A stretch of 63,893 nt of DNA, the filler included, from Ionaspis alba (lineage: Eukaryota), in the NCBI GenBank assembly GCA_964255285.1. It is 4 parts of 4 records of this genome, joined end to end, with 100 filler letters (N's around TTAATTAATTAA, not from the genome) between each part and the next. Parts side by side here need not be neighbours in the genome. Positions count along the whole stretch, not along the records: positions 16,032 to 31,939 come from CAXUUL010000359.1; 3 more parts are not named here. The stretch is one strand, 5' to 3'. A program made the position numbers and the translations under genes. The notes under the pieces are model-generated. The model saw nothing but the letters and a program-made list of their open reading frames with translations. It did not search any database and was not told the origin of the DNA. Shown here piece after piece: positions 1 through 63,893 of the stretch (position 1 is its first letter; every line of letters starts with the position of its first letter).

Positions 1-964
1 TCCCCGGATATTCTAGTATCCGCGCGTGTTATTTCGTGTCTTCGCCATACACAACTTAAGCAGCTGATCGGAGGCTCGATTCTGGTGGGTTGCTTGAGTG
101 TGACACTGGGATTGGTGTGGATTGCAAGTTGGTCTGGTGTGTATAGTCTGGATTAGGTTACAATGTAAGCTGCATCATCTTGCAGATAGATCTCGTCTCG
201 GTTGGGAGCTGAATAGGGGCATGCTGACCGTCCTCGCTTGATGGGGTTAGATCGGAATATTTTTCGATCTAAGGGCTACGACGCAGAACTCAAAATGGAC
301 CTCGTCGTACTTTTGACTAATGAGAATAAAGAAGTAATAATATGAACGAAATGACTTTCTACTTTGTGGCACCTGGGGATAGTCCAGGGTAAATATCGAA
401 TGCGGTTTGTACTGTTGAAATGGTGGGTCTTGTAAAAAGCATCTAGTCGAGCCTCCCTCATACTTTGCATACATACTCATGTCGGTCAAACAATTAAACC
501 CACAAGCACGCTATTGAAAGAGATGGAATCAGGATTCTCGTGGTGGCTGAAGCCACGTCCCCGGATCTGCGAGCTCCACTGTATGACGAAGTCGACTTAT
601 TCCTGTTCAACCAGTGAATGTTTTACTCTCTCTCGAGCTTCTTCCTTGGCCTTCTCGTTTTGGCTTTCAGCTTGCAAGCTTTTCATACTGGGTGTCACAC
701 TCGCAACACATCTTCGGCGAAGCGTCCCCATTCCTTGGCCTGTGGCTTTGTCTGGCTTTGATTTGTCTGGGCACTGCAAACCAATTAACGTGCAGCACCT
801 GATCCACTGGAGGCCTCAAGGTCTCATTGCTTTAAGATAATGATGGTATTGATGCTATAAGCGCGCCAGTGAATGTCGGAAGGAAAAACTTGTCAAAAAT
901 CTGAGAGAGCTCTCTCGTTCAGCCGGCTCCGCCGTAATGTCGCTTCGGGGTTCCAGCGAGAAGG

Positions 965-972
965 TATATAAA
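965..972 (+). promoter_or_regulatory. TATA box of the Cys-rich secreted protein gene
   Basis: TATATAAA followed by a CT-rich tract, about 200 nt upstream of the ATG at 1165. Confidence 0.55.
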
Positions 973-1164
973 TCCCCCCTTCTTTCTCTCATACCCGCTC
1001 CTCTGGTCTCTCATCTAAGCGGTAACTTGCTTGGTTTCTTTACGATCCACAACACTTTCAAGCTACCAATTTTGCAAACTCGTGGCTACTATTATCCAAA
1101 CCTTCACTTCACACCTCGTCTTAGAAACTGCAGCTTGGAACTTGGAACAGCTTTTATTTTAAGT

Positions 1165-1851
1165 ATGAGCACTCGACGACCTTATGGCAACCACTCGCTA
1201 ATGCTCAACAGCATGACTGGGAACCTCTCCACCATTGCCCTCCTTTTGCTCACTTTCCTCCTCCCCGTGGTTTCCGCCGTCGGGGCACCTTCTTACCCAC
1301 CCGATTGTGCAGAAACCCTTGCCGGCTCTAACGTACTCTCCAAAAGACAATTCCAGCTCCCAAGTTTCGGCTTACCCGGCCCAAGTCTCGCCTGCGTCAA
1401 TGTCGGTAGCAAATGCACCACGCGAGCCGATTGCCAAGTAGCCCCAAGGGGTCCTGTTGCGGACCAATGCGGTAACGAGCTCGCGTTCCCTGCATCTTGC
1501 ATTGATGGCCTGTGTCGCGCGCCACCACTTCAAGGACCCAGGCAGACCTGCGATTGTTTCCAAGGATGCGAAGAAGAGACGGCTGCCACGGGCCTGAGGA
1601 ATACTTGCAGCAATGGCAAATGTGTACCCGAGAACTGTGCTGCCTGTGGCTCCGCTCCTAATGGATTGAAGTGCTGCGCTCCTGGGATTGTGAAGAAGGG
1701 ACTGTGCTTCTGTGCCGGGTTTAGCGGGTCCTCAAATTGTCGGACTGATGCGGGAAAAAAGTGCATTGCTACGGAGCGCTGCTGCTTGGATGGCAGCTGC
1801 TGTTTGCCTGGTACCTGTTCTGAGGATGGTGCTCCGCAATGTCTGCACTAA
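1165..1851 (+). CDS. Small secreted cysteine-rich protein (start 1165, 1201 or 1213)
   Basis: Intronless ORF with hydrophobic signal peptide (IALLLLTFLLPVVSA), dibasic Kex2-like site LSKR|Q and 26 Cys. Confidence 0.8.
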   Translation: MSTRRPYGNHSLMLNSMTGNLSTIALLLLTFLLPVVSAVGAPSYPPDCAETLAGSNVLSKRQFQLPSFGLPGPSLACVNVGSKCTTRADCQVAPRGPVADQCGNELAFPASCIDGLCRAPPLQGPRQTCDCFQGCEEETAATGLRNTCSNGKCVPENCAACGSAPNGLKCCAPGIVKKGLCFCAGFSGSSNCRTDAGKKCIATERCCLDGSCCLPGTCSEDGAPQCLH

Positions 1852-2979
1852 GGGTCCAATGAGGCTTGGAGGGATCTTCAGGTCTTGACCTGGAGTGGAG
1901 GGACAAAATTGAAGGAGAAGACTGAGGTTTTGAATAGCTTTGGGATTTTTTATTTATTTATTTTTGGATTCTCTTCAAAATATTGACGTCCGAAGGGTAC
2001 GGATCAACTCTAGTTTCAGGTGCTTGACTTTCATTTGGTTCCTCAGTTTCAGCCTGTAATTAGTGGAGGGACTTGGCATTCACCGTAGTCAGCAATTATA
2101 CACGTGACTAGGGCAAACGTCGAACTTTTTCTCTTTATTGAATCAATTTCACCAATACTCAATCCATACAGAGACACAAATTAAGCACTGAGTTGCTATC
2201 GGTAATGATTTCGTCAGTCTTATGACAAGTATGGCTGCGTTGTTACGGCGCCGATGCAGACTTGTAGGGGAGAACGAAGGGTCACTTCAGGTAATATGTG
2301 AGAAATGTGGGATGGCTATATCCTCCTCGAGAGAAAGCTGAGACAAGGACTGTCAGTCGAGACAGCTAGAGCGATATAGCAAGACTAAACGCATATCATA
2401 AGTACCGGGCAGTTGCATGCCACAACATCTTAGTGCATATAGTATGTTATTTGGGAACCTGTGAGTTGCCCGCTTCGGTAAGGTGGCCTTGGCCTGCCTC
2501 ACCGCCCGCTGCTTTGGGAATGGCGTTCCTCATCTGCCCGACCTGTCTGCGGGTTTTATAAAAGTCCTCGTCTCTCGCCGTTTTCAACATTTCAATCCTC
2601 GTCCCTTTTTTCTCCCTCTTGTCTCTTCTCTCTTTGGCCTTCAACGATCGGCGTCGACGTTACTGCAGTGCTGTGTTGCGTCACTATCCAATCCCCAAAT
2701 TGCCTCACCCAGGATGGGGCGCGGTCTGCCCTCGTCTTTGCCCTCAGTCTCCCTCTACGCGATTACCGATCGAGCCGTTTTTCACCGTTTTTTTTTTATT
2801 TTTCGCCACGGTCCTCAGAAGCCTTTACAAACCACAAAAACCAGTCATTTTTCCGATTATTTTGTCCCCTTATCCTGTATTGTCAGAAAAACACCCAAAT
2901 CTCGCCGGAAGAGGATGCTGGTAAACGGCGCGATTGGACAGTGGCAGATGTGCAATCGCGTCCAATGAAGAAAATGCCT

Positions 2980-3079
2980 NNNNNNNNNNNNNNNNNNNNN
3001 NNNNNNNNNNNNNNNNNNNNNNNNNNNNNNNNNNNNNNNNNNNNNNNNNNNNNNNNNNNNNNNNNNNNNNNNNNNNNNN
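2980..3079. other. Assembly gap (100 N)
   Basis: Run of exactly 100 N. Confidence 0.99.
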
Positions 3080-3199
3080 GTTCAGCCTCGAGCTGGCGAT
3101 ACAGACTGTACAACGCTATGCATAGTCACACACCGATGGCGGCCATATGGATGCAAACCTCCCGGCCATTATTCTTACTCTGCTCCCAGACCTCCCAGC

Positions 3200-5087
3200 T
3201 CACGTGCGCACCTGCTCCACAGGCTTGACATCCGATGAGGCATCCGTTCCCTCCTTCGACGTGCTATCGTTTTTGAGCTCCTTTTGCCGCTCGACATCTT
3301 TGAGGTTCTCAAAGCCCATTTCCCATGCAACGAGCATAACGCTGCCAAACACGGCAATGCCGAGATACATGGTCCGATCAATCGCCTTACCATACGCCAC
3401 CAGGACGGCGGCCAGTTGAGAGGGAGTCAGGCCCGCGGCACGGATGTTGCGAGCACCAGCCTCGATGATGACCTCGGGGCTGGGGCCGATGAGCGCCGCT
3501 CGCTGCGACAGTTCTTTGCGCAGGCTGTTGTTGAAGATGGCGTTGGCGACGACGACCCAAACGGCGGCGCCCAAGTTCTGGGCGAAGATGATGATCGCGA
3601 TGGCCGTGGGGATCTGTTTCAGGGGGACGAGGGATTGGATGGCGATGTATGCCTAAATGTGTAGGGAGATGTCAGATTTGGAGCACGGCCCGGCGATTGG
3701 TTAGAAGCAACTTACACCTGAATTTCCCACGCCACTACCGATGCCGTAGAGGCATAAGTAGCCGAACCATTGCCCGAAGGTAGTTGTGGGGCTCAGTGTT
3801 GACATGAGTCCGTAGCTAACGGTTGCGATGGCACTACCCGCTAGAATCCAGGGTAGATAGTAGCCCGTGGCTTGTATCAAGCCGCCTGTGACGAGGGTAA
3901 ATATGACCAGGCCCAGCGTTACCGGAAGCAAATGCACGCCGCTCATCAGAGGCGAATCATTTTTGACGACCTGGAAGAAGATGGCCAGGTAAAAGTCGCC
4001 GATGAGAATGCCGCCGAGGGCAAAGAATTGCGTCAGTGATGCTGATCGGACGATAGGGCTCCTGAGGAAAGCAAACGGGATCATTGCGCCGTCCCCTTCT
4101 CGGTGTTCCCAGAATAAAAAGAGCGCAAAGACAGCAGCGGCTCCGCATAGCAGGCCAATGACGACCGAGCTGTCCCAGGCATACTGGTTTCCGCCATACT
4201 CGAGGGCCAACAAAAGCATAATCGCAGCCGGGCTAATAAGGGCAAATCCGACCAGGTCTAGCGACTTGACGGCGGTGCTGAGAACGTTGCGCCAGGGAGG
4301 CTTGACACTTGCCTCTGGCACTTCATTGAAGACGATGCAGAGGGCAACGACAGCACCGATGGGTAGATTAATATAAAAACACCATCTCCATGAGATGCCG
4401 GTTGTGAAAGCACCTCCGACGACGGGGCCGCACGCAAGACCGAGCTGGCCAATACCTATGTTGATTCCTTGGAACAACGGCCGCCGCTCTCTTGGGATGC
4501 AATTGGCGACGGTGGTAAGACAGCCAGTAAACAGGCCGGAAGAACCAAGGCCGGCGATGGCGCGGCCGATAATGAACATAGTTGACGATTGTGCCGCACC
4601 GCATATGGCCGAACCCAGCTCAAAGACGAAGAAGAAGGCGAGAAAGGTCCACTGGGGAAGAGTTAGGCTCAGTCAAGCGAGCGGACTGGAGTGGCGGCAG
4701 TCGACATACCTTGAGGGAGAAATAGGTGTAGATCTTGCCACTCAGTGGCTGGAAGGCAGCGTTTGCCAGTTGATAGGCACCCGCGTACCAGCCGATGTCT
4801 ATCAAGGCGTCGAATTCGGTAGTAATGGCGGGCGTTGCGGTGGAAATGATGGCCAGGTCGAGGAAAAGGAGATAGTATGCCATGGTGGAGCCTGCCAGGA
4901 TCGAGGCAAGCTTAAGGCCTGTGGGATAGTCGTAGCGGTGCTCGCCATCGTTTGCGGGATCTTGGCCTGAAGCATTCTCATTCTTCACGACGCTCTCATT
5001 ATCTTGTGCAGGAAGAGTATGGGAAGAGTCCGAGGTGGGGGAATCGACTACGGCCTCGATGGGATTCGCAGCCCGGTCTGGCTCCAT
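3200..5087 (-). CDS. MFS drug:H+ antiporter, DHA2/14-TMS (toxin-efflux type); exons 5087-4710, 4651-3716, 3652-3200
   Basis: Motifs LDLAIISTATPAIT, WYAGAY, PLSGKIY, GRAIAGLG, WRWCFYINLPIG; two GT-AG introns join the three ORFs in frame. Confidence 0.93.
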
Positions 5088-5763
5088 CTTCGGGCGGGAG
5101 TGGAAGAGAAAGATTGAGGCAAGGTGGAAGAAAGGTGGAAGAGAGGAGGAGGAGGAGGAGGAGGGAAAAGATTGGGGGTGGTGTTATAGGTACTAGAGGA
5201 ACTCAGCCGTTGGTTAAGCGATTAACATTAAAAGGGTAGAAAAGATGAGAGAGTCTTTGGCTTCACTGCACGACCAGGCCTACGTGTCGGCACCACCTTT
5301 CTTGCGGGAATCCACGCCGCTTGGTTCTTTGAGGTCATTCTGTAAAAGACCGACGGACTATCCGAAAAGAACTCCAAATGATTGGCAAAAGATCGCAGCA
5401 GATATTGGTACAGATCACGAAAAAACCAAAGCCTTGAGGATACATATGTCATTACGCTGATAGGCAAGGGTGGCTGCCACACTTGGAGCTTTGACGATTC
5501 CGAACGATAGAACCTTTGCTCAGGCGACGGAGTCGTGGGGACTCACCATGATTTGGGTAGTGTGTGTGACTAGGGGCAGTTGAACGAGGGAACTTTTCTG
5601 CTGCATCTGATTGGTGCAGGCAGGGGGGTCTTCCCACCTGCTGAGTGACATGGAAACCAGATCCTTCGGGGAGGGTCATTGGACCGCACGCTGCTCAATG
5701 CATTTGATCAGGAATCTGGAAGCCACGTTGAGATTACGAGCATGCCGTTCATGGGGCTACTAG

Positions 5764-7521
5764 CTAGGCAAAGTTGACAGGAATATCCTGGACATACTCT
5801 TCTAGACGCCGATATACCATTTGTCTTACATCGAATGCCTTCCGGTGCTCGCCGGCTGCAACAAGCGCATCTTCCAGCAGCCACATCTCCCGGATGAGTC
5901 GCGGGTCCATCTCAGCATTGGCGTACTCTCGGAGGGCTACGACAGACCGCATCCGTCCTACAGTATCAAAGGGTGCCTCGAGTCTGTCATACTCAGCATT
6001 GAGGTCCATGGATGTCCTGACAGCACAAGCGACATTTGCTGCTTGCCCGCGCGATATCCTCGACCTCACCTCAATCCCCGTCTCCAACAGGTCAGTAGTT
6101 GCAGGCCACTCTCCCAAGACTTTGGCCGTCACTAGGCACGCCAGGATAGGGAGCAACGTGGTGGCGTCACCAGGAGAAGTTGCGCTCCTGCTGAGGATGC
6201 ATTCAGCGTGATCTCGAAGCACCCCAACGCTGCTCGCCCGAAGTTTGTCGTAATTCCGAGGTGGCGAAGTATTCACTGGCGGTGCTAACAGGTGCTGGAG
6301 CATCCCGTCCTCCTCGAAAGGTGTGATCTGGTAGTCGCCTGCGGTCTGATCCGCTTCAGCAGTAGTGCTGAAGATCTGCCGCGACGTGATGTGGCCAAGC
6401 CATTGTTTTGTCGCATCAATGATGGCTCTTGGGGGCTCGATCGAGCATGAGTCCCAGTGGATGCGTGAGTAAAGATGGAACAGGCGATCGTCAAAGTGGC
6501 CGAAGAGGATCTCGGCGTTGAGCGTCCACGCCCGCTCAACCCAAAACAAGAAGGCGCCAGGGAAGAGCCAGGACCCGGAGGCGGGCAATGCTTCGTTTCC
6601 GTCGGGCGAGACGGTTGGCGGTGATGAGGTCAGTAAAGTGTTGCTGGGAGTGGTCCGCAAACTCTGTAGAGTGGGGACGAACACTCCCAACGCTTGGAGT
6701 ATAGCAGGCAGGGGATGGGTCTTCGGCATCTGGCCTTCGACCAGTGCCACCAGATGAGCGAGCAGCCCCTGGAAGAGCTGCAGATGATTGGATCTCACCA
6801 TGTGATGCATTATCTCGAGCATGTTCCATACCAACGCAGGCCCGTCGAGCTTCAACATCTCCTCAAGTAGCAGGAATGCCTTCCTGGCCAACCTGCCCGC
6901 CAAACTTCCCTGGCCGCGGTTTAGCATATCAATCACTAGCTTGAACGTGAAGTTCATCTCTTGATTTAGCTCGGGCGGGAATTGCGGAATTGATGCTGAA
7001 GCTGTGTCATTGGGTTGTACAGACTCGTAGAACGACACGCTCCATATCTGCACACTGTTTAGGATTAGGAGCATGAGACTGTCGTCGTTGCCGAGTTGAG
7101 GAGAGATTGGCACCGAGCACAGACCAGGGGAAGGACTGGGCTTTCTGCTCACTACCGTCGTCATGGAAGTTGGCGTCGGTGTAGCTGAGCGTCTAGAGTT
7201 CTTCTGGATACCCCATTTGGCGAATCGTTTCTTGTACATCTGTTGTCTGCCCACACCAGTATCAATCCGGTTCTGTCGAGACCACTTCGCAGGTGAGACT
7301 TGATCTTACGTCGCTTTGAAGCCATACTTCGTCTCCATATACTGCATAATGTACCGCAGCTTCCGACGCTCGCGAACGTAAAGCTTTTCAATCTCATGTT
7401 GTAAAGCTGTCCAGTCGTCGTTTGTCGGCATGGGTCGTGGTGCTGGTACAGTACACCCGCCCATGCTGTCCGCCGAAGGCGCCAATGGTAAAAGCGTCCT
7501 CGAAACAGGCACGAGCTGCAT
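5764..7521 (-). CDS. Clr5-domain protein; intron 7247-7309
   Basis: N-terminal W..L...IEKLYVRERRKLRYIMQYMETKYGFKATQQMYKKRFAKWGIQKN is typical of the Clr5 domain; long helical C-terminal region. Confidence 0.85.
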
Positions 7522-8512
7522 GGAACTTTTTCCTCGTACAGGTCGATGAAATTGAGAACAATCTTTCAGGAAAAATGAATGAGCAATGAGCATAAATGCA
7601 GGTTGCTGAAGCGTGGCTATCACACCAGAAACTCGTCTAAATATTGCCTCGATCCACCAATTAAACGGCAGGGAAAGGTTCCTTGCAGGACTAGCGTCTT
7701 CGTTTATCTAAGATCAGTCTTAGCTTGTGGGCGTCATCATGATCGCTAGCTCGCATTCACGAGGACGAGGACGCGACGCTCCGACTGATCAATTTGATCA
7801 AGGCGGACTTTAGGCAAAATGGTCCCAAGGCCCATATCTCCTTCGATGGCGGCTGAAAATTGGTCAATGTCTGCAGCGACGATGAGTCTACAAGATGATT
7901 AGGTTGGACACCTTCTTCTTGACCCTGACTTCCATCAGAGCCAGCTAAGCAAGTCTCCTTGCATTCCGTATTCCCAGGCCTGGCTCATAGTGTTGATCTT
8001 CTCTCTCAATTAGCACAGACTTGAGATCTGTTGGCGCTTTCGGATTCCCCTTCATCCTGTCCTCGAAGCAACCCCATTCGATTGCTTTCCACCACTACGG
8101 TCAATTGTCGCTATCGTCCGCTTTTGACATGATGGATGTGCACTGGTCGTGATGCCTGTGGTCCACGCGTGGAAAGGGTACAAGCGACTCGGACATGTCA
8201 TCCTGAATCCTGCTCGCGGACGATTCATCTTGTGGTGGATCACAGTGGTCAAGGATGGCGTCCGTAAGGTCGCCGTGAAGAGCAGTCAACCGTTAGAGCA
8301 GCGAGGGGTGTGCCAAGAGAAATGTGGGAAAGGGTGCGAAAGCTGCTTCTCGAGGTGCGGTGTTCTGCCGCCATCCCACAGTTACTCAAATTCTACTTGA
8401 TATTGTACGATCAAAAATGATAGAAGTATATTTCTAGTAGGTATAAAACAGCGCGTCCACATAGTGTGACGTGTATTTGACATCAGAATGCTACATATAG
8501 AACCAAATTGCC

Positions 8513-9701
8513 TCAAAGGATATCATATTCCGGATTAACCCAACTTGGTTGTCCTGACTTGGCTCGCAGTCTCGGACCAATGGAATGTAGTCCTGCCAAC
8601 ACAGGTACAGAGGCGAAGAAGGTGATAATGCCTTGGGCGGCGAAGGAGAGTGTCCAGCCTGATGCTGTTTGCCATTGGATGATGAAGAACTGCAGGACGT
8701 GATCAGCAGCTGGTCAAAACCGAAAGTGATGGTGGGAGGAAAGGACAGATTTAAACGTTAGGAGATCTAGGAGATAGCGGTGTGAAACTCACAGGACTGA
8801 TGAAAGCGCTCAAGTTCAAGAAGACAGCGTAGAACGTTATGACGCTCATGGATTGCAGGGGATAGCAGTCTACAATGTAGGACGTAATCACCGTGTTACC
8901 CATTTGAATGCCAGCCGCAACTGTAGAGGTTAGCGCCAGGTGGGGGACAATCGTGAGAGGCTATTGGAGTATGAACTTACAGATGAAGAAAGCAATCTGC
9001 CCCACGATCCAATGATAATTCTGGTCAATACTGATTCCCCATACAATGAGACCAACTGCAACCATTAGCCTCTAGCTCATCTATTCTCAATTCCCAGCGA
9101 GACTTACTTGCGCTCAGTAATGCTGCAGGATAACCCAACCACAACCTCATTTCCGGCACTCTAACATTATTGTTCTTCCTCGCCAGCTTCACCATCAGCC
9201 AATCGCTCAACGTGCCAGAGCAGAAGACTTCTGAGAAAACGGTCCCGAGCAGTAATCCGATAAAGAGCAATCCCTGGATCTGCGGCGTGTATTGCACATA
9301 TGCAGTCGGAAGCATCGTAATGACCGTCANNNNNNNNNNNNNNNNNNNNNNNNNNNNNNNNNNNNNNNNNNNNNNNNNNNNNNNNNNNNNNNNNNNNNNN
9401 NNNNNNNNNNNNNNNNNNNNNNNNNNNNNTTTGTAAAAATGAGTATGTGGTTGGTTCTGCGGACTTACTTCATCATGACTATAGCCAGGATGACATGTTT
9501 CCTCCACTTCGTCCAATTGAGAGGGTCCAAAGGGTCTGCTGTAGGTTGAGGATGTACTTCCACGCCATCTTTCGTGATCTTGATATCCTCTCCAGCTCCA
9601 TGATCAAGTGAACCCTTCCCGTCGTAAACATCCGGAGAAGAGTCGCCGGCGCCGTTCGCCGCCTCAATCTTTGAATCCTTCTCGTTCAGTTCTTCAGCCA
9701 T
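8513..9701 (-). CDS. HOL1-like MFS transporter, multi-exon, middle lost in gap 9330-9429
   Basis: N-terminal PQPTADPLDPLNW..WRK; C-terminal GTLSDW, PEMRLW, SYIVDCYP; stop after WVNPEYDIL. Confidence 0.85.
9330..9429. other. Assembly gap (100 N) inside the MFS gene
   Basis: 100 N; the missing TM helices imply the true gap is longer. Confidence 0.99.
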
Positions 9702-11592
9702 GGTATCTTAGATCTCTTGGATGACAAGGACTTCCTCAATTAAGCGCGTCCGGGCTGGAGTGCAAGAGAAAATTGAGTATCAAGAAAGTGAAAGCAACGA
9801 TTTATGACGAGCTGTGCGGAGGGAAATCGCGTATGCAAAGGCAAGAGACGAGAGGCCCCTCCAATAACCAGGTCAAGCACGCAAAAAGCTAGGTGCAGGT
9901 GTGAAAGTGGCTGTTGATCTCAAGGTACTGGGAAGGTGTGCACGTTTTTCAACCCCCCTGAGAGATGCGAGGGCCTCGCGTGGATGGGGATGGGGATGCG
10001 GGACAGGTATTGTCTGGTATGCAGGCATGGCGGATAAGTCTAATGATTATAATCTTGAAAGGGTATGCAGCTGGTTTTGGGGTCAGAGAAGGGAGAAGGA
10101 GGACGTGATCGTCCGACCTTCCGCCTTGCGCCAATGATTGGCGTATTGGCAATCGTGCCGTGTTCTCGGCGGCATGGTTGTCGTAGTTGCCGTGTAGGAT
10201 TGGAGAAGGGGTATTGTTGAATCATGATCCTGCGATTGCTTATCTTTGATCGTGGTATCAAGCTATTGATCAATCTCGCTGTTCGGCTAGTCGTCGTTGT
10301 CGTCGTCGTTGATTTGGCGCGCTGTTGCTGACTATGGCTGGCTTTAACCACTGGCCTGGTCCCTGGAGGTCGAGGCACAAAAGCTTAGCTCTAGCTCGGC
10401 ATGATAGCTGCTCATCATTCTATCGACTAACAAGATTGACACACATACATGTCCACTCGACAAGCAGTTCGATTTCTCCTTCACCTGAGGTTTGGATACT
10501 TCCATTCGAATCGGACCTTTTGGGTGCTGGTTACCGAATACACTGCTCCCGGTTACGCCTTTTCAGGTGATGTGTGTGACCTGATTGAGGCGTGGCCGTG
10601 CATCTCGTCGGCGGAATTGAGAGGAACAGAGTGATGCAGCTCATGCACGAATTAATTGGAGTGTTACACGTCCTGCATGTGCTTGAGGGATACTGGGGTA
10701 AACACATGGTGGGAGGAGAAGCCAGAAGCCCCCTATGGGCTGAAGAGCTGCGGGTGATGTCACATGAGATCTACGGCTCGGTTGTGCTTTCTCTTCGTCT
10801 CTTGCTCTTAGCATTTGTCTAGTCCGTTGCGGCTAGGTATTTGGAGCCTGGCGTGGGGGTTGGCTCTCATTTTCTATCTCAACGTCCTAGGACGAATCAT
10901 GGTGTTGTGGTGTTGTTGTTATTCTCTATATTGAGACATGCTGATTTCTGAGATCTTTGTTTCCGATGCTTTGAAATGGGAAAACTGTTGCATGCTGACA
11001 ACGCTTGCGCTCACGATCTTGAATGCACCTGTCCTCTCGGGTAAGATCGTTGGTCTTGTACGGGGACCGAAGAGGCTGCATGCCTCAATGCTGGACACCA
11101 TCCTGCGCTGATCCTTGGCTCGGAACAGATAAGAACATTAGGGCTTGCTCTAGCGGCCCCATCCCATGTTGCTGATCTCTAACCACTTATTGCTTGCGGT
11201 ATTTTCATAGGTGGAGGCATCAATTGCCGATACATTTTGAATACAATGGACATGGAAGATGGTGTGCAAGATTCGAAATCTTATGACTTGATTACACAAA
11301 TCATCGCCTTGTCCCTAGTCCTTCTTAAGCGCCATTTCCTCAATCGCCGTCCCCTGCTCCGACATGTTTGCCTTCCTATCTCCAAAAGTCTATCCATCCC
11401 TTCATTGAGCGGCGGACTCGAAGGGGTCGCTATCGGATCCATTTGCCGTATTCATGAGAAACGCTATCTGTTTGATCACCTTGTTTACCATGTGTACCAT
11501 GAGCTTGTCTAGTTAATCAATTTTCCCTAGCAAGATCTCCACGATAAACAGAGCCATTCTATTGTGTGATTTTGTGTGACACTGTTCCAAAA

Positions 11593-13251
11593 ATGACAGA
11601 CTCCAGCATGGACGAGAACAACAATGGCCATCGATGGCTGCCAGACTTCCTTCAGAGCGCGAAGAAATTGAACGGCTCATCGAGCTCAACGCCTCCCAAT
11701 GAGACGTCGAGTCTTCTACCCAAAAGGACTGGGGACTCCGATCAAGTGGAAAGCCAGCAGGATGGAGAGATGTACGATTTGCAGGATGAGGGCAAATCCA
11801 CCACCCGACTTGTTTACAAAGAGTTCATCATCCTCTTGAAGGGATCGATACCAGTCATCCTAGCATATACGCTCCAGAACTCCTTACAGACCGTTTCGGT
11901 GGTCATAGTAGGGAGAGGATCTCCAGAGGATCTTGCCACAGCTGCTTTCTCTTACATGTTTGCCATGAGCACAGCCTGGCTCATAGCGCTGGGAGGGTCT
12001 ACTGCACTAGATACTCTGGCCTCTTCGACTTTTACTGGTAGCAAGAATCCTCATGACCTTGGTATACTCCTTCAAAGATCTTTCTTGATCTTAGGGCTCT
12101 TCTATATTCCTGTTTGTGTCCTGTGGATCTTCTCCGAACCAGTGTTCCTGCTTCTTGACCAGGATGCACAAATCTCTCGAGACAGTGCCCGATTCCTGAG
12201 CTGCCTGGTTCCCGGTGGACTGGGTTATATCTATTTTGAGGCTATGAAAAAATATCTGCAGGCTCAAGGTAAATTGACGAATCTGACCATTGATAATAGG
12301 GGCTGATGGATCTGTTCAGAGATTATGAGACCAGGAACTTATGTCCTCCTCATCACATCCCCGATCAACGCCGCCCTCAATTATATCTTCATTCACACCT
12401 TCGACTTCGGCCTCCTTGGTGCTCCTATAGCAACTGGAATCTCTTACTGGCTCTCCTTCCTCCTCCTCCTTGCATATGCTCGCTACATCAAAGGATGGGA
12501 TTCCTGGGGTGGTTGGTCCCGCAAATGTCTCCACAACATGGGCACCTTCTCTCGGCTGGCCGGTTTGGGCGTCATCCACGTCGGCACAGAGTGGTGGGCT
12601 TTCGAGATCGTGGCTTTGGCTGCTGGAAAGCTCGGCACCATCCCACTCGCTGCGCAGAGTGTGATTATGACTTCGGATCAGATCATGAATACTATCCCCT
12701 TTGGGGTAGGTGTTGCTACAAGCGCACGAGTTGGGAATTTACTCGGTGCCAGGAATGCCAGGGGTGCTGCCAGAGCTTCAAACACCGCCGCCTGGTTGAG
12801 TATGCTGCTGGGTGCTGTGGTGTTGGTCGTCTTGATGGCGTCGAAGGAGAGCTTTGCGAAAATATTCAATGATGATGAGCAAGTCGTCAAGCTGACGGCT
12901 AAGGTTCTCCCCTTTGTGGCGCTTTTCCAAATCGCTGATGGGTTGAATGGGAGCTGTGGAGGCGCTCTCAGAGGTATGGGTCGGCAGCATATTGGTGCAG
13001 CCGTCAACATCGTCAGCTATTACTGTGGCGCCTTGCCGCTGGGTATCTATCTCGCTTTCAATGGCTGGGGACTCGAGGGCTTGTGGGTCGGACAGTGCAT
13101 CGCTCTGTACTTGGTCGGTGCCTTGGAATGGGCCATTGTTGCCTTCACTAACTGGGAATACCAAGTCAAGAAGGCTTTCGAGCGAATGGACAGTGGAGAG
13201 CAGGTCGAGTCCGGCTCCGAAACTCGAGAGAATGATAATAGCGAGCATTAA
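11593..13251 (+). CDS. MATE family efflux transporter (ERC1-like); intron 12269-12319
   Basis: ALDTLAS, YLQAQ(E)IMRP, EWWAFEI, RVGNLLGA, FQIADG, GALRGMGRQ motifs; GT-AG intron joins two ORFs in frame. Confidence 0.95.
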
Positions 13252-14044
13252 GCTGCGGCGCTTACCTGATGAGATCACGATATTACATAAAAAGCGTCGA
13301 CACCTATTTGAAGTAGAGTTACAGAACTGGAAAAGACTCATTGCACATCTACAGCCGTTTACACATAGATTTCACAGCCGAAATTATTTTCCGGATGCGT
13401 GCATGCATTATGCAACCCTAATGTCCAAAAGCCGACATAATATACCGGAGGCTTGACCTGTGTTACGCCTCAACTTCTTCGGTCCCTCATGCTGAAATTC
13501 TAGAGAATACAAATCAGTTACACCAAAATCCACATGGCACCTTGTGTATCTCCATTGCTGCAAAGCGTTGCGTCCACCACCTTCCCGGTCAGCATACCGA
13601 ATCCTGCTCCTTCACCGCGCTGATAAGCAGGTCGCCGGGCGGACAAGGTTTAGCCCTTAGCTCTCTTCTTGGCGCTATCAACCGGCCGCCCTGCCTTGCG
13701 CTAAGCTGGTCCCAGGCTTCTCCCTAGCACGACGGGTATCGTTGACCTTTTACTCTATCCCTGTCGTCCAATCCGCGACTTGCGGCCGGCTCTGGTGGAA
13801 GCTGGAATCAAGCATGACGGCACTGGCCTTGCGAGATGTGCTGCACGCGGCAGGGAGGGTTATGTAACGAGATCTGGGGCGGCATGGTCATTGGGTACTG
13901 CTGGCTCCAAGGCGGTTCTCGAGCTGGGCAATGAATAATGGCTTCAAAAGCTGCTGGTGGAGCTCTTGAATTCTTTTCCCATCGTTGCTCGTCTTGCTAC
14001 ACTTGCAATTGTGCTGGAGATTCGTATAGCAGCTGCAATTGAAA

Positions 14045-15653
14045 ATGTTATTCACTACATTCACAGTGGCCAGCTTTGCTGCCGTGGTGCTCGCACACGC
14101 GGGGCATGAAGAGCAGAAGCCAATTGCGGGGCCGCATAAAAGTCTTTGGTATAATGCTTTGCCTGGAGATGGGGGGACTCAGGTATGCTATTCAATGCGT
14201 GAGGCATCAAGGAGAGCATTATGCTGACACGTATAGGCGGACTCGGTTTTCTCTGGTATATCGACATTTGGCCGGTTGCCTTACTTTCCTTGCTTAGCAA
14301 GTGACGAAGAGAAATACGACATTGCATTCATTGGTAAGCTAGGAGTCTGTGGGCATCCAATTGCTATTGAAGAATTGAAGATGTGCAATCGAGCATTGCT
14401 GATGCCAACGGTACCTAGGTGCTCCATTTGACACCGGCACTTCCTACCGTCCTGGAGCTCGGTTTGGACCTAATGGTATCCGGCAAGGTAGCCGCCGTCT
14501 CAATCTATAGTACGTAATGTTCAGACACTGGCTTACATCTGTTTGGAAATTTCAAGGCTCACGCAAGGTCCGATTCAGTGGCGGCTACAATGTCCCTCTC
14601 GATGCGAATCCCTTCAACAGCTGGGCCACCGTGTTGGACTGTGGAGATATCCCAGTGACTTCGTGAGTCGATGTGGAAAATGCTGTTGAAGCTTATCCCA
14701 CTCACTCAAATATAGGTACGACAATGCATTTGCCATTCAGCAGATCGAAGATGGCCACAGCAGCATCTTGTCAAGGGCACCTGCAACCAATGCCGACAAG
14801 AAGGGACCATCGATCAAGGGCAAGACTCTCCCGAGAGTGATCACTCTGGGCGGTGACCATACTATCACTCTGCCACTACTTCGAAGCGTCGTCAGTGCTT
14901 ATGGGCCCATCAGCGTCATTCACTTCGACTCTCATCTGTGAGCTCCCCATCTGCTTTGTTCATTGACGACCGTTGATTCCTTGCTCCAGCGACACGTGGA
15001 AACCTAAGGTCTTTGGCGGCGCTCCTTCAAAACAAGCGTCCATCAATCACGGTACCTACTTCTACCACGCCCACGAAGAAGGTCTCCTTGCCAACGACTC
15101 CAATATCCATGCTGGTATCCGTACCACACTGTCTGGGCTCTCAGATTACGATAACGATGGCTACTGCGGCTTCGAGATTGTAGAGGCAAGGGAGATTGAT
15201 ACCATTGGTATGGCGGGCATCATCAAGAAGATCAAGGATAGAGTCGGTACTACAAAACCTGTTTATATCAGTATTGATATCGATACTCTGGATCCTGCTT
15301 GTAAGTCTTATCGCTCTTCTATTCTGCATCATTCTGCTCCGTTATCCCGTGAACCGGAATTAATTCCGCCGCCCTGAACAGTTGCACCTGCCACAGGCAC
15401 GCCAGAAACCGGCGGCTGGTCCACGCGCGAACTTCGCACCATCATTCGCGGACTCGAGGGTATTAATTTCGTTGCTGCCGACATTGTTGAGGTCGCTCCT
15501 GCTTATGATACCAATGCCGAGCATACGACTATGGCGGCTGCAGACGTATTATACGAGGTCATGACTTTGATGGTAAAGAAAGGGCCATTGAGTGCCATGA
15601 TGGAGAAGCAGGAGGAGGTCAAGAAGGTGGAGGGGACGCAGGAGAAGGCATAG
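14045..15653 (+). CDS. Agmatinase/guanidino-acid hydrolase (ureohydrolase family), multi-exon, N-terminal signal peptide
   Basis: [47 protein letters not shown](F)[21 protein letters not shown] metal-binding motifs. Confidence 0.93.
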
Positions 15654-15931
15654 GAGTCGTGAGTGGGAACTGGACGCGCGCAAAAAGGGCAAGCTTCAAG
15701 GGCGAGTAAGAGATTAAAAGCACAGAATTTGTACCAAGAATCGAACTTCATGTGGACTATATTCTGCTTGAAGTCGATGGAATTAATGCGATGAGCCAGC
15801 CCCTGTCGGTCCCTTAAACCAATCGCCATCGTCAGCTAACACCGCGCTGCTTGGTGCCCCTGATTACTAACATTCCCCACCTCGACCCGCCAAACTTCCG
15901 TGCCGACCCCTCCGGACTCCCGCGCTTTGTC

Positions 15932-16031
15932 NNNNNNNNNNNNNNNNNNNNNNNNNNNNNNNNNNNNNNNNNNNNTTAATTAATTAANNNNNNNNNNNNN
16001 NNNNNNNNNNNNNNNNNNNNNNNNNNNNNNN
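15932..16031. other. Artificial scaffold linker N44-TTAATTAATTAA-N44
   Basis: Six-frame stop spacer flanked by 44 N on each side. Confidence 0.98.
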
Positions 16032-16219
16032 CTCTGCCCTGTATTTGGAAGGGATTGCGAAAAGGCTCTTTGCTCATCACTGAAACGTGCAGCCAACGAT
16101 TTTCGATATTAGCTCAATTCAATTAATGCGAACTTCAAGAATAGAAACATCATAGTGCAGCTTTTGATATAAATATAAGCTAGGGAGGAAGCGAAGAATA
16201 TAATGAGGGCCGATTGTTC

Positions 16220-17313
16220 TTAAACACCATCTCCCTTCAACTTGACCCATCGATTTTGGAGCTCCTCAACATTATCCGCGCTCTCGGCAATTCGCTCTTG
16301 ACCAATAGCATTGGGTACAGAGCTCAACTCACCAAGTTTCAGGGCGTTGTTGTATAAATCTTCGATATTGCTCCGCACAAGCTCGAAGTTGTCTTGATCA
16401 AGTTGGCTTTGGTCGAATTTGCAGACTCCGCCATTATCCGCGTTCAATTTGACAACGTTCTCGTGATCACCTGGCAATCCAATCCGTGAACTCTCTCTTG
16501 GGACAATCTGAGAGTTAGTGCAATCAGCATGTCGACGGAGCTCTATACAACATCAAAATTAACTCACATTGTCAAAAGCGCCCCAGAACGAGACGATATC
16601 GTAATTGAGTAACTGATGCCTCCAATGTTCGTGCATGATATCCGTGAAGATGCTCCCCTCCTTCAAGGTCTCCAGCACATCATCACCATTCTGAAAACCC
16701 AAATCGTTAGCAATCTTTGCCACGACACCTCCTATTTTGACCAACACCTTATTCCCTCCATTATGCGGCGTGCCAAAAAATGCTACACCTTTAGTCGCAT
16801 TCTTGATGTGTGTATATTTTGGGTTATTATGGGCATTGATCAGGGCCTGCTTGATCAATAGCCCGCCAAGGCTGTGGCCTAGAAGGAGGAGTGGTCTGTA
16901 CTCCGCATTCTTTCTCTTCACTCTTACCGCTTCCAGGAATTCATTCGCCTTGTCGATGAAAGTGCTTCGGTCGGCTCCATAGACTGCTGTGGAACTATAC
17001 TCATAAAGAAAGATACGTGACTCGCTGACGTATTGGGGGAGGTCGTCGCGGAGCCAGAGACGCCCTTTTGGTCCGGCAGGTTTGCGCCATGTATCCCATG
17101 CATGATCCGCATCCTTCTTACTCCGAGGATTCAGACCGTGAACGGCAATGATGCTGAATAGTGTCAATGGCATCAGGTGAAAGGATATACAACCTACTCG
17201 ACTTTTGCGACATGGCTTGTTGCCCTATCGACATTGGGATCTGGATACAATTGTCTCAAAGGCTGAACGCTTGGATTAGTGGAGGCTAAATACAGCTTTG
17301 GTGAACTGACCAT
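16220..17313 (-). CDS. SesB/SERAC1-like alpha/beta-hydrolase (fungal NLR effector-type domain); introns 17154-17197 and 16508-16567
   Basis: DIIAVHGLN, WLRDDLP, RIFLYEY, RPLLLLGHSLGGLLIKQAL, FFGTPHNG, IVPRESS, xADxxxVCKF. Confidence 0.88.
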
Positions 17314-17366
17314 TGTACATGACCGCTTTTCGGTTGAGCTGAATGGCAAACAGGTGAATATATTCT

Positions 17367-17399
17367 ATATACATATATACACATATACACATATATATA
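17367..17399. repeat. (TA/CA)n microsatellite in the SesB-like gene promoter
   Basis: tatatacatatatacacatatacacatatatata. Confidence 0.7.
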
Positions 17400-17769
17400 A
17401 GCTCGTGATATTTTGGGCCAGTGTGGAAAAGACGAGGAACCTTGGGCTGTGCTATAGTTGCCTTAGACCCAGGCAGAGGAGGGGATCAACATTGATCCGT
17501 AAGCCTTCCCCCAGAAAGTTTCTGAAGTAGTTTCTGAGTCCTCGAGGCAACGTGATAGCATCTTCGGACTAGCCTTCCAATTCTGCGACTTTCGCTAGCC
17601 CACGAAGATCAACTGACTGACTCCTATCTATCTCTAGGCTACCTCCAAAAGCATTCAGAGACATGTGGGGGTGCATGAGACACACAAATGCCACTGGACA
17701 AGGAAAGCGGGAACAGATCATTACACCATTGGCACACGAGGGGCTCCTCCGATCACAATGAGTCAAATT

Positions 17770-18241
17770 TCACTCTTTCTCTGCTAAGGCAATCCCCTTC
17801 TCCTTCGCTGTCGCCCTCAACGTCGTCAAGAACTGTGCATGATCCTTCGAGCAAAGAGCCAGATCCTCCCTGGTCATCAACACGTTCAGACTATCAGCAG
17901 TGTCATTTCTGCCTAGGACTATAGGATATGATAGACTATTGTGCTTGATATAATCAACGATCTATTCCGTAGAGTCCTATTAGCCAGGACCTATACATCC
18001 ATGGAATATTGACGGGACATACTCCTTGATCTAATTCATCCCGATGGAGCTGCTGAACATCAGCTCCAATCTTCTTCTTCGTAGCCGACCATTCTGCTGA
18101 TTCCGTGAGATGTAGACCAGCATGTGTAAGATCGCATGCAGCGCAGGAAGTCGCCGGTTTGGTTAATTTATTGTAGGCATATTTGAGCTTGCCGCGGAGA
18201 GTGCTATCTGCATTGTAGATAATGTAAATGATTGGTGCCAT
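17770..18241 (-). CDS. Small CxxC hypothetical protein (136 aa); intron 17962-18022
   Basis: GTATGT...CTAAT...TAG intron gives a complete ORF with IYNADS, CAACDLTH, W, LHRDE, YPIVL. Confidence 0.82.
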
Positions 18242-18685
18242 TTTCAGATTGGTCGCTGTTTGTAGGCTAGAATGGACAATCTGGTCGTTGTTGTTGTTGC
18301 TCTGTTGTATCCCTGATCCTAGCTCTTCAGAGCTTCACGAAAAAAGAGCCTGGTGATGTTTTACATAGCGGTCAGGTATAACAAGATATAGGAAAACACA
18401 CACTTGCAAGCGCAAAGGATGATGGAGTCGCAGTCTTCTTTCTCTTTACGCCGAATCAGTAATGCAAATACTGAGCTGAGTGAGACGATTGCGTGTTTGA
18501 GTCGCAGCGGGAAGGCTTTGAACGGCTACGTCATGATATGCCTTGGCGGATAACGGGAATTCTTTAACATGATGTGTCTTTTGAACATAAGGATTCTTTT
18601 GCTGACATACGAGGAGGGATTGAGTAATATCATGGAGCTGGAAAACAGAAAACCTACGCAGAAGACTCCGGAATCTGAAGACGCG

Positions 18686-19684
18686 ATGCCATCTCGGCAT
18701 ACATCTGTTCTTTTACCTCGTCTCATCCTTGGGACTATCATCATAACAGCCATTCTTTTCCCTTCCTTGTACCAGCCCTATCTTTCTTCTCTATACGATC
18801 GTTTGTACAATTCTTCATTCTATAGATTTTCGGCATTTGAAACAATAGAAACAACTTTCTTCTATATCTTTTTTGAAGTCATCTACAATATCAAGTTTAT
18901 GCGCAACCCTGGTCGCCGCATAGACATCAGAAGCAAAAGCCGCACCACAGATGCCGGAGGTCCCACTTTACCAAAGCTGCGCTACCCCTCCGAGCGCCTC
19001 TTGGAGGCCGTCACCTACATCGTTCCTCTGCTGGCCTTGGACTTCACCATGATCAAGAAATATGCTGGAGTCCCCGTCGCAGACATCAGACTCAGCGGAG
19101 GCTACCCTGTGGCTAACACGAACGATACCACTGGAGATATCAGCAGCTCTTTCTTACTACCCACAATCCATAAGGTTTCCCTCCAGTCACCGCTGCAGCT
19201 CAACAGAGCTCTACCTCCTCTCCCACCGAGCAGTCGCCGCCTAGTTCTGGAGCTGATAATCGCCTTCTTTATCTACGACACGATCTTCTTCTTCGTTCAC
19301 CTCGCCTTCCATCGCCTCCCATTCCTCCGCCAGATCCACAAGCCGCATCACCGCCACGAGGAAATCAACCCTCAGGTCACCAATCAGCTTTCGATCGTGG
19401 AACGGTTATCGCTGATCCTGTGTGCCAATTTCTCGCTCAATATTATAGGAAGCCATGTCCTAACACGCACGGCTTTTGTCCCAATTTTCGTCTACTTGTT
19501 GATAGAAGTGCACTGCGGGATGGACCTGGATTGGAGCTATGACAAGGTGATGCCGCCTGGATGGGGTGCTGGAAGTAGGAAGCATGCCGCCCATCATCGG
19601 GAGGGTCATGGAAATTACCAGGCGTTCTTTTGTTGGTGGGATGATGGCTTTGAGGCTTTGAGAAAGAAGGGCTGGGTCCAATGA
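18686..19684 (+). CDS. Fatty acid hydroxylase/sterol desaturase superfamily protein (upstream in-frame starts also possible)
   Basis: Di-iron His boxes HLAFH, HKPHHRH, EVHCG...HAAHH; hydrophobic segments; intronless. Confidence 0.9.
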   Translation: MPSRHTSVLLPRLILGTIIITAILFPSLYQPYLSSLYDRLYNSSFYRFSAFETIETTFFYIFFEVIYNIKFMRNPGRRIDIRSKSRTTDAGGPTLPKLRYPSERLLEAVTYIVPLLALDFTMIKKYAGVPVADIRLSGGYPVANTNDTTGDISSSFLLPTIHKVSLQSPLQLNRALPPLPPSSRRLVLELIIAFFIYDTIFFFVHLAFHRLPFLRQIHKPHHRHEEINPQVTNQLSIVERLSLILCANFSLNIIGSHVLTRTAFVPIFVYLLIEVHCGMDLDWSYDKVMPPGWGAGSRKHAAHHREGHGNYQAFFCWWDDGFEALRKKGWVQ

Positions 19685-20745
19685 CCGTTGGCAAAAGATA
19701 AGCTCATGAGTATTGAAGGAAGCTTTCGGCGTATCACACGAGAACACTTAGAAACTCCTGTCATGCTTGTACAACATGCTCTGTTGTCGACGACACAAAC
19801 GAGCACTCGTGCGACGTCAATTCGGCACCCGTTTCATAAATTGAATGGAAGCTATACCACCTAGTGGCCTGGGACTCACACTCACCAACTGCAATGATGA
19901 ACTGTAGACTATCATGTGGTGGTTGAGTAGTCGCATAATGGCAGTGGCCTCGGCCGCTCGCGCATTGTATCGAATGTGGGGTTGAACTCCGCCATCGCAG
20001 TCTCACAAATTAACGGTCCTGCAGGTCCCCGGGTTTGACGTCGACGCAAGGTAACAAATTAATTAGAGTACGTGGGCAGGTGTTGGGATGTTTCCTGTGC
20101 CGCTGACGCAATCCTTATGCATTGTAAATAGCAGGAGCAATCACAAGGGTTTTACTTAGATTGGCGACAGGTCTGGGAGTGGTCCGAGCTCTCTACTCTT
20201 GACGACTTCATTCCTTCGTTTTGGTTAATTGGAGCGTAAGTCATATTCTCTTCAAACTGATCATTGTTCATTCCTCCAGCGGCGAAGAGAGACCATTGTT
20301 TGATGGCAAGACCGTAATAACAACGGGGAAGCAGCTGTACCAGTCGACATTCTGCAAGGTGGAGGTGCCCTGGCACGCTCCGCCATGATCATCCAGTCCA
20401 GGTCGACTGCACGATATTCGCTCACCGATCAATTCTTACCTGGCCGGGGTGTACTCATGTATGTATGTAGGCGACGGAATGAAAGATGTGGACAGCTATT
20501 GTGTAACCGATGTTGAGGACAACGCCTCGCTTTGACCACTGAATTATTTTGGTTCTCCCAATGCGGATGTGCTATGAGGAAGGCGCCCTTTGACAACACA
20601 CCTGGACTAGTAATTTCCTTACTTTAGATTGAAGATGTCTTCAACACCACATTCCCTTTGACACTGAGCAGTCTCTCCTTCAATATTGCCTCTGTATTGC
20701 TTTCTACATCTTCAGAGAACATCGTTATAGGCAACCTCCATCAAG

Positions 20746-21940
20746 ATGTTGTTCTACGCTGTCCCTACCCTTTCATTGCTCGTGGCCACAGTACTTGCTC
20801 GGCCAAGTACTGTTTCTTCGTTCAGACGCTCTTTGACTCCAGACAACACTTGTGGAAATATCGGAGGAGGTGCCAACAATGGCTACACCTGTGATGCGAG
20901 CCTTCCTCGAGGTGGGCCATGCTGTTCATTCGCTGGCTACTGTGGTAAGAGTAGCTCATCATCCCGTTCCGAAGAGTAACATGAGCTGAGAGTCAACAGG
21001 CAGCACGGCAGCATACTGTGGATCAGGATGCCAGCCCAGCTTTGGTACTTGTGGAACGCCTTCCAAGTCATCCTCCATGTCTGCCGCGCCCCCGAAAAGT
21101 ACTACAACTCTACCGGTCCCCGTTATCACTGTCACTCCACCCACCCCGTACAGTGCTGGACCTCCCTCCAAATCTGGATGTGTCTGGGTTGTACCTGAAG
21201 CCGGCCACTTTACACACCATCAGAAATTCGATTTCTCAGGCATGACAACTTTGCCACCAGGGTTGAACTTCGAAGGCGACTTCATCGGAGCTGGTGTTGC
21301 GAGATTCTCTCAGCAGTACACCTCCGAAAACATTGTTGTTGCCGGGGGAAATCTGCAGCTTAAGGTTCCCGGTGGACAAAGCAGCAGTCCAATTACCGGA
21401 GCGCAAGTCTTGACCTCGGATCAGGATATACTCTATGGCAGTGTCAGGACAGTGGCAATGGTCAGTAGCGTACCCGGAACATGTCATGGTAAGTCCTCAA
21501 TTTGAAAACACCCTCACGTCAATACAGAATCAAGACTGATGAGAATCAACACAGGATTCTTCTCCTACAAGAACGACAACCAAGAATCCGACATCGAGAT
21601 TCTGACTGGTGACCTCTCTTTAGTCCACTACACCAATCAAGCCTGCACGGTAGGGCAAAAGTCAACACACACTGTCGGCAATCTTCCCGTCAACGCAACA
21701 ACCACCATGCACGAATATCGTTTGGACTGGCTTCCAGGCAAAACGGTCTATTACCTTGATGGGATCAAACAAGCAGAATTAGAGTCCAACGTGCCGTCCA
21801 CAGCGAGCTCCTGGATATGGAACAATTGGAGCAATGGTGATGACGGCTGGAGTGCTGGACCACCTCAGCAGGACAATGTGTTGAAGATTGCAAAGATTGA
21901 GATGTGGTACAATCGCACGGGGAGTCGCGGAAGCTGCTGA
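20746..21940 (+). CDS. Secreted CBM18 (hevein-like) plus GH16 glycoside hydrolase; introns 20945-20999 and about 21489-21553
   Basis: Signal peptide; CG..NGYTC..CCSFAGYCGSTAAYCGSGCQPSFGTC; Pro/Thr linker; catalytic ESDIE; HEYRLDW; WNNWSNG. Confidence 0.92.
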
Positions 21941-22561
21941 GCGGCAAGTCGGCATAACAAGAGCGAGAGGACGGGTTGACGATTTTAAAAAGCAAGCCTG
22001 ATAGAAGTGCTTCGGCTCCTCCACGCGTTGGAAGGTCTCTGGCTAGACTCTTCGGATGGTCTCTGTAAATATGCAAAGCTGGTTTCTTCCTAAGCAAAGC
22101 TTTATGACCCTCCGTGATTTATGGCCGTAAAGCAAATGGGTGTAGCCTGGTGTCATCACGATGTCGGTGATAACTCTTTACCCCGACTTCCGCCTTACTC
22201 TATATTCATCTCATCTCCTGCACTCCTCAAATCAACAGATATGTTTTCCTCGTCAGACGCGCTCAACCGTGTGAGCTCGTGCAACCCCACAACGCCAATC
22301 AGTCAACCCCGCGCTTAGCGCCATCCTGCTGGACTGGCCAGATCCGGCCGAGTATCAAGCTCGTCACGATATACAGCTTACAATGCTCGCGGTGCTAAGC
22401 AGTCATCTGCCTCGAGAATCGAGAAATTGACACTTCATAGCTCATCAATTTATACCTTTCCGTTCTGAACGTCCATCCGGATTTGTCTTCCGGCACGTTA
22501 GCTGTTCCTCCCTCTATCGACCGCTGCGATGAACTAGGCCACAACTCCGACGGCTGTAGTA

Positions 22562-25500
22562 ATGGCGCTCCCTCCTCACCTCGTCGCCCCCTTTGTATCA
22601 CAAATCTCATTCGCCCTTCCAAGCTATGTCCTTCCATCGACTTCCGCCCTATCTTTTCGCAAGGTCCGTCCCAGTCTTTTCCTAGCTTCTTCCTGCACCT
22701 CGAAGCTTGCCACGACATCGCCCCCACGTCGCCATCTCTGGTGGGGCCGTCACATCTACCGTAATAGGAGCTCTACGTCTGATACTCGAGGTCATGGAGA
22801 CTCTATGGGCTATCGACGAATATTGAAGTACAAGGCGTGCAGGTCACCAACGGCTTCAAGTTCCTGTTTCAAGCTCTTCAAACCAGCACAGTCCTGGAGG
22901 CTAGCTAGCAGCTGGGGTGGTGGTAATGGGTGGGGACGGGAGAGAGATAGCGACAGTTCAGGCGAGAAGAAGTATAGGGGAAAAGATGAGGATAGAGAGG
23001 AGGAGCTAGGTAGTGGCAAGGGTGACTTGCAGAAGAGATTGGAGCGATGGAATTGGTTAAGTGAGATAAGAAAGGAGATAGAGAGGGATGCCTATGGGGC
23101 TCTCTTTGCGGGGAGTGATAGGCGGGGAGTATGGAATCCCTGGAATGTGGGGGAGGTGTGGCGGAGGAAGTTGGAGGAGGTGTACGGCATCGCTGGCAGA
23201 GAAGAGGAACCAAGGCCGAACGCCAACGAGGGACGAAAAGAGATGAAAACTCCACGTGAGGAGAACACGCTGAAAACTGGTCAGGCAGTGGAGTCCACAA
23301 GCATACCTAGGATGCAAGCTGGAGAGGAATATGATATCGATCTTATCTCGTTGCGGAAGATACAACGGAAACCGTCCATAGCTACTGAACCAGACAGAAA
23401 ACCTTACAGGGATGATGGTGTCAACATACCCGTGAAACCCTTCGAATCGAACAAGATGCAGCCTGGGCCAGTCGATTCTCCAGAACGATCGCCCAAGTCT
23501 TGGCTGGCTCGTGAAGGCTTTTCGCAAGCTGATAAAGTAAGTGAAAACTCGAAATCATCCCCAAGCCAAGAACGGGATAAGGAGACAAGATCGCCAATGG
23601 TGAGACATCCAGTCCTGGAGACGTCTTTGGACCGACATCTGTACACTTCCGGAGAGTCACCCTCCATGTCGGATGCATCGGTGTTACCGTGTTCAGAAAA
23701 GGCTACTTTAATCCAAGATGTCGCTAAGATCGACGCCGAACCGAGCCGACAGCCATTGGAGTACAAGGCGGAGGAGAACAAGGTCGAAGACATTGACTTA
23801 CTTCGGGCCAGTGATGTGCGAGCATCGACTCGTCATGTCCTGAAATCTCTCAGAATTTCTCGTGGCTCAGCATTGGAGCAGAGGAAGAAACTCGAAGATG
23901 ATTTCGAGAAAAGACCTCGAGACTTAGAATCGAAGTTTGCCGAAGAACTACTGGCAAACGGCGCACCGCAGGGTGTCACACAAGGTCAAGCAGTATCGTC
24001 TGATGTGGACAGGCCTATTACAGATCTGGAGCCTCAGCATTGGAACAAAGTCAGCGACCAAGAACCTCCTACGACCAACGTCGACGCCTGGGGCTATAAT
24101 CTTACACCGAAAGGTCTAGAAATTTCCTACCAGGATGAACTTGACAACAAGATGCAAAGCATCGAGCATTACTACACGCAACAGCAGCAAGAAATCTTGG
24201 CAGCTGAGGAGCAGAAGCAAGATCAACAACGAGAAGCCGCTGACGCAGCGCTGGCCAAGGAGATCCAGGCGCAGAAGACCGCTATGGAAATGCACGAAGC
24301 TAGAAGCGCGAGCCGTCTAGCGAGTTCAGCCTCGCCACCCACCCAGGGAGGGGAAGGCGACATGTCTGCGAATGTTCACGAGTTCGTTGGGCGGGAGCGG
24401 TGGTACAAGCAGAACGCTCCTCATGCTCTTGAACAAGAACGGCAGATTAAGATGCAAGCAGAGGAACAGAGAGCGAAGGACCAGGCGCTTCACCGGGAGA
24501 TAAGAGACATTTATGAGGAGGCTTATGGCATCATTGATACGAAGCATCGGCAGCCTGCTCCAAAAAGCTTATCGGACGGGGAGGAAGCCGATATTACTCA
24601 AAAAGGTTTTCAGGACATGCAGCCCTTAGATTTCAAGAAGTTGCTCAAGGACAAAGTTGAACGGGAAGAGAGTATGGATTTGACAGATGCCGTGCGTTCG
24701 ACGGAGAAAATGAGAGATCTCCCTGTGGATAAAGTCAAGAGCATCCCCCAGGGAGATATTGTTGTTCCTGTTTCCAGTGTGGTCAAGAGAAATGAGGTGG
24801 ACCAAGAGCGAGAAATTCCTATAGACGAAGGGAAGAAGAGTATGATGGGCAAGATAGCCAGCACTGACCTGGACGCCGAAGAAGTCAAACTTCTTTACTC
24901 TGCGAAGCCTACCTCTGCAAAAACAATTGATGTCTCTACATCGACAGCGACTCCGTTGCAGCACGAATCAGATATACAATCCCTGAGCAAAGCACACCAG
25001 CAACAGCAAATATCTCAACCCGCGTCAAGCGCTGCAAATGGTTCTGAGAGAGCTGTTCCTTCGCCACAGACGCAGAGTCTGCAAGCTGAGCTTATAAGAT
25101 ATCGTGACTTCTCACGGGAAACAGTGCGCATGCTAGGACTTGCAAATATCAGTAAATCGAATACTCTCAAATTGATCAGACGCTATGAGAAAGCTATCGC
25201 AAGAGTAATAAGCGCTACCCAGGCTTACCTGCATGAGAGAAAGAGTCGAGAACTTGGGACATCTGGTCCGATGTGGGAGAAGCGCCGTGATCCTATACAG
25301 CATAATTCTCCTGAAACTTCGCAGTTTCGATTAGGAACGACAACAACTACAGACCGCCAAGAGACCATGAAGATTCAGCAAACTGCGCCAACAGAGTCAT
25401 TAGCCTCACAAGCAGCATCGGTAACCCAGACGTACAAAATCCTCTCCCTTGATCCGGCCACACAAAATGTCATAGCTGCTACGACGACGACATCTCTATA

Positions 25501-26247
25501 CGAAAAATCATCCCCGCCTCGCTCTATTCCAGCCATTCTGTCACACCTCAGACATCCCGCCAAGTTCTTTGATCATTTCCCTCCCCTCGAGGCAGCTGGA
25601 TATGAACTCGTGGCTGGAAGCCGCGAGACGCTCGTCTTCAAGAAAGTTGGCGAGGAAGTTCCGGTCGTTACGACGGCGATGCAGGAAACCATCAACAATT
25701 TTCTGGAGGGTAATGCTTCTAAGAATGGGCCAAGGAGCACCGGAAACCCTGTCGAAGCTGCTACCGAGGAGGAGGTGGTAATTGATAATGATGCAAGATC
25801 GGCCATGAAAGCCGAATATTCNNNNNNNNNNNNNNNNNNNNNNNNNNNNNNNNNNNNNNNNNNNNNNNNNNNNNNNNNNNNNNNNNNNNNNNNNNNNNNN
25901 NNNNNNNNNNNNNNNNNNNNNTACCCGCGCCGCCGGTTCGCCGGTCCGAACCTCACTTCTCCGGCGCCCGTCTCGCCAACCGCGCTCGCGAGGTGCGGCG
26001 AAAGGAGATCTTCGCTCGTCAAGCTGCTGTCCGCGCTTTCCAAGCTGGAAAGGAGCTTCGAGATATGGAGGCTAAGCGAGCAAGGAGAAGAGCTAGAGCG
26101 AAGAGCGTCGGAAAGCTGGTTCTTGGAGGCGTGTGGGTGGCACTTTGTATTTATTGTGTGGGGATCATCCTGGAAGCGGGCCGGCAGTCGAGAGAGAAGA
26201 GGCGGAAAGAACAGAGAGAGATGGTGGCCAATTTGCGAGAGGAATGA
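22562..26247 (+). CDS. Large fungal hypothetical protein with a C-terminal TM helix, possibly mitochondrial; interrupted by gap 25822-25921
   Basis: More than 1000-codon ORF with blocks EYDIDLISLRK, EDIDLLRASDVR, GEGDMS, IRDIYEEAYGIID, YKILSLDP, LRHPAKF; after the gap the 25993-26247 frame gives VRRKEIF..VWVALCIYCVGII. Confidence 0.8.
25822..25921. other. Assembly gap (100 N)
   Basis: Run of 100 N. Confidence 0.99.
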
Positions 26248-26729
26248 GAAATCGGGAAGGGATGGAATTAGCGATCATGAAATGGGTGGCCTGATAGTGG
26301 GGAAGGGTGGTGTTGGAGCCTAGGGCAGGCGGTGGCACCATGGGGAGGGGCCGGGATGATTGACCTAGGTTTTGATTTTAGGTGGGGCATGGATTGGGAT
26401 GGTGGACACGGTGGAGATTTGGGATTTATATGGTGTTCGGAATAGCGCACATTGATAGCATCTCGGCTCCGTTCCGTGACAAGTCATTCATAACCTGATC
26501 ATTATCTTCTATGGTGTGTAGAAACTTGAGGGGCAAAATTTGTCGCTTCCTTCTGTATCCGGACCAATTCCTCCGCTTTGGTGCTCGAAGAATTGAGGTT
26601 TAGATGATTGGATGGCAATGTAGACAGCTGCAAAACCATAGAAGAATCGCCCAGGTATGGCAAGAACACAAACACCAGTCATCTCTTTCATAAGATCCGA
26701 AGTCGCAGAGGCATGTCATTTAGAAAACA

Positions 26730-27482
26730 TCACCCAGCGCGCTGATACCTTCTGCCTAGTTGTTCTGGCGGTATGGCACTGTCCATTGCTTTGTGATAAG
26801 CTCTCAAATGCTCTTTGAGATGGTCTTTGCGGGTGAATCCACATGAACCGACTCGGCCGCACCATCCCCACGGACAGTCCATTGGCTGCCGTGAAGAATG
26901 AACGGTGTTCATATGTCTGTTGAGATCGGCAGCACGAGCAAAAATCGGTGGGTTCTCGCCGGCCTGGCATGCTGGCATTGAACAGGGATATGATTTAAGC
27001 AACCTGGTGTTAGATTGGTAGTACGGTTGATGTAGGTCAATGTTTTGGGGAACCTTGGAGTGGTACGGCAGGGCTAACCTTTTGGACCGGGGTTCGCACG
27101 TCTCGACGCTTGCTGTCGGGGTCGTTGAGTAATCGTCCGTGTCCGGATCAGTGTATACATGAGATACGTGTACTTGAGGGAGGAGCGTTTGCGCTTGTGA
27201 AGATGGTTCGCGTATATCTGTGTGCGGAACTAGTTGGATCTGAGAAGGTGCGATGGTTGGATATGACCCGTTGCTAAGGGGAAGACCATAGATATCATGA
27301 GACTCGTTGCTTGACATTTGACTTTCCGAGAACGAAGAGTATGCACTTGAGTGGTATGGTGTTGGGTAGTGGTGGTCGAATAGCGCTCCGGGATTGTACC
27401 CCTGCTGGTATATGAGAAACAGTGTTGTGACACCACCGGAGCAGCTTACATAGTGGTAGGAATTTTTGCTTTCGTCAGACAT
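26730..27482 (-). CDS. C2H2 zinc-finger protein (two fingers; start uncertain)
   Basis: YPCSMPAC...FARAADLNRHMNTVH and DCPWGWC....GFTRKDHLKEHLRAYH. Confidence 0.8.
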   Translation of the reverse strand: MSDESKNSYHYVSCSGGVTTLFLIYQQGYNPGALFDHHYPTPYHSSAYSSFSESQMSSNESHDIYGLPLSNGSYPTIAPSQIQLVPHTDIREPSSQAQTLLPQVHVSHVYTDPDTDDYSTTPTASVETCEPRSKRLALPYHSKVPQNIDLHQPYYQSNTRLLKSYPCSMPACQAGENPPIFARAADLNRHMNTVHSSRQPMDCPWGWCGRVGSCGFTRKDHLKEHLRAYHKAMDSAIPPEQLGRRYQRAG

Positions 27483-27667
27483 TTTCGACCAGATGTTTTC
27501 CGGACTCGATCTCAGGAGATTATTGCAACGATCGTTAAATGTTCTTATGTGGCAAAGTCGATCAATGAGCTCGAGGATAAGCTGATGAATGGCATCGAGG
27601 CGACAGCGCGAGTTATTATGACAAGTTCAAGCCCGCCAAGACATTGGGTATCAAGATAGGCGCAGGG

Positions 27668-27767
27668 NNNNNNNNNNNNNNNNNNNNNNNNNNNNNNNNN
27701 NNNNNNNNNNNNNNNNNNNNNNNNNNNNNNNNNNNNNNNNNNNNNNNNNNNNNNNNNNNNNNNNNNN
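27668..27767. other. Assembly gap (100 N)
   Basis: Run of 100 N. Confidence 0.99.
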
Positions 27768-30016
27768 ACGTTGCCTAGCCTCGGCAGCCTCCTACTCATT
27801 TCCGCTCCCATTCTCATCACTGCAAAACAATCTAAGATCGCCGTCCACGTTGGCGTGTGTGAGGAATTGATAGCCAAAGCAAACAGACCCAAGAGCTGAA
27901 AGAGCAGTAGAAGGGTAATGGTCGCAATAGCAGCAATTGGTTTGATTGTGAAGATGGGTTTTTGCACCGGTAGACCAGGGTTCCCGAAGATTTCTCGCCT
28001 CTGGACATTGAACCTACTGTCCCTACTTTTGCAAGGATTATAGTCTGTTTCCCTAGATGCCTCTAACACAAGCGCCTCGTTGGCATAGAAGGACAAGTAG
28101 CTGAGGAATTTAGTGAGGCTATCCGCGCTCTGGAGCATCATTAGTATCCATTGCACGAGGGCAGGTTGTTCGTAGTCAGTGTCGCAAGTAGTCGAGGGAA
28201 TGTTGGAGAAATCACGATTGTTATCTGGTAACAGCGCACGAATTACGGAGCGACATGGAAAATCTTGGACGAGGCAACGATGCGGTGAGGGTAACAGGGA
28301 GGTTGAATTCGAGGAAGTTGCCATGGCATAGACGGTACGATTGCCAAAGATGGAGAACATCGATATCAGCAGCGGACCGGGAACGGGCGAGTGACGAACA
28401 ATGTACGGATTGTCGCCCGGAATGTCTGGAATCATTTCCGGAGGTAGTATGTCATCTCTGTATTATTGTTGGCTAGATTAGAAAATATTTGGCAAGCTTG
28501 GGCGGAGAATGTGGGAAGCTGGTTTGAACAACATTTCTAGCTGGAGTGTCTCACACCTTTTTTGCCAAGGACCTTCGAAATCAGCTTTTGACAGATCATT
28601 ATAATCCCTTTTGAGATCGGCAGCTGGTGGCATTGCGTCCATAAGGGGCCCTGCCTGGTTCGCCAGTCTTTCATTAGGCAATTCAAAATATCCCAGGGTG
28701 GTCCTTGATGTACAATGGTAAGAGACATTCGTGTCGGGACGGCCATGGAAATCGACTGCAGAGAGGAAGTCTAGCGAGAGATATACGTCTTCTGATATTT
28801 CCTGCCTCTTGGTAGTGATTGTCCACGGCGACCGTGAGAGATCCCCTGGGGCGCAGATCTTGAGCCTCGTTGGAATATGCTCAAAGGTGCCGCGTTTGTT
28901 TGTGAATAGGTCATTGTTCACGAAGGGAAGAGCTCCGGAACAGGACGCAGGCAGAGCTGCATCTACACAGTCGACAGATGTGTTTATGCGCAGACCAAAA
29001 GTACGAAGGACTCCGGTATTGGACGAGCTAGGGAAGAAGGAGACGTAGAACGGTAGGCATTTTTGAAATATTCTGATGCGGTGGTATGGCAAATTCAAGT
29101 GTTCCGTTCAGGCTTGAGGTGCTTGCCGCTGGATACTGCTTAGGTTCGATCTCATACCATAAACGAGGCTGATATGCTTGTAGATTGGCAGTTTCCGCCG
29201 TGCTGATAACTCTCTGCATGATAGTCTCAAGTGTTGTAGAACAAAGCTCTTTCACAGACCCTTCATTTCCAAGGCTTCCCGTCGGATCATCCCACCTTGA
29301 ACTCTCCGCGATCTCCTGTGAAACAACTCTGACAGTAACGGTGTCCACAAGCAGGCCCTGTAGAGGATATATGATGGCACCTGTAGGAGATCAGTCGTTC
29401 AGTACCACAGAAATACAAGCAGTATATGTTGACCCACTAATTCCACAAAGCGCGGCGCAGTAAAAGAGAAATGAACTTCTGACGGAATGAGGGCGACGAA
29501 GCAAGGAATGCTTGAGTATCTCGAAATCCATCCAACCCTTATCGGCGAGAGCCATCATCTGCCGCATAGTGCCCTTCGGCGGCATGTAATCCTTGCTCTT
29601 TTGAAGATATACAACAGCGCCACGGGCACATATTGACGAAGTGACGGGGAGAGAAACAGTCCCTAGGATCGCAGTGATTACGTTGATGACACGTCGCCAT
29701 TCATCGTTGTACTCATAGTCTCCCTTAGATAATACCCAGCCTGGTCGTTGTAAGGCACATTCTGTATTGTTCTGAAAGAAAGGATGCAGGTCAAAGACCA
29801 CGCGAGAACGGAGAACAGGGCATATATCGAGACAAGCCATAACGCGAAAAATCGTCGCTCCAATTTTGCGGGTAGTAATTGTTGATTTGAATTAGTAGAC
29901 CCATCACTTGGCCCATCCGGTTGAGGCAGCAGACCGGCAGTCTCAGTCCCAGAACCAATTTTCGCCAACTCTGACTGGTGTACACGATCTGTGTCTACTT
30001 GAGTTGGCTCCATCAT
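27768..30016 (-). pseudogene. Fungal multi-TM membrane protein of unknown function with two apparent frameshifts (about 29730 and 29052); 3' end in gap
   Basis: Protein-like blocks (SLPVTSSICARGAVVY, RQMMALADKGW, TGVLRTFGLRINTSVDC, LGYFELPN, PTWTAILDCFAVMRMG) split over frames with no splice signals at two junctions. Confidence 0.65.
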
Positions 30017-30589
30017 CCCACATAGGAAGCTCCAGATCAGTTCTGTGTTCGCGACCAGCGTTTCACATGGTAAATGTCTTCGTAATGGCGTTACAAATCC
30101 AAAATCGGCGATTGCAGAAATAAACAACAGAAACCGAAGAAACAGCACTGCTGCGCTGAAGCAGAACATATGCCATGCCTGCTCTGAGATGATACAGTCC
30201 CTCTATCCACACATGGACACATTCAGATTTCGCCTTACATTAAGACGCCTCTAACACACAGCCTTGTCGAACCAGCCAATGATCATTTTGGCTCGGGACA
30301 CTCCCCACGCTGAATCGACTCACATGCACCTCATGGTAGGGTTGCACTCGAAAATACGAGCTACCGAATGCATGTTGTGCGGAGGAATTACTGTTAGTTC
30401 AAACGAAGATGAAGTTGAGGGCGCGGGCAGGCTGAACTCGGAGCGGCCTCGTCTAACCCTCGTTTTGACGCTCTAGCGCTATCAATGCACAACCTTTCCC
30501 AGCTATCGTCCACTTGAATAGTTGTTCTTTCTCTCCCAACGCAATTTATATCTTATATGCATCGGAAAAATCAGATTTTTTATACACAT

Positions 30590-31832
30590 CTAGATAAACC
30601 AATCCCACACTATCAAAAATCCACAAAATATACAGGTTGCGCGGAAAACCCAACGGGCCGGTCCCTTCCGCTCCGCCGCCCTCTTGAGCTGCTTGTTCCC
30701 TCCCGCTACATCCTCCATTGTCTCCTGAGATTGCGAGACGAGCTGGTCAATGCGAACAGACTGGATCTCGAGATTCGATGCTAAAGTCGTCTGTAGCTCT
30801 GAGATCTCGAGCATAGAGCGCTCGGCTGTGCTAGTAGGAGTTCAGCTTAGGTTAGTAGAAAATTGGGGGAGCTTGTCATGCTTACCGGACCTTATCAAGC
30901 GTGTCTTCATAGTGCTTGAGCATGTCATTGTTCTCCTCCGCAAAGAGCTGCAATTGCTCTGGACTCAACGTTTGCTCGATATTACGTCTCTGCACGTCGT
31001 CCATCGCAGGGTTTCTGTTCCCATATTTCCGCTCATTAGGCATGGATTGCGGACCGTCATCTGTTTGTCCAAAATCCATGTTGTCCAGCCAAGTGCCACT
31101 GCCAACTAACCCTTTCGTCTTATAGAGCACACTTTTACTCTTCTCAACCTCTCTTTCCAGCCTGGTCTGCATCATTCCCCTTTGTATCTCCGCAGCCTCT
31201 TCGAGCTTCTTCCTTAGGTACCATATCACGCTCTCTCTGTGTACCTTGATTGTTTCCTGCCTCGCTGCCTCGAGCGCTTCTTCTGGCGTCTTAGGGACAT
31301 CTCCACTTCCTCCAGCTGCCCAACGTCCTAGTGCGCCGAGCCCTCTCCGCTTATGCCGTTCTAGCTCTACCTTTAGTCTTGTGTTCTGCTGCAGCTTCTC
31401 CGCTTCTTCCAATTGACCAATACCGCTGTTGATGTCGCGTAGAGATTGCTTGGACTCGACGTCTATCTGGTCACGCTGCTTGTCTGAAAAGTAGGTCCTA
31501 TCTTTGTGGGAATTGTGGGTCGAAATTGTACGCTCAGAAGTCGCCGAGTTGGTTCGGGTGAGAGCTTGCCGATAACGATGTGGAGGGAGTGAGGTAGACA
31601 GATATGATTGACGAATGGAGCGAAGATAGGAGTGAAGTGAGGATATATGTGCGTCCTGGACACTTGGATGTCAGAATTATTGCATAGTGTCTGGAATCGT
31701 CCTAGAACTTGCTATTCGATAGGCGTCTTTGAGGAACTCATCTCGAGTGTCCGAGCGTTGGCGTCGGTATTGCTTGGTATGAACACTGTGCTTCTTCAGC
31801 GCCTCATTCAGAAAGGCAGTGACATCAGCCAT
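30590..31832 (-). CDS. UFE1: ER Qa-SNARE, syntaxin-18/Ufe1 homolog (multi-exon)
   Basis: DEFLKDAYRI, HRESVIWYL, LSPEQLQLFAEEN, EISELQTTL..NLEIQ, GGNKQLKRA, C-terminal TM ending WDWFI. Confidence 0.9.
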
Positions 31833-31939
31833 TGGTATTGGGAAGCTATTAGTACAAGTATGAAATGGCTTGAGTTGGCTCAGTGAGCTCATTGCGAAGG
31901 GGAAATTGATTTTCCGATATCCGACTCAGCCTTACAATG

Positions 31940-32039
31940 NNNNNNNNNNNNNNNNNNNNNNNNNNNNNNNNNNNNNNNNNNNNTTAATTAATTAANNNNN
32001 NNNNNNNNNNNNNNNNNNNNNNNNNNNNNNNNNNNNNNN
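31940..32039. other. Artificial scaffold linker N44-TTAATTAATTAA-N44
   Basis: Same structure as 15932-16031. Confidence 0.98.
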
Positions 32040-32425
32040 AGATCGTTATTTTAAATAATAATAATTTATAAAAAAAATCGAGTATTTTTTATTTACATTA
32101 ACTATATTCCCAAAGGACCGTAGCATCCGGTTTAAATATTATGGAAGGAATATTAATAAATTAGCGTGCCTACAGCTACGTGCGACAGCCCGTAATATTA
32201 TATATATTTTATATTATTTATATATTTATTTACTTATTTATTTACGGGGGGGAAAACGGGGTATAAGAATAATTAAAAAAATCAGGGGTAGATAAATAAA
32301 TAAGCTAAAATTTCAGGATATATAAATAATTTACTTATATTTTAATATAAGATTTAATTCGGATTCTTTATTATTATCTGATTAGACAACGCTAACCCGA
32401 TTCAAATTTCAATTTCAATTTTAAT
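32040..32425. repeat. AT-rich, RIP-like degraded repeat remnant at the scaffold end
   Basis: Very AT- and TpA-rich with few CpA/TpG and an abrupt switch to normal composition near 32425. Confidence 0.65.
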
Positions 32426-32600
32426 GTGGTTGCTGAACCTCTATTACTCTTCAAACTCAGCTGGTCACATAATCAACCTACCAGGCTTTATTCACTCACG
32501 TAAGTAGCCTGCGTATCGAGCCCCTTACAACTCGGCCTGAAGATAAACAATTTATGCTCACCTCAATAAAGGTCAAACGCGAAAAAAAGGCGTTGCATTC

Positions 32601-35109
32601 TTACCCTAACCCTGCCTTCGTCGTTTTGACCACATGAACTACCGGTTGCATGATGCCCTTGTTGTTCAGCGCCCCCAGAGCAGTCCCTGTGCTCCAGCCC
32701 ATTTTCTCCAACATTGCTCTTCCTCGATTATCTAGGCCTAGCTCTGGAGCAGTCGCACCAACTATTTCCCCATCCCTATACGTCACCGCAGCCCCGGCAG
32801 CGCCACCGCTTCGACCTCCTCGCACCTTATCATAGGGGGTACCACCTTTCTCGACAGCCTTATTCGTACGAGGTAGAAAGCGCCGATGACCCAACCTCGC
32901 TTCAACGAGGGTCATCGAATTTTCATCGTAAGGTAACGTTCGAGACGTCTTGAATAAGCACGGATGGCGACTTCGCCCACCACCGCTTGACTTCGACTTG
33001 ACCTTGAACGCGTTAGCCACCTCGTGTACCAGTTTACGGCTCTTCTTGTCCATCGGCGGCAAGGCTAGCCTATTGCCAGGTCAGAAATTCCCCGGAGCAG
33101 AAGCGACCGATTCGTACATTACTTCAGGGGATGCCAGAAATTCCTTGAGTTCACTCTTGACCAGGGCGATCGATATCCCTGCAGAATACATTGCATTCAC
33201 ATCTTGCTTCCCCGACTTGCCAAGTCGACCTTGCGCGCGTAATTCTTCACGTGCCTGTTTCCGTTCTCTCTTCTTCATTCGATCGTTCATCCAAGCTCGT
33301 TGCATCGAGTCCTCTAGATCACTCTCGGACAGTTCAAAGGGAGTTATCGCCCGACGTGCGTTCAACCGTTGATCGATGCTCAGGCGATCTCGATCCAGGA
33401 CACCGAATCCATCGTATGCATCCTGACTGACAGCAGTTGCCGTACTACCACGATTGTAACATTCCCTACGAATCGAAATCCTGCCACTGCTGCCTGAGAC
33501 ACCCGGCCCTGTGGTCTTGGATTCGAAGCCCTTGACGGTATCACTCTTGCCAAGGTGAGATAATTCACTTCCGTCAAACAAAAGAATTTCCGACGAGCCT
33601 ACGCCCAGCTCTTCTTGTTTTGCAAGCCTCGTCGCCATCTGCTCGTCAGTCATGCCCGTGTCTGGGATTTTCAGACTATGTCCTGAATACTCAGCATGAT
33701 TATGTTCGTCCTGTAGATCCATGGTAGCCAATTCATTGATTTCGGAGGATTCGCTTGTGTCATCGTTGTGCAATGGATCCGTTGGATTATCAAGCTTCTT
33801 GCTTGCTTCGAAATGAGCAATCTTCTCGGCAGCACCGGGCATACCAAGTAAGGATGCAGATACCCATCTGCCATCACCTACTGCTTCATTCTCCTGGACA
33901 ACAAAATACTGATACTCGGACAGCCTTTGCCGCTTAGAGACAACTTTGCAAAAACCGGTAGGGGCCTCGCTCGAGGTGCTCAGGTGGTCCAGAGTAACGA
34001 TGTCGTCACTGTCCCAGCCACCGTCAAGAAAAGCGTTGTCTCTCGAGAATTCGTGTTCGGCTTTTCCCAGTACTTGGTTCTCCCGACCTCCAATGTCCCT
34101 TGCAGTAAAGGATGTACTTATCGCATCCGGATCTGAGATGTTGTCGCGAATGTTTGCGATATAATCTGCTTCGATCATGTCGGCCTGCTGCTTCACCCTT
34201 CGTCCCTGTCTGCCGTACTTGCTCTGATGCACACGAAACTGCTGCCTACTACGGGATCGAACTGATGGAAGGGTATGCCCGGGTCCTGATCGGCATGGGT
34301 TCGATGATGAAACTTGAGGATGCTCAAGAGTTGGATTTTGCAGTCTGAACACTTCGGACCCTACCATCCGGGTTGAACTTGGGCGTGCGGAATGGCGTGG
34401 GATGTTTCTCCCGTTGAACAAGACAACATCTCCGCTAGACTTAGATATGTCGGATGAAGAAGAGGATCGCGTGCAGGAGGGCTGTAGATCAAAGACGGTC
34501 GGAAGATTAGCCTCCTCAGTGTCCAACATGAAAAGATCGTCGTCTTTCTGTTGGTTTGAAGTTCTTGTCATTGGCGCTTCTGCTACGTCAACTAATGCTG
34601 CAACAGGGTGCTCGTAGACTCCTTCCTCGAGAGCACATTCTTCTTTCCCATTCAAACTAGGCAGGGAATTCTCCACGGTGGAATTCAATAGTTGAGGACG
34701 GTCAATGGCAATACCGGCCTTCTCGCCAGACGTAGATTCTTCTGATACGCTGTCGCCACGATGTGATGTGCTCGGGATCACGACGTCTACTTCGCTCTGT
34801 GTTCGCGAAAGGGCGGCTGTCGAGCATACGAAGTTGACCTGAGCATGCCGTAGTTTGAGGTCAGCATTCCAATTCCGATGTCTTTCGGTGTTTCGAGCCT
34901 CATCAATTAAGGAATAATCGGACCTGCTGGTACCTATATCACCATTAGTTCGGCACTTGACAGCCCTGAAGAGCATCTCCTGGCATAACTTTGACCCGTG
35001 GGTTCGCAGAGGCAATCGGCCTCGTCATAGTTAAGTCAGACTGTGGAATTCCTCGCCTTAGAGCGGGTTTCGCGGGCCCTCGCGGCGCTGACCTCTTGGT
35101 CCTAGCCAT
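32601..35109 (-). CDS. SQS1: R3H and G-patch domain protein (Sqs1)
   Basis: R3H LPPMDKKSRKLVHEVANAFKVKSKSSG; G-patch NRGRAMLEKMGWSTGTALG...KTTKAGLG; ADYIAN and LAKQEELG blocks. Confidence 0.88.
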
Positions 35110-35928
35110 GCAGCCTAGGGCATGGGCATTTGATAGACGGCGCACATGAAGTAAGACTTGAGATGATTAGAGTGGCTGAGAGGCGTGACGATGGTGCCAG
35201 CGAAGGTTTACGTGGGCATGTATATGGCGTGGGCATCCAGAGTTTACCTTGCTTAGTATATGTAGTTGGCAATTTGAGCCTTTTTTTTTTTTTGGCACGC
35301 CGAGTCGATTTTCTGACGTGCCCGGGAAGTCCACGAGCGCGGTCATATACTCTAACAGGGATGGAGCTTCGTAGCGAGGCGCAAGATACTTGTTCATATG
35401 CGTTGAGATATGTAAGTTAGGTATCTTCTACCTATCGACCAGTACAATAATTACCATTCATATTCTCACCTAGGTTCTTGTCTGAGGTAAGAAGAGTTTG
35501 AAATCCTCGTGCTACTCTCTCTTTGCATCCGTGGTCTGTTCCTTATCCTCGTTCTTGCCTGTCCACCTTGTATGTATCTCCTCGGGTGCAGTCACCGCCA
35601 TTTTATCACATAGCTGACCGACCGCAGTAACATCTTACATCTCGCCTTTCATACTTGACAGGTTCCCGACAATTCATCGTGCCTGGATCTGGTAACTAAG
35701 AATGTAGTGGACCTTCGCGCCGCGCGACGTTCCTTACATTCACTGGTGTCGGTAGGGTGCCTGATCTGCAAGGATCGTGATAGACTCGCACTGTTCGTGG
35801 CGGCGTCAGCGTTCTCGGCAACACCTTTCTTATGCGCCTTTTCATGTGACTTAAGATAAGTTCACGCGCTTTGTTCCCAAGGAAGTGTTCTTTCAACCGA
35901 AAGTGCTTCTGTGTATCCCTGCTTTCCA

Positions 35929-37446
35929 ATGGCGTATGTTGACTTTGGCCGGTATAAACGGGTTGTAAAGTACTTTTGGGACCCCGAGCCGATCAACGAC
36001 GTTGCCTCGTCAGCTCCAATCTGTTGCCTCGGGACAAATTATGCTTCCGCCTCCAGGGTCGAGGCACCTGTCTCCGCCAGGATAGTTGACGGATTGACCG
36101 AGGAATCGCGGGCGGACTATGATGACCCAGGGATCGTTCACCTCCCGGAAAACAACTTTTCCGACCAGACATCAATTAGTGGTGAGACCAGAGACAGCTT
36201 GAGACCTCAAGAAGGTAGGCTGGAGGACAGAGGCTGGCCCTCCGACTTCCTCGATGACTTTGAATCGAGGTTCTGGTTCACCTACCGCTCCCAGTTTCCG
36301 CTCATACACAGGTCTACAGAGCCTAGTGCTCTTGCATCTATGAGCCTTTCTGCGCGCCTACGAAGTCAGCTGGTCGATCAAGCAGGCTTCACTTCGGACA
36401 CAGGATGGGGTTGCATGATCCGATCCGGACAGTGTCTACTGGCGAATGCCTTGGCAATCCTTCGCTTTGGACGAGGTTTGTATTTGCTCAATCAGTCCAA
36501 GCCTGGACACTGATCATCGATAGACTGGCGACGAGGCGCCCGAGCCGCAGAGGAGCGACGATTACTCGCAATGTTCGCTGACGACCCGCATGCACCCTTC
36601 TCGCTGCACAAATTTGTCGAGTATGGAGCCATGGCTTGTGGGAAGTATCCCGGTGAATGGTTTGGACCATCTGCTACTGCCCGGTGCATCCAGTGAGTAG
36701 ACTCACCACCCAGGAGCCTCCATACTAACGTGGAGCAGAGCTCTGTCGGAAAATTATCCTCTCAGCGGGCTCAGGGTTTATGTCACTGGCGACGGCTCTG
36801 AGGTCTACGAGGACGTCCTACTTGGAATTGCCCAGCCGGACGGAGGCATCTTCCATCCAACTTTGATCCTGATAGGTATTAGGCTCGGGATCGACCGAGT
36901 AACGCCGGTATATTGGGAGGCTCTAAAATCGACTTTGAAAATGCCACAGTCGATAGGGATCGCAGGGTAATTCCTTCACCCCCTTCGTCTGCTATAATAT
37001 GCTCACTACTATATTACAGGGGACGACCTTCGTCTTCACACTACTTTGTTGGAGTACAGGGCAATAACGTCTTCTACCTTGATCCACACCAAACCCGACC
37101 AGCACTACCATGGCACGAGGACAGCGATGACTACTCGATCGAAGACGTGGACTCTTGTCATACTCGACGACTGAGACGGCTGTCGATTGGTGACATGGAC
37201 CCCAGTATGCTTATAGCCTTCCTTATCCGCAACAAGGCGGACTGGCAGACCTGGCGGCAATCCATAGCTCGTACGTCTGGGAAACCAGTTGTCCGTGTGG
37301 CAGATACAGAATCATCTTTGTACGGTCATGGTGCTGAAAGATTGAGCGCCGTCGATGAAGTGGAAACTTTTGACGATGACGAGGACGAATCTATAGATAA
37401 TGCAGCGGGCGATGTCGAATTGGGTTCTCCCCCGAATCAAACATAG
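35929..37446 (+). CDS. ATG4: Autophagy cysteine protease Atg4 (peptidase C54), 4 exons
   Basis: WFTYRSQF, catalytic [44 protein letters not shown]. Confidence 0.96.
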
Positions 37447-37979
37447 ATGCCACACATTCTTCATACCTGGAACTCTTGCCGCTGAGATCATGTGATATAA
37501 CTGCAAGTGTTCATGACAGCTTGACATTCATTTATACCTACGGAATGTACCTACAGAAGTGACTCTCAATTCACCATTAAAAGATTTCTACTCCTAGATC
37601 GGGATGTGTCGCTTTAATTATGGAATCTAGATGCTATTACTGATGGATCGGGCAGACCATCTGAGTGAGAACTCAGGAATTAGGAGGCTCCTGTATACTG
37701 TTGACTTGTAAAGCAAGATAGTCATGCTAGAATGTATTGCTCGTCGTGTCAGGTGTAAGCAGGATTGAGATGTTCGGGCTTCATGAGTTGTTATTTCTTA
37801 ATGTACAGCAAAAATGATTTGGCCCCTCATGCCGACCAGTGCAGACGCGGCTCCGTAAAGCCAATCCCATAACCGCATTAGAAACCCCCAAACACCAAAA
37901 CCATTCCACCGTTACCTACCTTTCAATTCTTGACAGCCAAGACCTGGGCGTAGAGCTGGAAAGGCTGTAAAGAACCATC

Positions 37980-38583
<604 letters not shown>

Positions 38584-39066
38584 ACTGATGAGATTAGGTG
38601 TTGTATCCGAGAGTGAACAGGTGACGCGGTTTGACTGGGTCGAGGTTGATGGAATGTTGGTGGATAGTGACGACGATGGAGTGTGAAAGATAGATGTGAA
38701 GGAAAGATGGAAGTTGAGCGCGGTCGGAAATATTATAGTCGCTGCCGGGCGGTCGTGATATGGTTAGCGCGAAGGAGCCAGAAAAGATGGCGCTAAGCGA
38801 TCAAAACAGAAAACTGCAGGAAGCGAGCTTGTGATAGGTGCTTGATAGTGATCTAGGTGATTCATGACTAAGCGAAGCCACCCAAATCATCACCTGGGGT
38901 TCACTTTCGCTGAGCTGCTACTTAAACACCAATCGACCATTCCTTTGTCTTTCGATCACCTTTGCAACTCACATCATCCATAACGAGTGAAGCACTTAGC
39001 TGTTTATCATCCCACATCGACCAAGTCCAACCCTCTCGACCCAAATCTTACGCCTACTCCCTCAAT
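38584..39066. promoter_or_regulatory. Bidirectional H2B/H2A promoter
   Basis: 483 bp between divergent start codons; clustered GTGAT/ATCAC motifs. Confidence 0.8.
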
Positions 39067-39680
39067 ATGACTGGAGGCAAATCTGGAGGAAAGGCCAGCG
39101 GCAGCAAGAACTCGCAGTCGTAAGTTGCATGACTTGTACTAGCTTGTTTCCCATATCTCGGACTCTGAGCTTCTAGACTCCCTGCGAATACCGAAGAAAT
39201 CTAGCTAATAACATTTGATAGCCGCTCGTCCAAAGCCGGTCTTGCATTCCCTGTTGGCCGTGTCCACCGCTTGTTGAGGAAAGGAAACTACGCTCAACGC
39301 GTCGGCGCAGGTAAGGCATTCCTCACAGAACGTTCGATGTATTCTTTTAAATGTCGTACTAATGAGCGTCAAGGTGCCCCGGTCTACTTAGCTGCAGTTC
39401 TCGAGTATCTCGCTGCCGAGATTCTCGAATTGGCCGGTAACGCCGCCCGTGACAACAAGAAGACCCGCATTATCCCTCGTCATCTCCAACTAGCCATCCG
39501 TAACGATGAGGAGCTGAACAAACTCCTCGGACACGTCACAATTGCACAGGGCGGTGTCCTACCCAACATTCACCAAAGTAAGCGCCCCTTCGACATATGC
39601 ATATGTTTCCTAACAAGTCATTAGATCTCCTACCCAAGAAGACGGCCAAGAGCGGCAAGACTGCCAGCCAAGAGCTTTGA
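39067..39680 (+). CDS. HTA1: Histone H2A (3 introns), C-terminal SQEL gamma-H2A motif
   Basis: [12 protein letters not shown]...[35 protein letters not shown]...[17 protein letters not shown]. Confidence 0.98.
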
Positions 39681-40127
39681 GATATCAGTCTGGGATCTGG
39701 GGTATGGTGCTTTTCTCATGCGTTAACGGGGTCTCGGTGGGGCATTGGGTTTACGGATTTTCAATTGCTCTGGGGGTGTACATTATGTCCGTGGCAATGG
39801 CCTGATTCTAGATAATCATGAATTCAATCATCGACCAATCTGCCGAACATCCCTGCGCTAATTCTGATTTGCACACAGCTGGTGTAGAGCGTGCTGGCAG
39901 TGCCTATGACACCTGAGATACTGCTGTTCACATGCACTTGAAAATTTGTCCGCTAGTCGCACCAACGTTCAATACTTAGGACAGCTTGATACACCAATAT
40001 TGTGAGCTTCGGAATCGTAAATTGTACACTGTCCCCACCATGTATACGATTTCCCAAGTATCAAGTACAAAGGTCTATAATTACACTGTTATCACTATTG
40101 CCCATCGGTAGGTGGTTCGACGGTATG

Positions 40128-40657
40128 CTAAAGTGTCATGTGCGGTGGAGCTGTACCCATGTCAATAGGCAGTTCCTCTATGATGTGGTGTTATATAAAG
40201 ACTTACGGTCTAGGATGGGGGCAGGAATATTTCTCTCAAATTTGGAACCTGCATACACTCAGCAGGTGCGAGGTCTGGATCAAGGACGACAGACCGCCCG
40301 GTGCCGTCGGAGCGTGGTAGGGGTCTGGGTGCTTCCACTTCTCCAACAAAGCCTCAGTCTCTTGGAATAATGCCTATGTAAAGCTGAGTAACGTCGGACC
40401 TGATAATCGAACGGGTCACTGAATCCGGAATAGCCAAGCTTACTCTTTGCTGCCTTGGTTCTCGAACACTTTTGTTGGCTTCAAATAGAGATCTGATGTA
40501 GAGTGCTTGGCCACGCCAGACATAACGATGTACTGCCCAGTCAAGGGACAGTTTCAAGCAGCGCCGATAAAGCGAGCTGCAATAGAAACTAGTCAGCAAC
40601 TTGTTGTGGGAATTGTGGGGAGGTAGAGCTTCACCTAACTGATTGCTTGCTGGCCAT
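40128..40657 (-). CDS. NDUFB9: Complex I subunit B22/NDUFB9 (LYR family), multi-exon
   Basis: SLYRRCLKLSLDWAVHR..WRGQALYIRSLFEAN..., WKHPDPY.APTAPGGSKFERN. Confidence 0.9.
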
Positions 40658-41054
40658 ACTGCTTCGTCGTGTCCGAATTGAGTGAACTTTGGATGGAAGA
40701 CTTCTATCGCAGGATATTCTGATGATGAGAGAGGTCAAAGGCGTGGAGCTAGGCTAAGGAATAAGTAATGCGCAAACGGATAGACATATGGAGTTGGGCG
40801 ACTAATACGGACTGTGGTGTTGATGTCTTGGCATGCGGAGCTTGCAGAGCTTCGCTCCGCTATTCGGACTCAAACCTGCAATCTTCAGCAGAGGAACATA
40901 GCAATACCCGAAGATGAGACATCTTGCTTGATTTTGTCTGTCTCTCTAGCAGTCCTTGAATTCACGTGGCTGAGCCGTTTCCTTCACAACAGGGTGAGGA
41001 AGCGTGAATCGCGCGAGAATCAGTAGCGGCCCCGAGTCCTACCATTCAAGAGCA

Positions 41055-42847
41055 ATGGCAGGCTCATTACCACATACTCGTCCTCTTGGTAGGTCGGCCA
41101 TGGCACAATTTCAACTGTACTCTGCCCGCAGATACTCCTCGTGGCTCAGAGCCCGCCCGTCGACCGCTTCGAACTGTCGGTCTAGGTAGACTCTAAAATC
41201 TCCCACTTCACGCTCCTATGGCTAACGCTACTTTAGCAACAGCCTATATCTCCGCGACTGGTGTAACAGATTTGCAGCCTCACAACGCAGGTACTACGGT
41301 ATGTTCGACTAATTCTCGAAGCGTTAAAAGTCGCTGAAAAACTCGGTAGCAGACAAAATGGTGCAGGTGCCACAAATGGCCGAATCAATAACTGAAGGAA
41401 CCCTAAAGCAGTGGTCGAAAAGTAGGTGGCTAAAACATGTCTCCCGTATTGTGGAGCTTGCAAGGTATGAGTAATAACGGAATGACATAGAGATTGGCGA
41501 CTATGTGGAACAGGACGACGAGATCGCGACCATTGAGACTGACAAGGTATCCTGGCTGCTCGAAACACTGAGTTGACAATTCACTGCTGATGCATCATCG
41601 GGCGAGTAGATCGACGTTGCGGTCAACGCTCCGCAGGCTGGAACCATCAAGGAGTTCCTTGTGAACGAGGAAGACACCGTCACGGTGGGCCAGGACTTGG
41701 TCAAAATGGAGCTTGGGGGAGCTCCTCAAGGAGGAGATACAGAACAAGGTTCTTCGGCACCAAAAGGTCCTGCCTCGGAATCTCAAGCCACCGCTTCAGA
41801 TCCAGAACCCAGCAACGACGAACCGCGACCCAAGAAAGCAACGTCATCACCCACCCTGCAAGAGGAGAGGCCAGAAACTGCTCGGGAGAAGGTCATGCAG
41901 AGTCCGTCAAAGCAACAGCAAGTTCCACCCAGTCCGCCAAAGCAAGACAGCCAGCCGACCAAAAGTTCGAAGAGCCAGGAACCTGAGCAGAAGGGCGGTG
42001 CTGGCGCTGTCGCGTTCGGTAGCAGGGAGGAACGACGTGTATATTCGTTATCATCATCGAGATAGCATCTTGCTGACTTTATGCCAGGTGAAAATGAATC
42101 GCATGCGTCTTCGTATCGCTGAACGGCTGAAGCAATCTCAGAATACGGCAGCATCCCTGACCACCTTTAACGAGGTTGATATGACCTCTCTAATGGATTT
42201 CCGCAAACTCTACAAGGATGAAATTCTGAAAAGGAGCGGGATCAAGCTTGGATTCATGAGTGCTTTTTCCCGCGCTTGCATTTTAGCGATGAAAGACATT
42301 CCGGCCGTGAACGCATCTATCGAGGGACCCAACGGAGGGGATACCATAGTTTATCGAGACTATGTTGACATTAGCGTAGCTGTGGCTACTGAGAAGGGCC
42401 TGGTGACCCCTGTGGTTCGCAACAGCGAATCTCTAAGTCTCATCGGCATCGAGAAAGCCATCGCAGATTTAGGGAAGAAGGCTCGAGACAACAAATTGAC
42501 GATTGAGGATATGGCTGGCGGAACCTTCACCATTAGCAACGGGGGGGTTTTTGGCTCTTTGATGGGGACACCCATTATAAACTTACCCCAGACTGCTGTT
42601 CTGGGTTTACATGCGATCAAAGAGAAGCCTGTTGCTGTCAATGGCAAGGTGGAGATACGACCCATGATGTTTCTGGCTCTCACCTACGATCATCGTCTGC
42701 TAGATGGCAGGGAAGCTGTTATGTTCTTGGTCAAGGTATGCGACGATGCTGTCCATGGCTTCGGGCCTCCGCAACATTCTCTTTCAACTAACACTTTACT
42801 AGGTCAAAGAATACATAGAAGACCCACGAAGGATGTTGCTAGGCTAG
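41055..42847 (+). CDS. KGD2: Dihydrolipoamide succinyltransferase (OGDH E2), multi-exon
   Basis: Lipoyl domain [61 protein letters not shown]. Confidence 0.96.
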
Positions 42848-43153
42848 ATTACTACAATTGTAAGCCAGTCTCCTACTGCTTGATATTTGCCGTTATTACA
42901 TTTGTGATCCGATGCATTGCACATACGCGTATTGTAAGATACATCATCCATATTCAACGTTCTTGCTGTTCTGTAACAGATACAACGCAATACATGAACT
43001 CTTGAATGCTCTACAATCGACATGTATGGCTGAACATCTCTGCCTGGGTTGACGTGGCTTGTCTCAAAGCAAACTCTCAAAATGCAAGTTCGCCATTCAA
43101 GTGTCCTCCAAAGGTCTGTAGTCTAGAGAAATCTGCACAGGTAAGAACATGAG

Positions 43154-44893
43154 CTATCGCCTTCTATCTCTGGATGGCTTCGGGACAGGCTGCGCGTGTT
43201 TGAATTCCTTGATGTGGCTGAATAGCCCTCTTTTCGAAGAAAAGTGAGACTGACAGGTTGCGCATATAAACTGATAGCCCAGAAGTCAGTTCGCAACCAA
43301 GGTGCAAGCCTTAGTCAGAGATCTTACCTCGTTCGATCCACTATCTGCCATTGCTGCCTTCTGCAGTATCTTCTTTGCGCGCTTCTCCTTGGCTTTCCCA
43401 AATTTAGGTCGTGGAGGGGGGGCACCATTTCCGCTGTCTGGGCAATGTGTCGGAGGGTCGACCGATGTACTACCGCCATAGTCGTCCGAAAGTACTCTGT
43501 CAGAGGCACTTGAGCTGGCTGGTCCATCAGCCCATATTCGCTTTTCAATTTCCTCCCTGGAAGCGTATTCGTCATCTGATTCCGGTGATGGCATTCCTTT
43601 TGTTGGGAGTTCTAAGTCGCCTAGTGCATCAGTGTGGAGATCCATAAGATGCGAGTGCTCGCTAGATTTGTCGCCTTTGACGCTTTCTCTGTGTCCTGAT
43701 CCGTCAGGTATTTGACATCTACCATCCGGTATGCTGACTGTCTCCACTTCTTCCACGACATCATCAAGACCTAGAGCACTTGCCTCTCGTTTCATATCCC
43801 TTTGAAGATGCTGCACAGCCTTCGAATGCTTCTTACTTTTCTCATGTGCCAAGTACTGTTTTTCACTCTTAAAAGTTTTCTGACACACCACGCATTCAAT
43901 CTCAGGAACTAGCTTGGCCGATTCTTCTTCCTCTTCGTTTTCAGAACAAACTTGCTCTGATTGACCACCAATCTGAGCCCACTGCGCTAACGGCTCATGC
44001 ACAAGTTTGGCTTCATTAGCGGCCCTGGATTTGGCAGCTTGTGCTGCCGCTCTGTCCCGCAAAACTTTCTGCCTCTCTGCTTCACTTTGGACGATTAGTG
44101 TATAACGCGGATCTCGTTTCTTGATAAAAGCTACCAGTGCTCTCACTGACTCATTAAATTCTTTTATACTTTCTTCGCGTAGGCGTCTATTTTCCTTCTC
44201 CATAACACGCCGAACTCGACGATCTGGCGCCTCACTATACCGAAAAACGTCCTTCCAAGAAAAAGGTTTTCTGGTCGAAAAATTGGCCCAAGTCGAATAG
44301 AATGACTTGACCACATCATCATACAAGTCGTGGGCTGAACCAAATGAAGGGTAGTGGACAGGAGCCAGACCCTGCCAATTCGATGCGTTACGCTCTTCTT
44401 CCGCAAGCCGATTGAAAAATACCCGGAGCGCGCCATAGAACGCTGAAGGTTCATCGGAGAGGTCCAGTCGCCCATCGAAGTTCATGAACATCTGTGTGAT
44501 ATCCTCCGCTGTAATGACGCCTTCGTGTCGTTCTCCAGACTTGGTAAGAGGTCCATGCAGGATTTCTTCCCGATGCGTATCATACCAGGCTCGCTCTTGA
44601 ATATCAGACAGTACTTCGTAGGCCGATTGGATTTCCGCGAATAGCTTGGTGGAATCCTCCGCGGTACCGTAATTACGATCTGGGTGAAGCTCCAAGGCTT
44701 TCCTGCGATACGCCTTTTTGATCCTATTCAGCTATCAGCACGGGCCCCCGGCTAAAGGTTGATGTAAAGCTAACTCGTCCTCTGTGGCTGATCGATCGAT
44801 CCCAAGGAGTTCATAGTAGCAGGTTGGTGGTCTGCCAGTGCTCGAGTCGGTGCCGCGTCTGTTGCCATGGTTCGAAGATTGGTAGGCACCCAT
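43154..44893 (-). CDS. JJJ1: J-domain C2H2 protein Jjj1/DNAJC21
   Basis: [44 protein letters not shown]; two zinc fingers ([16 protein letters not shown]). Confidence 0.93.
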
Positions 44894-45228
44894 CTCGCCG
44901 AACTCAATGACTACGTGTGTCCCACAGCTCTATGAGCCATAGATGCACAGAGATATTCTACTGCGCTGATTGTAATCTAGCATGGTATCATCAAGTGTAG
45001 GGTTATTTTGCCTTTCTCTCTGGCTGGAATAAGGCAATGAGGCGAGACTCTCATTTTGAATTAGCATGAAAGGTTCAGAGGCCACATGTCAAATTCTTGA
45101 AGATCATGGCATGTAGTAGCTGCACTGTATAAACCATGTACGCTAAGTGTTACCTCGGGAAGGTTATGAAGTTGGACAATCGTCTCACTCGCGAAGTTCC
45201 GATTCTTGCCGGACGCCGCATAAACTGT

Positions 45229-45408
45229 TAGTCTCGGCCACCACCAAAGTGGTCAAACCACCAATGTGGTCACTAAAATTTTTGGCTAATAAAATAACAG
45301 TGCTAAGGTTCTAGCGTGGCTATTTTATTCTTGGCATGGTCAATTTATTAGCCAAAAATTTTAGTGACCACATTGGTGGTTTGACCACTTTGGTGGTGGC
45401 CGAGACTA
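45229..45408. mobile_element. MITE, Tc1/mariner-type (TA-flanked), with perfect 65-bp inverted arms
   Basis: 45229-45293 is the exact reverse complement of 45344-45408; 50-bp spacer; both ends are TA; no ORF. Confidence 0.85.
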
Positions 45409-45716
45409 GAGTTTAAATGGCAAGTCTATTTCTACCTCGCATTGTTACATGAACAAAGGCACCAGAGATACCTCATTGGATGTCTACAGCGGTACTAAGA
45501 ACCCTTGCTCGTGCTGCTGTTGTTGTTTCAATCGAAGCTGGCGAACGATCAACAAGAGGAATGGAATTTGTGAGAGTTATATGTCTTTGACATGGGACTC
45601 ATTCCATTCTAATCGTCCGCAACGTGCATCCGACCAACTCCACTCTTTTTCGAGCCAGTAGTACATAGTCTACTGACTTGAATGCAGGATGAGACTGACC
45701 AAGATCTGACGTCGCC

Positions 45717-47302
45717 ATGAAATTTGCACACGCGTTCGAGGCGGCTCTCAGACAAGAAGAATACCCGTCACGTTGGATACAATCAGCTATATCTTACAGA
45801 CAGCTAAAAAAATGTATCAAAGAGGTTCAAAAAGAGCTTTACAGCATAGGATTTGATCCGACCAACATTGCGCGCATATGGCCGACTGTAAAAGAAGACG
45901 CACATTGGGGACACCTGCAATATGAATTCGGAGGTGCAACACAGAATCTCGATGTTGAATAGTGAGCGTGCTGACCGGATGCAGACGATGTTACGCGTTT
46001 CGAACCAAAGCTCATTTTGGTAGTGGATTCTAGAGCTGGCACACCAGCCGCTGCGTCTTTGACTCCGGAAACTCGACTCTTCCTACATAACCTGATCCGG
46101 AAGTATGGGGAATTCCCATCCAATCAGCTCCTCGAGGTTGAGGAGAAGACCGATGCAGTCTCATCAGGCGATGCCGCTGACCCAGAAAGCCAGAACATAG
46201 TTCCTTTAGATGAGGGGGAACGCTCCCAGCCTCCGAAAACAATTGAGATCTCAATGAGGTCGGATGCAAAATTCTTTCGAATCCTCAGCGGTCAGCTTTC
46301 TGGCCTAAGCAGCCTTCAAGATCAAGAGCAAGCAGATCTGACGAAAACCATCGTCTTGCTGGGCCGTGATATCTCCTTCCTCACAAAACCAACCCATCGC
46401 TTGGCAAAGACTGATTTGTATACCTGGCGCGAGATCTTCCGGTAAGAGCCTCATGATACTTGGTTTGACGAATATTTTGAAGGCTGCTAACCGAGTTGTC
46501 CTTCAAACAGTCTTTACACCGATTGCCAGATCTTCTTCTCGACCAACGAACAAGATAAATTCAGTCGTGATTCCTCGGTTGCTCGAATTCAGCTAGAAAC
46601 ATTCTGGAACGAGCTCGACCAACATGATTTGTCTAGAAGACTCCGCAGAAGGGAGAGTCGGGGCGCTCTCGAGAGATTTGTGCAGATCAATTTCACTCTC
46701 CTCCGGCATCTCCGCTTCCAAGAGCTTAACGTACTCGCCATGACCAAGATACTGAAGAGTGAGTCTTACATCTGGACGTTGTGGGACGACCTTTGACGAG
46801 GAAGGCAGAGTTTGATAAACGCACAGCATTAAGTGCCCGGAGGACATTCCCCAACTTCATCGCAGCTGAGGCATTTTCATCGTCCACTTTGGCCAAAGCG
46901 ATATGTTTCCAGATCTCGGAAAAGCTTCTGACGACTGTGCCGCAGCTCAATGATTATCTATGCCCGGTCTGTTGGAATCTCGCCTTCAAACCTGTTCGAC
47001 TTGTCTGCGGACATGTCTTTTGCATTCGGTGCATGCTCACCATGCAACGGGCTCGTGAGGACCATTGCCCCCTGTGCCGGGGCGCTGTGGTCATGCAGGC
47101 CGACAGCAGTAAGCAGTTTCAAGTTCCTGATACTATCTTAGATCTAACTCTCTCTCTAGCAAATCTTGATCCAGCCCTTATCAATTTCCTTAAGAAGTAC
47201 TTTCCAGCTGAAGTAAAGGCAAAGCAGAGGGCCAACGAACACGATGCTGGTATTGATAGGTACGGCGAACGTTATATCCATAGCACGTGCCGAGTCATGT
47301 GA
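45717..47302 (+). CDS. SPX-RING E3 ubiquitin ligase (RING-14/Pqr1-like), multi-exon
   Basis: SPX MKFAH...ISYRQLKKCIK and KILKKFDKRT; RING CPVC..CGHVFCIRC..CPLCR; KKYFPAEVKAKQ. Confidence 0.9.
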
Positions 47303-47742
47303 AGAGATCGAGTCCTCGATGGTGCTGGACAAACCCATTTCTGCCCATGAGAGGTGCTACTTAGCTAGCATTTTACTCCTTGGCGGTCTGCGGCTTTCGG
47401 GACTACGACGTGTGTGGGACGGCTTTACTTCACAGCGTAAATGATACCCTTGAGTAACGAGAGGATGCCACGGATGCCATGATGCCCACTAGAAGCCCCA
47501 CAAAAAACGCTAGTATCCATGTTCCTCCGCCGATAATTATAGTTGGATGTCCGTCAAGACTGCCCATCATTTGCGCACGGCGGAGGGGTAATCTTTGCAT
47601 AGACGTTCCCCATGGCAGATTAAGCGGTACTAATAGCCCCAATCACGATGTAAGTACACTAGTGAGCCAGGCTATCCTTGGACTAGTGGCTCCCGAGGTT
47701 CAGATAAGCTTACTTGCATATCCTGTACCTGGTTGTTGTAAG

Positions 47743-47917
47743 TAGGAGTGGATTTGGGAGGGATTGGGAGGGAATTTTGACTTTTGTCCCGGTCTCGGGT
47801 GGGATTTTAATTTTTCAATCCCGTCTTAGGGTGGCAGGGATAAGGAATCGAGAATTCTTCAAATACCCAATATTTGTTACGGTATAACCGTACATATACA
47901 CATATTCATAAATATAC
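47743..47917 (+). mobile_element. Possible DNA-transposon (hAT-like) terminus at the scaffold end
   Basis: Starts TAGGAGTG, followed by repeated GGGA(T)/ATCCC subterminal motifs and a shift to AT-rich sequence up to the break. Confidence 0.35.
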
Positions 47918-48017
47918 NNNNNNNNNNNNNNNNNNNNNNNNNNNNNNNNNNNNNNNNNNNNTTAATTAATTAANNNNNNNNNNNNNNNNNNNNNNNNNNN
48001 NNNNNNNNNNNNNNNNN
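47918..48017. other. Artificial scaffold linker N44-TTAATTAATTAA-N44
   Basis: Same structure as the other two linkers. Confidence 0.98.
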
Positions 48018-48251
48018 TGTGAGAACTCGAATACTTGAGCGTCGAATCACCCGCCGCAAGAGCTAACAAAGGACCCTTCGCCCGCAACCCCGCACCACAG
48101 ATCCTCGAACAGCTTACTACCAAACAACACAACGCTATATTTTTCAAGCAGTATCATCATCTCGATTATTCCCCAACCTATCAGCCAAGAACCTCCCCTA
48201 ACTCCCAAGCCTCAAGCATCTCGATAATCACTTCACCTGCACCTCCTTACC

Positions 48252-48673
48252 ATGGGTCTCAAATCCCTCCTCCGCTCCTCCATTTCCGGTCCCTCTTCCT
48301 CCTCCTCCACCCAACCCAAAGACACCCCATCCACCCGTTCTACCTCCCTTTCCCAACTCTCAACCACCGATCCCTCCACCAACGTCGACGACCCTCCCCG
48401 CACCCTCTCCCTCGGCGAACAGCGCGAAGCCGCCGCCTTCGCCAAGATGAGCGAAAAGGAAAAGAAGAAGTGGTTGGAATTTAAAGCTGGGCAGGGGAAA
48501 TGGTCGACTAAGGGTGCGTGTTCTCCGTCTTGTGGTGATTGGGGAGGGACGATGTCGGGGTGTGGGTGAGAGGGGAGGGAGAGGAGGAGAGGATGAGGGA
48601 GGACTTTGGCTGATGCTTGTGTGTTGGTATAGAGGGTGCCGCGGGGTTGTATGCCGGGGGGAAGTGCTGTTGA
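48252..48673 (+). CDS. Small Ser/Thr-rich orphan protein (100 aa) ending GGKCC; intron 48514-48632
   Basis: ATG in CACC/TACC-like context; GTGCGT donor, GCTGAT branch point and TAG acceptor give in-frame EGAAGLYAGGKCC-stop. Confidence 0.6.
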
Positions 48674-48696
48674 TGGATGTGGGATGAGGGATTAGG

Positions 48697-48742
48697 GATG
48701 AGGATTGAGGATGGAGGATGGAGGATGGAGGATAGAGGATGG
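48697..48742. repeat. Degenerate (GAGGATG)n tandem repeat
   Basis: gatgaggattgaggatggaggatggaggatggaggatagaggatgg. Confidence 0.7.
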
Positions 48743-49220
48743 TTGTGGTGTCCCGGGCGAGAGGTATGGCGCTGGTCTTTGTTGTATAGGAAATGGGAAG
48801 GAAATCGGGCGTTGAGAGGAGTGGTTAAGAAATTCGTTAATGTTCATTGTGAGACTGGTCGATGATTTGCTTTAGATGAGTGCTACAAGCTGCAGCATCT
48901 GTGGACAGCCTGGCTATGTGTAGTAAGGTTATGTATTATATGTTGTCAGTCTTCCTCATGGGAATGTGTCATCAATTCGATCGCGAGTCTTGTTTCCTTC
49001 ACGCTCAGTCCACTGCTGTTGTGAAGGCGGGATCCATCATATCATTTTATAATCAATAAACATTATAAAGAGACCGTCTGTCTCTAGCAGCACAATCTGG
49101 GTATCATAAACACCGCAAACCTTCACCCCAAATAAACCTCTATGTCGACACGAAAGTAACACCATCGCCATGCAAATCACCATGACCTCCTCCCCTTCCA
49201 TCCATACAACATCACCATGG

Positions 49221-50297
49221 TCACCCGTCCCCCGCCCTAAAACAACTCCACGCCCTCATCCTCCCCAACCTCTGTCTCACCTCCCCTTTCTCCTCAATCC
49301 CCACAATCGTCCCATCCTTCTCATCCTTCACGTCCGGCAGCTCAAGCCTATACCTCCTCACACTCCCTGCATCATCATCCCCCTCGTAGAAGTGCATCGG
49401 ACAGCTGCCTCGCAACCACTGAGGACTAATCCTGCGCCACAATCCTCGCAAACCCTTGGTTGAGCGATCAATTTTCTCGTACTCGCGGCGGCGGGTGGAG
49501 GGGGAGGTCCAGTCGATGATAGTTCGAGCTGGAGGAATCGATACCGAGGGCTTCTCTTCGTAGGCCTCGTCTGAGACTGGCGGTACCGATCGGACGATTG
49601 GCCGCATTTTGGACGGCGAAAGAGGCACAGCATCGTAACCACGAGCCAAAGCTCGCTGCGGATCGCAAAAGCCTGTGGGATGCTGCCCCGCAATCGCGCC
49701 ACCCAAGGACTGAAATATCTGACGAGCTCGCTGGTGACTGAGATAGGGGTTTTCCATCTTGGAGCGGTCGTAGACGGTCATGCTGCTTGTTCGGCTGGGG
49801 ATATTTGGGCGGGTGCGGTAGATGGGTGAGGAGAGGTCTCGAGACTTTAGGGAGGATCGGCGGGATGTTTGTCGGGAGCTTTCTCGGGTGGGCTTTGAGC
49901 GGCGGGTTGTTGAGCTGCGTCGGCTGGAGTTGTGGCTTCTGGAGGAAGTTTTGACTGATGGTGAGGTTGAGGATGGGGGATGTGCTGGGGGTGTGGTGGA
50001 GGACTGTGGAGGAGGGATAGCGGCATTGGTAGTGAGGGGCTGTTCCTCGTCTTGACTGGCTTGAGTTGTGCTAAACATAGCTGAGACTGAGTCGTGGAGA
50101 GCTGGTAGAGACTCCTCTGTTGCCGAGTCTGTCGTTGACATCTCTTCGTATCCACTGTCGGTCCTGCGAAATGACATTTTCTGTCCGGTCTCTTCAAGCT
50201 CGTGCCTAGATATCCTGCTAGGCTCTTGTTCGGAGTCCTGAGGTCGTGACAACGCCTCTGAGGCGGAAGAAGGGACGTTGCGTATCCCTAAGTCCAT
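49221..50297 (-). CDS. Conserved fungal hypothetical protein, Ser/Arg-rich
   Basis: 358-aa ORF; C-terminal block IDWTSPSTRRREYEKIDR..GLWRR..FYEGDDDAGSVRRYRL. Confidence 0.8.
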   Translation of the reverse strand: MDLGIRNVPSSASEALSRPQDSEQEPSRISRHELEETGQKMSFRRTDSGYEEMSTTDSATEESLPALHDSVSAMFSTTQASQDEEQPLTTNAAIPPPQSSTTPPAHPPSSTSPSVKTSSRSHNSSRRSSTTRRSKPTRESSRQTSRRSSLKSRDLSSPIYRTRPNIPSRTSSMTVYDRSKMENPYLSHQRARQIFQSLGGAIAGQHPTGFCDPQRALARGYDAVPLSPSKMRPIVRSVPPVSDEAYEEKPSVSIPPARTIIDWTSPSTRRREYEKIDRSTKGLRGLWRRISPQWLRGSCPMHFYEGDDDAGSVRRYRLELPDVKDEKDGTIVGIEEKGEVRQRLGRMRAWSCFRAGDG

Positions 50298-51473
50298 GTT
50301 GACTATGCCGAGATTTCCTCACGTTCTATTGGGAGCGCTGTGAGGTGCATATATGGTCCACAAGGATGGGATAGGAGTCCTAGCTCGTGAAACCGAGGCA
50401 GAGCATGATATACTGCAAAGAAGGGTGTCAGTCCATGGCAACGTGCTATCTAGTCATGAGATATACAATACTGGGTCAAGGAAGGGGAAGAGCTAACCTC
50501 CATCATGAGTCGAGTACCGATTGGAAAAGATATGACAGGTCGATAAGGAGTTTGCCAGCCATCATTTTATTCATGGTTCCAATGTTACAAAGTCTTAGCA
50601 AGACACTGTTCTATGAGAGAAATTTCCATGGAAGGAGATTTCCACCTAATATGTAACAAGTGAAGGGAAAACAGTTCGTCTCCACAAATGAAGTGGAGAC
50701 CATCAAATCACAAAGCCTCCGACACCGTTCTCGACCTAGAGCTAGAGAATTGTTGAAGAGTGGTCGAGCACTGGCCAATAGGTCCTCACGCCTCAAATCG
50801 ACGGCGTCATGCACAAATAGCATAGCGCTGGCTCCACTACTGCAACGGAGCAGGTGAATCCAGCCGATGGTAGTGGTTGTTTCCCGTGGTGGCGGCGGCG
50901 CCATCAATGCCAGGGCAAAATGTGACCCATTCCGTCAATGGCTTGCCCTGCCGTACGAGACCCTCTCGACAGAGGGAGCATAGATCTTCACGAGGGTGTC
51001 AGTCGGATCACGCAAATTGCCCAAATTCACATGTCAAATTTGTCGTTCGAAACTCTGGAGGTTTAGACGCTGAAGCAAGATCCGGCGGAAATCTGATACA
51101 TGGTTGGTCGGCCGTGAATAGGGAGATCATGCGCCCACATTAGAGCTACTAACGTGTCAGGCATTTCTGCACTAGTTGCGACAATACTTCTTCGTGCGCG
51201 TTAGTTTCTCCGTGAGAGATATCGCGGAGCGCAGCTGATGTGAAATTCCAAAACAAGGGGGGAAGACACTGCCGTTATACTGCCTAAGGTGACCGAACGC
51301 CCTGTTGCAGAACGGAAAATTACAGGCGATCACGGCAACGTATTGGGACTAGTGCGTTATCCTGGCTTAGCGTTTTACTTAGCTTCCTGCGGACTCGCAT
51401 CTCTGGTAATATATCGATTTCAATCCATATGGCCAGCGATTCAACACTTTTAATCGCTCCAAAAAGACGCTCT

Positions 51474-53276
51474 ATGTCACCCAAAGGTACGACAACTCAA
51501 ACTCATGCCATACTGCGCAACCATTCTAACTTTCGCAGCGCAACAGCATCCGGGTATCAGCAAAGCCACGCGACGTAGTTCACGCATACTAGCAATTGAG
51601 AAGAGCTCCAAATCTCAGACGAATACTGAGCAGCAAGCTCGATACTCAACGAAGCAAGAGGTATGTATGCGTCGACTTTTGCCATTGTCGATGATCTAAT
51701 GTGGCTTGCGAAGAACCTCCTGAATTCACAACAAATCCAGCAACGAGCCGTCAAGACAAGAAAGCGACATCAAGATCCTGAGAACCATACATCGACCGAA
51801 CGGCCAAGGAAGCGTTTACAAACTAGGAATCTTCTCCAAACGAGGTCTGACGAGCACGCGGAGAAACGAAAGAGACCTCAAGAAGACAACGTTCCCTCCC
51901 GCGCTTCGCCTGAGCCGTCCTCAAAACGAATACGAACATCTGCAGCTCCAGTCAGCAACCCAGTTAGAAAGACAATCAGCGAGGCTCGGGTTGACTACTG
52001 GAGGGAGACCGGAACCTGGCCGACAGAAGAACAAGAGGCAACAATGGATCGTTTTCGAGAGCTTGTCAATAATACGCGTGCAAGAAAACGATCGCTGAGC
52101 CGTAAACGCTCAAACGCCTCCTTAGCCTCGGAAACAACCCCGACACAGATTACGAGCAGCATGTCGCTGTCGCGGGATCAGAAGTGTGCCCCGTACAGGC
52201 ATCCACTTTTTCAACGTCAACTGAAGGAGTGCGGCAGCTTTATGGATGATCACGAACTCGGCATTACAGCGGAAAGCGAAAAACTTTGCCAGCAGCTCCT
52301 GAAAGTACCACAACCAACGCCTCAGCATACTCTTTTCTCCGATGATGAACTGTTCAAGAAGACGTGTAGAAGGATCAAAGGCGAGAACGAGACAAAAGTT
52401 GTCCGCGATATTTCGCAGCTCATTGTTCCGTCAGCTGAGATACTGGCTGATAAGGGAGCCAAACGCCTCGCCATTCTCCGAGAGACTACCAACGCATGCT
52501 GGGCCAATTCCATCCCTTTCATCAATCTTCCTACTTCTCGTTCTCGTTCTGGTCCCGGACCTCGACCGCAGCCAGATTTTGGACTTGGATTCGACAGAGA
52601 CGCTTTTAATCAGGAACAGCTGCGAAAGCTTCAACCATTTCTTGGCGACCTCCTCGCTGATTCCTCCTTCTTTGCGGCCACTTATCAGATGTATTTTCCA
52701 TTTCTTACCAGCGAGGTGAAGTGCGGAGACGGCGAACTTGACGTTGCTGATCGACAGAATGCTTACGCTCAGTCTGTCATCTTGCGCGGTCTGCACTCAC
52801 TTTTCCAGCTGGTAGGCCGAGAGAAAGAACTGCATCGGGAGATGAATGGCTTTTCAATATCTCATAACGACGAGGATGTGAGAATCTGGGGCCACTACCC
52901 CATTATTGATGGAAAAGATGTCAAGTTTTATCGACATTTGATCTCGAAGTTTATCTTTGTGCCATCCGGGGAAGGAGATCAGAGGTGGAAAGCCTACAAG
53001 TTCGTTAAAAATGTTTACGATTTGTGGCTTCCCAAGCACTTTGAAAGAATCTGCTCCGTTATCGACATGCTACCGGCCGACATGAACTTTGATGTCTCTG
53101 AGCAGGATCAGGAACTGGCATCTTCACGCTCAGGACTGTCCCAACATCTCGAAGATCACAGCTTAACCGATGGACAAGTGATACCAGAGAGCCAGCCAAA
53201 CGTCCAGCCAACTACCCCAGACACAACGATCCAGACTGGTTCCAGCAACTCAAAGAAGAAAAAGAAGAAGCAATGA
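51474..53276 (+). CDS. DUF7924-like protein (PD-(D/E)xK-like motifs); two short 5' introns; alternative start at 51429
   Basis: NETKVVRDISQLIVPSAE, PQPDFGLGF, YFPFLTSEVKCG..LDVADRQNA, FSISH..VRIWGHY; basic NLS-like ends. Confidence 0.82.
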
Positions 53277-53918
53277 CTTACATCATCTCACCATTCCGCG
53301 TGGGCTCGGCTGTATCTCTCGCGACAGGCGTTGGGTGCACGGAAGAGGGGGACTGGGTCTTCGGTAAAATTTTCAAGCATGGGGGAATAGGGAAATGTTT
53401 TCTTTGGTACCTGTCTCTAGTATGGAGGGCTTGGGATTGTGTGGGGGAAAGCAGGCAATGCAGGATCCAGGTGTCCGGAGTTGGGCGTAGGAATTGGTGA
53501 TTAGAGGAAATGGAATTGGAGATTAGGGAATTGGGAAGGATATTATGGGGGCTAAATATAGGTGAATCTGGGTCTTTGGGGTATCCAGGGCACAGGTGAC
53601 GGGCTGTGGAAATGGCTAGAGGATCTGGAAGAGGGAGGTTCGGGGAGGAGACTCGGTGATCTGGGAAGGGAGATGGAGGAACTGGGTAATGGGGTCAAGG
53701 AAAGGAGCCCACAAGTGTTGAAAACGTGTAATTAGTTTCGTATTGCACGGGGATTAGTGTAGAGAATCAGGATGCAGGAAATAGAACAAGAAGCAAGATA
53801 TCATGATAGTAATTTAATAGTCTTGAATAATAAGGAGGAAGCGTTGAGCAACATGCCATCTAGATACCTCAAACTTTTCCCACCACGGTGAATCCAACAC
53901 ATGACGTGGTATCTATAT

Positions 53919-55596
53919 TTACTCTTTATCCTCAATCGACGCCTTTTTCATATCTTCTGCAACGTCTGCGTCGGCATCCTTCTCCTGCGCCAATTCCGCT
54001 GATGCAGATGCCCCATTAATGCCTTGATGAGCCATAGCGGGCTTCTTGGCAGTGTCGTGGGTTCGTCGTGGTGGCTCCTCCGCTTCAGCTTCGAGGCGAT
54101 CAATCTCTGCTTGGGCTTTGGCGATGTTCTAAGGTCTTGTCAGTACACTAGAGTTATATGCAGCTTGGTATTGATATATACCTCTTTCGTTTTCTTGTCT
54201 TGATCATTTTTCCAGTGGTCAAGCTTGGCCTTCAACTTCTCCAACAAGGGGGGAACGTCCGACTGCTTCATTGGTGGTTCGACATTGACCTTGCCCAATT
54301 CCTCGATGACTCCCATGCTCAGGTTGAACTTGCCTTCTGTAGGCGTAGATGCGGCCGCATCCTTCTTCGCCTTCTTGCCCTTCTTACCGCCCGTTCCCAT
54401 GAAGTAGGTGTCATCCCGGTCTTCTTTCTTTGAGATCTTTGTGCCCTTGATTGCCGAGTCGTCGATATTTCGTTGGGCTTCGGCCGCAAATCCGCTAGGA
54501 CCCCGCAAAGACTTGGACGCAGCAGGTGCAGAAGGGTCGAAATACCGGATGAGGCCCTCAGTGGTTAAGATCTCGTCCATGTAAGCAGGTTCACTTGCTT
54601 CTTCAAGCTTCTTGTCCGCAATCTTCCTCCTCTTCTCTTTCAGATAGGCATCGTGTTCGGCCTTCTGCCTCTCTTGTCTCTGTCTCCATTGCTGCTGTTC
54701 GTAGTCCCGATACGCGACTCTGGCCTTGTGGTACTGATCCTTGATGTCTCGCATGGCAGAATACTTTGCCTGCTGGTCAGCCTGAAGTTTCGTTCGTTCA
54801 TCCCGCAGTGAGCTCAAGCTTTTGTAGGCATCATCCTGCTCGGCCTTGATCCCGTCCAAAGTCTTCGCGATTTTGGTGTACTTCTCGCTGAGAGCATTCG
54901 CCTCGGGATTGTCCAGACCTTTCCTGAGCTCAGTAACTTGCGCCTTAATGTCGTCAATGCCCTTCTGCGCCTCGTCGAAGCCAGCAAAGCCTTTCCTCTG
55001 TTTCCGTAAGCTCGTGATCTCAGCCAATGCCTTTTTCTCGTCCACGAGCTTCATGGTTCCGGCATCGACTTGTTTCTCGAGGCTCTGGATTTTCCGATCG
55101 ACTTCTTCGACATTCTTGAATGCAACTCGGCTGCGGGCAGTCTTCTGTTCGGCGACACGAGACTTGAGTTGACTGTCGAGGTTACTGATCTTGTCCTGTA
55201 TGTTCCCTCTCGATGATTTGAAACCAGATTGTTGCTGTCTAATGGAGGCAAGTTCGGCGCGGAGCTCCTGTTGTCTTTTGGCCACGGGGGAATCCTTATC
55301 TCGAGGTTTGGTAAGATCGAGTTTAGCTTTTATGGCATTCTAGAAGACGTGGATCAGTATACATACACATATATATGTGTGAAACAAGAAAGGGAAGGCC
55401 ATGAAGGAGAAGAAGGAGATCAACTTACCAATTTTTCCTGTGCAGCAGCATGTTCTTTTTCCGCTTTGGCCAGGTCCTGTTTGTACTGGACCTCATCGGG
55501 CTTTTCAGGTTTAGCTTTGTGTGATTTCTCAGCAGTGTCTGCAGCTGAAGGGCCCATTGACATGTCGATTGCCGACGGTGTAGCGACATCAGCCAT
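53919..55596 (-). CDS. BFR1: Nuclear segregation/mRNP protein Bfr1
   Basis: KPEKPDE; coiled coil; MKLVDEKKALAEI..LRKQRK; ASEPAYMDEI; YFMGTGGKKGKK. Confidence 0.92.
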
Positions 55597-55934
55597 GTTT
55601 GTGTCTTGCACTCGTGCAGGAGGGGAACAAAGAAATTAGTCAAGTAATAATCCCAGAGTTTTACTTAGACATGAAATACTAGCATGGAACGTGTAGTCGT
55701 AGGCTCATTAGAAGTGAAGAATAATTTCTAAGTGTGGGGGAAATGTGTCTGGAATTTGTATGGAGCTTCAATCAGCCCAAACTCTAAATTTATTTCATCC
55801 TTGGCTTGCATGGCATCACACTAGTGCTCCCACTTCGTATTTCCAGAAGCCAGTCCAAACCTCAACTCGATCAGCTCGGAAGCAAATCTGCTCTACTGGC
55901 TCTCTGAGCAGTTTGACCGTTCCATCTCTCCAAT

Positions 55935-56777
55935 ATGGACTCAGATATCGCCCTGCGCCCAGGTGCGGAGGAGGATCGTGAGGTCGTCCGGTTATGGCGA
56001 TGCTGGCGGACAGTGAAAGAAATGTGTCAGGACAGAGTATGCGCCTAACTCCCCACAGTCAGAGGCAGTCCCAGAGAGATGTTGATATCTTGATCTAGGG
56101 CTACGAACTCTCCGAAGAAGAAGTTCAAATCTCTCTTGCAGATTTCCGGAGTCAATACTGCCGCAACGGAGTTCCAGAGTGAGTCCTAGTTATCCCAGCA
56201 CCTGGCAACTGATCTTCGAATCCACGCTGATCAACGCCCTCCGCGAATAAGCCGCAAAATGATGACCTTCCAAGCCAAACCCTCCGATGCCATGATAGAA
56301 AAATACTCCCCACCTCCCACAGCCTCAGGTCGCGAGTCAACAACCCCGGTAATCGGCACGATCTGCGTCGAGTTCAGCAACGATTCCTCCATCGGCATCA
56401 AGCAAATGCGCGCTTTCTGCCACCACATCGCCGCCCAGAACTACACCACCGGGATCCTGGTCACCATGGCCTCCATCACACCCGCAGCCCTGAAGATCGT
56501 CCCCGCCGTGCTCCCCAAAATCGTTGAGACGTTTCAGGAACAGGACTTGCTGGTTAATATCACGCATCACGAACTGGTGCCGAAGCATGTGCTCTTGAGT
56601 GCGGAGGAGAAGAGGCGATTGCTAGAGAGATATAGGTTGAAGGAGAGTCAGCTGCCTAGGATACAGACAGGGGATCCGGTAGCTAAGTATCTGGGACTAA
56701 GGAGAGGGCAGGTGGTAAAGATTATTCGGAAAAGTGAGACGGCGGGACGGTATGCTAGCTATCGGTGGGCAATATGA
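55935..56777 (+). CDS. RPB5: RNA polymerase I/II/III shared subunit RPB5
   Basis: [66 protein letters not shown]. Confidence 0.97.
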
Positions 56778-57422
56778 AGGGGCTGTGGGGAAACAATAAT
56801 GCGCATTATGCCTTGGAGGGTTCGGATCTGAGTCGAAGCTTTGCAGATCATGGAGAAGTCGAACCTCATGCCGCAGCGACCAGGAGTTTGGAGGCTAGAA
56901 GCCCGAATAAAAAGGATTCGGCGCTTCTTGTGGGTAAGTATATCATCTAGTCGCAATATCAGATGATATGTTGGTCGCATATCAAGGGGATCCAATAGGG
57001 ATTATGCACGATTCCAGAATTCCTCGATCCCATCAGGATAATGAATTTGACACCTAGTGCAATGACCTTAACATTTAATGCATTGCACTTGATGATATGA
57101 AATTCAGGCACAATATTTTGGTGTGAAACATAATGGATTGACCCTCCAAGACTACCCTATACCCAAACCAATTGGTATCATCGCAGAAAAGAAACCAAGC
57201 CTCCATCGTGATATGACGCCTGTAATCCATGAACTCATAAAAACGAACGCTGTCATCAGAATAATCGACCAAGAGACACCGAACTCTAGTAAGCCTCTGT
57301 AAGTGAGTTAGAATCGGTTCCAGTTTTTGTACATGATTTAGGGGGTCTGTTAGACCACCCGGAAAGCTCCCAATACAAGGGTGTTGTATTTCCAGTCGAA
57401 GAATTCGACGAAGAACCACTTC

Positions 57423-59014
57423 TCAAAAATGGTTACTCCTAGCCGACGTCGGTGGGGACGATGCCTCCTGAGACGGGGATGATGCCTCCGGAGGCGTGAT
57501 GGAGTCCGGGATACCGCCGACATCTTCCAGCAAGACTCGACTACCACGCGGCGACCTCTGCCGCATAGCCGGATTCAAAAGTGGATGCAAGGAATAGGTC
57601 GCACTCGATGGAGCCGACACAGACGCGCAACTCATCCTCCTCGGAGCATTATCTCCCAGCAGGCCCCCGACGTCAAAGAATGACATCCGGCGAGGCGTGA
57701 GAATCGAAACATCAAGAGGTGACGTCGGCGAGTCCCTCTCAAGCTCCCTGATCTTGAGATCCGTCTCCGTCGTCTCGAGGGACTCTCGCCCGGGAAATGT
57801 CCAGCTTGGCTGAGCAGGAGTCACAGCAGTCGACTGAGATGCCAAAGGAAGGACTGCAGGTGCCGGTCTTGCAATGGACGGTTTATCTGCAGCAAAATCC
57901 GGACCTAGCCGTAGACCTAAATCGCCCACTAGGTCGATGTCGCTCCCCCAGCTTAGACCTTGCCTCGGACGGGTTTTGGCGGTCGCGGGTCGGTCGAGTT
58001 CACTACCTCCGCTCGTGCTGCCGAATTTGAACTTCTGCTTCTTCACGCCGCGGTCTCGGACGAAAGATCCGAGGACGAGGGCGTTGGATACGGCTGCTGC
58101 GGCGAGGATTTCGAGGGAGGCCATAAGGGAGCGAAATTGTTGGTTTGATTGCCGTTCGATTGTTCCGTACATTCTGTAGATGGTGATAGCAACAAGGACA
58201 GACGAAAGACCAAACAAGAGGACCAACGAAATCTTCCTAGTTATTCTTAGCTGGAGGTAAACAGCGAGGAAAGATGCTAAGACCTACCGAGTGACTCTCA
58301 TGCTCAAAGACAGCACGATGGGGATTGGAAATATGACGAGGACAAGATCCGTAATAATATCGGAGACTCCCATAGTGATCAGTTGTGCATATCCTTGTCG
58401 GCATTGGGCACCTGGATCTGGGACGACCTGCCAGTAGTGGTTGAACGGTTGACATTCAAGCAGCGTGGCAAGGACGACAGCGATGAACGTGCCAAGCAGG
58501 AAGTATCGGATGAGCTGAAGCATAGTCTGATAAGATGTTTTCCATATCGGTTTACATAAACGTTTCAGGAACTCGCAGATGGTGAGCTTTGCAGTCCAGA
58601 GACTAAATAATATCTGTATCAGCACCTAGAATGGAAGCTTGGCTGCAGAGGTACCTACAATGCGGCATAGAGAATCCTAGCCGGCAAGACAAACTTGCTT
58701 CCCATTTCTCGATGCCACAGATCGTCAGCAGGCAGTCCATCGGTAATGGTGTTGTTTGTTCCCCATCTCAGAATCAAGTGCACGAAAGCCATTCTTCCCA
58801 GCAGCGGTAAGATACTCCACGCCATAATCCGATCCTCCTTGAACAGCTTTTCCGTTCTGATATAGCGTCCAGATAACCGGACAATAATAATGACCAAAGC
58901 AAATGCAGTACACCACCACGAGACTAGCAACGTAGGATTATTGTGAATCGAGTTCTGCGCCGGCGGCGGACTCGAGTACAGTGCCCGAGGTACTAATTCC
59001 GGTGGGATATACAT
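57423..59014 (-). CDS. PTH11-like (rhodopsin-domain) integral membrane protein, 3 exons
   Basis: [55 protein letters not shown] motifs. Confidence 0.88.
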
Positions 59015-62000
59015 TGCTGACGGCGATGCCCACCAACCTCCGAAGAGGAGGCGAGCGTGGGAGAGAAACGCGGAGATGAGCGCGATGCGATCACCTTGAT
59101 GTGCTGCTGAGTTCAAAAGAAGAGGGTCTTCTCCATATCGGTGATCTGACGGAAGCTCGGACCATGCTAGTGAACTCGAGGCTCTAGCCGGAAGTCTAGA
59201 TGCCTCGGCGAGCTGAACGGTAGTCGTACGGTGTCAACGCTGGACTGTGCTACCGAGGAGATGATGATGATATTGGTGGGAGGAGCCAAAATTATGCGTT
59301 GCGAGAGTGCTGGACTCGAGGTTGTAGCAAAGCAAAAGGGAAAGGGAAGGGTCATAATGGATGTTGCATAGATAGGTTAGGGCCAGATTGGAGGGCGGAT
59401 GTGAGGGTGGGTTGCTGATGGTTGCTTCGCTGGGGGACGATGATTTGCCAGCTTCAGACCGCCCAGGAGGAGCGGAAGTCATATTCGCAGCGAAAGGGTC
59501 AGGCCGCCTACCGATAATGATTCCAACAGGTTGGCCTAACGCCTGGAAGTGGGAACGGCAAGAATCGTGGCGCATGACAGTCAATCAGTGATGGTGGATT
59601 CGTGTTCCTTCGCTTTCACAGAGGCGAACCAGCAATAGTTGAAGTTCTCAAATCAATGGATTCTGTCCCACCTTAGCGGTCACATCGTCGGGCAAATCCA
59701 GATCGTGAGTGGTGGTGGGCCGCGCTGAGGTGACCCCGGAGAACCCCCAAACTTGCCAGCCCTCCCCCCCGGCATGGCAGATTGTGCCGTACGTGGGCAT
59801 AGAGCACGCGACAGAATTCCTTGCTGAGCACTTCTACAATTACAGCAGATGTTCGGCTCATTTCAGATCTCTGTACAGACAACACGATTATGGTCCAACT
59901 GATGCCGACTGAAGTTGATCATGCTATTCTTGTTCGACATAGCCTACAACGTTACACCAACCTTCTTTTTTTCCAAGACGTTGGACATTGCACTAATCCT
60001 TATTTGACAGCTCCCGATAGACCGTATATCGCCAGGGCGTCGTGGCACAGCGTCAATCGAGCGGTTAGTGTGGGGGTATGGTTGTACATGAATCTGGCGG
60101 AGGTCGCCAATGTTCAATCTTCACAAAGATGATACACCATATATGCGGTATGCGCTCAAGTACCAATCGGAAAACCTTCATCATGAATATCCCGTTTTAA
60201 AATATGGTTATTCAACTATCACTTTCTCCCAGCTGCTTCAGCGCCTTCATTCCGCAGCTGTCGTGCCTCGGCATGAGATCGGGCCTTTTCCCACTTTCTT
60301 TTGCGATTTGTCAGAGATCATATCCACCCTCAATCGACTAGACAGCCCTTGACGGGTAAAATAGGCGTGAAGTGTCCAAGTACACCATTTGAGACTTTTC
60401 AGACACTAACCCAAGTCTGCTCATTGAAGCTGCTGGACTTCCCAATCGGAAGAGAGGTAATCCTTTCTGATGAGCTAACCCTGGCCGAAACACTCCACAT
60501 GCTCAGGAGTCTTTGTAAACATCAACGGGACGAATCCAGTTCGGTTGAGAAGCCCGAGCAGAGGGTTTCATTTATCCTGCATGGTACTTGTTGTGCTTCA
60601 AGCCCTTGATAGAAGTTCCGGCAAATCCGAGCGTAAAGTCTATGCCAGCACTGTCACCAGTATAGCTAGATTTCCGATTTCAAATGTGCCTTATGGCTAC
60701 TGATGCTCTCACGATACACATTGTATCCGTTGGTTCGTGCAAGGCTGGTTGTCCGCAGTATGGTGACCTCATGCCTTGCATGCCCAAAAGGTTTCCAGAT
60801 TGGGTCGATTGACCGGGGGACATGGTTCAATCGATGACAACGTTTTACCGATTGTGATTCCTCATGAGGGAAAGACTTCGGTGAACAGATATGGAAGTAA
60901 TTACGCCTGATGGAATCACAAAGCATCAAACAGACGCGTAGACCAAGTCGAAGTGTCGAACACTCGATGAAAGATCCTAATATCATAGAAGCGTGTTAGC
61001 AGGCCAAGAGGGCTTATACTCATTGTACCCAAAACAAGAGTTGAGCTTGGTATGGCGAGTTAAGAAACCTTGACGAAATGAAGGTACCAGTAGAAAATGA
61101 AACAACCATGCAGACACTTGAGGAATAACAGCCTCTGACACCACAAGCAGCACACCACAAGAGCCTTCCAGGTTCGTCCATTGAATCCTAGAAATGAATA
61201 GACCAAAGCGTCGAAAGAGAGTAAATGGCTGTGGTGGCTCGCCAATCTACTTCAACAGGCAGTGATAGAATCACGGTGTATGCTTCACTAATTCAACATT
61301 CATCAAAAGTCAAGAAGAACTAAAACAACGGTCCAGATCAGAGTCCCACGGTCAACCATGGCACGAATAATAATAAGGTCAAGGAGAAAGCTTCTCAACG
61401 AGCCACAACCTTGAATATGACGAAATTGGCGGCCGTTGTTGCCCTGACGAAATCTCACCTTTCCCCCACTTCCATTGTCAACAAGCCAGGGATTAGGATA
61501 GAACCCTTCAAAGATCTGCTACGGGTACGACATCCAATGCCACATCCTCCTATATCTATCGTATCGCTTTGCAGTGTGAAGTCTGTAGAAACAAGTAGAT
61601 GAGCATGAGTACTTGAACGAGATGCATGTTGTTATGGACGATGATGCTGCCCAAGCCAGCAAACCCGCCTCCCTAAGAGTGCCCAACCACCGGACCGAGA
61701 CGTCGAAACCTTGATGCGCCCGCAACGCAAACCACTTTCTTGCGTCAACAGTCCTTGGTCGGGAGCAATACCACCTCCGCAGCAGGCTTCAATTCTTCCA
61801 TGTCCAGTATACATCTCCACTTTCATTCACCTACCGTTTCCTTCGTCCGTGTTGCACACGTTATTCACTTTTAATCGCTTACATGTCGTTACCTTGACGT
61901 CAATAAACCGTCGAAGGCGCATCATCCTACCCGCTTGCGAATCCACTTCATATCCACGACAATCTGCAGCTGTTCCAGCGCAACAAGTCTTCAGTTCTCT

Positions 62001-62020
62001 ACGCCCTCTATCTGTGAGCC

Positions 62021-62674
62021 ATGGCTCCTCTACCCCCAGAGTCATTATCATCCTGGATCAATCACTCGCCTCCCGCCCTCTTCTTCGATCGCGCCCTCCG
62101 ATCCATACAACGCCTCGCTCCTCGCTCCTCGCCACAGCCATCAAGAACAACATCAATCCGATCTTTACAACCACTCACAAGATCCATAACCGCCCTTCTC
62201 CGTCGCCAAACCATCCTTCCCATCCCAGCCACCTACAGCGGCCTCGACGCCGGTCCGGAGCCTGGCACCGTCGTCGGCATAACCCTTGGCTCCGTCGCCG
62301 GCTTTCTCCTCATCCTCTGGCTCCTCTACACCTGTTTCAATCTCGGAGGCGGCGGTGGCCGCACAGTAGTCGAAGAAGAAGTGGTCCGTCGACGTTCAAG
62401 ATCCCCACCACGGAGGAGTAGATCGCGGAGCGAGACGATCGAGATACGGAGTCCGCCGCGGAGAGAAGCGAGTCGGAGAGAAACGATTGTTGTTTCGGAG
62501 ACAAGAAGACCGGCAGAGAGGGAAGATGATATCGTTGAGGTAATTGAGGAGCACAGCCCCCCGCCTAGGCGGGTGAGCAGGACGCAAAGGGTCAGTGGTG
62601 GCTATAGGACTGTGGATCCGGATGCGTATGGAGGCGGTGATAGACCGGTGAGGAAGGTCAGTCGGAGGGGATGA
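62021..62674 (+). CDS. Conserved fungal single-pass membrane protein with an Arg/Ser/Glu-rich tail
   Basis: IPATYSGLDAGPEPGTVVGITLGSVAGFLLILWLLY TM; DDIVEVIEEHSPP; GYRTVDP. Confidence 0.8.
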   Translation: MAPLPPESLSSWINHSPPALFFDRALRSIQRLAPRSSPQPSRTTSIRSLQPLTRSITALLRRQTILPIPATYSGLDAGPEPGTVVGITLGSVAGFLLILWLLYTCFNLGGGGGRTVVEEEVVRRRSRSPPRRSRSRSETIEIRSPPRREASRRETIVVSETRRPAEREDDIVEVIEEHSPPPRRVSRTQRVSGGYRTVDPDAYGGGDRPVRKVSRRG

Positions 62675-63893
62675 GCAGGACCATATGTACGGCGACAGAT
62701 GATATGCAGGAGCCGCAGACGTGGAGGACTGGGAGCGACGGTGATGCAGATATACGAAGCATGCAATGGGAGAGAGCAGAGGGTAATTTAAGCGTGGCGC
62801 TACGGAGTCAAGGGGGAAATGGCTGGCTGATTGACAGAGCTGCTGGAAAACGTGCTCGATTGGGAGCATAATGCTTTTCAAAGCGGGGCGTATGGACGGG
62901 TGCCAGCAGTTGGGTCTGAGGCTGGATGTACGCATAAGCCTCGGCGTTTGGGACGGGAAATACATGAAGCGTGCGGGAAGGTACATGAGAGGCATATTGG
63001 CGAGGAAAGGATTTACGGGAAGTTTCTGTATATGCAGATGCAAATACTGTACTGCTATGATTTATTCCTCACTTGCTGAGCTATCAAATGTAGAGAAGCT
63101 TTGTATTGAAATAGCACCCCAATTTCAAGCTATTATGATTCCATTCAAACGTCCACGATGAACTCGGTCCTATTTTATACAAAGAGCTGAGTGAAGAACG
63201 CCTACAATACGGCTACATACTTTGTACTTCACCAAGTCCAGCTCGGGCGTCTACCATCTTGTCCGAAGCTGACTGACCAAATCACAATTGGCATGCAGCT
63301 AACCGACGAGGCGTATTCTCGAATTGTCAAGCTTCGCGTTTTGTGACAAGCATCGTTTCATCAAGCCAAGTCATGACTAGGATTGTAGCAAACATATTTG
63401 AACGCAGTAAAGCCCGTCGACATTGACCATAATCCGTACCAAAAAACATCGGCTGACAGCTTCGAGTCAATCGAGCATTGTACCGTGGTTGGTCAATCTG
63501 TCAATGCATTAATAATCCGCATTTGGATCTCTTAGCCGTCTAAGCTCATTCGTCATCAACTACATTCTCAGCCGCCACCGCGGAATCGGCAACAGGGAGA
63601 GACCCCGATTGCGAGGCCTTCCCCCAGATTCTGTACGACATCTATTGCACATCATTTCTCCATCCATCCTTCATATCATCTTACCACATATACATCTCCT
63701 CTCATCATTCAAGCGCCAACGCCACACTCATCTCTTCATCTCATCTACCCTCGTCTCAATAGCGCGCCCTCGATAGATCGCATCCGCTACACCAACCCGC
63801 CTTGAGCCTCAACTCCTATCCTCACCAGTTTCCCTCCTCCAACCGTCAGACTGCATCAACGAACGCCCTCCCCCTTCCTCTCCTCCTCTCCCA

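Follow-up and report, generated by a model that had tools for sequence, protein, structure and literature searches.

Gene layout at the contig end

The stretch of DNA analyzed here (the window; 63,893 nt) consists of four contigs (15931, 15908, 15878, and 15876 nt) with N44-TTAATTAATTAA-N44 linkers between them. On the minus strand of the 15908-nt contig lies a gene that is cut by the contig end and whose open reading frame has its own database entry (P0286). As a small correction to the first-pass annotation, its start is the ATG at 17313, with a 44-nt first intron included. Exon 1 (17198..17313) reads MVSSPKLY...PLRQLYPDPN...AKV plus 2 nt and is matched by tblastn to the N-terminus of a homologous protein (P0001). 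Intron 1 (17154..17197, GTAGGT...TTCAG) follows, and the joint between exons 1 and 2 reads ...KVD/IIAVH, stop-free, where homologs read ...KVDIIAVHGLNP. Exon 2 (16568..17153) holds the sesB-like alpha/beta-hydrolase core, whose nucleophile elbow, GHSLGG, lies at 16879-16862. It is separated from exon 3 by the 60-nt intron 2 (16508..16567, GTGAGT...CACTAAC...CTCAG); judging from tblastn gaps, an intron occupies this site in all 15 metagenome loci that bear the tail and extend upstream. Exon 3 (16333..16507) encodes the end of the hydrolase (IVPRESS...NADNGGVCKF...DLYNNALKL, plus G). Exons 1 to 3 together comprise 292 codons with no stop and no frameshift, and all three donors and acceptors of the gene are intact.

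The third donor, a phase-1 GTGAGT that is conserved family-wide (16327..16332), stands directly after ...NNALKL plus G. If spliced, intron 3 would be 253 nt long, versus 44 and 60 nt for introns 1 and 2. Its first part is an open reading frame, the tailpiece (16220..16332; GELSS...LQNRWVKLKGDGV, then TAA at 16222-16220), and its AT-rich remainder (16080..16219) carries the branch point GCTAAT at 16113-16108, which is ACTAAT or ACTAAC in related contigs, and the acceptor TTTCAG at 16085-16080. The intron can therefore be read in two ways: (i) retained, it gives GELSSVPNAIGQERIAESADNVEELQNRWVKLKGDGV, 37 codons followed by the TAA, so that an in-frame stop closes a 329-aa form soon after the effector domain, or (ii) spliced, it gives G/TG (V) and then MSKEPFRNPFQIQGR, 16 codons from the 48 nt of exon 4 that are present (16032..16079), in a frame open up to base 16032. 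A second frame is also open across these 16 codons. The donor, branch point, acceptor, stop, and spliced peptide had all been reported in the first-pass annotation, and each lies where it had been placed.

That annotation had also taken the encoded domain for a SesB-like N-terminal effector domain of fungal NLRs, and this assignment holds: exon 2 is 60-79% identical to N-terminal domains of fungal NLRs, and the homologs are mostly NB-ARC/TPR or NACHT/ANK NLRs. Membership in the sesB-like group is used here in the sense of this 60-79% identity to NLR N-termini, which the sources call DUF676 or NB-ARC/NACHT proteins. With the nearest relative (P0258), exon 2 aligns without gaps at 84% identity. 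In Pfam, all alpha/beta-hydrolase matches (Hydrolase_4, DUF726, DUF676, and PGAP1) were sub-threshold, and with an AlphaFold model of P0001 (mean pLDDT 81) Foldseek returned generic alpha/beta hydrolases only, namely thioesterases, monoacylglycerol lipases, and PGAP1. The GxSxG elbow of the fold is present as GHSLGG. A complete Ser-Asp-His triad was not found in the window, where the putative catalytic His is replaced: codon 16435-16433 is AAT (Asn), so that ...NADHSGVCKF... of relatives reads ...NADNGGVCKF..., while His occupies this position in 52 of 54 alignment rows and Tyr in one locus (L035). Among contigs assembled from sequencing runs, CAT was seen at this codon in one relative and one minor variant. 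Judging from position and conservation rather than structure, the near-invariant His would be the triad member, and with Asn in its place the window copy may be inactive or decaying.

The effector/NOD boundary intron

Related loci were gathered with a seven-sequence alignment as the query. Among 37 non-redundant loci, the window counted, a phase-1 donor was present at the homologous site as GTRAGT in 30 and as GTRAG[C/A] in 4. Because the same phase-1 GTRAGT recurs at the homologous site in 30 of 37 loci, the match goes beyond chance. Codon usage around the site follows the splice signal: in the 34 donor-bearing loci the donor codon has the form NGT throughout (GGT 14, TGT 11, AGT 8, and CGT 1), the codon after it is GAG (Glu) in 26 and AAG (Lys) in 8, the Leu next in line is TTR in 18 of 20 cases versus 30% TTR among exon-3 Leu codons, and the Ser next in line is TCN in 5 of 5. 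From this usage it follows that the donor is constrained at the nucleotide level. The intron had been described as cryptic in the first-pass annotation, a label that does not fit an element whose donor is kept in 34 of 37 loci; judged by this conservation, the family's effector/NOD boundary intron has its regular 5' splice site in the GTGAGT at 16332.

Among loci that extend far enough, most have an acceptor 185-255 nt downstream, with a branch-point-like site, from which a long frame opens. When 26 such downstream ORFs were searched in Pfam, 14 matched NACHT, NPHP3_N, NB-ARC, or AAA families, one matched DUF7779, three matched ankyrin only, and eight matched nothing, although four of these eight are short yet carry P-loop or NACHT-leader sequence. 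NOD-type sequence follows in all 14 intact-tail loci that have downstream sequence (L003, L004, L007, L009, L011, L014, L017, L018, L034, L038, L039, L042, L043, and L050). Long gene models tell the same junction from the protein side, with ALKx joined straight to the NOD linker in 45 of the 48 models whose junction could be anchored and the tail kept in the other 3.

For the window copy itself, the exon-4 peptide had been likened to an F-x-x-P-F-x-L-x-G linker preceding many fungal NB-ARC domains. This comparison needs correction, as the homologs show P-[FLY]-x-x-N-x-x-F-x-G-R before NB-ARC and the window peptide, PFRNPFQIQGR, matches with shifted spacing and fits a relaxed regular expression only. 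That expression, written after the window peptide had been seen, matches 27 of the 118 long homologs, in each case immediately ahead of NB-ARC; across the 127,782 residues of the window's six-frame translation it matches twice, one of the two being the exon-4 peptide. The 48 nt of exon 4 contain no P-loop. Searched with the long homologs by tblastn, the other three contigs of the window showed no NOD domain. The 15.9-kb contig probably ends within a sesB-like NLR gene of the NB-ARC type and holds only its 5' part, and we infer that the window copy continues into NB-ARC.

Two further splicing routes were considered and rejected. A second phase-1 donor at the tail end (N/GTGTTT or GTATTT), which would give a tail-including NLR, has a non-consensus +5 position and occurs only in the window, L003, L004, and L007, being absent in the 12 other intact tails. 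A short in-frame intron within the tail, as in a Rhexocercosporidium model (P0261, ALKI/DDDKELHARF...), finds AG sites in the window that give 36- or 102-nt introns only.

The tailpiece and short proteins that end in it

The window tailpiece is the first 111 nt of intron 3, in frame with exon 3, and in composition it resembles an exon, with a GC content of 0.49 versus ~0.37-0.38 in the rest of the intron. Across loci, the tail and exon 3 have nearly the same mean GC (0.486 and 0.487) and the rest of the intron a lower one (0.382), and the tail exceeds the post-tail intron in 14 of 14 loci. At the protein level, the motif L-x-x-[RQ]-[LFWM]-x-x-L was found in all 16 intact tails, its first Leu being written synonymously with all six Leu codons. 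The stop follows 5 codons past the motif in 10 of these 16 and 4-6 codons past it in 13, and it is TAA in 6, TGA in 6, and TAG in 4. Stops were counted over codons 4-29 instead of measuring open-frame length from the donor, as GTGAGTTGA alone stops the other two frames; over this interval, frame 0 is stop-free in 19 of 32 loci, compared with 9 and 8 of 32 for the other frames. Conversely, a stop lies inside tail codons 4-29 in 13 of 32 non-redundant donor-bearing loci, and five loci have a stop right after the donor. Broken tails occur in about half of the loci.

Between the window and four loci with intact tails (L003, L004, L007, and L009), tail identity is 0.66-0.69, whereas the post-tail intron reaches 0.61 against a shuffled baseline of 0.60, that is, no conservation beyond baseline; exon-3 third positions of the compared loci are only 37-49% identical to those of the window. 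Pooled pN/pS of the tail was 0.68 in frame 0 and 0.86 and 1.09 in the other frames, from an alignment built on the frame-0 protein, which favors frame 0, and was 0.25 in exon 3. Median omega by NG86 was 0.56 for the tail and 0.08 for exon 3, and differences per codon position over the tail (0.55, 0.48, and 0.60) were uninformative. Constraint on the tail at the protein level appears to be weak. AlphaFold models the tail end of P0001 as a short helix of low confidence (pLDDT 58-67), and a Pfam search with exon 3 plus the tail returned no family at E <= 1, nor did the tail match the amyloid (HET-s, sigma, or PP) profile motif. The motif is predicted to be helix-like, and in the explanation we prefer the tail ends as an amphipathic helix, L-x-x-R-[LFWM]-x-x-L-K-G. 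Overall, the tail looks like coding sequence.

Proteins that end in the tail are common in public databases. The whole tail was found in at least 17 cluster representatives, and at least 15 fungal proteins annotated at NCBI, ~280-325 aa long, terminate in it; the genera and groups represented are Colletotrichum, Coniochaeta, Fusarium/Neocosmospora, Pseudogymnoascus, Arthroderma, Bathelium, Microdochium, Rhexocercosporidium, and Xylariaceae. These 15 short models are of the eukaryote style, come from named genomes, and have introns 1 and 2 spliced, and public annotation holds both short tail-ending and long NLR models. A 1111-nt contig behind the nearest relative, P0258, is colinear with exons 1, 2, 3, and the tail, carries neither intron 1 nor intron 2, and ends at the tail stop. 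Such a layout would be expected of a cDNA from the retained form, and we treat it as a lead only. Intron-less tail-bearing contigs (P0258, P0260, P0128, and P0132) were rejected as proof of a retained mRNA, since intron 2 is absent in some family members anyway (L020, L022, L032/33, and L036/37).

Logan contigs from four sequencing runs (X1, X2, X12, and X13) follow the DNA colinearly, with intron 2 present, show no joints, and have no bearing on expression. Run X1 contains two or three variants ~10% apart over the gene (e.g., 21 of 221 nt differ). In run X12, a close relative (<90% identity) is represented by one long contig, whose depth of 4.45 leaves room for sequencing errors; it has a 1-nt deletion in the tail at 16289 and C in place of the acceptor G at 16080, and use of an AG 13 nt upstream would lead into a different frame.

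Competing explanations and known systems

Our preferred explanation, to which we assign a probability of about 45%, is a dual output, in which a sesB-like NLR gene would yield both a receptor and an effector-only lipase-like protein. Comparative evidence speaks well for this idea. Intron 3 would separate the lipase-like effector module from the nucleotide-binding module, with splicing from the 16332 donor to the 16080 acceptor producing the receptor. The initial 111 nt would act as a composite-exon "tailpiece", and an mRNA that kept the intron, or was polyadenylated in the AT-rich stretch past the stop, would encode the 329-aa protein, which has the effector domain alone and a conserved C-terminus specific to it. 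We infer from this arrangement that the two mRNAs are both produced and that the short protein serves as a free effector, a decoy, or a regulator of the receptor. The idea that one locus may give a short and a long product, raised in the first-pass annotation, is a reasonable reading because the retained form ends in a conserved tail with a conserved stop position, and NOD frames follow downstream in the homologs. A broader version, which we advance tentatively and with somewhat less than even confidence, is that the boundary intron is a conserved two-way switch between receptor and tailpiece-ended free lipase-like protein in several ascomycete classes, and that the same phase-1 intron is also a recombination joint through which the sesB module has met NACHT, NB-ARC, and ankyrin-only partners. 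Under this two-way switch, the short protein would be a stand-alone effector, a decoy, or a regulator of its own receptor. A retained transcript with the long 3' part attached might, on the other hand, be degraded rather than translated. Counted against the dual output were the weak tail constraint, the broken tails, the deletion and acceptor change in run X12, and the Asn at the His position; also counted were the 16 visible exon-4 codons, the second open frame there, and the post-hoc nature of the linker expression.

The intron could instead be an ordinary constitutive NLR intron, with the tail a decaying relic (e.g., of an ancestral stand-alone sesB-type C-terminus fused to a NOD gene by splicing) and the short database proteins products of gene-finder read-through. 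We regard this as possible, if on the doubtful side. It agrees with the conserved donor, acceptor, and NOD frames, with the 45 of 48 anchored long models that skip the tail, with the 13 of 32 loci in which the tail is broken, with omega of ~0.56-0.68, which is near relaxed, and with the frameshifting deletion in the X12 relative; many database fragments, moreover, also run through intron 2 (P0001 and P0002), pointing to ORF callers blind to introns. Yet a relic would not be expected to stay at exon level in GC across 14 of 14 loci, to preserve a motif through all six Leu codons, or to hold its stop position in 13 of 16 tails while the stop codon itself varies, and all of this persists though exon-3 third positions are just 37-49% identical to those of the window. 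The 15 named-genome models that splice introns 1 and 2 and nevertheless finish in the tail also fit a relic poorly.

Two other explanations seem to us considerably less probable. A stand-alone short gene that ends at TAA 16220 and encodes a free 329-aa sesB-like hydrolase, with the GTGAGT unused and the frame past 16080 due to chance or to a separate gene (ATG 16077), is improbable: all 14 intact-tail loci with downstream sequence carry same-strand NOD sequence within ~100-250 nt of the tail stop, the donor is under selection at the nucleotide level, and the exon-4 peptide loosely resembles the motif that precedes NB-ARC, even though many ~300-aa annotated proteins have exactly such an architecture, the downstream frame is only 16 codons long, starts V-M, and is accompanied by a second open frame, and the acceptor AG is lost in the X12 relative. 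The separate gene from ATG 16077 was rejected as a candidate, given that an ATG is missing from the homologous exon-4 frames and that the spacer from stop to ATG is just 143 nt, probably too short for a separate promoter. It is likewise quite unlikely that the window copy is a degenerating, inactive paralog within a family whose architecture otherwise follows the dual-output explanation. Asn where His is kept in 52 of 54 rows, the several diverged copies in the sample (the run X1 variants), and the rapid turnover of fungal NLR families described by Dyrka et al. 2014 (PMC4986451) speak for decay, but 292 codons without a stop or frameshift, intact donors and acceptors at all three introns, an intact tail with its motif, and a gap-free exon 2 at 84% identity to the nearest relative speak for an intact gene, and a catalytically dead domain may still be an adaptor or decoy. 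The contig break inside the gene also forms part of the degenerating-paralog reading.

The dual output proposed here has partial counterparts in known systems. In the immunoglobulin mu secreted/membrane switch, an internal 5' splice site lies in an exon-like stretch followed by a tailpiece and a stop, and splicing removes the tailpiece; the window gene has the same series of internal 5' splice site, short tailpiece, stop, and then AT-rich sequence, but the two are not homologous, and the use of an intronic poly(A) site in the window gene is hypothetical. In plant genes of the N/RPS4 type, an intron after the N-terminal signaling domain that is left unremoved gives a truncated product with the effector domain only. 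The window gene shares the intron after an N-terminal effector domain and the in-frame stop upon retention, but it belongs to another kingdom, encodes a lipase-like rather than a TIR domain, has a conserved tail motif and stop, and its short form is predicted from the sequence. Among fungi, the stand-alone SesB of the sesA/sesB/het-eN cluster is said, in work by Daskalov and colleagues from 2012, to end in an extension that is an amyloid (sigma) signaling motif, and the NLR tied to it is reportedly a separate neighboring gene. SesB resembles the proposed short form in its small size, its lipase-like nature, its C-terminal extension, and its functional tie to an NLR, whereas the window tail is of a helix type with no Pfam match and NOD sequence would follow within one transcription unit, past a conserved donor. 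In domain content, the gene resembles the sesB-like/NB-ARC/TPR and sesB-like/NACHT/ANK NLRs (e.g., P0006, P0010, P0012, and P0009), which share a 60-79% identical N-terminal domain and the junction ...DLYxxALKx followed by a pre-NB-ARC-type linker; the window differs in displaying only the first 16 post-junction codons and in the replacement of His by Asn.

As for published precedents, N and RPS4, whose alternative transcripts encode truncated proteins, are named among validated cases in one source (PMC13021637), and Pa_2_10340 of Podospora anserina is listed as a sesB-like NLR in another (Dyrka et al. 2014, PMC4986451). Microexon shuffling in truffle NLRs (a 2012 study, as cited in PMC4986451 and PMC13449251) diversifies the repeat (sensor) end and, unlike the arrangement proposed here, gives no effector-only isoform through a boundary intron. 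In the literature searched on fungal NLRs, as far as the accessible text goes, other alternative splicing was not mentioned, and neither was a conserved boundary intron with an in-frame tail.

The analysis also flags a recurrent annotation problem, in that gene models are split or truncated at the effector/NOD junction. Fungal NLRs are numerous, and their regulation is little understood. If true, the dual output would account for the presence in public annotation of ~300-aa "DUF676" proteins and long NLRs that share one N-terminal domain, and the same-phase boundary intron would offer a concrete mechanism by which the sesB-like module has become so unusually promiscuous. It would also add a post-transcriptional control layer for fungal cell-death and immunity receptors, parallel to the isoforms of plant TIR-NLRs.

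Layout of the gene and its hydrolase domain

The four contigs of the window measure 15931, 15908, 15878 and 15876 nt, descending in size as in a size-sorted assembly, and hold five 100-N gaps of their own. The linkers between them (N44-TTAATTAATTAA-N44 at 15932-16031, 31940-32039 and 47918-48017) carry stops in all frames, and features are not to be read over these joints. Since the window's own ORF is a database entry (P0286) that sits on a 15908-nt contig, the gene studied here truly runs off the contig end at 16032. On the minus strand, it begins with an ATG at 17313 and consists of exon 1 (17313-17198), a 44-nt intron 1, exon 2 (17153-16568, with GHSLGG at 16879-16862), a 60-nt intron 2, and exon 3 (16507-16333). 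Together, exons 1-3 contain 292 stop-free codons and one spare base, leaving the gene in phase 1. A TA/TG-rich simple repeat (17358-17401) lies directly upstream of the start codon, and a small two-exon ORF (MAPIIYIIYNADSTLRGKLKYAY... / ...IVDYIKHNSLSYPIVLGRNDTADS...) follows upstream on the same strand at 17770-18240 (minus). The preceding contig carries an intron-bearing gene at 14237-15653 (plus), which from its motifs we take to be of the agmatinase/arginase type and which has no bearing on the NLR finding.

The Pfam matches of exon 2 were to alpha/beta-hydrolases, all sub-threshold, and exon 3 plus the tail (the in-frame start of intron 3) matched no Pfam family. A protein search returned 152 longer relatives of exon 2; among the 120 listed, NB-ARC/TPR or NACHT/ankyrin proteins from filamentous ascomycetes predominated, sharing 60-79% identity over this domain. 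The AlphaFold model of a short homolog, P0001 (mean pLDDT 81), matched generic alpha/beta hydrolases in the PDB. By its similarity to these relatives, the exon 2 domain is assigned to the sesB-like class of N-terminal effectors known from fungal NLRs (Dyrka et al. 2014, PMC4986451; PMC12258605). A near-invariant His in ...NADHSGVCKF... was present in 52 of 54 rows, the exceptions being Tyr in locus L035 and Asn in the window (AAT, 16435-16433, minus). The same codon is CAT (His) in the relative from sequencing run X12 and in a minor variant from X1, the likely source run. The hydrolase domain of the window copy may therefore be catalytically dead through this His to Asn change.

The intron at the module boundary

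The first-pass annotation had described a cryptic intron after the hydrolase domain, and its elements were all recovered on the minus strand: a GTGAGT donor at 16332-16327, a GCTAAT branch point at 16113-16108 and a TTTCAG acceptor at 16085-16080, enclosing 253 nt. Both proposed readings also stand, with retention giving 37 codons to a TAA at 16222-16220 and a 329-aa protein, and splicing giving V-MSKEPFRNPFQIQGR, open as far as 16032. A metagenome scan yielded 53 homologous loci, of which the junction was alignable in 43 rows including the window, or 37 once copies at least 95% alike were merged. The donor, one base into a codon in each case, was GTRAGT in 30 of the 37 rows and GTRAG[C/A] in 4, while the remaining 3 continue directly into other linkers. 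The codon bearing the GT was NGT throughout (GGT 14, TGT 11, AGT 8, CGT 1), and the next was GAG (26) or AAG (8), an exchange of charge (Glu/Lys) that in the splice consensus amounts to one purine for another. Leu following the donor was encoded by TTR in 18/20 cases (30% for exon-3 Leu codons of the same loci), and Ser by TCN in 5/5 (25% in exon 3). This codon choice shows that selection at the donor acts on the nucleotides of the 5' splice site and not on amino acids.

Beyond the donor, most loci with sufficient sequence had a CTRAY branch-point-like site and an acceptor opening a long frame, the intron being mostly 185-255 nt. When 26 downstream frames were searched against Pfam, 14 matched NPHP3_N, NACHT, NB-ARC or AAA families, 1 matched DUF7779, 3 had ankyrin repeats only, and 8 had no match; 4 of these 8 were short pieces in which a P-loop start, a NACHT leader or, by tblastn, similarity to NB-ARC proteins was still recognisable. 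Among loci with an intact tail, nucleotide-binding (NOD-type) sequence was found on the same strand in 14/14 having downstream sequence, and their exon-4 frames lack a start codon of their own. The listed exon 2 relatives included 48 with an anchorable junction, and ...ALKx was joined directly to the NOD linker in 45. The tail was carried by the other 3, namely P0001 and two Colletotrichum models (P0003 and P0011) that read it in frame into NB-ARC. The model from a third species, P0004, splices out exactly that stretch, an exitron-like layout whose two products would each be a full NLR.

The 16 visible codons of exon 4 include PFRNPFQIQGR. The linker pattern that had been quoted as preceding NB-ARC did not hold, as long NB-ARC-type homologs instead show P-[FLY]-x-x-N-x-x-F-x-G-R at the exon 4 start. 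A relaxed expression, composed after seeing both the window peptide and the homolog motif, matched a single site in each of 27 of 118 long homologs, in every case immediately before NB-ARC; in six-frame translation of the window (127,782 residues) it matched twice, PFRNPFQIQGR being one of the two. Because its spacing is unlike that of the homologs, the likeness of this peptide to a pre-NB-ARC linker is suggestive only. Contigs of four sequencing runs were colinear with the window DNA; at the branch point, most X1 contigs read ACTAAT and X12 reads ACTAAC. Over 16032-17500, run X1 contains two or three forms of the gene that diverge by about 10% (e.g., 21 differences per 221 nt); these could be paralogs or mixed strains and may explain the assembly break inside the gene.

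The tail as coding sequence or relic

Of 32 non-redundant loci with the donor, 19 had codons 4-29 of the tail stop-free in frame 0, compared with 9 and 8 in the other frames, and in the stretch after the tail the three frames were similar (13, 9 and 7 loci). Mean GC of the tail (0.486) was close to that of exon 3 (0.487) and exon 4 (0.499) and above that of the remaining intron (0.382), which it exceeded in 14/14 loci. The motif L-x-x-[RQ]-[LFWM]-x-x-L terminates each of the 16 intact tails. The first Leu of this motif uses all six Leu codons, and the stop follows 5 codons past the motif in 10/16 and 4-6 codons past it in 13/16, although its identity varies (TAA 6, TGA 6, TAG 4). Between the window and L003, L004, L007 and L009, tail identity was 0.66-0.69, whereas the post-tail intron gave 0.61 against a shuffled baseline of 0.60. 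The tail within the intron thus appears to behave as coding sequence, though constraint is weak: the NG86 median omega was 0.56 (22 pairs) versus 0.08 for exon 3 (10 pairs), and pooled pN/pS in frames 0/1/2 was 0.68/0.86/1.09 for the tail and 0.25/1.05/1.68 for exon 3, from an alignment guided by the frame-0 protein that favours frame 0.

The main rival holds that the intron is constitutive and its tail a relic. Besides the weak constraint, it can draw on tails broken by a stop within codons 4-29 in 13/32 loci and on five loci with a stop immediately past the donor. The X12 relative's contig (<90% identity, depth 4.45) lacks 1 nt of the tail at 16289, and a C replaces the acceptor G at 16080, with a new AG 13 nt upstream; these changes count against conservation of the tail frame and of this exact acceptor in the nearest relative, at a depth that permits errors. 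On the other side stand the frame bias, the composition and the terminal motif, together with short proteins in public data. Exon 3 plus tail gave 185 matches among 1.84 billion cluster representatives, at least 17 of which contain the whole tail and end a few residues beyond it. With the closest relative, P0258, as query, the matches listed included many 280-325-aa proteins of named genomes; in 16 of 35 inspected, the tail motif lay 3-12 residues from the C-terminus, and 15 of these, all NCBI models of genes in named genomes, have introns 1 and 2 spliced and the tail as the protein end. The 15 models belong to Colletotrichum, Coniochaeta, Fusarium/Neocosmospora, Pseudogymnoascus, Arthroderma, Bathelium, Microdochium, Rhexocercosporidium and a Xylariaceae species. 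The query P0258 (313 aa, 1111-nt contig; 84% identity to exon 2, 74% to exon 3 plus tail) is colinear with exons 1, 2 and 3 plus tail without introns 1 and 2, the layout expected for cDNA of a retained transcript; it stays a lead because intron 2 is absent from some family members anyway.

In the Rhexocercosporidium model P0261, the conserved donor is joined to an acceptor inside the tail, which removes the variable middle of the tail and keeps the terminal motif (ALKI|DDDKELHARFAKLKEDHV), possibly a third splice form in some species. For such a form in the window, the sole in-frame options were introns of 36 or 102 nt, and it was rejected.

Meaning for sesB-like NLRs

On the best-supported reading, the window carries the 5' portion of a sesB-like NLR gene, and the intron at its module boundary opens with an exon-like tailpiece and stop that are conserved. 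We put at about 0.85 the probability that both the intron and the long product are genuine; that a short product is made and under selection within the family has, on this comparative evidence, a chance approaching even. Validated cases of plant NLR splicing include N and RPS4 (review PMC13021637). In the literature covered by full-text search and targeted reading, we found no report of an effector-only intron-retention isoform in fungal NLRs, and the term 'intron retention' was absent from all 12 papers screened for it, most of which concern these receptors.

Across the metagenome loci (L001-L050), the same hydrolase module and donor, often with the same tail, precede NACHT/NPHP3_N, NB-ARC, NACHT-HEAT and ankyrin-only partners. 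The boundary intron, with its phase-1 position, resembles a joint where the sesB-like module has been shuffled between NLR classes, and a tailpiece-intron isoform of a sesB-like NLR would be of real interest.
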